A DNA stretch of 36,791 nt from a virus (Duplodnaviria > Heunggongvirae > Uroviricota > Caudoviricetes), in IMG/VR virus record IMGVR_UViG_3300046004_001633, positions 1 through 36,791 of that record; one strand, 5' to 3'. The translations under genes and the position numbers were made by a program. Under the pieces are notes generated by a model. It did not search any database. It saw nothing but the letters and a program-made list of their open reading frames with translations, and was not told where the DNA came from. Shown here one piece after another: positions 1-36,791 of this stretch (position 1 is the stretch's first letter; each line of letters opens with the position of its first letter).

Positions 1-249
1 TTTTGCAATATCATACACATTGCCACGTTCTGTAGCTTGTTCTAATAATGATTCTTTAAGATTTGAATCTGTATAAAATGATAATACATCGCCAACATAT
101 GCTGCTAGTTCAACAAATAACATCCCCGGGGATGATTCGTTAAAATCTGTATAAGTCTCCGGAAAGTATTGTTTTGTAAAATCAATTAAGTTTTTACGAA
201 ACTGACCAAAATCTTTTCCTATATACGATATATCTTTTTTTGTTTCCAT
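1..249 (-). CDS. Baseplate wedge subunit, T4 gp6-like (N-terminal 83 aa, runs off the window edge)
   Basis: Not in the ORF track. My translation from ATG 249: METKKDISYIGKDFGQFRKNLIDFTKQYFPETYTDFNESSPGMLFVELAAYVGDVLSFYTDSNLKESLL..., the typical gp6/baseplate-J N-terminus. Follows a gp25-like gene. Confidence 0.85.
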   Translation of the reverse strand, partial: METKKDISYIGKDFGQFRKNLIDFTKQYFPETYTDFNESSPGMLFVELAAYVGDVLSFYTDSNLKESLLEQATERGNVYDIAK

Positions 250-257
250 ATTATTCC

Positions 258-701
258 TTATTCAACCGAAATCGTGCCACTAGTTGTAGTTGTAAATGTA
301 ATTGATTGACCCGAAAAATTTTTAGTCGAATACTTTATTGTTATTTTTAAATTATGAACCAAATTTGGATCATCTTCATTTGTTATAATATCGACAGTAT
401 CAATATCTATATATGGCAACCAATAATTAATCGGAGCTGTAATTAGATCCGAAATATCTTCTTTTAAATCCGATATATTTGGTTCAAATACAATATTCAA
501 TAGATTGGTACCGAAGGCAGGTTGCATATATCGTTCACCAATTCTAGTTAATAATAATGATTTTAAATTTTGTTTAACTTGCTCCGGTGTAGTGTATATG
601 CTACTAAATAGTCCATGGGTACCGGTAGAAAATGCAACACCTAACCCAATGTTATTAGTTACAGTTACGATATTATTTACTGGTACAACTTGATATGCCA
701 T
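258..701 (-). CDS. Baseplate wedge protein, T4 gp25-like
   Basis: QVKQNLKSLLLTRIGERYMQPAFGTNLLNIVFEP motif of the gp25/GPW family; adjacent to the gp6-like gene. Confidence 0.9.
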   Translation of the reverse strand: MAYQVVPVNNIVTVTNNIGLGVAFSTGTHGLFSSIYTTPEQVKQNLKSLLLTRIGERYMQPAFGTNLLNIVFEPNISDLKEDISDLITAPINYWLPYIDIDTVDIITNEDDPNLVHNLKITIKYSTKNFSGQSITFTTTTSGTISVE

Positions 702-1201
702 TATCTATTTTTCTTTTTATCAATTGCTTTCATTAATGCAGAATAGTCTCTAGTAAGTGCAGACGCAACTTCAGGAGCTACTTCATATACTTTACCTGTT
801 TCAGGATCTTCCATTACCGCCGGCGCGCCTCCGCCCATTGCTTGTTGCATATTTTGGCGCATCATTCCAAAACCTTGGGCATCTTGAGATGTCATGTTAA
901 TTTCGTCTGCAGATTCATTCATCATTTCAGCGAAACTATTCATAGGCTGTGGCTGTTGATCATACATTGCCTCAGTTTCATTTAAAATTGATGCCCAACG
1001 ATTATCTTCAAACATTGGTTTTTTCTTTGTAGCAGGTTTCTGATCCCCGACAATACTTTTTTGTTTCGGAGGCTGTGCCATTTCTGAAATAGTAGGTTTT
1101 AAACCTTCTTTCAAAATCTCAGTTAGTTCTTGCTTAATAACCGTTTTTAGTTCTTCGCGGACTATCTTTCGTAGAGCTAATATAAATGTTTTATTATCCA
1201 T
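701..1201 (-). CDS. Hypothetical late protein (possible head-core/virion protein)
   Basis: 166-aa ORF. ATATTTAT late-type motif at 1217-1224; IVREE/ILKE motifs resembling prohead-protease sites. Confidence 0.6.
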   Translation of the reverse strand: MDNKTFILALRKIVREELKTVIKQELTEILKEGLKPTISEMAQPPKQKSIVGDQKPATKKKPMFEDNRWASILNETEAMYDQQPQPMNSFAEMMNESADEINMTSQDAQGFGMMRQNMQQAMGGGAPAVMEDPETGKVYEVAPEVASALTRDYSALMKAIDKKKNR

Positions 1202-1232
1202 AGTACTTATTTTTATATAAATATTGTAATTA

Positions 1233-2081
1233 TTAATTTCCGGGTGTTCCCCAATCAGTTATTGCTAGTTTCGGACCATATATTTTAGATGTAGTTGTAT
1301 CTATATAATAATCACCTAATTTCCCTAGGTCTCCCGCAGGATCGCCGGCTGCTTGGTACACTTTGCTAGGCGCTTCTTGCAACGATGTTAAAAGGTCTCT
1401 TTGTTGGGTTATAAGATCTTGAATAGTTGTCGACCTATCGGATAAATCAACGTCAGATACATTTTCTTCGGTATAGAATTCAGTACCAACTAAATCATTA
1501 TAATCACCATTAAATCCATCAGCACTAGTACCAGCCAATAAATCACTAGGTAATTCAATTTCACCTAACTCGCCATTACATGCATTTGACATTTTCGCCA
1601 TGGCAGCTAATAATGGCGGCACTATAGTTTTTAGTTTGGATGTTAATGTTATTGGAACTGTTGCAAATTGATTTAAGGACGCAATTGCGTTAACTATAGT
1701 TGCATCTTGTATTGCAGTTTGTAGTGCTGCAATGAAAACGCCGGCGGTTGGGAGACTTAATTGAGCTGCAGAAATTGTTGCTTTGATTCCAACAGCAATT
1801 GCTACAACTTGTTTAACTCCATCAATTGCAGTTTGTATTTTTGGAATAGCTTCTTGTACAGTTTGAACTTGAACTTGTATCTCCCCTAGCAGTTTTTTCA
1901 TTTTTTCGATGCGGGGATCATCACATTTTATATTAATTGGTAATTTAATAGAATCTTGTACAATTGTACTTACCTGATCTAATAATTTATCGGCTTGAAT
2001 ATCAATTTGTTCAACAATCTTATTAACTGCCTTGCCTGGAATTTTTGGTATAAAATCTAATGGTGGTACTATTGATGCCAT
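1233..2081 (-). CDS. Hypothetical baseplate-region protein
   Basis: 282 aa between the gp5-like and gp25-like genes; helical/hydrophobic middle; C-terminal GDPAGDLGKLGDYYIDTTTSKIYGPK motif of a type seen in tail/collagen-like proteins. Confidence 0.6.
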   Translation of the reverse strand: MASIVPPLDFIPKIPGKAVNKIVEQIDIQADKLLDQVSTIVQDSIKLPINIKCDDPRIEKMKKLLGEIQVQVQTVQEAIPKIQTAIDGVKQVVAIAVGIKATISAAQLSLPTAGVFIAALQTAIQDATIVNAIASLNQFATVPITLTSKLKTIVPPLLAAMAKMSNACNGELGEIELPSDLLAGTSADGFNGDYNDLVGTEFYTEENVSDVDLSDRSTTIQDLITQQRDLLTSLQEAPSKVYQAAGDPAGDLGKLGDYYIDTTTSKIYGPKLAITDWGTPGN

Positions 2082-2090
2082 AACTTATCC

Positions 2091-3143
2091 TTAATATGTA
2101 TTTTTTTGCATGAAATATTTCGAACTTAAAAGTTCTGTTAATAATGATTGAGCATCTTTTGCGTATGATGCATTATTTGTGTAGCCGCCTTCTGCTGCAT
2201 AAGTATCGCCGACTTGGATGCCAGACTGAAGTTGACTAATAATTTTTTGTAAAATGGTTAATAGAACATCGCCATGTACCATTGATTCCGATGCTAAATC
2301 GTTTCCTAGTTTTATCTCACCCGGCGTATTTAATATAATTGCTAGAGGAGAATCAATTACAGCAATATCAGTTTTAGCTTTAAGAATAATTCGATCTGCA
2401 ACTCCAATAAATTGCGATTTTGCAAATTGAGATTCATTCGGCAAATAACAACTGATAGGAGTTCTGGTATTGGAATTTCCTAGTAATAACTTAGGAATAC
2501 TTTGAGTACTAGTTAAATATAACGATGCATCATCTGATTCAATATTCTCAACCGCGAATTGTTTGTTCGGATAATTTTTTTGGCCATTTGATATTATAGT
2601 AATAGGATCGCCAGATTGTTTACCTTCCCATGGTCTATCGATACTATATGAATCTGATAAATCGACTGTACTACCGAATCGAATACTATTACCCCAACGA
2701 CCTTCTATTAATGAATCACCTTCGAATGGTTGTAACGGTGATATGATCTTTGGTTGAAATGTTGCGCCTGGTAATGTAGAATCAATTTGTTCTTGAGTTA
2801 ATTGTATTGAAAGTCCAGGAATTGAATTATCATTAATTGATGATTGGATATCTATAGTTGATATATAATACCAGCAGTAGCGCCATTTTAATGATGTAGA
2901 TTCTTGATTAAATGTTTTAACTAATAACACATATTCACCAACTAATGGAATACGTTTCATGTTAATATTAGCTGGCTTAGCAACTATAGGCTTTTTATTA
3001 AAATATGAACTGCAGCCGCGAACTTTAATAGCAAATAGATTATTTGTAGTGCTATTTGGAGATGCCGGATCTATATACTTATAAGTATTTTCATACGATA
3101 AGACCTCAGCAATTTCAAATTGAACCTGATCAGATTGTTCCAT
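2091..3143 (-). CDS. Baseplate hub/central spike protein, gp5 N-terminal-like
   Basis: RIPLVGEYVLL (OB-fold-like) and GDSLIEGRWGNSIRFGST motifs; baseplate gene context; no lysozyme domain seen. Confidence 0.65.
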   Translation of the reverse strand: MEQSDQVQFEIAEVLSYENTYKYIDPASPNSTTNNLFAIKVRGCSSYFNKKPIVAKPANINMKRIPLVGEYVLLVKTFNQESTSLKWRYCWYYISTIDIQSSINDNSIPGLSIQLTQEQIDSTLPGATFQPKIISPLQPFEGDSLIEGRWGNSIRFGSTVDLSDSYSIDRPWEGKQSGDPITIISNGQKNYPNKQFAVENIESDDASLYLTSTQSIPKLLLGNSNTRTPISCYLPNESQFAKSQFIGVADRIILKAKTDIAVIDSPLAIILNTPGEIKLGNDLASESMVHGDVLLTILQKIISQLQSGIQVGDTYAAEGGYTNNASYAKDAQSLLTELLSSKYFMQKNTY

Positions 3144-3570
3144 TTACATCCTTTCCCAACTTAGACTGAGCGACGGATATTTGTTGTTTTATTGCGTCTG
3201 CTTCATCATTAATACTTTGTATTTCATCTTCTAATTCTGAAGATAATGTTGATTCTGCAATTTTTAATAATTGTGTTTTTTCTTCATCACTTAATAATCC
3301 CTCCGCGCCTGCAATAGTTTGTTTGGTTGAAATAAATCTTTGAACAATTGCCGTTAATTTGACGAGGTGATCATCATTCTTAACGGCAACGTCTAAGTAT
3401 TCTTTAATTAATGGGACTATAATCGTAGCATCTGATGCATTACGTATAAGTGGTTGTAATTGAGCAATCAATTGATTGATCTGGCGGTCTTTTTTCCGAC
3501 TATTATGATATACATCAGACATTAAATCAGCAAAACTAGTGCCTTTAAATAATTCATCATTTTTATCCAT
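3130..3570 (-). CDS. Conserved phage hypothetical protein (helical)
   Basis: 146-aa ORF overlapping both neighbours by a few nt; IVPLIKEYLDVAVKNDDHLVKL; no function recognised. Confidence 0.7.
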   Translation of the reverse strand: MDKNDELFKGTSFADLMSDVYHNSRKKDRQINQLIAQLQPLIRNASDATIIVPLIKEYLDVAVKNDDHLVKLTAIVQRFISTKQTIAGAEGLLSDEEKTQLLKIAESTLSSELEDEIQSINDEADAIKQQISVAQSKLGKDVNGTI

Positions 3571-4255
3571 ATTTTTTCCATCCTATAAATGTATTAGATT
3601 TTATACGATATCGTACGGTGTGTACTGATATATTTAATATTTCGGCAGCATCGACTGCAGATTGATATTTAATTCCATTAATTACAACAGGCTTAGAATT
3701 AATACCTTTAACTAAACCAGTTTTACCTTTATTCCATGGGACATTTCCTAATTTAGCATTTGACATTTTCTTTTTAGTTATATCATTAAATGTAATTCCT
3801 AACCTTGCTTTAGAAATATTTTCTCGATGTATTTTACTTTTTTTAACACCCGTCATTGTTTTAGATATTTTTTGTATAGTATCATTAGTATGATTAATGT
3901 TGCCATTTTTTCTTTTAGTTTCAATACCTCTCTGAATAACTTCATTACTCATACAGCCGCCGTCACCGCCATATGTTAAGTTGTATCCGTTATTTTTAAA
4001 GTATGAATTATATTTTTTAATATAAAAGATTTCTCGATCATTTATATTATTAATATCAACATGTTTTTCTATTATAGAAATAGAAAACGATTCCCACGAA
4101 TATTTTTGTATTGATTTATACAGCAATGAATTAGTATTAACTTTTTTAGAATTAGTTTTATGTTCGATTAATCTTCGTTTTAACGGTCTAGATGTTTTTC
4201 CGATATAACATTTTCCGTTTATTTTATTTTTAAACATATATATAAGGCCGTCCAT
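3563..4255 (-). mobile_element. Free-standing GIY-YIG homing endonuclease with NUMOD3-like repeats and C-terminal HTH
   Basis: GLIY...YIG, conserved R (RRLIEH), E (DREIFYI) and GYN motifs; HTNDTIQKIS / KSKIHRENISKARLG NUMOD3-like repeats; own ATATTTAT motif at 4273-4280. Confidence 0.9.
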
Positions 4256-4279
4256 AATTCAAATCCTTTAATATAAATA

Positions 4280-4981
4280 TCAAAAAGGTAGATTTATGAA
4301 GTTTTCTTGTTCATATTCTAAGAATTTAGTTTCATACAATTCTTTAAGTACTTTTATTACACGAGTAATATTCGAAGTTTCTAACCCAGATCTTTCACGA
4401 ATAAAAATATACAAAGCTTTTTTATTAAAGTCTTCTATATTTTCTCGAGACTCAAAAATATGTAATATCGAGTCAGCAACATGAATATCAGTTGGATTAG
4501 TAAAAATAAAATTTAAGTTGTTATAACAATGTTCAATATAAGCATCCATAAATTCCCGAAGTGTTTCTCGCATATCATCATTATGCATTTCGATTCCAAT
4601 ATTTCTTTGTTCATCGATATCTAATTCACCGGTATCTGCTTTAAGTTTTGCATAACCTTTTTGATTCTCAGCAATTAAATAATTAAATGATGTTCTGGTA
4701 TAATAAGAATATGCTTTACCGGCAGTTGGATTAAATTTACGAAGTCTTTCAGTTAAGTAAGTAACTAGATCAGTTTGTAAATCTAAAAATGAACTATCGA
4801 TATAAACCGGTTTCATTTTATTAATTAGATTCTCTGCCATTTTCATGAAAGCTGGATAAATAAATCTTCGGTAAACGCGTTCCCGGAGAACTGGTCTATC
4901 TTCAATCCGATTATAAGCAGAAATTGCCATATCCTGGATCTTTGTGAAATATACATTACTTTTCTTCTTGCGCTTGGCCAT
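4280..4981 (-). CDS. Putative late-transcription sigma factor, T4 gp55-like
   Basis: N-terminal YF motif and KFNPTAGKAYSYYTRTSFNYLI resembling the gp55/sigma region 2 FDP..K..AYFT motif; 233 aa, no region-4 HTH seen; sits among late genes. Confidence 0.6.
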   Translation of the reverse strand: MAKRKKKSNVYFTKIQDMAISAYNRIEDRPVLRERVYRRFIYPAFMKMAENLINKMKPVYIDSSFLDLQTDLVTYLTERLRKFNPTAGKAYSYYTRTSFNYLIAENQKGYAKLKADTGELDIDEQRNIGIEMHNDDMRETLREFMDAYIEHCYNNLNFIFTNPTDIHVADSILHIFESRENIEDFNKKALYIFIRERSGLETSNITRVIKVLKELYETKFLEYEQENFINLPF

Positions 4982-5255
4982 CGAATGTGTCTTTAAGTTC
5001 GGTTATTGTTTGTTGTAATAATTGGAAAGTGGTTCCTGCTTCATCATCTTTTTCAAAAGCTCCTAGTCGATCGATTTCTTGCATTTTAGTATATGAATCT
5101 TCAATTCGAGAATACATATAAGAGTTAGTTAGTTCTAATTCTTCAATATATTCCTGAGCATCTGAAACAGATCCTGCTAGATAATATGCGCGATAACCTA
5201 AATAGGAAGCGGCTCCTGCTAGCAAGACTGATATTAATATAAGTGCTATAATCAT
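4956..5255 (-). CDS. Membrane-anchored coiled-coil hypothetical protein
   Basis: N-terminal hydrophobic helix MIIALILISVLLAGAASYLGY followed by a heptad-like acidic region. Confidence 0.65.
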   Translation of the reverse strand: MIIALILISVLLAGAASYLGYRAYYLAGSVSDAQEYIEELELTNSYMYSRIEDSYTKMQEIDRLGAFEKDDEAGTTFQLLQQTITELKDTFDGQAQEEK

Positions 5256-5257
5256 AA

Positions 5258-6043
5258 TTATTCTGCGTTAAATGAACTAAATATGCTAGATATATCTGTC
5301 ATAGCTTGACCAACCGTTGGATTAGCTTCTGCTAGATTCTTTAATCCATTGCTTTTTGTAGTTTTAGATTTTTCAACAACTGCTACTGGAGTTCCTTCTT
5401 TCTTGTTTCGCCATCTTTCAAATTCAATTGTAGATGCCATATGATCTGCATGGTGCAATATAATAGGTAAATTGGTCTTTAATTTTGATTGAGGTGATCT
5501 AGAAACAAAGTATGGTTTATTTGCATCATCATACATTCCATCGTGGATCTTAATTGCTTGATACTCGGTCCAAGACATTTTAACATCGTATTCTTGCAAC
5601 AACCAAATAGAAAGGTCTGGTACCATTGCAAACGGAATTGCTGGATTTGTTTTATAAAGCTTTCCTTGATTCTTACGATGCCAATCAGAAGTCTCAGTTT
5701 GATACACTTCATTACCTTCGCCTGGGAATCCTGCTTTACCTAAATCATGATGCATTGCTGCAAACAATAATTCTTCTTCAGTATACCCAGACATATCAGC
5801 CCCCATGACAGTCCATGTATTATGCAAAGTTAACGCACAATCCATTACTCGGAGTACATGATCTACATAACCTCCAGCAAATGCATTATGAAAATGTTCC
5901 ATAGAAGAAGCTGGCATGAATACCATACGTTCTTCTAATTCATCATACATTTTATTTAAGGCATCTTTCCGGGTAGGGAAGAACTCATCAACTAACTTGC
6001 GGTATCTTTCCCAATTGGATTTTATTTTTTCTGCTTCTAACAT
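5258..6043 (-). CDS. HD-domain metal-dependent phosphohydrolase
   Basis: GGYVDHVLRV, HHDLGK, IHDG and HHADH motifs of the HD superfamily; promoter TTGGAA-N17-TATATT upstream (~6057-6087). Confidence 0.85.
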   Translation of the reverse strand: MLEAEKIKSNWERYRKLVDEFFPTRKDALNKMYDELEERMVFMPASSMEHFHNAFAGGYVDHVLRVMDCALTLHNTWTVMGADMSGYTEEELLFAAMHHDLGKAGFPGEGNEVYQTETSDWHRKNQGKLYKTNPAIPFAMVPDLSIWLLQEYDVKMSWTEYQAIKIHDGMYDDANKPYFVSRSPQSKLKTNLPIILHHADHMASTIEFERWRNKKEGTPVAVVEKSKTTKSNGLKNLAEANPTVGQAMTDISSIFSSFNAE

Positions 6044-6069
6044 AACTAGTTTATATAGAATATAATAAA

Positions 6070-6234
6070 TTATTTGGATATTTCCAAATGTTCTCCATTA
6101 ACTAATTTCTGAGTACATTGCCAACATGTAATAGCGGTCGCATTGTTATCAACACGATCGCTTACATTATCACAAAATTTACATTTTAGTTTTTTGAATC
6201 CTCGAGGAGCTGAGGAACTTTTCTTTTTTGCCAT
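6070..6234 (-). CDS. Small Zn-ribbon-like protein (54 aa)
   Basis: Not in the ORF track. MAKKKSSSAPRGFKKLKCKFCDNVSDRVDNNATAITCWQCTQKLVNGEHLEISK has two CxxC pairs and packs tightly between neighbours. Confidence 0.7.
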   Translation of the reverse strand: MAKKKSSSAPRGFKKLKCKFCDNVSDRVDNNATAITCWQCTQKLVNGEHLEISK

Positions 6235-6243
6235 AAATTTAAT

Positions 6244-6423
6244 TTATTCTCGGTCTATCCAATAGCGAGCAGATTCTAATTTTTTTAGAGCTTCTGTTAA
6301 ATTATGCATAACTGAATTGAAATCAGTCTTTCCTTCTTTCAATGTTCTTCCAACATTTCTTACAATTTCGCGAGCATCCTCGATGTCGTCCGTAATCTTA
6401 GCTTTGTACTTGTAATGAGCCAT
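6244..6423 (-). CDS. Hypothetical protein (59 aa)
   Basis: Not in the ORF track. MAHYKYKAKITDDIEDAREIVRNVGRTLKEGKTDFNSVMHNLTEALKKLESARYWIDRE; ATATTTAT motif at 6465-6472. Confidence 0.65.
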   Translation of the reverse strand: MAHYKYKAKITDDIEDAREIVRNVGRTLKEGKTDFNSVMHNLTEALKKLESARYWIDRE

Positions 6424-6471
6424 AACGTGTTTTTTATTATTGATTTATATTGCTTTTATTATATATAAATA

Positions 6472-7497
6472 TCAATCGGCTAGAATCATGCTGGTTTTAC
6501 AACATTCAACACCTATTTGAATTAGTGCTTGTTCTTTTGCCTTTGCTTCAACAACTATATCTAAATCAGCAACTCCATATGTATCCGGAAGAGCCAATAT
6601 ATAGTCAGCATGTGCTTGTTCTTTGATCTTAGTAAACTCTTTATATTGTTTCTGGAAAGTTGGCCATTTATCTAGATCCTCCATTGCAATACCATGATGC
6701 TCAAACATTGTTTCAATTTGTTTCTGAGATTCTCGACGACGAGATTCTGAATAATGAGTGCATTGAGTAACACCATGTTTCTCCCATGTTTCGCGAGCCA
6801 TGAAGAATGCTTGCTCCTCAGTTAAGTCACCGGTATTAAATGTATGGTGCCAATAATCAAATGTAATTGGAATACCAATCTGAGAATGCACTCGCTCATA
6901 TAAGTCTCGGACTGAGTACATGGAAGCCTTATCATCATTTTCGATAACTAGGCGGGCCTTGCAAGAATCAGATAACCGATCCCAATTCTTCAACCAACGT
7001 GTAATAGTTGAATCTTTATCATTGTATGTAGCACCAATATGAATATTAATTTTATTCTCAAAGCTAGGGACAAACCCCATTATATCAAACAATTCAGAAT
7101 GTCGTTCCAAACTAACTAAGCTGTTATCAACAATTACTGCATCTGGACTACCTAGTATATGAAACATACCAGGATGCGTAGTAACTCGATGACCATGTGC
7201 TTTTGCAAAGTCACCCGCAGCTTTTAAGTAGGTCGAAATTTCTTCAATACCAGGCAAGTCATCTAACTCATAATGATTCCATCTAGGAAATAATTCACTA
7301 CCAATACGGAATAAACGAATACCATTGGCTTCATTCCATTTGAAAATAGTTAATAAATCTTTTGCATTTGCTAGTGCGATATCGCTAGCTAATTGTAGTC
7401 CACCAATCTTAAACTTTCGTTCAATCATAGTGCGACCGGTGCGGATATTTTGTCCTCCTAATTCTAAATTATTACAGGCATAACCAAATCTAATCAT
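6472..7497 (-). CDS. uvsE: UV DNA damage repair endonuclease (UvsE/UVDE family)
   Basis: RFGYAC, IRLFRIGSELFP, THPG, INIHIG, LVIENDD, FDYWHH and QAHADY motifs. Start moved to MIRFGYAC (7497), which follows a promoter and an AAAAAGAG leader. Confidence 0.92.
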   Translation of the reverse strand: MIRFGYACNNLELGGQNIRTGRTMIERKFKIGGLQLASDIALANAKDLLTIFKWNEANGIRLFRIGSELFPRWNHYELDDLPGIEEISTYLKAAGDFAKAHGHRVTTHPGMFHILGSPDAVIVDNSLVSLERHSELFDIMGFVPSFENKINIHIGATYNDKDSTITRWLKNWDRLSDSCKARLVIENDDKASMYSVRDLYERVHSQIGIPITFDYWHHTFNTGDLTEEQAFFMARETWEKHGVTQCTHYSESRRRESQKQIETMFEHHGIAMEDLDKWPTFQKQYKEFTKIKEQAHADYILALPDTYGVADLDIVVEAKAKEQALIQIGVECCKTSMILAD

Positions 7498-7577
7498 AGC
7501 TCTTTTTCTATATAATAAGAAAAATAATTCACAAATCCAAAATATCAATGAATTACTATTTTGTGATATTTATTAAT

Positions 7578-9680
7578 ATGACACAACTGAATAAAATTAT
7601 AAAATTGGTATTAGATGAACAATCAACTAGTCCAGGAGTTGCTGCGGCTAGACTTATAGCTAAGAAAATTTATAACGCAAAAGGTATTGCATGGGATGAT
7701 GAATTTGCGGCACTTCAAGCAATTTTATCTATTAAAGATATAACTCAATTTAATTTAGTTCAAAAAGAATTACAAAAATTATCCGGTGGGAAAGGAATCG
7801 CACAATTTGTTTCTGAATTTATTGTTGTGCGAGATTCAATGAATGCCGAGTATGCTCCTACGACGATCCGGTATATAAAATCGATTATAGCACATTTAAC
7901 TAATATTGGAGCTTACAAACAGACAATCAATATATTCAATGAAAAATTAAAATGGATAACCAATTGGTCTAAAGTAAACGCAAACCTAGCATCAAAAGGC
8001 GCAGGCCAAACACAATTTGCATGGGAAACATTCGCGGAAAAAGCAGCAGTCGATCCTGAATTTAAACATAATTATCTAACTAGCTTGCAAATCTTGGCAA
8101 CATTTATTCCAGTTATCGGATGGATTGTTTCTGCAGAAATCGGGCTTGGAAACGCATATGTATATTATCAAGAAGGTGATACTAAACAAGCTGGCCTAGA
8201 AGCAATATTTGCTGCTATACCTGGCCTAGGTTTTGCTAGCAAGCTAGGACTTAGTAAAATAGCTCCAAAAGTGATGGCTGGATTAGGAAAGAAATTGGCA
8301 TTAAACCAAACTAAAAATCTTACTAAACAAGAAATACGAATATTAGATATACTAGGTAAGAATCAAAAAGCACTTAAAACTGAACTAGATAACTACTTTA
8401 AAACTGGAATAGCTAAAAGTGCTAAACAACTATCACGTGATAAAATAGCAGCTGCTACTAAAAAATATGGAATAGGTTTAGCAAAGACTTCTGGGACATT
8501 AGCTTCATATATGACAATAGCAAAGTTATATAGTGATGTGTATGATGCAAATGCGCCACAAATAACAGATTCTGAATTACTGGCATTAAATAATAAATTA
8601 GATGCTGACTTTGAACGATGGCTAGCTACCCGATATAGAAGTAAAATATCAGACGGTATTGTCCAAACTAATAATACCAAACTAAATGAAGCTCCAATTG
8701 ATGCATTGAATTTTATTATAAATAATCCTGCAACTAGTGCAGTATATGCCGCCGCTGCCTCTGCTGTAATAATTGCTTTCAGTAAACGACTCAGATCATT
8801 GTTGATAAAACTTCCATTGGTGAAGCAAATTCCGGCAATGTATAATGATCTTCGAGATCGAAACTTCTTAATAAGAAATGGCTTAAAAGAAGCCGGTCAA
8901 ATTAAACAACTATATAAATCTGGGGAGATGCTTAGTACATATGAAGATATTTGGCGTAACACAGAAGCTGCAGTAAAACGTGGTGAAATGACTCCACAAG
9001 AAGCCATGAAATCTATTAAGTTTATAAAAACACCAGGTACTGCAAAACTAACATTTAAACAACTTACAGCATATTATGATGATGCTGTCAGGACAAAGGG
9101 TATGGTAAAGAGTGCTGCGAGTGCAAAAGCAGTGGCAGCAACACCAAAAACAGCATCAGCTGAATTTGAAAAATTTATAATGAGTTCAGACCCAACATTA
9201 TCCGCGATTCCAAAAGCAACTCCTAAAGTTGACGCAGCTCTTACCGCAGTACAAGATATCCCGGTAAGAAAATGGGTAGATTGGGAAAAAGCACATGCAA
9301 AGCAAGGAGACTTAGCAAGAGCAATCGAAACATTGGATGCTCGCAGCAAACAAGAGTATAAACTATTTAAATGGTTAGTTGGCGTATTAACGGGGGTGCC
9401 AATTGGACTATGGGGGTTAATGAAAGTGTATCAATCATCTGATTCAAAATCAACCGCAAAAGCAAATTGGCCTGAATTTAAAAAATGGTTGGATATTCGC
9501 AACATGAAACCTGCCGAAATTAAGACGACTACTACCACAAAGAAAAAACCAACCACAGTACCTACCACAACTAAGGCTCCGGTTGTTCGTACCGATATCG
9601 ACCCAACGGATACTACTTCGAAGGCTAGTAATGCGCAAGCGCCGGCTGAAACCGAAGATCAATTTACTGGATTCCAATAA
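7578..9680 (+). CDS. Large probable virion/internal protein with hydrophobic helical hairpin
   Basis: Start moved to MTQLNK (7578), 4 nt after ATATTTAT; hydrophobic segment ILATFIPVIGWIVSAEIGLG...AIFAAIPGLG; Thr/Lys-rich C-terminus. Confidence 0.6.
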   Translation: MTQLNKIIKLVLDEQSTSPGVAAARLIAKKIYNAKGIAWDDEFAALQAILSIKDITQFNLVQKELQKLSGGKGIAQFVSEFIVVRDSMNAEYAPTTIRYIKSIIAHLTNIGAYKQTINIFNEKLKWITNWSKVNANLASKGAGQTQFAWETFAEKAAVDPEFKHNYLTSLQILATFIPVIGWIVSAEIGLGNAYVYYQEGDTKQAGLEAIFAAIPGLGFASKLGLSKIAPKVMAGLGKKLALNQTKNLTKQEIRILDILGKNQKALKTELDNYFKTGIAKSAKQLSRDKIAAATKKYGIGLAKTSGTLASYMTIAKLYSDVYDANAPQITDSELLALNNKLDADFERWLATRYRSKISDGIVQTNNTKLNEAPIDALNFIINNPATSAVYAAAASAVIIAFSKRLRSLLIKLPLVKQIPAMYNDLRDRNFLIRNGLKEAGQIKQLYKSGEMLSTYEDIWRNTEAAVKRGEMTPQEAMKSIKFIKTPGTAKLTFKQLTAYYDDAVRTKGMVKSAASAKAVAATPKTASAEFEKFIMSSDPTLSAIPKATPKVDAALTAVQDIPVRKWVDWEKAHAKQGDLARAIETLDARSKQEYKLFKWLVGVLTGVPIGLWGLMKVYQSSDSKSTAKANWPEFKKWLDIRNMKPAEIKTTTTTKKKPTTVPTTTKAPVVRTDIDPTDTTSKASNAQAPAETEDQFTGFQ

Positions 9681-9729
9681 TCACGGTTAATTTAACTATA
9701 CAATATTTATATAAAAGAAATAAAACTAT

Positions 9730-10992
9730 ATGAAACTAGAAAAACTATTAGCAGAGAATATGCTAAGATTTGGTACCAAGAATTTGATAGCATCTGATAT
9801 TAAGCCGTACCTAATGGAACAGACTCAAGTACCACCGGCAATATATGGAAAAAATGTAACACAAGGAAATGTAGCACAATTACCTACGATAGCCAAAACA
9901 TATGATCCGACTAAAGGTGCAATTAGAATACTTGACGGAAATCCATGGTTAGCTACCCAACGAGCTACTGCACTACAACAATTTTTAGTACAACGATTTC
10001 AAGGTATATTTAAAATTCCATTCGATGCTGCGTCAGCAAGAATTACACAAACCGTTGTAGAAGGTTCTGGCGATACGTATCAATACATGAAAGCTACAAT
10101 TAAAGCTAAATTATCAAAACCGCCAAAGACACAAGATCCTTATAAGTTTGATATATTATATAATTTTTATGATATTAACGGAGTTCCGCACATATTAGTT
10201 ACTAAAGGTGGCAAAGGTAGTCCAATTAAGGGCGCGGCTGAAACAACGATTAATCAAATGAAATCTCAAATGCCAGCTGGCTCGATACTAGTACGACAAG
10301 GTACTGGTGGAGGTAATGCGACAGGTCCAAACGAACTAGAGGCCGTGACAGGTATCATGATGCCAATAACAGCTGGTTTTGCTGCAAAGAAAAAAGGGAG
10401 ATTATATTTTACAGATGCTAAACAATATGAAGCAATGAAGAAATTTATTGCAGCCTATACCGACTTAGCAGATGCCGGCGGGAAAGTAAAAGAAACTGGT
10501 GATTTAAAGGGACGTACCCAATTGCAATCTAATTTCACGTCAGAACGAGGCGGTGGCGGTAATTATATTTTTGGCGATCTAGGCTCAGGCCGTACGGCGG
10601 AAGTTCTTGCTGGAAAAGATGCCGGTACAAATATTACAATTAAACGAATGGAACCTAGTAAATCGGGAGTCCTTCCGGGAGAGATACTTCCGGGTCAAGA
10701 AGAAAAATGGTTTCCAATTGCTGAAATAATTTATCCTGGACTTTTCCCGGATAATTTAATTACCATTAAGCCAGATAAATATGCAGAAATTTTTGATAAG
10801 ATTCAAACGCAAATTACCGATTTACGAAATGAAGGTTATGAACCAATTGAAATGACAGCTGAAATACAAGGATTTGCTAGTAAGGATGCTGCAAATAATA
10901 AATGCCCACAAGGACTTAAACCAGATCATTCATGGGGATTAACAAATCCACAACAAGGACCAATAACGGCAGAAAAGTGGATAACATTATAA
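9730..10992 (+). CDS. Probable virion/internal protein with OmpA-like (peptidoglycan-binding) motifs
   Basis: MKLEKLLAENMLRFGTKNL leader; NPWLATQRATALQQFL and FPDN...IQGFAS motifs; ATATTTAT at 9703-9710. Confidence 0.5.
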   Translation: MKLEKLLAENMLRFGTKNLIASDIKPYLMEQTQVPPAIYGKNVTQGNVAQLPTIAKTYDPTKGAIRILDGNPWLATQRATALQQFLVQRFQGIFKIPFDAASARITQTVVEGSGDTYQYMKATIKAKLSKPPKTQDPYKFDILYNFYDINGVPHILVTKGGKGSPIKGAAETTINQMKSQMPAGSILVRQGTGGGNATGPNELEAVTGIMMPITAGFAAKKKGRLYFTDAKQYEAMKKFIAAYTDLADAGGKVKETGDLKGRTQLQSNFTSERGGGGNYIFGDLGSGRTAEVLAGKDAGTNITIKRMEPSKSGVLPGEILPGQEEKWFPIAEIIYPGLFPDNLITIKPDKYAEIFDKIQTQITDLRNEGYEPIEMTAEIQGFASKDAANNKCPQGLKPDHSWGLTNPQQGPITAEKWITL

Positions 10993-11005
10993 TATATTAA
11001 TAGTT

Positions 11006-11036
11006 AATGGGATAGCTTAATAACTATCCCATTTTT
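11006..11036. terminator. Intrinsic terminator between convergent genes
   Basis: AATGGGATAG-N8-CTATCCCATT perfect 10-bp hairpin followed by a T run, between the ends of the 9730-10992 (+) and 11038-11505 (-) genes. Confidence 0.8.
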
Positions 11037-11037
11037 A

Positions 11038-11505
11038 CTATCTAAAAGTTACTGTATAATAATCCGAAATATATCCATCAGATTGTCTTGCACTATATGA
11101 ATATCCAGATCCGATATATTTAAAATCCGGGTTGACAATATGCGCTCGGTGACCAGGAGAATCCATCCACGCATTTACTACCCCGCGGGCAAACAATTTA
11201 TGGGAGTATCTATTTGAACCACTGCCAGATTTCATGATAATTTCTGCAATATTTAACTTAGAATGTTCGTATATACCTGTTCGTAACATCTTAGCCGAAT
11301 GTGTTTTTGCGATCTGATCAGTTTCGGAATCTACTACTAATGTATCTAAGCCTAATTTTATTCTTTCTACATTAATATAACGAACCATCCAATATTCAAT
11401 AGTTTCAGCAGAAACAAATTCTTTTTTAACTAAACTATCTCCATAGCCTTGACCAAATCCAAAACCACTAACTGCTACTGCTAAAACTACTAGGAACTTT
11501 TTCAT
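11038..11505 (-). CDS. Secreted CAP (SCP-like) domain protein
   Basis: Signal peptide MKKFLVVLAVAVSG; INVER...L, AKTHSAKM, AEII and WMDSPGHRAHIVNPDFKYIG CAP motifs. Confidence 0.88.
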   Translation of the reverse strand: MKKFLVVLAVAVSGFGFGQGYGDSLVKKEFVSAETIEYWMVRYINVERIKLGLDTLVVDSETDQIAKTHSAKMLRTGIYEHSKLNIAEIIMKSGSGSNRYSHKLFARGVVNAWMDSPGHRAHIVNPDFKYIGSGYSYSARQSDGYISDYYTVTFR

Positions 11506-11587
11506 AACTTTAATTTTTAATTGGTTAATTATCTCTTCTCTTTATATATTATATATAAGAATAATAAACCACAAATCCTAGCAAATA

Positions 11588-12163
11588 CTAATCTTTTTTA
11601 ACAAATCCATTTAAAAAGTTTTTTTGCTTTTCAATAGCAGAATCTAACTGGTTGCTGCTAGAAACTCTTCGTTTTTTTGTAACAGGTCTATCGACTCCCT
11701 TAGCGCTAGGTGTAGCAACCAAGTCTGTGCTAAGCTTTTTTCGTGCGGGCTTTGTATCTTTTCCACTATCTTTGGAATCATCTCCGTCGCATAGCTCACT
11801 ATTGCTTCGGCTTTCATCTGCTGTCCGTACGGGGTTTCTAACAACCGGCTTAATTCGTTCTGCGTCTCGCTCCAATTGGATTCGTTTAATGAGGTTTGGT
11901 TCTCCGATGGATCTAGTTTCTTCGGCATATATACAACCGGTGTTATAGTGCGTCTTTTGCCCCTTAATTTCAATACCACACGGGTACTTAGTGCCCTTAA
12001 CCGATTGAACAGTGTACATAATACCCCACCCGACTTTTTTAAATTTTGTAACATATCCACATTGTTTATAACCCATCCAGGAAAAGAAAACCGCTGCTCC
12101 AATTTGGAACTGCGGCTTATCATATTGTTTCTGCAGAGTATCTGTTATTTTTTGTTTTGCCAT
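11588..12163 (-). CDS. Hypothetical protein
   Basis: 191-aa ORF; beta-rich N-terminal half, low-complexity charged C-terminus. Confidence 0.65.
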   Translation of the reverse strand: MAKQKITDTLQKQYDKPQFQIGAAVFFSWMGYKQCGYVTKFKKVGWGIMYTVQSVKGTKYPCGIEIKGQKTHYNTGCIYAEETRSIGEPNLIKRIQLERDAERIKPVVRNPVRTADESRSNSELCDGDDSKDSGKDTKPARKKLSTDLVATPSAKGVDRPVTKKRRVSSSNQLDSAIEKQKNFLNGFVKKD

Positions 12164-12597
12164 TAGTTAAGACATATTGTTGCAGTTTGATCTATAATTT
12201 TAAATACTCGCAAATATCTAGTCACTTTGTCTTTTTTAAACATTTTCTCCATACCGGTATCTCGACGAAGAATATATCCGGATTCCATGAACTTATAAAT
12301 GATATGTTTAGTAGCACGAAGACTATTAGATTCAATCATTATATTATCATCATCAATCATCACATCAACATGTTCTATATCTTCGGCAGTTTCCCGGTCA
12401 TCTGACATCGTACGGTCATTTGAATCGAGGCTTTCGCGAATCATATCAAACACTGAATTTAAATCAATGCCTGCAGATCTAGCAATTGAAGCATCATACG
12501 TTTCAAATAGATATAGAACCTTATCTGTAGTATTTAATTGTTTAAAATAACTATACTCTGCATAGTTAATAAACATCGAGTCAAAGATTGTTTTCAT
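12163..12597 (-). CDS. Hypothetical protein
   Basis: ORF 12163-12621; more likely start MKTIFDSMF at 12597, overlapping the end of the upstream small ORF. Confidence 0.6.
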   Translation of the reverse strand: MKTIFDSMFINYAEYSYFKQLNTTDKVLYLFETYDASIARSAGIDLNSVFDMIRESLDSNDRTMSDDRETAEDIEHVDVMIDDDNIMIESNSLRATKHIIYKFMESGYILRRDTGMEKMFKKDKVTRYLRVFKIIDQTATICLN

Positions 12598-12760
12598 AGG
12601 TATCCAATTTCTTAATTTCAAATAAGTAATTAACCGATTCCGCAGGCAATTGTTTTATTTGCATGATGTAATTAAGTGCCTCGTACAAGCTCGTTGCCAT
12701 TACACGGCCTATGGGTTCACATGATGAATCTACTTTGTAATAATATACATATGTGTTCAT
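12581..12760 (-). CDS. Hypothetical protein (59 aa)
   Basis: Not in the ORF track. MNTYVYYYKVDSSCEPIGRVMATSLYEALNYIMQIKQLPAESVNYLFEIKKLDTYENNL; ATATTTAT at 12775-12782. Confidence 0.6.
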   Translation of the reverse strand: MNTYVYYYKVDSSCEPIGRVMATSLYEALNYIMQIKQLPAESVNYLFEIKKLDTYENNL

Positions 12761-12772
12761 AGGATCTATTTA

Positions 12773-13165
12773 TTATAAATATAATCCTAGTTCATAAGAT
12801 TTAATTACAGTCGATAATGCATCTGAAATAGTTTCCGTTAATTTTGCTACTTCGTGTTTAACTAGCATACAATCACGTCCTTTAACTGATACTGCCTGAA
12901 CTTCTGTCTTATCAGTTTGTTCTGCGTATAGATTGTTCAAAAAGATACCTAATTGCTTTTCATAGTTAATTAGGTCTTTATATGTCATTGCAATTTTGTG
13001 ATTGCATACATGTAATGAACCAATCTCACAATTAATTGGATCTGATTTAAAATTGTCGACAGAAATTTTACTATTAACTACGAAGTCAATGTCTGCCCAT
13101 GTTTGTCCATATCTTGTTACGAATTTGTCGCATATTGCCCATGGTTGGTTGATACTGTTTGTCAT
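12773..13165 (-). CDS. Hypothetical protein
   Basis: 130-aa ORF in a tightly packed operon. Confidence 0.65.
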   Translation of the reverse strand: MTNSINQPWAICDKFVTRYGQTWADIDFVVNSKISVDNFKSDPINCEIGSLHVCNHKIAMTYKDLINYEKQLGIFLNNLYAEQTDKTEVQAVSVKGRDCMLVKHEVAKLTETISDALSTVIKSYELGLYL

Positions 13166-13169
13166 TTTA

Positions 13170-13820
13170 TTATATTTTATAAATTAATACGGTGTATACA
13201 TCATTCGAATAATTGTTACGGACTGTAACATATCGATATTTTTCGATAAGCATATCCATTATGAGGCCTGGGTGGACATAGAAGAATCCATCATGAAGTG
13301 TATTGTTAATTGGTGATAGCAAATTAAGTGCAACCACCGTTGTTGCTGATTCATACATAATATCAATATCAGCAAATAGCTTTTGAAGGTCTGCAATTTC
13401 AGTATCACATCGTCTTTGAGTAAATAATCCGGATGCAACTACCCAATTATGTTTTTCAACCTTTGTGGTTTCAAAGGCGCCGGTGATTGCATCATAGCCA
13501 TATTTTTGTTTAGCTAGGTCACACATTACCGGATTATGATCGATTCCAGTATATGGGGCAACTTCACCAAAGAATTTTTTTATGAAATTTCCTAAGTCAC
13601 ATCTTCCACATCCAATATCTAATATTGAATTATCTGGATTATATCCTACTAGTAAATTTTGAAATAAATATTCTTGTTCTGCTGTTGTATTGTAACCAAC
13701 TGGACTTGGATGGTTCAACATGTAATTTGTATCAGTGGGAAGTAATGAATCCCACTCGTTTGCTTCTAACATTCCTGAAAGTGTCGATGCAATTTTATCT
13801 TGTAATTCTGTTGTATCCAT
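13170..13820 (-). CDS. Class I SAM-dependent methyltransferase
   Basis: Motif I SILDIGCGRCDL, post-I YTGIDH, VVASGLF; substrate unknown. Confidence 0.8.
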   Translation of the reverse strand: MDTTELQDKIASTLSGMLEANEWDSLLPTDTNYMLNHPSPVGYNTTAEQEYLFQNLLVGYNPDNSILDIGCGRCDLGNFIKKFFGEVAPYTGIDHNPVMCDLAKQKYGYDAITGAFETTKVEKHNWVVASGLFTQRRCDTEIADLQKLFADIDIMYESATTVVALNLLSPINNTLHDGFFYVHPGLIMDMLIEKYRYVTVRNNYSNDVYTVLIYKI

Positions 13821-14113
13821 TATCTTTTATGAATTCGATTAGCAATTCGTTCTCTATTTTGATGTTTTCTCTCATCTGATATCATTCGCTTTAATGGATG
13901 CGTACGGTTCATGTTACGTTCGGTACGGGTGGTTAAAAGGGCATTATTCCAAGCATCCATAATGGTATCACAATTATCTAAAAGGAAAATATCATTTAAA
14001 TTTTCTGAGTTCCATTCTACAAAATATTGTCCCAAAGGCGACACTTGTAATATCGCCCCGGGATAATGTTTTTTAACATGTTTTTGTATAGATTCTAATT
14101 TAATCATTACCAA
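13820..14113 (-). CDS. Hypothetical protein
   Basis: 97-aa ORF with overlapping stop/start. Confidence 0.6.
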   Translation of the reverse strand: MVMIKLESIQKHVKKHYPGAILQVSPLGQYFVEWNSENLNDIFLLDNCDTIMDAWNNALLTTRTERNMNRTHPLKRMISDERKHQNRERIANRIHKR

Positions 14114-14406
14114 GAAGCTTTACCTGCTGAGTTTGCATCTAGATGCGGCATTAACTCTGCTGCTATTAATTCCTTATAAGGTACAGTGCAGGTAATCTGA
14201 TCGGTTTCACATAGTTTAGTAGTTAATTCTTTATTAACATATATGTCTAATGATTTAGATGTGCCTACATATACAATAGCACGACGAGATTCTAATAGAA
14301 CATCATATACTAGTTGTTTATTAACAATGTGGCTTGTTGCGATGATACCTACATGATTTTTTCCATGAACGGTAACAATAACGGTGTGACCTGGTTTATA
14401 TCCCAT
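14107..14406 (-). CDS. Hypothetical protein (SH3/KOW-like beta pattern)
   Basis: YKPGHTVIVTVHGKNHVGII...YDVLL pattern. Confidence 0.55.
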   Translation of the reverse strand: MGYKPGHTVIVTVHGKNHVGIIATSHIVNKQLVYDVLLESRRAIVYVGTSKSLDIYVNKELTTKLCETDQITCTVPYKELIAAELMPHLDANSAGKASW

Positions 14407-14615
14407 TATTCTAAGATTTTGACAATTTTGCTAGCCGTTACAGACTTAACTTCGAAATCAAAGGTGAACCCTGTGAAATCACTAATTACCTTAGCTTCTG
14501 CCTCAGTTACTGATAATGCTTCTACTAGATACATTTCAGTCATTTTTTTAATTTTTACACCTTTAGGCGTGTCTACCTCATCCGTTAATTGGATCTTTGC
14601 TACGTAATAACTCAT
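14406..14615 (-). CDS. DUF4494-like protein
   Basis: KKMTEMYLVEALSVTEAEAKV...FEVKSVTASKI matches my recollection of the Bacteroidota/phage DUF4494 family. Confidence 0.75.
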   Translation of the reverse strand: MSYYVAKIQLTDEVDTPKGVKIKKMTEMYLVEALSVTEAEAKVISDFTGFTFDFEVKSVTASKIVKILE

Positions 14616-14683
14616 TTTATTTGTTTTAGTACATTAATAACTTAACTATAATATAAGAAAAAATTAATGTAATTCAAATGTAT

Positions 14684-15487
14684 TTACTTGTTTTTTTCAA
14701 TTTCTTTTTGAAGACGTTTCTGGTTTTTATGAAACTCATATGATTGTCGAATATGTTTTGCTGATAGGTCAAAGTTAGCTTGTAAGTTATCTAACACATC
14801 AGCAATAACGCGTTCTTTTTCATGTGGTGTCTTCGCTTTTTTAATTAGCATATCAATGATACGTTCTAATTGACGAATATACTCTTTTGGTAATCTTTTT
14901 AATATACGAGACTTATCAGCATATATTGTTGACTTAGGTTTTTTAACAGTCTCGCTAATTAATGATTTAGCAATAGTTACAGATTCTTTTAATATGTCAC
15001 CATATTTAATAACCCAAGCAACTTCAAGACCAGGTTCCGGCATAGCAGCTGGTTCCGGCATAGCACCAGGAGCAGCCGCACCGGATGCCGATGAGCCTGC
15101 TTCTACTGCTTCTTTGTCTTTTGCGCCTAATCCTTTAACATCATCTAAGCTTAATTGTAATTCCATTGTATAATCAGTATTTCTACCAAATCCAGTATAT
15201 GGAACTATTTTAATAACTCCGGAGCGAATTAAACTTAATATGATTTCTGGAGATGCGTTAAAATCATCGCCACTTCTAGTAATAAATTCACGTATTCCAA
15301 TATCAGATGGCGAATATATAATTCCCATGTGCCTAGATCCATGTGCATCAAATTTCCCTAGGAATTTTTCTTCTGCAGGAGTAAATGGTGAATCAGCAGC
15401 ATCGCGGGGAGCATTATCAGTTTCAGCAGCCGGAGCTTCCTGAATTATTGATTTCAATACTTGTTCAATTATATATTCTAGTGTCAT
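14684..15487 (-). CDS. Hypothetical probable virion/internal protein
   Basis: 267 aa; VLKSIIQE^A-type N-terminus; short AMPEP tandem repeat (DNA ~15032-15066). Confidence 0.6.
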   Translation of the reverse strand: MTLEYIIEQVLKSIIQEAPAAETDNAPRDAADSPFTPAEEKFLGKFDAHGSRHMGIIYSPSDIGIREFITRSGDDFNASPEIILSLIRSGVIKIVPYTGFGRNTDYTMELQLSLDDVKGLGAKDKEAVEAGSSASGAAAPGAMPEPAAMPEPGLEVAWVIKYGDILKESVTIAKSLISETVKKPKSTIYADKSRILKRLPKEYIRQLERIIDMLIKKAKTPHEKERVIADVLDNLQANFDLSAKHIRQSYEFHKNQKRLQKEIEKNK

Positions 15488-15676
15488 TTATTTTACTGCT
15501 TTCGATTCTGCAAGTTGTGTCGAACGATACTTACTTGCTAATTTTTTTAACTCATTAATTGCTTTTCTAGCTCTTACGCCCGCAGCTTTAACTTGTTTCT
15601 CTTCAAAGCGATCATGGTTCTCTTTAAATGTTAACCAATGTGCTTCCATTGTTTCATAGATTTCTTGTGATGTCAT
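15488..15676 (-). CDS. Histone H1-like DNA-binding protein (Hc1-like)
   Basis: KAAGVRARKAINELKKLASKYR closely resembles the Hc1-family core; ATATTTAT at 15698-15705. Confidence 0.75.
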   Translation of the reverse strand: MTSQEIYETMEAHWLTFKENHDRFEEKQVKAAGVRARKAINELKKLASKYRSTQLAESKAVK

Positions 15677-15706
15677 ATTAACCTTTTTTATTTATATATA
15701 AATATG

Positions 15707-15904
15707 TTACTTCACAAAACGTTCCATAAATACGTGAATGTTTTGATCTTTAACCTTTAATGTAGTATAATCGATTAATTCTATAATAATCGAATTATTC
15801 TCTTCGTAGATGCGTTGAATATGTTGCTTATTAATAAATTGTAGAGAGTGTAGTCCAGAATCTAATATCACATTAACTGCTATAAATTCTGAAATTGACA
15901 TCAA
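15707..15904 (-). CDS. Hypothetical protein
   Basis: 65-aa ORF with ATGA overlap. Confidence 0.55.
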   Translation of the reverse strand: MMSISEFIAVNVILDSGLHSLQFINKQHIQRIYEENNSIIIELIDYTTLKVKDQNIHVFMERFVK

Positions 15905-16437
15905 TCAAGCCCAGATCTATTAGTTTGCCGAGCTATCCAATCTCCCTTAGTACTAGCGTCATTTGGATTCCATGGTTTGTCTGTGCCACCAGCTGAATTA
16001 AATTGATGGATTGCCATTAGTAATTGAGTTGATTGTTTTATTGTAAGATCATTTACTCTAGTTCTACCAACTTTCTTTAAAAATGCATTTATTAATCGGC
16101 TTACATTAGGAGATTGCGTCATAAAGTTATTAATTGCTCGAAGATTAGTTCGACCACCTTGATCATATTTTGCTAGCTCGTAATTAGATAGATCTAAAAC
16201 ATCTTGCACATCAGCTGGAATATTATCCCATTCGGAAGTAGCATACTGTTCTTCGCGGTCCGGACCTTCGTCATCATCAGACGACAACATTAAAAAAGCT
16301 TTTTCTTCAGCAGTCATTGCATTCCATATTTCGTCAACTGAGTATTGGTATCCTTCTGTTAAGATGCGTTTAGCACGGGTTAATTCTTCCTTAAGGATTT
16401 GTGCGTGTCGTGAGTTTTTAATATTAAATACGTTCAT
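15901..16437 (-). CDS. Hypothetical probable virion/internal protein
   Basis: 178 aa with ILKEE / ILTEG protease-site-like motifs. Confidence 0.6.
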   Translation of the reverse strand: MNVFNIKNSRHAQILKEELTRAKRILTEGYQYSVDEIWNAMTAEEKAFLMLSSDDDEGPDREEQYATSEWDNIPADVQDVLDLSNYELAKYDQGGRTNLRAINNFMTQSPNVSRLINAFLKKVGRTRVNDLTIKQSTQLLMAIHQFNSAGGTDKPWNPNDASTKGDWIARQTNRSGLD

Positions 16438-16462
16438 GTTTATTTGGGTTCTAAATTATATT

Positions 16463-17821
16463 TTATTTGTATGCTAAGAAAAACGCCTCAGCTGCGGATT
16501 GTCTTTTTGGATTAATAGTTGCTGGTCTTTCAAAATATTTTGCAAATGCATATGCAGCATCACCCGGTGTATTTTGTTGTTTTAACTTGTTTAATGCATT
16601 TTTTTCAGTATTAGTTAATTCCCACCAAAGATATTTTAACTGGCCATCGACTGACGCAGAATCAACCCCATTGTCTTCTGACCATTGTTCTAATTTATCT
16701 CGTCGAGAATCTCTCCACTGTGCTAATCCAATTGCCTTACCAGAATCTCCAACAGCTGCTGGATTAAATCCTGATTCAGCTTGTATATTACCTGCGATGC
16801 CTGCTGCTTGCTCCGGAGAAAGTCCTTTGCCAGTAAAGAAGTCAATTACCGTGTTAGCATCAGAGATATTCTTAGATGATACATTACTAGGTTTTATAGC
16901 TGCAGCAGTTCCAGCGCCGTATAATGATTTTAGTGATAAAGAATCTTTATTTGTAATCTTACCAATCATTTTCGATAATACACCGCTAGCACCAACTGGT
17001 TTATTCATTAAGTTATTCAATTCAGATTTAGTTAATTCACCGGTTGGCTCTTTCCCTATAGATTTTTGGAACGCAATTACACCTGCTTCGGTGTGAGGTC
17101 CAAATTTGCCATCAACTCCATCAACTCCAACATCAAACCCTAATTCTATTAATTTAGTTTGAATTTTTTTAACAGAATTACCAATACTGCCTTTTTGTAA
17201 CGTAGTAGTATCAGTTAATTTTTCTTCTTTATCGGTAATTGGCATCTCTGATAAGATTGCAGCCTTCCATTCGGCAGCTATTTTCTTATGTGCGTCTGCA
17301 TCTAAATGTACATGATCTTTTGTAAAATCTAATTTATCAAAATTTTGTGTATCAATTACAGCATCTGCTTTAGATTGTGATGCTAACCAATTGGCAATTT
17401 TATCGTTAGCAGGATATCCGTCTTTTCGATAATATTTATCGTCTGTTTCTATGAATTGTTTTGATGGATTTGTGACAACTACTAATTTTGCGCCGGCTTG
17501 TCGAACCAGATTAAACATGGCCTCAAAATTCTTAATAGCATTATTCGGCGTTTTAGATGCTCCATCATTACCGCCAGCCATTATTGACACAATATCATAC
17601 TTATCAGTTAGATTGTCTTCTAACATGTTTAATACTTCAGTTGTAGAAGCACCATTTTTAGCAACAATTTTACCATCAATTAATTTATTGCGTAATAATA
17701 CCTTAGCATAGCTCCAATTTGCTGCAGTTTGTGAATCTCCTACGAATAAAACACGAAGTTTCTTGGTAGAATCTGATTCTTTAGTAGCATCTTCGAATAA
17801 TAATGTTTTTAATCGAATCAT
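16463..17821 (-). CDS. SGNH/GDSL hydrolase + peptidoglycan-binding domain + phage tail-type lysozyme fusion
   Basis: FVGDSQT, AGGNDG, DHVH (SGNH blocks); LQKGSIG...VKKIQTKL...DGKFGPHTEAGVIAFQ (PG_binding_1); LSPEQAAGIAGNIQAESGFNP...GLAQW (Phage_lysozyme2). Confidence 0.88.
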   Translation of the reverse strand: MIRLKTLLFEDATKESDSTKKLRVLFVGDSQTAANWSYAKVLLRNKLIDGKIVAKNGASTTEVLNMLEDNLTDKYDIVSIMAGGNDGASKTPNNAIKNFEAMFNLVRQAGAKLVVVTNPSKQFIETDDKYYRKDGYPANDKIANWLASQSKADAVIDTQNFDKLDFTKDHVHLDADAHKKIAAEWKAAILSEMPITDKEEKLTDTTTLQKGSIGNSVKKIQTKLIELGFDVGVDGVDGKFGPHTEAGVIAFQKSIGKEPTGELTKSELNNLMNKPVGASGVLSKMIGKITNKDSLSLKSLYGAGTAAAIKPSNVSSKNISDANTVIDFFTGKGLSPEQAAGIAGNIQAESGFNPAAVGDSGKAIGLAQWRDSRRDKLEQWSEDNGVDSASVDGQLKYLWWELTNTEKNALNKLKQQNTPGDAAYAFAKYFERPATINPKRQSAAEAFFLAYK

Positions 17822-17964
17822 TTTCCTTGGCCTACGTTAATTTTTGTGTAATTCTTTGCGTTTTTACTAACACTTGATTTAGTTTTTGCATGAACCCCGG
17901 GTCTTTTAACTTTTGGCTTAGATACATGTCCACTTGAACTATTTGCTTTAACTTTTGCTGCCAT
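17818..17964 (-). CDS. Small basic protein (48 aa)
   Basis: Not in the ORF track. MAAKVKANSSSGHVSKPKVKRPGVHAKTKSSVSKNAKNYTKINVGQGK; ATGA overlap with the next gene; ATATTTAT at 18020-18027. Confidence 0.7.
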   Translation of the reverse strand: MAAKVKANSSSGHVSKPKVKRPGVHAKTKSSVSKNAKNYTKINVGQGK

Positions 17965-18047
17965 AATTTAAATCTCAAAAATATGTTTGTTCAAAATATA
18001 ATACTTTGAAGTTATATTAATAAATATATACCGTACTAAAATCCAGT

Positions 18048-18080
18048 AAAAAAACCCGGGCTGCGAAAACCCGAGTCTTA
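18048..18080 (-). terminator. Probable intrinsic terminator
   Basis: GACTCGGG...CCCGGGTT hairpin followed by a T run on the minus strand, downstream of 18110-18484. Confidence 0.55.
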
Positions 18081-18109
18081 ACTATACCGTCTAAGGTAGC
18101 AGACGCTCT

Positions 18110-18484
18110 TTACTGTAAGTTTTCTAATTTATACACGGTAGTGTAGATTAAATCTTTTACAGCATCTAACTGATTGATAATATTTGTATCTTCTTTTGGA
18201 ATTTTATCATATGCTCGCTCAATAAATGTAGCTAATCCTTTAAAGTATTTACTAACAGTTTTCGATTCAAAGTTATCGAATTTTTCTGCTGGAGTATATC
18301 CGCTAACAATTCCATGCTTTCCTTGATATGATTCAACCAATGCATCAATTAGGCCCGGAATTGCATCATAGTAAGCATTAAGTGCTAGATGCATAGCAAA
18401 TGACCCGGGGCCTTTTGTCTGCCAATGGAAAATGTGAGCTTGATCACGAGATGCCATTAATGTTGATATTATTTTTTCAAACAT
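18110..18484 (-). CDS. Ferritin/Dps-like four-helix protein (DUF5856-like)
   Basis: AHIFHWQT..GSFAMHLALNAYYD...IDALVESYQG motif known from T4-like phages. Confidence 0.75.
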   Translation of the reverse strand: MFEKIISTLMASRDQAHIFHWQTKGPGSFAMHLALNAYYDAIPGLIDALVESYQGKHGIVSGYTPAEKFDNFESKTVSKYFKGLATFIERAYDKIPKEDTNIINQLDAVKDLIYTTVYKLENLQ

Positions 18485-18488
18485 AATA

Positions 18489-19490
18489 TTATTTTCTTAG
18501 CTCAGCGCCAATTAGATTCTTTTTAAGTCTAGATACGAATCCCTCATTCATTGATTCATTAGTTCTTATTTTTTGCATAATCATATCAATTTGACCATCT
18601 ACACGTTGTAATGCATCTCCATAATAATCCGCAACCGGTCCTCCTTCTGGCTCAGCTTCTTGTTCCATATCGAATTCAATTTGTTTACGTTGTGCTTTTA
18701 ATGATACTAATTTTTCTCGATAAAAATTACTAGGAGCTTTTATTGAGCTTGTTGTTGTCGGTTTTGAAATATCACGCATTCCCATTTGAATAGGATCATT
18801 CCATCGTGTATCAGCGTCTTCTTGCCCAACTGCTTCATTTGCCGCAGACTTCATTGACTCTTTCTCATTACCATCTCCGTCTAAATCTAAAAAATCAGGT
18901 TTAGCAGATTCTTGCTTATTACTATTTTTATTGCGATCAGCCCATCTTCGACCATTATGTCCGCCATTCGTATCATCGTATTCCATATTCCTATCTTCTT
19001 GCTCTTTAGCTTGGTCTTCAGCATTTAATAAATCAATAAGTTCTTCATGGTTTACTAATCCATCAGAACCCATAATTATCATATCTTCCATACCTGCTAA
19101 TTCAGCAGCTGCTATTAATTGTCTGTCAGACATCGAATCATATGAACCACCCATTGGATTTGCGTTAGCTGATTCATTTTTATAATATCCAAATGGAATA
19201 TCTAACATATCAGCAATCTCACCTAGTGCTTCTGTACTAGTAAGCGAATCTGAATTATATAATCGTTCAATAACATCTAGTTCTGCTCTAGACTTATTTA
19301 ATGCTTCATCAAATTCTTCTGGAGTTAATCCTAACTCATCAGCGATTTCATCAAATAGATCTCCTGCATTTTCTTTTAGTTGTTTAGCATCATACTCTGC
19401 TTTAACTTCAGCCATTGTAGGTAATCCCTTACCTTCTTTACGTTCCCACGCAAATCCTTCAGTTAATATTGTTTTTAGTTTTATCATCAT
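18489..19490 (-). CDS. Acidic probable internal head protein
   Basis: MIKLKTILTE leader; KPDFLDLDGDGNEKESMK EF-hand-like motif; several xxE^S/A/G sites; ATATTTAT at 19501-19508. Confidence 0.6.
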   Translation of the reverse strand: MMIKLKTILTEGFAWERKEGKGLPTMAEVKAEYDAKQLKENAGDLFDEIADELGLTPEEFDEALNKSRAELDVIERLYNSDSLTSTEALGEIADMLDIPFGYYKNESANANPMGGSYDSMSDRQLIAAAELAGMEDMIIMGSDGLVNHEELIDLLNAEDQAKEQEDRNMEYDDTNGGHNGRRWADRNKNSNKQESAKPDFLDLDGDGNEKESMKSAANEAVGQEDADTRWNDPIQMGMRDISKPTTTSSIKAPSNFYREKLVSLKAQRKQIEFDMEQEAEPEGGPVADYYGDALQRVDGQIDMIMQKIRTNESMNEGFVSRLKKNLIGAELRK

Positions 19491-19507
19491 TTCCTTTTAT
19501 ATAAATA

Positions 19508-20281
19508 TTACATGTCCGAATTATTCGGTGTATCAATTCCAGATGCATCGTATCGAACTGCTTTGTTAAGTCGTCGGGGAGTACTTTGCATTGAAAATCC
19601 ATTATTAGTTTGCATCCAGAAATCATAATGAACTAGTTGTCCTTGTTTGTTCCAACCCATATTATCACCATGTGCTTCGGATGGCATTATACTATTTCGT
19701 TTGAATGCTGATAACACTGATTGACGTTGCGACATTATGCGATCTGCCCATCCTTCTGGAACTTTGAATCTAGACCCATCCATTTTATCCTCTAGTTCCA
19801 TCGCAGTTAATTCATCTGAAAATCTTGGCGATACATAGTCAGCTTGTATTTTATACCAAATTCCTTTTTCATTGTCGTCAAACGGAGTTACATAGTCCAT
19901 TATAATAGCATACCAATCATCGTTGTTTAAATCTAAAATGTATGATTTAAAATCTTCTGGGGTATTTTGAAAACCAGGATCGTTAGTGTTAACTATATCT
20001 CCAGTAATTGGACGTACATCGTATACTGATACGAGATGTGGAACATTTTGTTTGGTGCGATATCGGGAGGCAGCAGCTACTTCCCATTGGTCATTGGTAA
20101 TTTTCATTACCTTACCACTCTTTAAAAGAAATGCTACTCCATTATTACCGCCACCAAGTACTCGATCGAACTTCTCTCCAAATTGAGCAGCTAGTGCCGG
20201 TGCCCGGTTCTCTATCCAATATTGTTTAGATGTTGGACTTGTGTAATATGTCTGTTCGAGCAGAGTTTTTAATTTTATCAT
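19508..20281 (-). CDS. Protein kinase-like fold protein with capsid-targeting-like leader
   Basis: Gly loop LGGGNNGVAF, VMK lysine, YAIIMDYV hinge, SEAHGDN catalytic-loop-like and YDF motifs. Confidence 0.65.
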   Translation of the reverse strand: MIKLKTLLEQTYYTSPTSKQYWIENRAPALAAQFGEKFDRVLGGGNNGVAFLLKSGKVMKITNDQWEVAAASRYRTKQNVPHLVSVYDVRPITGDIVNTNDPGFQNTPEDFKSYILDLNNDDWYAIIMDYVTPFDDNEKGIWYKIQADYVSPRFSDELTAMELEDKMDGSRFKVPEGWADRIMSQRQSVLSAFKRNSIMPSEAHGDNMGWNKQGQLVHYDFWMQTNNGFSMQSTPRRLNKAVRYDASGIDTPNNSDM

Positions 20282-20289
20282 TCTAATCC

Positions 20290-20799
20290 TTAATTAATAC
20301 GTTCTATACCTGTACCCATATGTGACGTAAAAAATCTATATCCTAATTCTCGGAACTTTGCATCATTGTCTCGGGCAAACTGAATATACAGTCGGTTCTT
20401 TTGGGCCGCCTTAGCTAGGTCAGAATCTGATCCTGTAAATTCAATCATTAATGGTTGCACAATTCCTTCTGGACTAGTTGGATCAATAAAAGCTAATAAT
20501 CCGGCGCCTACCGTTGCCATGATGCGAAGATAGTTTGCTGGTACTTTCTCTTTTGACTTATTGGTGCTATGAAAATCAGATCCTCGAGGTTTTACAAAAA
20601 ATGATAATTCTAATTCAGAATCATCTTCATCAGAATCAAATGGTGTTTGGTCTGCTAAATTAACAATTACCTCATTATCATATTCATCAGTAAACATAAA
20701 ATCATATCCACCACCGGAAAGTGTCCAATGTATATTTTCAACATATGGTTTAATATTTCCGAATGCAATTTCAGATAATAGTGTTTTTAATTTTATCAT
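20290..20799 (-). CDS. Probable internal protein, paralog 1
   Basis: MIKLKTLLSE leader; LRIMATV...FTGSD...KNRLY motif shared with the next gene. Confidence 0.6.
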   Translation of the reverse strand: MIKLKTLLSEIAFGNIKPYVENIHWTLSGGGYDFMFTDEYDNEVIVNLADQTPFDSDEDDSELELSFFVKPRGSDFHSTNKSKEKVPANYLRIMATVGAGLLAFIDPTSPEGIVQPLMIEFTGSDSDLAKAAQKNRLYIQFARDNDAKFRELGYRFFTSHMGTGIERIN

Positions 20800-20800
20800 T

Positions 20801-21343
20801 CTAATCCTTTATCCCAGTAGTATCAGCATTTGATTTTCTTACGATAAACAATTTACCCATTCGATCTAATACAGTGTATCCAGCAGTAGTTAACTCAGCA
20901 GCGTTAGCAGCTAACAAGGCACGGTATATGCGAGTCTTTTGCATATCTTTATCCGGTAAATTATCAGATCCGGTAACATCAATTGATGTAACATCATATA
21001 TGCGTATAAAGTCAAGTATGCATTCTAACACAGTACCCATAAGACGAAGATATGATATTTTACCGGTTGCATCACTTCGTGAATGCGAGATAGTCCAATT
21101 TATACGTTCTGTGTCAGGGTCGGTGCTTTGTGCTATTATACTAAACGACCAATTAGATTCATCATCACGTCCCCATTGTTTATCAAAATTGAATGCCATT
21201 AGTACGCCATCGCAGCTAACACGACTTTCAACAAATTCAATATCATTGCGACTGCTAGATTGTTCTTTCCACGTAAATTGTGTAGCATATGGTTGCACAT
21301 TAGACAATGTAATTTCAGAAAGCAGCGATTTTAATCGTATCAT
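20801..21343 (-). CDS. Probable internal protein, paralog 2
   Basis: Start moved to MIRLKSLLSE (21343), 4 nt after ATATTTAT; LRLMGTV...VTGSD...KTRIY motif. Confidence 0.6.
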   Translation of the reverse strand: MIRLKSLLSEITLSNVQPYATQFTWKEQSSSRNDIEFVESRVSCDGVLMAFNFDKQWGRDDESNWSFSIIAQSTDPDTERINWTISHSRSDATGKISYLRLMGTVLECILDFIRIYDVTSIDVTGSDNLPDKDMQKTRIYRALLAANAAELTTAGYTVLDRMGKLFIVRKSNADTTGIKD

Positions 21344-21412
21344 ATTAATAAATATAGTAAGATGTAAATAGCCCGCTAGTACGTCCCTAACGGTCCCGTA
21401 CTGTCCGGCCAC

Positions 21413-21436
21413 AAAAAAAGCCCCGGTAAAAGGGCT
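21413..21436 (-). terminator. Intrinsic terminator
   Basis: AGCCC-TTTTACCG-GGGCT followed by a T run; separates the early-type array from the late block. Confidence 0.75.
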
Positions 21437-21479
21437 AGTTAATTATTAATACGTGGCTCTTACTTATATAACCAAATTA

Positions 21480-21932
21480 CTATAAATTTCTCATGACCCG
21501 TTTGCCGTTAACCGTATAAGAGCCTCGCTTATCCCATCCATTGTCTATTTGGGCCCAAACTAATTCTTCATGGTTTGCGGTAGCACATGCATTTGCTATT
21601 GCTAGGATTTGCGGTTTACATGTTTTCATTAGGTGATATAATTTTTCAAAAGTTTCAAAATCATTTTTAATAGTATCCCATTGTTCTTTAGGCGACTTAC
21701 AAAAATTACTTAAAGAACAATCGGAATATGGCATACTAGGATTGCTAGGAATCGTCATATTAAACCCTATACTAAACGGCGATGATACTAGTGTTTTGCC
21801 GGGAAATTTATGTTCTCGCATAAATGTAATTTGGCGAAAGATGCATACAATCTTAATATCCGGTGGTAATACATTACCAAAGAAGTTTGCAAATTGCATT
21901 GTTAATTCTTTTTCTAACTTTGTTTTTTTCAT
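21480..21932 (-). CDS. Hypothetical early protein
   Basis: 150-aa ORF behind a cassette promoter (GGATCC at 22000) and an AAAAAAAGAG leader. Confidence 0.65.
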   Translation of the reverse strand: MKKTKLEKELTMQFANFFGNVLPPDIKIVCIFRQITFMREHKFPGKTLVSSPFSIGFNMTIPSNPSMPYSDCSLSNFCKSPKEQWDTIKNDFETFEKLYHLMKTCKPQILAIANACATANHEELVWAQIDNGWDKRGSYTVNGKRVMRNL

Positions 21933-22041
21933 AGCTCTTTTTTTAGTTTCGGCAACATTGCCTTTTTATTTATACTTAAAGATAAGGCAAAATACTTTTG
22001 GATCCTAATCTTTTTGCAGAAAAGTTTAAACTTTATTAAAT

Positions 22042-22066
22042 AAAAAAAGCTCCCGGTTAGGGGAGC
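22042..22066 (-). terminator. Intrinsic terminator
   Basis: GCTCCC-CTAACC-GGGAGC followed by T7, ending the 23373-22092 operon. Confidence 0.8.
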
Positions 22067-22091
22067 AGATCTGCGGCACACAACCGGCCAA

Positions 22092-22322
22092 TCAATCAAA
22101 TGCTGCTTGCATTTTACGGGTCACCGGATTGTATTCTTGTTGCACATACTTGACAATGTTGCGGGATTCGGTAGCGAGGGTTCCATGTTCCCCGTGTGTT
22201 ACTACTGCGTGGCCCGCAGGCACCTCTACGCGAAGGATTCCATGACCTAAATCCGTAACGGATACTTTGGTACTAGTTAAGCGGTGAGTGTTTGTACTCG
22301 GCTCTAAGGTTACTGTTTGCAT
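22092..22322 (-). CDS. Small His-motif protein, partner of the DUF6745-like gene
   Basis: THRL...VVTHGEHGTL...QQEYNP...FD resembles the H..H / HEEH / QREY small proteins found beside DUF6745-type genes. Confidence 0.6.
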   Translation of the reverse strand: MQTVTLEPSTNTHRLTSTKVSVTDLGHGILRVEVPAGHAVVTHGEHGTLATESRNIVKYVQQEYNPVTRKMQAAFD

Positions 22323-22343
22323 TGTATATAAATTATGGGGTTA

Positions 22344-23117
22344 CTAGCTTTGTGCGGTCAAAAGACCAAAATATTGATCGGCGGAAAGTGTCACCATTGC
22401 TCCACGGGGCTCGACATCCTTGGTAAGCTCTACTAGGAGCACATCGCCTTGTCGTTTCAATTCTTTGATATGGGGTACTAGGTTTTCGTGTATTTGGAAT
22501 GTGTGTGCTATGGCTTCAATAGGATCCATAGCCCATTCGTCTTGTATCCAAAGCCAATGTTCATCCTTGGTTGTGGTGCACCAACAGCGTACTGCGTAAA
22601 TAGGCTCGCGGACTCCTAGTTGGGTTCCATCGACTTGATGGGTTTCGAAAATCACATCATATTCTAGATATCCTGTGAATGTGCCATCGGGAGCATATTG
22701 TTTGTGTCGCACTTGTCGTCCTTTTGTAGCTATGCGATGGTGGCCTAATTCGCGAATCATTTCTGGAACACGTATACAGCCAAACACCATTGCACGAAAC
22801 GCCTCAGACTTCAGATGAAATGCCTCCGCATAACTATAGGGCTTCGTTTTCCCGTAACTACTCGCTATCAAATCTACGAGGGCAATTAAATTAGGCGGTA
22901 ACTCGGTACCACATTTGTACACTAGGTCGCGTACCGGGGTTACGAACCCCGACACGAAGCGTTCCTTATTAGTATAGCGAGTACGTACGTACCTCATTGC
23001 TTGGTCGTTGGTAATGCGATCCCATGCTGATGGGAAATTCGAATTTTGTGCGCGGAAGCAGTCTTGGTCTGAATCCCATCGAAGCCCAGGCGTATCTGCG
23101 AAGAAGTAAGCGTGCAT
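22344..23117 (-). CDS. DUF6745-like protein
   Basis: Start moved to MHAYFF (23117), 4 nt after the upstream stop; VRCWCTTTKDEHWLWI...PIEAIAHTF resembles the DUF6745 C-terminal motif; RQGDVLL near the C-terminus. Confidence 0.55.
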   Translation of the reverse strand: MHAYFFADTPGLRWDSDQDCFRAQNSNFPSAWDRITNDQAMRYVRTRYTNKERFVSGFVTPVRDLVYKCGTELPPNLIALVDLIASSYGKTKPYSYAEAFHLKSEAFRAMVFGCIRVPEMIRELGHHRIATKGRQVRHKQYAPDGTFTGYLEYDVIFETHQVDGTQLGVREPIYAVRCWCTTTKDEHWLWIQDEWAMDPIEAIAHTFQIHENLVPHIKELKRQGDVLLVELTKDVEPRGAMVTLSADQYFGLLTAQS

Positions 23118-23121
23118 AGAG

Positions 23122-23373
23122 TTAAAGATTAAAATGAATATCTGTGTGTGATGCTGTGGTGTCGCGTACCGCATAATAACGCCATAGCCCTTGTTTTGCA
23201 TCTTGATGGTAAGCCCCTTCCCAACACAAGGTATTGGATTTTGGCCACCAACCTCGCTTCGGGCCGTTTACTGGCTGTCGGATTCCTCCGAGGGCTGTAC
23301 CGATGATTGAACGATTAGTAATATCGCTGGCGAACCGGGCCATATTTAACTCTTTAGGTGGTATTGTCTTCAT
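23122..23373 (-). CDS. Hypothetical protein, first gene of a 3-gene operon
   Basis: Directly behind the promoter at ~23395-23423 with an AAAAAGAG leader. Confidence 0.55.
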   Translation of the reverse strand: MKTIPPKELNMARFASDITNRSIIGTALGGIRQPVNGPKRGWWPKSNTLCWEGAYHQDAKQGLWRYYAVRDTTASHTDIHFNL

Positions 23374-23457
23374 TGCTCTTTTTATTATACTTTAAATATA
23401 AGAATACTTTGTCATGAATCCAACCTTTTGTGGAACTTTGTTTCCAGGCATATAGGC

Positions 23458-23516
23458 TAGACAAGGCAATCATGGCATAGACAAGCATAGACAAGCATAG
23501 ACGAGTATAGACAAGG
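23458..23516 (+). repeat. 10-bp tandem repeat (GCATAGACAA)n
   Basis: About 4 units from 23475 (gcatagacaa gcatagacaa gcatagacga gtatagacaa) plus a partial copy at 23458. Confidence 0.85.
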
Positions 23517-23617
23517 TATAATACTTATATGGGCACCATATCCTTATATAGAGCACCGGTACTCAGAAAAAAATACATGCTCGGAAAGAAAATGGGTTTA
23601 AGGTCCACCTTCTAGAA

Positions 23618-23742
23618 GGGGGTCTACGGGGTGTTAATGAAACCCTCCCCTACCCCCTTGTTTAGGGGGGTCTAGCCCCTTGTTTCTGGGGGGTCATTAG
23701 GGGGGCTATAGGGGTGTAGTAAAGGGGGGCTTGCTACCCCCC
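23618..23742 (+). other. G-run/C-run cluster (G-quadruplex/hairpin potential; includes a probable terminator for 23773-23997)
   Basis: G5 23618, G4 23628, G6 23665, G6 23688, G6 23700, G4 23711, G6 23724; C runs 23643-23657, 23676-23679, 23737-23742. Confidence 0.7.
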
Positions 23743-23772
23743 TCATCTAGTTGCTTATAGACACATGCTGAC

Positions 23773-23997
23773 TTATAGAGCTGCCACGATCATCTCTGTG
23801 GCTGCTTGGTTGTCTGGTAGTCGGTAATCGGGTTCGATACCTACGCGCTTCATCAAGTTGCTAACTCCAATCCACTCACTGCGCATCGAGTGTGCTAGGC
23901 TGGACTCCTGTCCCCATACGTCGCATGCTTTTTTAAATGCTAAGAAGGTTGCTGCTTCTTCCAATTGGATTGCTTGGATGATTTGTTTCTTTGTCAT
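23773..23997 (-). CDS. Hypothetical early protein
   Basis: 74 aa; AAAGAGAGAC-ATG leader. Confidence 0.65.
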   Translation of the reverse strand: MTKKQIIQAIQLEEAATFLAFKKACDVWGQESSLAHSMRSEWIGVSNLMKRVGIEPDYRLPDNQAATEMIVAAL

Positions 23998-24021
23998 GTC
24001 TCTCTTTATTTATTTTTATTA

Positions 24022-24123
24022 TTACTGTTTTGCGTCGGTTAGTAGTGCAATACCAAACCCGATTAAGGCAAAATATATTATGCCCCAAATTAAAATTCCA
24101 ATTAACAATTCTTTCTTTGTCAT
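24022..24123 (-). CDS. Small membrane peptide (33 aa)
   Basis: Not in the ORF track. MTKKELLIGILIWGIIYFALIGFGIALLTDAKQ; follows a cassette promoter; same AGAGAGAC-ATGACAAAGAAA start as the next gene. Confidence 0.65.
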   Translation of the reverse strand: MTKKELLIGILIWGIIYFALIGFGIALLTDAKQ

Positions 24124-24204
24124 GTCTCTCTGTTTTTGATTATTAACTCTTTCTATACTTAAAGATAAGCATTTTTGGTTTAGGATCCTAGTGATCCTGG
24201 AACT

Positions 24205-24750
24205 TTATTTTAATTGAAATATTGCTTGACAACGTCTTTGGTCGCGACCCTTCATAATGAATAGGTTGTCTCGGTAATTGACATTGTCATATATCTTGCC
24301 ATCTCGGATTGCTAAGGCATGTCCTGCTACGATGATGAAGAAGCTTCCCTTCTTTGGAGCTTGGGCTAGGAACTTGCCTACTGTGAAGCTAGCAAATGTT
24401 CCTCCTCCTTTCGGGTACTCGGTATTAAGAAGTACCTTTGCTTCCACTGCTTCTATCGGTGTCATTGGACGGGCTCCAAAAGTTCCTAGGCTTACGATCT
24501 TCTTGCCTAATGCTTGTGTCTTTGCTAGGGCCATTTTGTTAAGAGTATACGCGGTAGCATATGTTCCCTTTTTCTCTTTGCGATCGAATGTGGTTGCTAC
24601 GAATGCATGAGCCTCATCATAGCTAACCTGAGCTGCATTCATAAATGCTTTAACTACACAGTCATTAGTTTCTTTTGCTGCCTTAACATCTGCTGCTGTG
24701 ATTGCGTCGCTTCCTGCGACAAACTTTAATGCGAAATTTTCTTTTTTCAT
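24205..24750 (-). CDS. Phage protein with Cys/His motifs (possible papain/C39-like fold)
   Basis: NDCVVKA...SYDEAH and AGHALAIRDGKIYD motifs; cassette promoter and leader. Confidence 0.55.
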   Translation of the reverse strand: MKKENFALKFVAGSDAITAADVKAAKETNDCVVKAFMNAAQVSYDEAHAFVATTFDRKEKKGTYATAYTLNKMALAKTQALGKKIVSLGTFGARPMTPIEAVEAKVLLNTEYPKGGGTFASFTVGKFLAQAPKKGSFFIIVAGHALAIRDGKIYDNVNYRDNLFIMKGRDQRRCQAIFQLK

Positions 24751-24847
24751 ACTCTCTCTTTTTGGTTTAAAATTTATTAACTCTTTCTATACTTAAAGAT
24801 AAGGTTTTATATTATAGGATCCTACCTTTTTACCAACTTTATTTTGA

Positions 24848-25186
24848 CTAATTAAACATCGATGTTAATGGTCCTTTAGCTAGGCCGGATTGAATCATGT
24901 CGGTTAAACGAGCAAGCTCAGAACTTATATCCTCCAACATCTTTGTTGCTAGACGATCTTCCGGAGTGAAGTTTGATCCTAGGATCTCTCTTTGTCGAGC
25001 TTCGAGATCCGATATCGTTTGTTTCAGCTGGCATCTCTGATTTACATTCAATTGTTTCCATGGACAACATCTATCTAATAAGTCTCTAAGCTGATCAATG
25101 TCTGCTGGAGTAATAGTAGTTATTCTTAAGTCTGCTGCTTGCTTCTTGAATTGGAAGAATGCTTGTGGATCAATTTGGTTTGTCAT
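24848..25186 (-). CDS. Hypothetical early protein
   Basis: Start moved to MTNQID (25186), behind an AAAAAGAAAGAG leader and an ACGTCC cassette. Confidence 0.65.
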   Translation of the reverse strand: MTNQIDPQAFFQFKKQAADLRITTITPADIDQLRDLLDRCCPWKQLNVNQRCQLKQTISDLEARQREILGSNFTPEDRLATKMLEDISSELARLTDMIQSGLAKGPLTSMFN

Positions 25187-25271
25187 ATCTCTTTCTTTTT
25201 TATTAAAGATAAGCATTTTTCACTTCACGTCCTAGCATTTAGCAAACTTTGTTTGAATTATTTTACAGTGC

Positions 25272-25296
25272 AAAAGGACCGGTGAGTAGCCGATCC
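25272..25296 (-). terminator. Probable intrinsic terminator downstream of the tRNA-like gene
   Basis: GGATCGG-CTACTCA-CCGGTCC followed by TTTT. Confidence 0.65.
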
Positions 25297-25326
25297 AATT
25301 GCTTCATATTGAGAGATATGATTAAG

Positions 25327-25438
25327 TAGTCAGGACAGGATTCGAACCTGTAAGATTAAGATTTCCACGGGCAGGTAGATAACCACCTCGTACCTAATCG
25401 CTTTCCAAGCGTTGCGTCTACCATTCCGCCACCTGACT
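25327..25438 (-). tRNA. Atypical tRNA-like RNA, 112 nt (Leu/Ser-type D arm, possible GGA anticodon, oversized variable arm)
   Basis: Acceptor AGTCAGG/CCTGACT + discriminator A; D arm TGGCGGAATGGTAGACGC; T arm ACAGG-TTCGAAT-CCTGT; CGC-TTGGAAA-GCG anticodon arm; 47-nt extra arm; no encoded CCA. Confidence 0.75.
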
Positions 25439-25505
25439 ATAATACACGTCCTAATGCCCTAACATTTCTGCTAGGGCCGGGACTCCGATTGAGAGGGATG
25501 ATTTT

Positions 25506-26456
25506 CTAATCTGCTGCGATGATTTGCTCTGCTACCAACATTGTCGGATCCTCAAAGCCCATTGCACATATTCTAGCGGCTTTGATAAAGCTTCTTAGGT
25601 TAATGTCAACCCCGCCAAATTTAGCATTCAACTCCTTCATAATATCTAAGGCTTGACGCTTAGCCGGTAAAGGAATGCTGCGCTCCATTGACTCCAACAA
25701 CTGCTCCATTCGGACAAACATTTGCGCGGTATTCATTGAGATGTCAGCCACAAAGCTTCGGCTACGGATAGCGGCATCCAATTTGCTTTGGTGGATATTT
25801 GAGATGAATATAATCTTCCCTGTGAACTCAAAGCGGCTTGGGATAGGCTCGCCAAACTCATCTTTAAGCGGTTTGCTTGAGATATATGAGATCTGACGAG
25901 TGTCATAGCTATCCAATGCTGCCTTTAATATATTCACAGCATCATCGTCTTTAAAGATTGAGTCACAGTCATCCAACACTACAATCTTATCTGAGTTGGC
26001 ATACAATGTCATATACAATCCAGCCGGCGTTGCTTTCCCTTTGAAATGCTCAAAGTCATATGACTCTCTTAAGCCCATTTGGGTTAAAGTCTCTTTTACT
26101 AGGTGAGTCTTGCCGACACCTGCCATTCCTGTAATTACTAAGGACGGTTGGATTCCTCTACCTACCATTTTGGTAAGGCGCTCCAAGTTCTCAAACATTA
26201 CCTCAGGATCTCTGCTTTCAACAACTGACATAAAAGACATCTTGCTAGGCGCTGCTTTCGGCATTGACACTCCTGCCTCTGCTGCTGCGATTCTGCTTAC
26301 TCTGCCTGTGCTGCTCACTGCCAACACTTCTCTGTTACTTTCTGCTGATCTCAATTGCACTTCGCGGATCAATCCCTTTGCTGCAAATTCTCCGGTCTTT
26401 ACATTCTTTGCCATCAATTTGCCATTTACTCTTACTGCTTCAAATACATTCATCAT
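25506..26456 (-). CDS. P-loop (AAA-type) ATPase
   Basis: Walker A GMAGVGKT, Walker B VVLDDCD, sensor-like FISN; cassette promoter and leader. Confidence 0.85.
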   Translation of the reverse strand: MMNVFEAVRVNGKLMAKNVKTGEFAAKGLIREVQLRSAESNREVLAVSSTGRVSRIAAAEAGVSMPKAAPSKMSFMSVVESRDPEVMFENLERLTKMVGRGIQPSLVITGMAGVGKTHLVKETLTQMGLRESYDFEHFKGKATPAGLYMTLYANSDKIVVLDDCDSIFKDDDAVNILKAALDSYDTRQISYISSKPLKDEFGEPIPSRFEFTGKIIFISNIHQSKLDAAIRSRSFVADISMNTAQMFVRMEQLLESMERSIPLPAKRQALDIMKELNAKFGGVDINLRSFIKAARICAMGFEDPTMLVAEQIIAAD

Positions 26457-26569
26457 ACTCTCTCTTTTTTTTTAAATTATGCTTAGGGCTTATCCCTTAT
26501 TGCTATACTTAAAGATAAGGCATATTAATATAGGATCCTACCTTTTTCTTAACTTTGTTTAAACTTTGT

Positions 26570-26734
26570 TTATCCAAAAAACCCTCCGGCAATTAGGATC
26601 CAAATCATCAATCCAGCATCTACTAACGATGTAAATAGGTTATAGGTTTTGATACATGTTTTGCCATGCATATATGCATTCGCTAATAAACGAATTCCTA
26701 ATAGTACGATTAAAATAATTTGCGGTGCTCCCAT
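26570..26734 (-). CDS. Small membrane protein (54 aa)
   Basis: Not in the ORF track. MGAPQIILIVLLGIRLLANAYMHGKTCIKTYNLFTSLVDAGLMIWILIAGGFFG; AAAAAGAGAGAC leader and cassette promoter. Confidence 0.75.
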   Translation of the reverse strand: MGAPQIILIVLLGIRLLANAYMHGKTCIKTYNLFTSLVDAGLMIWILIAGGFFG

Positions 26735-26836
26735 GTCTCTCTTTTTAATTTAATTTATATCCCTTATTGCTATACTTAAAGATAAGCATTTTTCACTTCA
26801 CGTCCTAGCATTTCAGTAACTTTGTTTGAAAAAGTT

Positions 26837-27007
26837 TTAATGCCATTTAGGATCAATTAACACATAGTTATATCGTACAACTCCGTTATCATCAGCCGTC
26901 ATTAGCTGTATCCTATATAGGGAACCTTCAGTGCCCATATAATCTTCGAAGTCACTAGCATTGCGTAATGCTTCCCATGTTTCTCTATTAACCTTTTTGA
27001 ATCTCAT
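26837..27007 (-). CDS. Hypothetical protein (56 aa)
   Basis: Start moved to MRFKKV (27007), which has an AAAGAGAGA leader and avoids overlap with the upstream gene. Confidence 0.55.
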   Translation of the reverse strand: MRFKKVNRETWEALRNASDFEDYMGTEGSLYRIQLMTADDNGVVRYNYVLIDPKWH

Positions 27008-27071
27008 AGTATCTCTCTTTACGTCCTTAAGGGCCGACATTTCTGCCGACCCGGGATCTATTAGGTTGCCA

Positions 27072-27521
27072 TTAAATGGTGTCATCATCTTCACCGCGCG
27101 GGAATGACCAAGCTTCATTTAATGTGGCATCTTCCTCTCGGGCGAACGTCATATCTTCCACAACCTCTTTCTCAGCTTCTTCCTCTTCTTCCGGTACACT
27201 TACAAACTCATCGATGCATGCGGTGATATGCTGCATCGTGTCATACACATTGATACTTGCTGATCTCAACTCGAGCTGGTTGTTATATGATATATCAAAT
27301 TCTGCCGATCCGGTGTCAACTAAATCATCTGAATTATAATCTAAGACCCGCTCAATCTTATTAAGCAACACGTCTGCGATTTCCTGGCCAAAGCCAAACA
27401 CTTTCTCTACGCGAACCTCGGGCTCAATTTGACCTAACAACTCAATTACTTTGTCAATGTCAACTTGTGATGACAATGTTTTTGCTCCTTCTAACTGTGC
27501 AATTAATTCTTCTCTTTTCAT
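27072..27521 (-). CDS. Acidic hypothetical early protein
   Basis: 149 aa; cassette promoter and AAAAAAGAGAG leader. Confidence 0.7.
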   Translation of the reverse strand: MKREELIAQLEGAKTLSSQVDIDKVIELLGQIEPEVRVEKVFGFGQEIADVLLNKIERVLDYNSDDLVDTGSAEFDISYNNQLELRSASINVYDTMQHITACIDEFVSVPEEEEEAEKEVVEDMTFAREEDATLNEAWSFPRGEDDDTI

Positions 27522-27626
27522 ACTCTCTTTTTTGGTTTAAAATTTATTAACTCTTTCTATACTTAAAGATAAGGCATATTAATATAGGATCCTAATCTTT
27601 TTCAATCTTTTTTTAAACTTTGTTTG

Positions 27627-27830
27627 CTACCTCGCGAGCCTGCCATTAAAGAATAATAAGGCTTCTCCTTCTTGCATGCCTTCAACTTCAATGTTACAAT
27701 TCCCGTTGTTCACATCCATTAGGTCGTCCTGATCCAGAATGTCGAAGCTTACATTCTCAATATGCAAAATGCTAATAAACTCTTCCGCATTTAGCAATTT
27801 CGCGCAGTTGATAATTTGATCTCTTTCCAT
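27627..27830 (-). CDS. Hypothetical protein
   Basis: 67-aa ORF in an operon. Confidence 0.6.
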   Translation of the reverse strand: MERDQIINCAKLLNAEEFISILHIENVSFDILDQDDLMDVNNGNCNIEVEGMQEGEALLFFNGRLAR

Positions 27831-27835
27831 GTTGC

Positions 27836-27952
27836 TTAGTTGAATATGATTGAATAAATAAATGCCTGGCCTGCTAATCCTTGTTGCAATCTCTGCATTT
27901 CGATTTGGGCTACTTGCTGCTTTGCTGTGAGTCTTTTAAATTGATTTTTCAT
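27836..27952 (-). CDS. Hypothetical peptide (38 aa)
   Basis: Not in the ORF track. MKNQFKRLTAKQQVAQIEMQRLQQGLAGQAFIYSIIFN fills the gap between two genes. Confidence 0.5.
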   Translation of the reverse strand: MKNQFKRLTAKQQVAQIEMQRLQQGLAGQAFIYSIIFN

Positions 27953-27960
27953 GGGGTTTA

Positions 27961-28173
27961 TTATTTAGATGATTTACATGGACAAGATTCTGAATGGCAT
28001 AATGATCCTCCCTGACGAACTTCATATGTTAAGTACTCATGCCCTTCGAACTTAACAACCCGGATGAGTTGATTAACGTCGATTCTCATTCTATCCGATA
28101 CCTCTACTTCCGGTGAAGTGTTACAACTTCCTAATGCTAATGTTACTCCTAATACTACTGCTAACTTTCTCAT
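27961..28173 (-). CDS. Small lipoprotein
   Basis: MRKLAVVLGVTLALGSC lipobox; C-terminal CHSESCPC. Confidence 0.7.
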   Translation of the reverse strand: MRKLAVVLGVTLALGSCNTSPEVEVSDRMRIDVNQLIRVVKFEGHEYLTYEVRQGGSLCHSESCPCKSSK

Positions 28174-28249
28174 ATCTCTTTCTTTTTATTAAAGATAAGG
28201 TATATTCACTTCACGTCCTAGCATTTTCCAAGAAAAGTTTCAGAAAAGT

Positions 28250-28990
28250 TTACAGGTATTGTTCCAACAATTTGATCCCCGGTACCTTAGCCAAATCCAA
28301 TTCAGCCTGACGAACCAACTGTCTTGCTCGCTCTCCGGTAACCTCAAGCTCCTCAGCAATTTGATCCATGCATTGTGCATATTCAAATCCAATACCATAG
28401 AATCGGGTGATTGCCGCCCTTTGCTTAGGCTTTAAGTGATTCAATGCTCTTTGTAGGTCAAATTGGAGATCTTGTGTGTCGCGGTTGCTTTTGCTGGCTT
28501 CTGCTACCAAATAGCGATCCGCATAGGTCTCAGCATTCTCAGAATCTCCTACTGGAGTTGAAATGCTTTTAACTGAGTACTCTTCGGTTGCGGTACGGTG
28601 TGATGGGATACGCACAGTACGACCTAAGTCATTCAAAGCCTTTTGCAACTCAGCACGGATATACCATATTGCAAAGGTAATGAACTTAACTCCGCGGGAT
28701 GCATCAAATCTTTCGGCAGCTTCGAATAAACCAATATTACCGAATCCAATAAGATCCTCTAATTGTACTCCCATTCCTTGATACTGCTTGGCTACTTGAA
28801 CCACAAAGCGAAGGTTGGCTTGCACTAAGGCATTTGTGGCTCTTCGGTCACCTGCTGCTGACTTGATAGCTAACTCTTGTTCTTCCGGCTTTGTAAGCAT
28901 TGCCGTCTTTTTGATCTCCTTAAGATATTGAACGGTGCTTTCCGCGGTTGGTACTATTGCTCCTGTGGTAACATAAATTTTCTTTGACAT
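28250..28990 (-). CDS. Phage-encoded sigma70-family RNA polymerase sigma factor
   Basis: Region 1.2 YLKEI...LT..EE; region 2 ANLRFVVQVAKQYQG...DLIGFGNIGLFEAAERFD..RGVKFITFA; region 4 QIAEELEVTGERARQL. Confidence 0.92.
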   Translation of the reverse strand: MSKKIYVTTGAIVPTAESTVQYLKEIKKTAMLTKPEEQELAIKSAAGDRRATNALVQANLRFVVQVAKQYQGMGVQLEDLIGFGNIGLFEAAERFDASRGVKFITFAIWYIRAELQKALNDLGRTVRIPSHRTATEEYSVKSISTPVGDSENAETYADRYLVAEASKSNRDTQDLQFDLQRALNHLKPKQRAAITRFYGIGFEYAQCMDQIAEELEVTGERARQLVRQAELDLAKVPGIKLLEQYL

Positions 28991-29033
28991 ATCTCTCTTT
29001 TTTTAAATTATAACTCATTTGTATTGCAACCGA

Positions 29034-29228
29034 CTACTTGCCGGTTGCTAGGAACTTAAACGATACTCGGATCTTCTCCGGTTGCGTTGCTACATACTCT
29101 GCTCGAGCCTGTCCCTGGCGGATTGCTTCCTTTACGGTAGTGTCACTAATTGTGCTTCTAGCATCTTTGCTAAATTGACCTAATACTGCGTCTTGCTTAA
29201 ACTTGCCTGAATTTCTTTTTCCAATCAT
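29034..29228 (-). CDS. Hypothetical early protein
   Basis: 64 aa; cassette promoter and leader; probably co-transcribed with the sigma gene. Confidence 0.6.
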   Translation of the reverse strand: MIGKRNSGKFKQDAVLGQFSKDARSTISDTTVKEAIRQGQARAEYVATQPEKIRVSFKFLATGK

Positions 29229-29335
29229 CTCTCTTTGTTTTTAAATCGGGAACCATTTCCCTTTCTCCTTATATAAAGATAAGGCATATTAATATAGGAT
29301 CCTAATCTTTTCCAAGAAAAGTTTCAACTTTTTTA

Positions 29336-29560
29336 TTATATTTCTATTGTTATTGTATCTATTCCGATTCGGATTCGGAATATATTAGATAATGAATCTA
29401 TTTGTTCCAATGTGATATCAATACCGGTACCATCGAAATAATATTCAAAGTATTGCTTACGCTGTCTAAATGATGTCTCTAATTGAGGTAATATTTCTAC
29501 AATGGATAATTTATCCTGACCCATTATAACACCTTCGCTAATTTCAATTATTCTTTTCAT
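29336..29560 (-). CDS. Hypothetical early protein
   Basis: Own cassette promoter and AAAAAGAGAGA leader. Confidence 0.65.
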   Translation of the reverse strand: MKRIIEISEGVIMGQDKLSIVEILPQLETSFRQRKQYFEYYFDGTGIDITLEQIDSLSNIFRIRIGIDTITIEI

Positions 29561-29640
29561 ATTCTCTCTTTTTAATTTTAATAAAGATAAGGTTAATTAA
29601 TATAGGATCCTAATCTTTTGGTAACTTTGTTTGAATTATC

Positions 29641-29907
29641 TTATTCACACTCACACCAAGTCTGAGAGCAACCAACACATATAATACTTTCCGGTTCCAG
29701 CATAGGAGTAATAATTCCGGATGCTAACAATGCTGCGATTAAATCGGTATTTGGCACAAACCCATTAGGCATAAATTGATCCAGGAATGTATCAGTGCAT
29801 GCTTCCTCAGAATCAAACTCCTCATTAAACTCTGCTTCCAGGATTGCTTCAAGGAATTGCGCAATCTCTGCGGCTAGGGTAATGTCAACTTTAAACTCTC
29901 TTTTCAT
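29641..29907 (-). CDS. Hypothetical early protein, acidic, C-terminal Cys cluster
   Basis: CVGCSQTWCEC; own cassette. Confidence 0.65.
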   Translation of the reverse strand: MKREFKVDITLAAEIAQFLEAILEAEFNEEFDSEEACTDTFLDQFMPNGFVPNTDLIAALLASGIITPMLEPESIICVGCSQTWCECE

Positions 29908-29977
29908 GGTCTCTCTTTTTAATTTTAATAAAGATAAGCATTTTTATGTTTGGATCCTAATCTTTTGCAAACTTTGT

Positions 29978-30208
29978 TTAAACTTTTTTGCTGATGCCGG
30001 AATGTGCAATCTCAGCAATAATATCAATTAATATGCGGGGATCTACATGATTTATAAATGTACAACCACAGCCTCCAAACCCATACTCAGCAACTAATTT
30101 GTCGTCAATTAGGATCTGTGCTACGTCATCATCCAGAAAGGTTCTAACTCTAACTAACTGATCCGCTACCGTAAATGTCGATACTACTGCATTCTCAAAA
30201 TTTCTCAT
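29978..30208 (-). CDS. Hypothetical early protein
   Basis: Own cassette and leader. Confidence 0.65.
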   Translation of the reverse strand: MRNFENAVVSTFTVADQLVRVRTFLDDDVAQILIDDKLVAEYGFGGCGCTFINHVDPRILIDIIAEIAHSGISKKV

Positions 30209-30286
30209 ATATCTCTCTTTTTAATTTTAATAAAGATAAGCATTTTTCTCTTCGGATCCTAGGATTTTCTAGAAAAAGATTACTGG

Positions 30287-30673
30287 CTAATTAAAGCCAA
30301 TAAATCCTTTCTCTAACTCTAACCCTAACTCCTCTGCTATCTCTTTTAAATGGTATAGTGGAGCTTCATCTAAGTCTTGCATCACTTGCTCTGCTACGGT
30401 CTCAACCGTATATCCAAATCCAAATCCGTAACATGTAATTGCTCTTTGGATAGCTAGCATCTGTTCCGTTGCATTATGCTCCCAATCCAAACAATCCAAA
30501 TAAAAGTCCACATCCTCATCAAACTCTTTGACAAATTCCATTAATGCTGCGATCCAAAGTGACTCAACCTCATTGCGAACAATATCAGCCACTAACTCAT
30601 TGTGGTTATACATTTCTGTACTCCATGGCTTAACAATTTGGATGCCATACTCTACTTTTGCTTCTTTTTTCAT
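30287..30673 (-). CDS. Acidic hypothetical early protein
   Basis: 128 aa; own cassette and leader. Confidence 0.7.
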   Translation of the reverse strand: MKKEAKVEYGIQIVKPWSTEMYNHNELVADIVRNEVESLWIAALMEFVKEFDEDVDFYLDCLDWEHNATEQMLAIQRAITCYGFGFGYTVETVAEQVMQDLDEAPLYHLKEIAEELGLELEKGFIGFN

Positions 30674-30756
30674 AATCTCTCTTTTTATGATTGGGAATCA
30701 TTTCCCTTTCTGCTTATATAAAGATAAGCATTTTTAATATAGGATCCTAATCTTTT

Positions 30757-30906
30757 TCAATATTTGTTTCGAATAATTTTAATGGTTTCTGTGACGCCGG
30801 TTGCACATTTACGGATTTCAACATAACCCAATTTAATATCAGTCACGCACTCAATTTTACCTTCTTTAATTTGTTGCTCCACAGTTCTTACTTTTAATCT
30901 TCTCAT
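30757..30906 (-). CDS. Hypothetical early protein (49 aa)
   Basis: Not in the ORF track. MRRLKVRTVEQQIKEGKIECVTDIKLGYVEIRKCATGVTETIKIIRNKY; AAAAAGAGAGACG leader and cassette. Confidence 0.7.
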   Translation of the reverse strand: MRRLKVRTVEQQIKEGKIECVTDIKLGYVEIRKCATGVTETIKIIRNKY

Positions 30907-30993
30907 CGTCTCTCTTTTTAATTTTAATAAAGATAAGCATTTTTATTTTCGGATCCTAATCTTTTTGCAACTTTGTTTGAATTATTTTTCAGT

Positions 30994-31019
30994 AAAAAAG
31001 CGCCACCCGGAGATGACGC
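30994..31019 (-). terminator. Intrinsic terminator
   Basis: GCGTCATC-TCCG-GGTGGCGC followed by T6. Confidence 0.75.
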
Positions 31020-31288
31020 CTACCCTTCTAGAAGAGAGAGAAAAACTAGAAGACTTACCTAACCATATCGCGGTCATACCGCACAGCCTCACTCTGCCTA
31101 CTCGCCGTCCGTGCCTGAGCATTCTCGGAACCCTGGAGCCTGACTGGAGGATCTATATATATACAATTAAGAGCCGGAGGTGTTAGGCATCAACTGCGCT
31201 CAAGCTTCTGAGGCCCTCTGGCATATGTTGCTTGTGGTTGCCGGCTCTAGATAATTGGCACCATCATCCCTAATGGCCTTCTTATTAC
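30994..31288 (-). ncRNA. Candidate structured non-coding RNA (~295 nt)
   Basis: Lies between a promoter (TTGGAT-N17-TATTAT, ~31295-31323) and a terminator; no credible ORF; ~53% G+C over 31081-31260 by my count; stems AGAGCCGG/CCGGCTCT and CTTCTAG/CTAGAAG. Confidence 0.5.
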
Positions 31289-31395
31289 ACTTATATAATA
31301 AGAAATATACTGCTAGGATCCAACCAAATGCGCGTGAATGTTTACTCCGTATAGCTAGCGAACCGAATGAATCGCACCTAAAAGTGCGGTTTGTT

Positions 31396-31821
31396 CTAAA
31401 AATAGACTAGGCATAAACCGGTATATTGGTCTAAAAATAGCCTAAAAGTACCGGATCCTAGCAGTATCCTTCTAAAAATAGACTAGATCCTTCTAAAAAT
31501 AGAACCCTCAAATATACCATATATACAGCAAACCGTCTATATATACACGATAGACCCGATCCTTCTAAAAATAACGTTACTCTGTATAGCTATAGAACCG
31601 ATAGATCTTTCTAAAAATAGAATGCATATTATGCGCATATTGGTCTAAAAATAGAATCATCCTGCAGGTACCTGGTGACTCGGCGTCCTGGTATTTTCGT
31701 CTAAAAATAGAATGGGGAGGGGGAGGTGGTCTTCTAAAAATAGACTAGATCCTTCTAAAAATAGAATATCCTTCTAAAAATAGGATTACCGGATAAGTGC
31801 TTCTAAGCCGTCTAAAAATAG
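31396..31821 (+). repeat. Iteron-like repeats CTAAAAATAG x11 (+1 variant)
   Basis: Exact copies at 31396, 31431, 31472, 31493, 31611, 31645, 31701, 31734, 31755, 31774, 31812; CTAAAAATAA at 31565; no ORF. Confidence 0.9.
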
Positions 31822-32092
31822 AATCTGGTATCTAGGCATTGCTGGAATGGAGATATAGAAGGTACGCCCCCTTAAAACTAATAGAAGGGCTAGGAATATA
31901 CTTAACCTAGCCTACCTCCTCCTTCTAGACACTCAATCTGCGTACACATCTCAGGCAATGACACGGAAAAATACTGGAATCCATAGGGATCATCTATGCT
32001 GCGTCTTATTTCCATAGACACGGGCCCTGTGGGGCTATTGGTATTACTATCGTTATGCTTATTATTCCTGTTGCTATGTTATGCATTTGCAT

Positions 32093-32269
32093 TTATTTTA
32101 ATTTATTACATTTTGAACAATATCTAAAGGGTGGTATTCTACTCCAACCAAATGTTTTATATATCCAATTATGTTGACATGACGATTTTCTAACATCAGA
32201 TATATTCAATTGTTTTTCATATTCTTGAACTATCTGCTTTGCTTTTAAGTAATCTTCTTTTTTTATCAT
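32093..32269 (-). CDS. Hypothetical protein (58 aa) with Zn-binding-like motif
   Basis: Not in the ORF track. MIKKEDYLKAKQIVQEYEKQL...CQHNW...YCSKCNKLK. Confidence 0.65.
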   Translation of the reverse strand: MIKKEDYLKAKQIVQEYEKQLNISDVRKSSCQHNWIYKTFGWSRIPPFRYCSKCNKLK

Positions 32270-32316
32270 TTGTATTTTTATTTAGAAGCTTATCCGTAAA
32301 CTGCTAAGTCTTCTAG

Positions 32317-32574
32317 TTAGTTAGGAGTTGTGTTAAATGTTTCGTTGTAGTAATCAATTGCATCTTCTTTATCTTCTTTATCAGAAGTTGAATCAAAACC
32401 AAGTGGTGTTAATGATTCTTCTATAATATGCAATACAATTAATTGTCCTTCATGATAGGATTTTATTATCTGCTGCTTCTCCATTTCTTTGGCTGCTTCT
32501 AAAATATTACTTGGTAATGAGTAATCATTTTGCTTCCAAAGTGTTTCATATAACCATTCTATTGCTGTTGTCAT
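32317..32574 (-). CDS. Hypothetical phage protein (TAVEWL / EMEKQQI / YYNETF type)
   Basis: Shares EMEKQQI...YYNETF with 32766-33050. Confidence 0.7.
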   Translation of the reverse strand: MTTAIEWLYETLWKQNDYSLPSNILEAAKEMEKQQIIKSYHEGQLIVLHIIEESLTPLGFDSTSDKEDKEDAIDYYNETFNTTPN

Positions 32575-32593
32575 TGTCTTTGTTGTTTAAATA

Positions 32594-32788
32594 TTACCAA
32601 AAATTTGCTATAAATGATATTAAAGCTAATCCAATTATACTAACAAATAAATACTTTAATACTATTTTCATTTCTTCTTTATCTTCTTTCCATCCATTAT
32701 AAACTGAGAAACACATAACTATTATAAAAATAGTTATTGCAATCCATCTTCCATATCCTAACATCTTATTCTGATTTAAAGGTTTCAT
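32594..32788 (-). CDS. Small two-TM membrane protein
   Basis: Two hydrophobic helices flanking KEDKEEMK. Confidence 0.65.
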   Translation of the reverse strand: MKPLNQNKMLGYGRWIAITIFIIVMCFSVYNGWKEDKEEMKIVLKYLFVSIIGLALISFIANFW

Positions 32789-33050
32789 TATAGTATTGTT
32801 CTGCTCTACCTATATTAGGGTCAAAGTTTGTTCCCATAGAATCATAGACTGCTTTCATTATCTGTTGCTTCTCCATTTCTAAAAGATTAACTAACTCTTG
32901 TCTCATAAAAACTAAAGCTATTTTCATTCCTTGATGTCTTTCCATTGAAGTAGCATCTTTAACTTTTGATGCATTAACCCTTCCTATTTGTGCAATTTCT
33001 ATTTGCTTATCAATCTTTTCAATTGCTTGTTTTACTGCTGTACCGGCCAT
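32766..33050 (-). CDS. Hypothetical phage protein, paralog of 32317-32574
   Basis: TAV...EMEKQQIMKA...YYNETFK. Confidence 0.7.
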   Translation of the reverse strand: MAGTAVKQAIEKIDKQIEIAQIGRVNASKVKDATSMERHQGMKIALVFMRQELVNLLEMEKQQIMKAVYDSMGTNFDPNIGRAEQYYNETFKSE

Positions 33051-33223
33051 ATATCTGATTCTATGTGATTATAAATTAATTGCATTATCCAGGCATTCTC
33101 AAACTCATACATGCCACAAGTAACGCCAGCATCTTCTCGAGTATCATAATACATTATTTTACCTTCGGCATCCTTCATGAAGTCCATGTTGCGAAGGTCT
33201 ATGATTACATACTGTCCTTTCAT
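33032..33223 (-). CDS. Hypothetical protein
   Basis: 63-aa ORF in an operon. Confidence 0.65.
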   Translation of the reverse strand: MKGQYVIIDLRNMDFMKDAEGKIMYYDTREDAGVTCGMYEFENAWIMQLIYNHIESDIWPVQQ

Positions 33224-33226
33224 ATT

Positions 33227-34006
33227 CTATTTCTTTTTAAATTGTTCAACTAACCATTCTTTTGCATCATGTCTATGAGAACTTGCATACATATGAAATG
33301 CCCCATCTACTAACTTCATTATTTCTTCCTCACTATACATTCTTTCTGCTTGGTACTTAGCACCAGCTATAAAATCTTGATATCCAGCATAACTTCCAAC
33401 TTTTTTAGCATTTTTTTCAGCAGCTTCTTCAAGTGTTTCTTGTTTAGGTTCTTCTTGTGGAATATTAATGCAATCACAAGTTTTAAATCCACTAATTGTA
33501 GTAGATGAAACTACTTGTCCTCTTCCTTCACAAAATAAACAAGCTTCTTCAAGTGTTTCTTGTTTAGGTTCTTCTTGTGGAATGATGATTTTGTAATCAA
33601 AAAATCCTTTAGGATAATCATTTATAAATTCTACACCATGATGTCTTTCTTTAAAAACTTCAACTTTCTCACAAGTAGGATTTTGAACAAACCATTCTAA
33701 AAACTTATCATCAATAGCTTGCACACCATCTGCAATTAAGTCTACATCTGTGGTTAGGATGATTTTTTTATATCCTATGTAATTATGCAAAGGTAAAGCA
33801 CCTTGATAATAATTGACAGAATTATCTTTAGTAGCTAAACACCAACAAGGTTTAGTATCTTCTTTAATTTCTTCATCATTAGTGATGTGGATGTGTTGAC
33901 CATTAATAGTGTATTTACTAAGTACAGACTCACATAAAACTAACCCTGAATTTCCTAAATGTAACCTACTTGGTTTATCTGTTGGGATAATATGTATATT
34001 TTTCAT
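33227..34006 (-). CDS. Modular hypothetical phage protein with internal repeat
   Basis: MKNIHIIPTDKPSRL N-terminus; IPQEEPKQETLEEA twice; promoter TTGGAT-N17-TATATT (~34025-34053). Confidence 0.75.
   Translation of the reverse strand: MKNIHIIPTDKPSRLHLGNSGLVLCESVLSKYTINGQHIHITNDEEIKEDTKPCWCLATKDNSVNYYQGALPLHNYIGYKKIILTTDVDLIADGVQAIDDKFLEWFVQNPTCEKVEVFKERHHGVEFINDYPKGFFDYKIIIPQEEPKQETLEEACLFCEGRGQVVSSTTISGFKTCDCINIPQEEPKQETLEEAAEKNAKKVGSYAGYQDFIAGAKYQAERMYSEEEIMKLVDGAFHMYASSHRHDAKEWLVEQFKKK
33422..33583 (+). repeat. 42-bp perfect direct repeat, 120-bp period
   Basis: agcttcttcaagtgtttcttgtttaggttcttcttgtggaat at 33422-33463 and 33542-33583. Confidence 0.9.
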
Positions 34007-34058
34007 AATCTTTCTCTTTTATTTAATATAAGAAAAACAATTGATTAATCCAACCAGA

Positions 34059-34292
34059 TTATCCTTTAAGTATTGATTTGTTAATTGATTTGTTAATTGC
34101 GTTGTCTTGAATTGCTAACTGACCTTCCAATATCGCAATGAATTTGTCGCGATTGGCAATGGTAGCTTTAAGTATCTCAATCATCTCTTCCTGTGTCTTT
34201 ATGAGACGTTTCTGTCCATCGAGTTTGTCATTTGCAATCCGTAAATGCAAATTTGCGTCATTTATCACTGAGATTATTTCTTCTTGTGTCAT
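34059..34292 (-). CDS. Coiled-coil hypothetical protein
   Basis: 77 aa with a heptad pattern. Confidence 0.6.
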   Translation of the reverse strand: MTQEEIISVINDANLHLRIANDKLDGQKRLIKTQEEMIEILKATIANRDKFIAILEGQLAIQDNAINKSINKSILKG

Positions 34293-34293
34293 G

Positions 34294-34626
34294 CTATTTG
34301 ATTATGTTAATTAATACTTCTACGCGGCCTTGTGTATGCGATGCTATACATCCAAACGCAGCTTTGCTTAAATCTATTCGGTTCGCTGCCTGTACTCCCA
34401 TCCGATCCGTTACGGTTACTGTGCACACTGCTTGTGTCTTGCAATTGGTTACTTGCAAACGGGTTCCAAATGCCGCCGAGTTATATGCTGCTGTTAGGGA
34501 GTCTCTGTGCATTCTAGTACCAGATGCGGTTCTAGAGCCATGCATATCATACCATGTTGCTACGCACTTGGTTGGTGCTGGACTAGTTAAGATCAAGCTT
34601 AATATTATTATGCTGAATATCTTCAT
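34294..34626 (-). CDS. rlpA: RlpA-like double-psi beta-barrel protein (lytic transglycosylase-like), secreted
   Basis: Signal peptide; ATWY...TASG...LTAA...FGTRLQVTN...VTVTDR...RIDLSKAAF motifs. Confidence 0.85.
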   Translation of the reverse strand: MKIFSIIILSLILTSPAPTKCVATWYDMHGSRTASGTRMHRDSLTAAYNSAAFGTRLQVTNCKTQAVCTVTVTDRMGVQAANRIDLSKAAFGCIASHTQGRVEVLINIIK

Positions 34627-34631
34627 ATATT

Positions 34632-34850
34632 TTATTTGTTAAACCACTTACGATATGCCGAAGGATCTACTCTTGGTAAATCCTCTGGAGCTACGTGCTT
34701 TCGCTTTTTCTTTGTGGTTGGTTCTAATTTCTTAGGCGACCTAAAACTATCATATGACGATTTAAGTTTGCCTTGTATAATTACTGAGTACGGCGTATGT
34801 TCCTGTTTCTCGTTGTCAAAGTTTTTGTTTGGTATTTGTGTTGCACTCAT
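34632..34850 (-). CDS. Basic hypothetical protein
   Basis: 72-aa Lys/Arg-rich ORF in an operon. Confidence 0.55.
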   Translation of the reverse strand: MSATQIPNKNFDNEKQEHTPYSVIIQGKLKSSYDSFRSPKKLEPTTKKKRKHVAPEDLPRVDPSAYRKWFNK

Positions 34851-34853
34851 AAT

Positions 34854-36242
34854 TTAATTTAATCCTTTAACCATGTTTTCAATTGCGATGATTGATTGCA
34901 AATCATCACACGTGTCTTTGTCATCTCGTAACGATTTGAATACTGGATGCAACAATGAATAACGTCCTTCGGAGTCCTGTGACAATCCTGAACACTTACA
35001 TTCCACAATGGTTCCTAACAATGTTTTCTGATTGTCGGTGATATGTTGCATCATGGCTTCATTAATGCCTGTCGGACGGGTAACAACCTTACCATCGCTC
35101 GACTCAGCATTAACAGAAGATATTACATTGATATTCTTTCCGGTACCATAATTGAATCCTGTGATGCGAAGGTCTACATCCATCTCAAGTTTCATTTTGA
35201 TTTGCCAATTTGGTTTGCCATCTTTCCAGCCACCATCGGTTGCCTTAAGAATTGTTCCTTCTTGTCCATCTGCTAATGCTTCTTGGAACCGCAACAATGC
35301 TTCTTCATATGTTGCCACATCATGCATTTCAACTGCAGATATCATTGTAGGTTTCAAATCATATAGTGCCGTTGAATAGTTAACAATGCGTTCTGAATAT
35401 GGTGTTGTTGAACGTTGGTCAAAGTATTCATCTACCGTAATTGTATCCCATATCGTAAAGCGTATTGATTCCAATGCTTTATTGAATCCGCCATGTTTGC
35501 TTTCAAACTTAGCAATATGTTTCAATGTCTCTGCAGGTCCGCGCGACTCTTGTTTGCTTAAGATGCTAATGATAGATGCAATAACTCCGTTAGACTCATA
35601 GCGAGATACTCCATCAATAGTTAACTCTCCGTTCAATACACAATCAGGAAAGTCTGCTAACTCTTGTAAAAAGGTTGCTCCAGTTACTATAGTTGGCTCG
35701 CCTTGACGAGATTCTAATTCAACTTCACCATTACGGATAATTGCATTACAATAACGTCCATCCATTTTGATCTGTGAATAAGCACGTCTGCCGTCATTAA
35801 AGATAGAACGTGCCTTCTTTTCATCAAATGAAATTGCTCCCATGTAAGGAGTGTCTTCAATAAGACCTTTAAATATTTTGTTGATGTTTGTTGTACCCAT
35901 TCCTAGGCGACAATCCTTTTCAATGATGCGCTCAATGATATAAGCATCATCAGCTGAAAGGCTTTCTAACAATCCCTTAAGAAAATTACGAGCTACATCG
36001 CCTGTAACATCTCTATTAGATAAGTGTGCTAACTGCTGTACAGCAAACTCTAAATCCTTTCGCTGTTCGTTGATAACAGTTTGCTCTGGAATTTGTTTGA
36101 TATAAAATTTGACACGCTTCGAATTAGCCAGGTACAACACTCGTGCTAAAAGTTCGTTGTCTCGGTACTTTGCTAAGATAACCATCTTTTGGTTTGTACC
36201 TGGCTCTGCTGTTATTTCGTCAAAAATTTGTTTAATTGTCAT
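34854..36242 (-). CDS. ATP-dependent DNA ligase, T4 gp30-like
   Basis: Motif I QIKMDGRY, III LNGEL, IIIa FTIWD, IV EGTIL, V QIKMK, VI LLHPVF..LRDDK; promoter TTGGAA-N17-TATAAT (~36260-36288). Confidence 0.95.
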   Translation of the reverse strand: MTIKQIFDEITAEPGTNQKMVILAKYRDNELLARVLYLANSKRVKFYIKQIPEQTVINEQRKDLEFAVQQLAHLSNRDVTGDVARNFLKGLLESLSADDAYIIERIIEKDCRLGMGTTNINKIFKGLIEDTPYMGAISFDEKKARSIFNDGRRAYSQIKMDGRYCNAIIRNGEVELESRQGEPTIVTGATFLQELADFPDCVLNGELTIDGVSRYESNGVIASIISILSKQESRGPAETLKHIAKFESKHGGFNKALESIRFTIWDTITVDEYFDQRSTTPYSERIVNYSTALYDLKPTMISAVEMHDVATYEEALLRFQEALADGQEGTILKATDGGWKDGKPNWQIKMKLEMDVDLRITGFNYGTGKNINVISSVNAESSDGKVVTRPTGINEAMMQHITDNQKTLLGTIVECKCSGLSQDSEGRYSLLHPVFKSLRDDKDTCDDLQSIIAIENMVKGLN

Positions 36243-36291
36243 ATTGCTTTCTTTTTTATATTATAAGAAATAATAATAACAATTCCAACCT

Positions 36292-36525
36292 TTATTTTAT
36301 TAGTTTGGTGTCTAAGACTTCAGGTTCTGATCTGTAATTATCAAAAGCTTCTTGGGCTCTTTCCTTAGATGCTAAACAATCTTTAAACCATTTAGTACCT
36401 CTTGCCCAAGTCCATGTATAATTATCTAGATCTAGATATTTTGTATTTTTAAACACTATGCCGGTAACTATTTGCACAGCATACTTATCATCTATTTTTA
36501 CTAAGCTAACTCGTTTCATACTCAA
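36292..36525 (-). CDS. Hypothetical protein
   Basis: 77-aa ORF. Confidence 0.6.
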   Translation of the reverse strand: MSMKRVSLVKIDDKYAVQIVTGIVFKNTKYLDLDNYTWTWARGTKWFKDCLASKERAQEAFDNYRSEPEVLDTKLIK

Positions 36526-36761
36526 TTTTTTATTTCTTTTAACATGTTATCTAAAATGTCCCTAATTTCTTGATGTTGTCTTGAAAGTGGCGGAGGAGGC
36601 GGTGCTTGCCTATAATTTGGAATACCCGGTACCTTGTCTCTACGAGTATCAACACTCTTTGTACGAAAGAATTTAGTTAACCAACTAAATGGGAAGAACA
36701 TGTTTAATAAGATATCAGTGAATCGATTCCAATAACCCGTCCAGATTTCTTTCTGTGTCAT
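36522..36761 (-). CDS. Hypothetical protein with Pro-rich segment
   Basis: 79-aa ORF containing QAPPPPP. Confidence 0.6.
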   Translation of the reverse strand: MTQKEIWTGYWNRFTDILLNMFFPFSWLTKFFRTKSVDTRRDKVPGIPNYRQAPPPPPLSRQHQEIRDILDNMLKEIKN

Positions 36762-36791
36762 ACTACTTATCTGATTTAGTTTTATCGCCTA

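Follow-up and report, generated by a model that had tools for sequence, protein, structure and literature searches.

Phage proteins that are injected together with the DNA act ahead of any phage gene expression. The few that have been studied, Ip1-3 and Alt of T4, serve to block defences of the host or to retune its transcription, and further ones are hard to find because injected proteins lack a common sequence. Polyvalent proteins, reportedly described from phages as well as conjugative elements by Iyer, Burroughs, Anand, de Souza and Aravind in 2017, are likewise believed to reach the host along with the DNA; their kinds of effector domains match those found here (ART-PolyVal, and a kinase-like domain that also occurs inside proteins of 1000-2400 aa), but many domains are combined in one giant protein instead of being encoded in separate small tagged genes. 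In T4, a capsid-targeting sequence (CTS) is carried by IPI, IPII and IPIII (and Alt) and removed by gp21 (Mullaney and Black, 1996, via PMC9026906; PMC3012670; PMC12373910). This protease recognizes the motif (L/I)-x-E and acts inside the prohead (PMC9026906), and T-even phages have about 10 types of internal proteins (PMC12373910). Giant phages (phiKZ, 201phi2-1, SPN3US) contain many different ejection or inner-body proteins in the head, which a diverged homolog of gp21 cleaves behind Glu and which are passed on to the host (PMC9026906, PMC5694885, PMC7411985). Their propeptides are long and varied with several cut sites (PMC9026906), in contrast to the single fixed decapeptide described here, for which a similar delivery is presumed.

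The window, a viral DNA stretch of 36,791 nucleotides, is part of a contig of 100.8 kb (about 60% complete), and five adjacent genes on its minus strand (16463-21343) share the start M-I-(K/R)-L-K-(T/S)-(L/I)-L-x-E, in the following called the tag (Table 1). The five near-identical leaders read in the preliminary description were all found at their minus-strand starts, one of them at 19487 instead of 19490, where this ORF has a second Met. For the ORF at 21343, GTG at 21412 would be an alternative upstream start, but the ATG is favoured due to the promoter motif in front of it. A regular expression for the core motif gave seven matches in the six frames of the contig, all at ORF starts, 3-35 codons past the preceding in-frame stop and heading ORFs of 169-452 aa, and a degenerate DNA pattern was found four times in the window (0.00 expected from 100 shuffles). 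The contig-wide search for the leader revealed extra members at 60556, 7578, 82569, 85357, 60882 and 58147, and leader variants thus head at least six genes outside the locus; the gene at 60556 (leader MIRLKNLLSE) encodes a lysozyme with LysM. MKLEKLLAE at 9730, which had been listed beside the five leaders, proved to be a true variant, as the canonical MIKLKNILAE heads a protein that continues with the same ten residues (NMRRFGTKNL) in G001, a complete syntenic genome that has head genes and shares 82 ORFs with the contig in the same order (median identity 61%). From reading the sequence, a Sec, Tat or lipoprotein signal was ruled out, as the 10 residues include Lys/Arg, Lys, Ser/Thr and Glu and have no hydrophobic core, twin-arginine or lipobox.

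Table 1. Features of the tagged locus and of two further genes in the window.
Feature	Position	Strand	Remarks
Putative late gene, ~700 aa, diverged leader MTQLNKIIKLVLDE	7578..9680	+	Promoter motif 12 nt before 7578; G001 homolog starts MIRLKKLLEQ
Variant-tagged putative late gene, 420 aa, MKLEKLLAE/NMLRFGTKNL	9730..10992	+	Promoter motif 27 nt upstream; G001 counterpart canonical
Tagged cargo 1, 452 aa: MIRLKTLLFE, then SGNH/GDSL esterase, PG_binding_1 and Phage_lysozyme2	16463..17821	-	Pfam
Leaderless very basic protein, 48 aa, pI 11, zero acidic residues	17818..17964	-	Overlaps cargo 1 start by 4 nt
ATATTTAT late-type promoter motif, operon 17964 to 16463	18020..18027	-	Motif also before G001 structural-module genes
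DUF5856 protein, 124 aa, without leader; conserved anchor gene of the locus	18110..18484	-	58 related loci
Tagged cargo 2, 332 aa (about 333), pI 4.4: MIKLKTILTE, conserved GFAWERKxGKxLPT, variable acidic tail	18489..19487	-	Own promoter motif 19501-19508
Tagged cargo 3, 257 aa: 9-residue leader MIKLKTLLE/Q, then predicted minimal protein-kinase-like fold	19508..20281	-	Homologs and model
27-nt junction: ribosome-site-like box of AAGGA type and spacer, followed by the initial 17 nt of the leader	20265..20291	-	Identical to 20783-20809
Tagged cargo 4, 169 aa, acidic: MIKLKTLLSE; DUF6934-like paralog 1	20290..20799	-	Model pLDDT 78
27-nt junction, second copy	20783..20809	-	Identical to 20265-20291
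Tagged cargo 5, 180 aa, acidic: MIRLKSLLSE; DUF6934-like paralog 2	20801..21343	-	Own promoter motif 21348-21355, 12 nt before ATG

The cargo assignments proposed earlier (lysozyme/esterase, kinase-like, two paralogs and an acidic protein) all hold, as judged by Pfam, a structure model, 32% identity between cargos 4 and 5, and the pI of 4.4. Pfam E-values for cargo 1 were 3.8e-11 (SGNH/GDSL), 8e-12 (PG_binding_1) and 1.7e-37 (Phage_lysozyme2), and its tagged homologs at the same locus in relatives have 360-645 aa and a varying architecture. The gene of the small basic protein, with a promoter motif 63 nt upstream, is conserved in relatives, where it likewise immediately precedes the lysozyme gene. 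A copy of the DUF5856 protein (46% identical) is located in the head module of the related genome G005, where its neighbours are a tagged core-like protein and the protease, and members of the cargo 2 family (118-333 aa) are present in the loci of nearly all relatives. A kinase-like fold of cargo 3 is supported by the structure prediction (pLDDT 91; residues 1-8 <50), and the PDB fold matches listed were nearly all protein kinases with a few aminoglycoside phosphotransferases. It has 198 homologs; K60, E67, G209 and D220 are invariant in the family, and Glu is found where the catalytic Asp is usual. The tag is present on about half of the small homologs in the kinase family, a set found via the kinase domain, and another start, M-K-Y-L-K-x-F-E, was observed on kinase-like paralogs. 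The model of cargo 4 led to weak matches with GNAT-like folds. In both models the tag is unstructured and outside the fold (tag pLDDT 42 and 38).

A scan of IMG/VR with the DNA pattern led to more than 120 tag loci, and the 104 complete tagged ORFs fall into at least 52 BLAST-unrelated cargo families. An alignment of the 52 families showed only M1, I2, L4, K5, L8 and E10 in common, the same positions that had been fixed by the search pattern. The kinds of cargo would suit delivery, as Pfam matches include ART-PolyVal, a 2H phosphoesterase-type domain, cell-wall hydrolases and an enzyme of the CCA-adding/poly(A) polymerase type; some cargos are as large as 700-760 aa. For the CCA-adding-type enzyme, a role inside the producing cell is just as plausible. 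Comparison of 13 syntenic relatives, with 1-6 tagged genes each and about 10 families, bore out the suggestion of a variable (hypervariable) locus with swapped cargo, and in G001 tagged genes are scattered over six or more sites. The DNA polymerase of the lineage is 42% identical to that of a Microcystis phage and about 30% to those of marine cyanophages; the tag is absent from T4 and the three marine cyanophages checked, and a literature search found no paper giving this decapeptide. Among cultured phages, Microcystis phage Mel-JY01 carries the tag, which makes the idea directly testable.

That the leaders lie downstream of late-type motifs, as claimed before, agrees with the enrichment of ATATTTAT, which directly precedes 8 of 12 tagged genes but just 12 of the 152 ORFs without the tag (p = 4e-6); the remaining four tagged genes are in operons behind such a motif. 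In G001 it stands in front of structural-module genes, among them the sheath-sized and portal-sized ones, and it was also detected before genes that are not necessarily late (DNA polymerase, a GroEL-like gene, homing endonucleases). Going by the promoter motif alone, the tagged genes would be co-expressed late with the head proteins.

As neither head genes nor a protease are present on the source contig, which at about 60% completeness lacks the whole head module, the connection of the tag to a prohead protease rests on the relatives. Peptidase_S77 (the gp21 family) was detected in 10 of 11 tag-bearing contigs of at least 90% completeness (4/4 and 6/7), and the complete tag-bearing genome G008 (207 kb) gave zero Peptidase_S77 matches. 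The protease of G001 is 34% identical to T4 gp21. A canonical tagged gene follows the protease gene in G005 (MIRLKNLLKE) and G004 (MIRLKDLLKE), encoding a homolog of the small protein after the G001 protease (E = 3e-13), and in G005 another one (MIKLKSILIE) precedes it. All leaders in the window end with L-x-E or L-L-E, in accordance with the gp21 cut motif. A motif as short as (L/I)-x-E would frequently occur by chance.

The tag resembles the T4 CTS in being an N-terminal leader of about 10 residues that ends with (L/I)-x-Glu (T4: PMC9026906) and that is the sole feature common to otherwise unrelated proteins. Both systems also have their genes in variable loci, with a gp21-family protease encoded in the relatives' genomes here, neighbouring genes with identical leader DNA (30 nt in T4 ipII/ipIII, 27 nt here) and an ADP-ribosyltransferase cargo (packaged Alt in T4, PMC9026906; ART-PolyVal here). 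The propeptides in the T4 genome (gp24 MAKINELLRE/S, gp22 MLKEQLIAE/A, IPII and IPIII MKTYQEFIAE/A) follow the same pattern as the tag, with gp24 being the closest. MIKLKSLLxE and the IP leader MKTYQEFIAE, however, have only this pattern in common (M, basic, two hydrophobics, x, E), and the tag is therefore regarded as an analogue or distant relative and not as the same leader. Further differences are the numbers, with 52 or more cargo families and a minimum of 12 tagged genes in each genome versus three to four in T4, the large enzymes among the cargo and the remoteness of the lineage from T-even phages; in function, the likeness to the T4 system is a putative one.

All computational tests run thus support a T4-style leader, presumably cut after Glu, whose exchangeable cargo is encoded in a late locus that is hypervariable, and M-I-(K/R)-L-K-x-(L/I)-L-x-E is probably a lineage-specific version of the T4 CTS, as far as can be judged from sequence. 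By analogy, tagged proteins would be made late, alongside the head proteins, and the tag as a short, flexible, amphipathic N-terminus would tether the cargo to the scaffolding core while the prohead assembles. A gp21-type prohead protease would then cleave after Glu at (L/I)-x-E, and the mature cargo, freed inside the head, would exit together with the DNA when the next cell is infected. The region 16463-21343 is a variable cassette site that here encodes a three-domain wall-degrading enzyme, a kinase-like protein, one acidic protein and the two small acidic paralogs. It is from T4 that we infer binding of the cargo to the core, its packaging, cleavage and injection, and its action in the host, for which the types of cargo would suggest an anti-defence role.

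It might be argued that what the genes share is a nucleic-acid feature, either an A-rich region for translation initiation or a recombination or cassette site kept in the DNA, with the peptide as a by-product. The leader DNA is A/T-rich (ATGATAAAATTAAAAAC), the 27-nt identity of two gene junctions noted previously was confirmed and takes in 10 nt before the ATG, and the T4 ipII and ipIII leaders show the same phenomenon. However, codon usage differs freely among the 34 distinct leaders, with synonymous changes as well as exchanges of Arg and Lys (CGA, CGT, CGG, CGC, AGA, AAA and AAG at position 3; TTA, CTA, CTT, CTG and TTG at Leu positions), while M1, I2, L4 and E10 are fixed and L8 is kept in 33 of 34, indicating selection on the tag peptide. 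Three distant homologs even keep the tag (I2, L4, E10) without Met after an N-terminal extension of 75 aa, so that the tag does not represent a start-codon context, and zero matches lie outside ORF starts in the contig and in ~1 Mb of related DNA, where all 51 matches of a protein-level regular expression head ORFs of at least 60 aa. A nucleic-acid feature is hence extremely unlikely as the explanation; the leader may still, as a side effect, take part in recombination, and a role of its DNA as recombination homology would be in line with the single 27-nt identity and the T4 ipII/ipIII parallel.

As a peptide, the tag could be a propeptide that is simply removed by the protease (e.g. one keeping toxic enzymes latent) or an address to another virion compartment such as tail or baseplate. 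Conservation within the tag is highest at the Glu and its (L/I)-x-E site, the lysozyme domain family of cargo 1 is usual in tail tape-measure and tail-tip proteins, and the locus is about 15 kb from baseplate genes. Both variants are nevertheless unlikely, since the T4 protease works inside the prohead (PMC9026906) and a cut implies presence there, since 10 residues that are disordered and outside the fold in both models would hardly keep an enzyme inactive, and since tagged genes adjoin the head protease gene and not tail genes in G004 and G005. Moreover, positions 1-5 (M-I-K/R-L-K) are conserved like the cut site and must serve something else, because the T4 protease needs only L/I-x-E. Recognition by a different enzyme (a RiPP-type maturase, the phage GroEL-like chaperonin or an export route) would fit the GroEL-like protein encoded behind the same promoter motif and the several cargos that target the cell wall. 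It appears highly improbable, as the head protease is the only enzyme gene seen travelling with tagged genes, which are scattered in G001, the tag end coincides exactly with the protease site, and the cargo includes cytoplasm-acting folds (kinase-like, ADP-ribosyltransferase, CCA-adding-type enzyme).

If a fixed tag is tied to the head protease as proposed in the CTS-like reading, effectors could be catalogued straight from the genome sequences of hundreds of environmental phages, leading to a large candidate set of anti-defence and host-takeover proteins, and phage heads could be loaded with foreign proteins by means of a second, independent leader. It is conceivable, although doubtful at present, that the tag is a general capsid-cargo address label across a large, mostly uncultured T4-like branch, with leader DNA and ribosome-site box doubling as cassette crossover between loci or genomes and with other labels, e.g. 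M-K-Y-L-K-x-F-E, on the same cargo families in other lineages. Every gene behind the tag (kinase-like, ADP-ribosyltransferases, tRNA-repair-type, wall hydrolases and dozens more) would then encode an injected first-minute effector.

The contig also contains a leaderless Amidase_2 gene at 64.4-66.1 kb, beside small proteins with hydrophobic N-terminal starts that were called membrane proteins by eye, and in the related genome G026 a lysozyme of 155 aa takes its place. The leaderless amidase is likely the endolysin, and since such leaderless candidates exist, the tagged wall enzymes are extra.

The decapeptide M-I-(K/R)-L-K-x-(L/I)-L-x-E (the tag), described previously as a leader shared by five proteins of the locus 16463-21343, is present at the starts of all five adjacent minus-strand genes, the second of which begins at 19487, and sequence comparison bore out that two of the gene junctions are identical over 27 nt. 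A search of the whole genome for the leader had been proposed in the preliminary description; a six-frame regex over the entire contig gave seven core-motif matches, all of them ORF starts (7/7), lying a few codons past a stop and heading ORFs of 169-452 aa, with the seventh on a protein composed of lysozyme and LysM. A degenerate DNA pattern matched four times in the window (0.00 expected). Looser variants of the tag were also detected as gene starts, two of which could be linked to the canonical form through G001, a complete relative of 159,586 bp with terminal repeats: the 9730 product shares the segment NMRRFGTKNL with a G001 protein starting MIKLKNILAE, and the G001 homolog of the 7578 product begins MIRLKKLLEQ.

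Coordinates of tagged genes and associated features (own contig unless a locus or phage is named)
Feature	Position	Strand	Remark
MIRLKTLLFE	17821	-	tagged gene start, wall enzyme
MIKLKTILTE	19487	-	tagged gene start
MIKLKTLLE-Q	20281	-	tagged gene start, kinase-like protein
MIKLKTLLSE	20799	-	tagged gene start, paralog 1
MIRLKSLLSE	21343	-	tagged gene start, paralog 2
Seventh core-motif match	60556		lysozyme + LysM protein
Looser tag variants	9730, 7578, 82569, 85357, 60882, 58147		gene starts
DUF5856 gene	18110-18484	-	locus anchor
DUF5856 gene	L126 2972-3343
DUF5856 gene	L128 325-696
48-aa basic protein	17818-17964	-	overlaps start of tagged wall enzyme
Probable lysis cassette	64393-66120
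Leaderless Amidase_2	65201-65875		beyond the window; flanked by small proteins whose N-termini are hydrophobic
Mel-JY01 tagged cluster	L201 60276-62790
Paralog-family member with extra domain	L148 951-1787
Paralog-family homologs with internal tag	L195 1178-1909; P0003-P0005		RIRLKDLVFE after extension
M-K-Y-L-K-x-(F/Y)-E kinase-like homologs	L206 126-1023; L207 112-997; L208 450-2215		tandem arrays

The window covers the initial 36.8 kb of the contig, which comes from IMG/VR, is rated approximately 60% complete and has baseplate genes at its start; neither head genes nor Peptidase_S77, the family of the T4 prohead protease gp21, were found on its 100.8 kb. The contig's DNA polymerase shows 42% identity to the enzyme of Microcystis phage Mel-JY01, compared to about 30% for gp43 of marine T4-like cyanophages. 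G001 has 82 ORFs in common with the contig, collinear and with a median identity of 61%, and approximately 64 kb of G001 carrying head and tail modules are the counterpart of a stretch absent from the contig. Cultured phages gave no match to the locus DNA in a near-identity search, nor to the kinase-like protein or the tagged lysozyme-LysM protein in tblastn, and neither paralog 1 nor the kinase-like protein, each used alone to scan IMG/VR, retrieved relatives; these were obtained instead by IMG/VR scans with the DNA pattern and with the DUF5856 gene as anchor. Via the latter, 13 close relatives were collected, and tagged genes occupy the same site in all 12 whose contig spans the upstream side, flanked by a conserved block on one side and an array of small early-type genes on the other. 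The comparison of cargo among related genomes suggested earlier thus revealed 1-6 tagged genes from about 10 families at one site, with a wall enzyme of 360-645 aa; G001 carries four there and at least 12 genome-wide. The DUF5856 gene, ferritin/Dps-like by its PHROG name, accompanies tagged genes not only in the variable locus of this contig but also, in other genomes, in the head module beside the protease.

The IMG/VR DNA-pattern scan led to more than 120 loci among the matches listed, nearly all of which are ORF starts, and 104 complete tagged ORFs among these matches fall into at least 52 families without BLAST links between them. In an alignment of 52 family representatives only M1, I2, L4, K5, L8 and E10 are common, which is no independent measure because the search pattern had fixed those same positions. 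The kinase-like family, retrieved by a full HMMER search via its domain and therefore a less biased sample, has the tag at the start of about half of its small members. Tagged genes were absent from T4 and the three marine cyanophages examined. The cultured phage Mel-JY01 (PP395634.1) carries a tagged cluster at 60.3-62.8 kb in which cassette turnover is evident: beside two complete paralogs of 216 and 220 aa it contains a truncated copy of 60 aa and an 18-codon remnant with a perfect leader.

The putative promoter motif ATATTTAT lies 10-45 nt upstream of start codons and mostly on the coding strand (29 versus 8 copies on the contig, 53 versus 13 in G001), in G001 ahead of structural-module genes including sheath-sized and portal-sized ones. 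Judged by this motif, the expected enrichment of the leader in late-type genes was observed: a copy of its own was found for 8 of the 12 tagged genes on the contig, compared to 12 of the 152 ORFs that lack the tag (p = 4e-6), and the remaining four tagged genes are located downstream in tight operons. That the tagged genes are late is what we infer, because the genes for the DNA polymerase, homing endonucleases and a GroEL-like protein have ATATTTAT upstream too. The motif often ends just 4 nt from the ATG (ATATTTATTAAT-ATG; window 21343 and 7578, contig 58147 and 60882), which would give transcripts with hardly any untranslated 5' region, and operon-internal genes show an AAGGA box 7-8 nt upstream instead.

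The tag is a peptide feature and not a DNA feature. A protein-level regex over about 1 Mb of own and related DNA gave 51 matches, all 51 heading ORFs of at least 60 aa; the 34 distinct leaders show no variation at M1, I2, L4 and E10 and almost none at L8, although their codons differ, with seven for Arg/Lys at position 3 and four to six for the Leu residues. In three distant paralog-family homologs the tag (I2, L4, E10) is retained although a conserved N-terminal extension of 75 residues precedes it and Met is replaced by Arg or His, so the tag is not a start-codon context. As codons vary while residues stay, and the tag persists internally without Met, a DNA-level origin of the shared start is highly improbable. 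Genes adjoining the internal-tag gene carry ordinary N-terminal tags; extension plus internal tag may represent a propeptide of unusual length, or else a second cargo that is fused to the first and freed by cleavage.

In T4, gp21 cuts behind the Glu of (L/I)-x-E, and the internal protein IPIII needs no more than its 10 N-terminal residues to be packaged (PMC9026906). The T4 genome encodes N-termini with the pattern of the tag, namely gp24 (MAKINELLRE, then S), gp22 (MLKEQLIAE, then A) and IPII and IPIII (MKTYQEFIAE, then A). The tag is probably a lineage-specific capsid-targeting leader on the cargo, which a gp21-type protease would remove; a signal for cleavage only, or for another compartment, appears unlikely, and a mark for another enzyme or route very unlikely. 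Among tag-bearing contigs with a completeness of at least 90%, 4 of 4 and 6 of 7 encode Peptidase_S77, and one complete tag-bearing genome gave no match to it. In G001, the protease (gene at 87996-88628) has 34% identity to gp21 and the major capsid protein 26% to gp23. A canonically tagged gene follows the protease gene in the tag-bearing genomes G005 (MIRLKNLLKE) and G004 (MIRLKDLLKE), and in G005 another precedes it (MIKLKSILIE). The downstream tagged protein has a homolog in the small protein that comes next to the protease in G001 (E = 3e-13) and that has variant starts in G001 and G002 (MKTPNLKFILE and MRIKDLLE). In G005 the downstream tagged gene is itself followed by a DUF5856 gene, with 46% identity to that of the window. 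No separate gp24 vertex-protein homolog was found in G001 for propeptide comparison, and the score of 0.00 predicted for a complex between its protease and residues 1-45 of one of its tagged proteins was weighed neither way.

The cargo is diverse. In the wall enzyme, a tail-type lysozyme is joined to an SGNH esterase and a PG-binding domain. The kinase-like protein gave a confident model (pLDDT 91); protein kinases make up nearly all of the PDB matches listed for this model, the others being a few aminoglycoside phosphotransferases, and the TM-scores are low. The kinase-like domain also occurs within proteins of 1000-2400 aa. The paralogs are DUF6934-like, and weak GNAT-acetyltransferase-like matches of a paralog model (best E = 0.026) are a lead, not a finding. 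In one family member (L148), about 100 additional residues at the C-terminus form a further domain in which a GNAT-like Q/RxxGxG/A-type motif is present, consistent with these weak matches. The tag is not part of the fold in either the kinase-like or the paralog model and is unstructured in both. Elsewhere the tag heads ART-PolyVal, LysM, Hydrolase_2 and M23 proteins, as well as CCA-adding/poly(A) polymerase-type and 2H phosphoesterase-type proteins. The leaderless Amidase_2, whose neighbours were taken by eye as membrane proteins, is likely the endolysin, and G026 has a leaderless lysozyme in its place; since such candidates exist, the tagged wall enzymes would be additional. Peptidase_M15_4, sought as a further endolysin type, was not found.

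The principle of capsid-targeting leaders is already known in T-even phages (PMC3012670, PMC9026906, PMC12373910); the tag sequence, its lineage and cargo breadth, the strings MIKLKSLL, MIKLKTLL, MIRLKSLL and MIRLKTLL and the name Mel-JY01 were not found in the literature searched. New in this analysis are the syntenic variable locus, the tagged genes adjoining the protease, the contrast with a leaderless endolysin, the kinase-family evidence and a cultured carrier of the tag, Mel-JY01.

The gene for the 48-aa protein overlaps the start of the wall enzyme gene, a position conserved in relatives. Its product has 12 Lys/Arg, no acidic residues and a pI of 11, and may either condense DNA as a head protein or act as partner to the wall enzyme. 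Kinase-like homologs in tandem arrays on other, short contigs show a recurring different start, M-K-Y-L-K-x-(F/Y)-E, which resembles the start of T4 IPI (MKTFKEF) and may be the leader of another lineage; an unrelated gene adjoining these arrays starts with MIHLKYFE.

Follow-up and report, generated by a model that had tools for sequence, protein, structure and literature searches.

The RNA unit and its surroundings

The stretch of DNA analysed here (the window, 36,791 nt) represents the first 36.8 kb of a linear virus contig of 100,791 bp with a GC content of 35%, on which the minus strand carries nearly all genes. The contig encodes GroEL, DNA polymerase, ribonucleotide reductase (RNR), thymidylate synthase, an ATP-dependent ligase and 17 tRNAs. 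DNA of the phage is present in 24 public runs, every one of them (24/24) a lake-water DNA metagenome, and it looks like the genome of a large, T4-like and virulent lake-water phage that is uncultured. The phage GenBank collection held no match for the DNA or for the neighbouring 710-aa protein. A crAss-like identity, which we considered from the genome size and from a paper on long non-coding early RNAs of phi14:2, was ruled out, as a giant RNA polymerase is absent and GroEL, DNA polymerase, RNR and a T4-like layout are present. The sequence ahead of the start codons is A-rich and devoid of GGAGG. Ribosomes of the Bacteroidota do not employ Shine-Dalgarno pairing, and leader structure together with upstream A residues tunes initiation (PMC6847099, PMC7797042). 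From the A-rich leaders without GGAGG we infer that the host belongs to the Bacteroidota, and it very probably makes no use of Shine-Dalgarno pairing.

At the head of the early gene array, a non-coding RNA of ~295 nt is predicted on the minus strand (30994..31288). Its promoter on the same strand (31295..31323) consists of a -35 element TTGGAT (31323-31318), a 17-nt spacer and a -10 element TATTAT (31300-31295), and this position places the predicted transcription start near 31288. The RNA would extend to the end of the U tract of an intrinsic-terminator-like hairpin (30994..31021, minus strand), the stem of which (31021-30998) comprises 10 pairs, encloses a 4-nt loop and is followed by U6; the GC-rich stem, short loop and U tract that define an intrinsic terminator are all found here. 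The sequence-only reading had described a promoter-to-terminator unit without a credible ORF, and its coordinates hold throughout when they are read on the minus strand. Its estimate of ~53% GC for the unit has to be corrected to 50.5%, as compared to 35.9% for the window. Two ORFs overlap the unit, one of 73 aa (plus strand) and one of 46 aa (minus strand), and both run through the hairpins. Neither found a match in Pfam, and their sequence is not conserved in relatives. The unit is probably the gene for a stable, structured minus-strand RNA of the predicted length.

The promoter of the unit belongs to a second class with the motif GGTTGGAT-N17-TTTCTTATWATA, which is also found ahead of the ligase, endonuclease and GroEL-region genes and of the tRNA cluster. 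At the tRNA cluster, the 18 nt that follow the promoter are nearly identical to the first 18 nt of the RNA. The early array is marked by 14 copies of another motif, TTAGGATCC-N13-CTTATCTTTA, between positions 21986 and 30937, such that each of the predicted targets has its own promoter. The first early promoter module (AAACAAAGTT .. TTAGGATCC-N13-CTTATCTTTA; 30928..30988, minus strand) begins about 10 nt after the terminator of the RNA. One of the early-array genes (28250-28990, minus strand), which is preceded by a AAGAGAGA leader, encodes a sigma70-family protein with Pfam regions 1.2, 2 and 4, and this protein may read the TTGGAT-N17-TATTAT class that drives the RNA.

Several further elements were observed around the unit. 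A 9-bp inverted repeat, TTCTTATTA-N8-TAATAAGAA (31279-31304), spans the -10 box together with the predicted RNA start, and a near-copy lies at the promoter of the tRNA cluster (genome about 40960-40995; L001 about 4960-4995); the repeat could be an operator. Just upstream of the RNA promoter, a gene-free stretch of ~700 bp harbors twelve CTATTTTTAGA iterons (31395-31821, minus strand). This cluster counts 5-15 copies in relatives and is absent from G006, a complete but more distant genome. Farther upstream, after an 85-aa ORF, a hairpin-like element (32273-32326, minus strand; AGAAG..CUUCU around CAGUUUACGGAUAAG) is 91-93% identical in L005, L006 and L013 despite diverged flanks. Within the tRNA cluster, about 500 nt are non-coding (L001 4270-4785, minus strand; genome about 40270-40785) and gave no Rfam match.

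When the window was searched against Rfam 15 at the gathering threshold, the only match was a tRNA-like gene (25327-25438, minus strand). It scores 42 bits against the Rfam tRNA model, carries an insertion of ~43 nt after the anticodon arm and is not called by ARAGORN. Similar tRNA-like genes follow the first early gene in L008 and L011, and another one is located at L001 4132-4237. For the region 30800-32300, lowering the stringency to E values of up to 10 returned chance-level hits only (mir-14 with 17.7 bits against a threshold of 53, and fluoride with 12 bits).

Folding of the unit gave different results for its parts. The 3' 73 nt, comprising the loop hairpin and the terminator, are exceptionally stable (z = -3.65; 0/200 shuffles as stable) and leave the loop unpaired. 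The complete 295 nt are not unusually stable in comparison with shuffled sequences (z = -0.5), which counts against the pairing model developed below. The 3' part folds with -27.8 kcal/mol in the sense and -12.7 kcal/mol in the antisense orientation, and this advantage of 15 kcal/mol for the sense strand is due to G-U pairs.

Conserved modules in related phages

Three baits, none of which includes the loop, served to retrieve related phages: the ligase, located 3.6 kb from the RNA unit; a conserved 23-nt anchor about 60 nt upstream of the RNA promoter, which was searched in viral and metagenome collections with less than one chance match expected; and the early AAA ATPase. The anchor yielded 36 distinct units and the ATPase a dozen further ones, with synteny in about 30 relatives. 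The body of the RNA could not be aligned by blastn even where the ligases were 87-89% identical. The architecture, on the other hand, is constant and consists of the promoter, a variable body, one or two hairpins with a UCUCUCUU loop, a terminator or U run, and the first early promoter. The TTGGAT-type promoter occupies the same position in every related unit. In a single variant contig (four runs compared with 30900-31400), positions 30994-31133 are identical, and 13 differing sites plus indels lie further 5', which is not enough variation to be informative.

The hairpin that presents the CU-rich loop (module M2; 31025..31052, minus strand) has 7-8 bp in the window. As proposed from the sequence before, CTTCTAG (31025-31031) pairs with CTAGAAG (31046-31052), and the 14-nt loop at 31045-31032 reads UUUUUCUCUCUCUU in the sense of the RNA. 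The hairpin forms with an unpaired loop in both MFE and centroid folds. Just 5' of it lies a conserved single-stranded linker, GUUAGGUAAG (31054..31063, minus strand), which is present in the window and in L005, L006, L102, L107, L110 and L123. A short GCGGT/ACCGC helix (31070-31074 with 31078-31082), which had also been pointed out, does exist in the window and is retained in the nearest relative only.

Loss of the loop in relatives that keep the leader had been set beforehand as a refuting outcome; in such relatives the loop is kept while its stems change. Every complete unit contains the loop core UCUCUCUU on one or two hairpins, and the core is invariant. It is carried by at least 15 different stems that are unrelated between lineages, examples being UCUUCUAG, CGAUCGGGU, GAACCCGGG, CCUGG, GGCCAGAAUGAG, GCAGGG, GGAUCCCGGG, UUGGGUGCUGG and GGCAUUAGG. 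Loop length varies between 12 and 17 nt, and in folds of single sequences the CU tract nearly always comes to lie in the loop of a hairpin. Two copies of the loop motif occur in the L008 type, L141 and L147, and in L088 two motifs lie within one loop. No conserved partner for the loop was found within the RNA when the related units were compared. As the loops differ in length, a one-column MAFFT alignment of the CU hairpins was unsuitable and a covariance model was used instead. In the resulting alignment (GGG-closed subset), which is fitted to the model and therefore leans towards structure, pairing amounts to 94.7% of the cells, and both sides have changed in 5 of 10 pairs; the covariation score was reached by 0/500 shuffles, and slid controls were 27-69% paired. 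The specificity of the model is such that the hairpin of the window itself escapes it, and one of its matches, an ordinary terminator (18047-18081), was false. A flank-shuffle control over eight stem classes yielded a combined p = 6e-6. The strand-specific fold through G-U pairs was found for the window and five other stem classes but not for the CCCGGG class.

A second module, M1 (31170..31248, minus strand), is closed by the helix P1 (31248-31241 with 31177-31170) and consists of an internal loop around a variable inner hairpin. P1 had been noted as an 8-bp long-range stem; it is present and covaries as a helix. In an alignment of 11 units (A1), P1 occurs in five different sequences, 7 of its 8 pairs are compensatory with both sides changed, and 95.5% of the cells are paired, a value that was reached by 0/500 shuffles and that compares with 39-47% for slid controls. 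The internal loop is built from the conserved strands YAACCACAAG and CUAACACCU. These strands are A/C-rich (AACCACA and AACACCU), and no known motif was recognised in them. Anti-Shine-Dalgarno mimicry by CACCUCC in M1 was considered and rejected, as conservation is limited to AACACCU and the CC after it forms part of P1. M1 was also observed at L005 7741-7790 and L086 5459-5521 (minus strand).

The remainder of the body differs widely between phages. A tRNA-Met(CAT) gene is inserted between M1 and the CU hairpin in L088 (3349-3422, plus strand), L113 and L117, a GNRA-capped hairpin module occurs in the units of L006 and the L008 group, and ORFs for hydrophobic peptides of 26-34 aa lie in the unit body of the L008 group and L086. 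The hairpin module, as observed at L006 13625-13680, L011 6435-6480 and L137 about 3000-3035, is mobile, has ~40 nt and carries a GAAA tetraloop (CCGGG..GCGCUCGAAAGACGC..CCCGG); it is absent from the window. The peptides come singly or in pairs, the first almost leaderless (L011 6238-6440, L008 10135-10320 and the L086 unit), and the unit of the window contains no such 26-34-aa ORF. The variety of modules (M1, GNRA hairpin, tRNA, tiny ORFs) indicates that the body is a swap zone between two constant parts, the promoter and the CU-loop hairpin, and the unit is a stable-RNA locus.

This composition has to be weighed against the possibility that the hairpins are mere 3' end elements (a terminator, an insulator or an exonuclease block) of a small operon for stable RNAs or peptides, with no target in trans. 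A swap zone that takes up M1, the GNRA hairpin, tRNAs or hydrophobic ORFs would suit such an operon, as would the proximity of the first early promoter, about 10 nt past the terminator. Furthermore, the CU hairpin is followed directly by a U run in the L126, L132, L134, L011 and L147 types; in several lineages it is itself the sole terminator, and hence part of its conservation could serve termination. In the window, however, the CU hairpin has its 14-nt loop and no U tract of its own, and a separate terminator follows it. Terminator loops normally measure 3-8 nt and are free to vary, whereas here an invariant sequence in a loop of 12-17 nt is maintained while stems are replaced wholesale. We therefore regard a pure 3' end function as quite unlikely. 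Since the loop is kept on differing stems and P1 covaries, the RNA appears real and structured, and we conclude with high confidence that the locus specifies a genuine, conserved, structured RNA element of the sense strand.

Complementarity between the loop and the early leaders

The leader motif AAGAGAGA occurs 14 times in the window compared to 1.6 expected occurrences, and 0/100 shuffles reached this number. Of these, 13 lie on the sense strand; the remaining one, on the plus strand, is the loop itself. All but one of the sense-strand copies (12/13) are located -1 to 4 nt before the ATG of an ORF of 49-316 aa; the exception (1/13) is internal to an ORF. The nearest predicted target is the first early gene, with its leader at 30909..30916 (minus strand) and its ATG at 30906. 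The other leaders before early-gene ATGs, all on the minus strand, lie at 30676-83, 30212-19, 29910-17, 29563-70, 29228-35 and 28992-99 and, further on, at 27012-19, 26736-43, 26459-66, 24753-60 and 23999-24006. Across the whole 100.8-kb contig, only one further sense-strand AAGAGAGA is found beyond the early array. This sole copy (genome 40093-40100) adjoins the tRNA-like gene at L001 4132-4237 and lies about 170 nt downstream of the non-coding stretch in the tRNA cluster.

The leader is kept in all related phages as an A-rich sequence followed by GAGAG(A), about 2 nt and the ATG. The eight invariant letters of the loop, UCUCUCUU(A), are the exact complement of the eight invariant letters of the leader, AAGAGAGA. 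Antiparallel pairing of the loop with the leaders had been suggested for about 14 early genes, and the complementarity proved specific to the early class: the early genes (n=14) have a mean Watson-Crick run of 7.4 nt and a mean predicted duplex of -9.9 kcal/mol, as opposed to 4.3 nt and -2.0 kcal/mol for genes of the second promoter class (n=15). For 13 of 14 early leaders the predicted duplex with the loop lies between -8.4 and -12.9 kcal/mol. Second-class leaders look similar to the early tag, except that their (GA)n run is broken.

Other properties of the duplexes speak against the pairing model. They are short and of low complexity, and a CU loop pairs with any purine run. In 100 kb, 37 sense-strand windows reach -10.5 kcal/mol, only about 14 of which are early leaders, and after mononucleotide (composition-preserving) shuffling the loop still attains the real value in 0-9% of the trials. 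Duplex energy alone is a weak discriminator. When loops and leaders of different phages were combined in an energy matrix of own versus foreign pairs, no clear diagonal emerged except for L086 and L008.

At a finer scale, loops that end with CUCUUAU(U/C)U go along with 25-80% AAUAAGAG-type leaders (L086, L126, L132, L137, L141 and L147), and the combination of such loops with AAUAAGAG tags allows pairing over as many as 10 nt. This loop ending is missing from the window and L135, in which AAUAAGAG-type leaders account for 0/14 and 1/15, respectively. Exceptions are the L008 and L100 types, which combine a UUAU-type loop with few matching leaders, and L128, in which the situation is reversed. 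Such fine-scale co-variation between loop and leader is suggestive only. In G006, a complete 197-kb relative with 60% ATPase identity, the leaders read AAUAAAAAGAAAU; this genome contains neither a GAGAG tag nor a CU-loop hairpin, and its sole YYCTCTCTT match is a tRNA acceptor stem. The co-absence of leader and loop relies on this one complete genome. In G007 (55% complete), with AAAUUAAGAGAU leaders, the only sense-strand complement lies inside a long ORF, and the more distant G001-G005, which were found via the ligase, have no early promoter motif.

The loop had also been noted to match the leader base for base in parallel orientation, as the third strand of a triplex would. This interpretation gained no support. 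The two orientations give matches of about equal length because the tract is an (AG)n repeat, the loops of most relatives end with UUAUU and have antiparallel Watson-Crick runs that are as long as the parallel ones or longer, and a single-stranded leader offers no target for a triplex. The same data bear on the idea that the tract acts in the DNA, as a cruciform or triplex belonging to the neighbouring iteron region and serving as an origin, packaging site or operator. The twelve CTATTTTTAGA iterons are only 100-530 bp upstream, and in the window taken alone the parallel match to the leaders indeed exceeds the antiparallel one (9.8 vs 7.4). Most relatives, however, do not follow the window in this respect, and their leaders interrupt the purine run with U. 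Moreover, the fold is strand-specific through its G-U pairs, the unit possesses a promoter and a terminator of its own and, in a relative, it even accommodates a tRNA. Hence, a role at the DNA level is extremely improbable.

Alternatively, the CU loop could be the binding site of a protein, with the RNA serving as a decoy, sponge or scaffold and the complementarity to the leaders being indirect or coincidental. Candidates would be host or phage proteins that bind single-stranded pyrimidines, for instance ribosomal protein S1, proteins of the RRM or KH type, or a translational regulator of the phage. A loop sequence that is conserved on variable stems and often present in two copies corresponds to the layout of protein-titrating RNAs, and the weak diagonal in the comparison of own and foreign duplexes fits a partner protein that stays constant. 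On the other hand, no candidate binding protein was identified, the 8 invariant nt of the loop and those of the leader are exactly complementary, and the match is specific to the early class, with the relative that does not have the leader being devoid of the loop as well. Titration of a protein is in our view unlikely, and the following considerations are based on pairing between the loop and the leaders.

A possible role in early gene control

The only sequence-conserved single-stranded part of the RNA that would act as a seed is the CU-rich loop of the penultimate hairpin. It would form an antiparallel duplex of 7-9 nt (UCUCUCUU with AAGAGAGA) with the purine tag that early mRNAs carry at -10 to -2 of their start codons. 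Hosts without Shine-Dalgarno pairing depend for initiation on a leader that is A-rich and unstructured (PMC6847099), and a duplex at -10 to -2 would thus keep the 30S subunit off. As a consequence, the whole early class would be damped or shut off together at the level of translation, and the early mRNAs would perhaps become exposed to double-strand RNases. Genes of the second class would escape, as their leaders break the (GA)n run. Given that a sigma70-family gene resides in the early array and that the RNA has a promoter of the non-early type, the RNA may appear only after the early proteins have been made, and such a late onset would establish a delayed negative loop. We infer that the RNA is transcribed and pairs in the cell, as well as when it acts and with which sign. 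Repression of early-leader translation by antiparallel loop pairing is the most economical explanation, and we judge the chances of its being correct as evenly balanced. An argument against the pairing model is that the product of a single RNA gene would need to titrate 13 or more mRNA species.

The sign of the effect could also be the opposite, i.e. the RNA could pair with the early leaders and activate them by stabilising the very short 5' UTRs, by protecting them from a nuclease or by recruiting ribosomes. Activation draws on the same complementarity of loop and leader, and the position of the unit directly at the head of the early array would be appropriate. The pairing site at -10 to -2, however, lies inside the footprint of the ribosome, structure near the start reduces initiation in Bacteroidia (PMC6847099), and the RNA has a promoter of the non-early type. 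We consider an activating role very unlikely and retain repression as the preferred reading.

Trans-acting base-pairing sRNAs generally combine a promoter and an intrinsic terminator without an ORF, an unpaired conserved seed on a conserved fold, and complementarity of the seed to the initiation regions of defined targets above background. All of these were found for the unit described here, the last one against a purine-rich background that is substantial. Closest in layout are the Cuckoo RNAs (RSs0680, CcsR) of Alphaproteobacteria, in which the same loop motif with anti-Shine-Dalgarno-like character is presented on highly variable stems (PMC4615179). Both groups share one to several hairpins, a pyrimidine motif common to their loops, compensatory changes in the stems and complementarity to initiation regions. 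Nevertheless, sequence or Rfam relationships do not exist: Cuckoo RNAs carry CCUCCUCCC in 2-4 adjacent hairpins, whereas the core here is UCUCUCUU and the loops read UUUCUCUCUCUU(AUU) on 1-2 hairpins. Furthermore, the presumed target here is a private, non-Shine-Dalgarno tag of a single temporal class of phage genes, and the RNA is borne by a phage with a host that is probably a member of the Bacteroidota and contains the additional covarying internal-loop module M1.

In Staphylococcus aureus, RsaE, other Rsa RNAs and RNAIII use unpaired UCCC loops that bind ribosome-binding regions and block formation of the initiation complex (PMC2790875). A conserved unpaired C/U-rich motif in a hairpin loop that faces the ribosome-binding region of many mRNAs is a common feature, although the loop in the window contains no UCCC. 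The motifs of the Rsa RNAs are directed against the universal Shine-Dalgarno sequence of host mRNAs and their function has been tested, while the case made here is built on sequence; the tag, a purine-rich sequence directly adjoining the ATG, is restricted to about 13 early genes of the phage.

Among phage RNAs, the closest is the c4 antisense RNA of phages P1 and P7, the loops of which, as summarised in PMC12197685, pair around the ribosome-binding site of a phage mRNA and block its translation. Like c4, the RNA described here is phage-encoded, is predicted to act in trans and exposes a loop complementary to the surroundings of ribosome-binding sites. c4 controls a single operon (icd-ant) for immunity of a temperate phage and is processed from the leader of that very operon. 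The predicted RNA, in contrast, is a unit with a promoter and a terminator of its own, and the genes that it would address form a whole class in a large, T4-like phage of virulent appearance, each transcribed from a separate promoter. A 2025 review of phage-derived sRNAs contains no RNA that is aimed at a whole early class.

Phage T4 achieves class-wide control with proteins: the endoribonuclease RegB cuts GGAG, and the translational repressor RegA binds near the AUG. The resemblance lies in post-transcriptional shut-off of early mRNAs as a class via a short motif in the initiation region, the difference in the proposed effector, which here would be an RNA and not a protein. It is conceivable, though we advance it only tentatively, that large phages of hosts without Shine-Dalgarno pairing provide their early mRNAs with a private purine tag adjacent to the start codon and silence the whole early class by a dedicated master RNA, the loop of which recognises the tag and the synthesis of which is switched on by a sigma factor of the phage. 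Such a system would be the RNA counterpart of T4 RegA/RegB. To our knowledge, very few regulatory RNAs are known from the phylum Bacteroidota. If the pairing is real, a single small gene would control a whole temporal class of phage genes after transcription, and it would do so in a phylum that initiates translation without Shine-Dalgarno pairing; it would also explain the odd purine tag that abuts the ATG in about 13 separately promoted early genes. Regardless of its function, the RNA represents a new family with two covarying modules that is absent from Rfam and common in freshwater phages, and the stable-RNA locus in which it sits also acquires tRNAs and very small ORFs for hydrophobic peptides.
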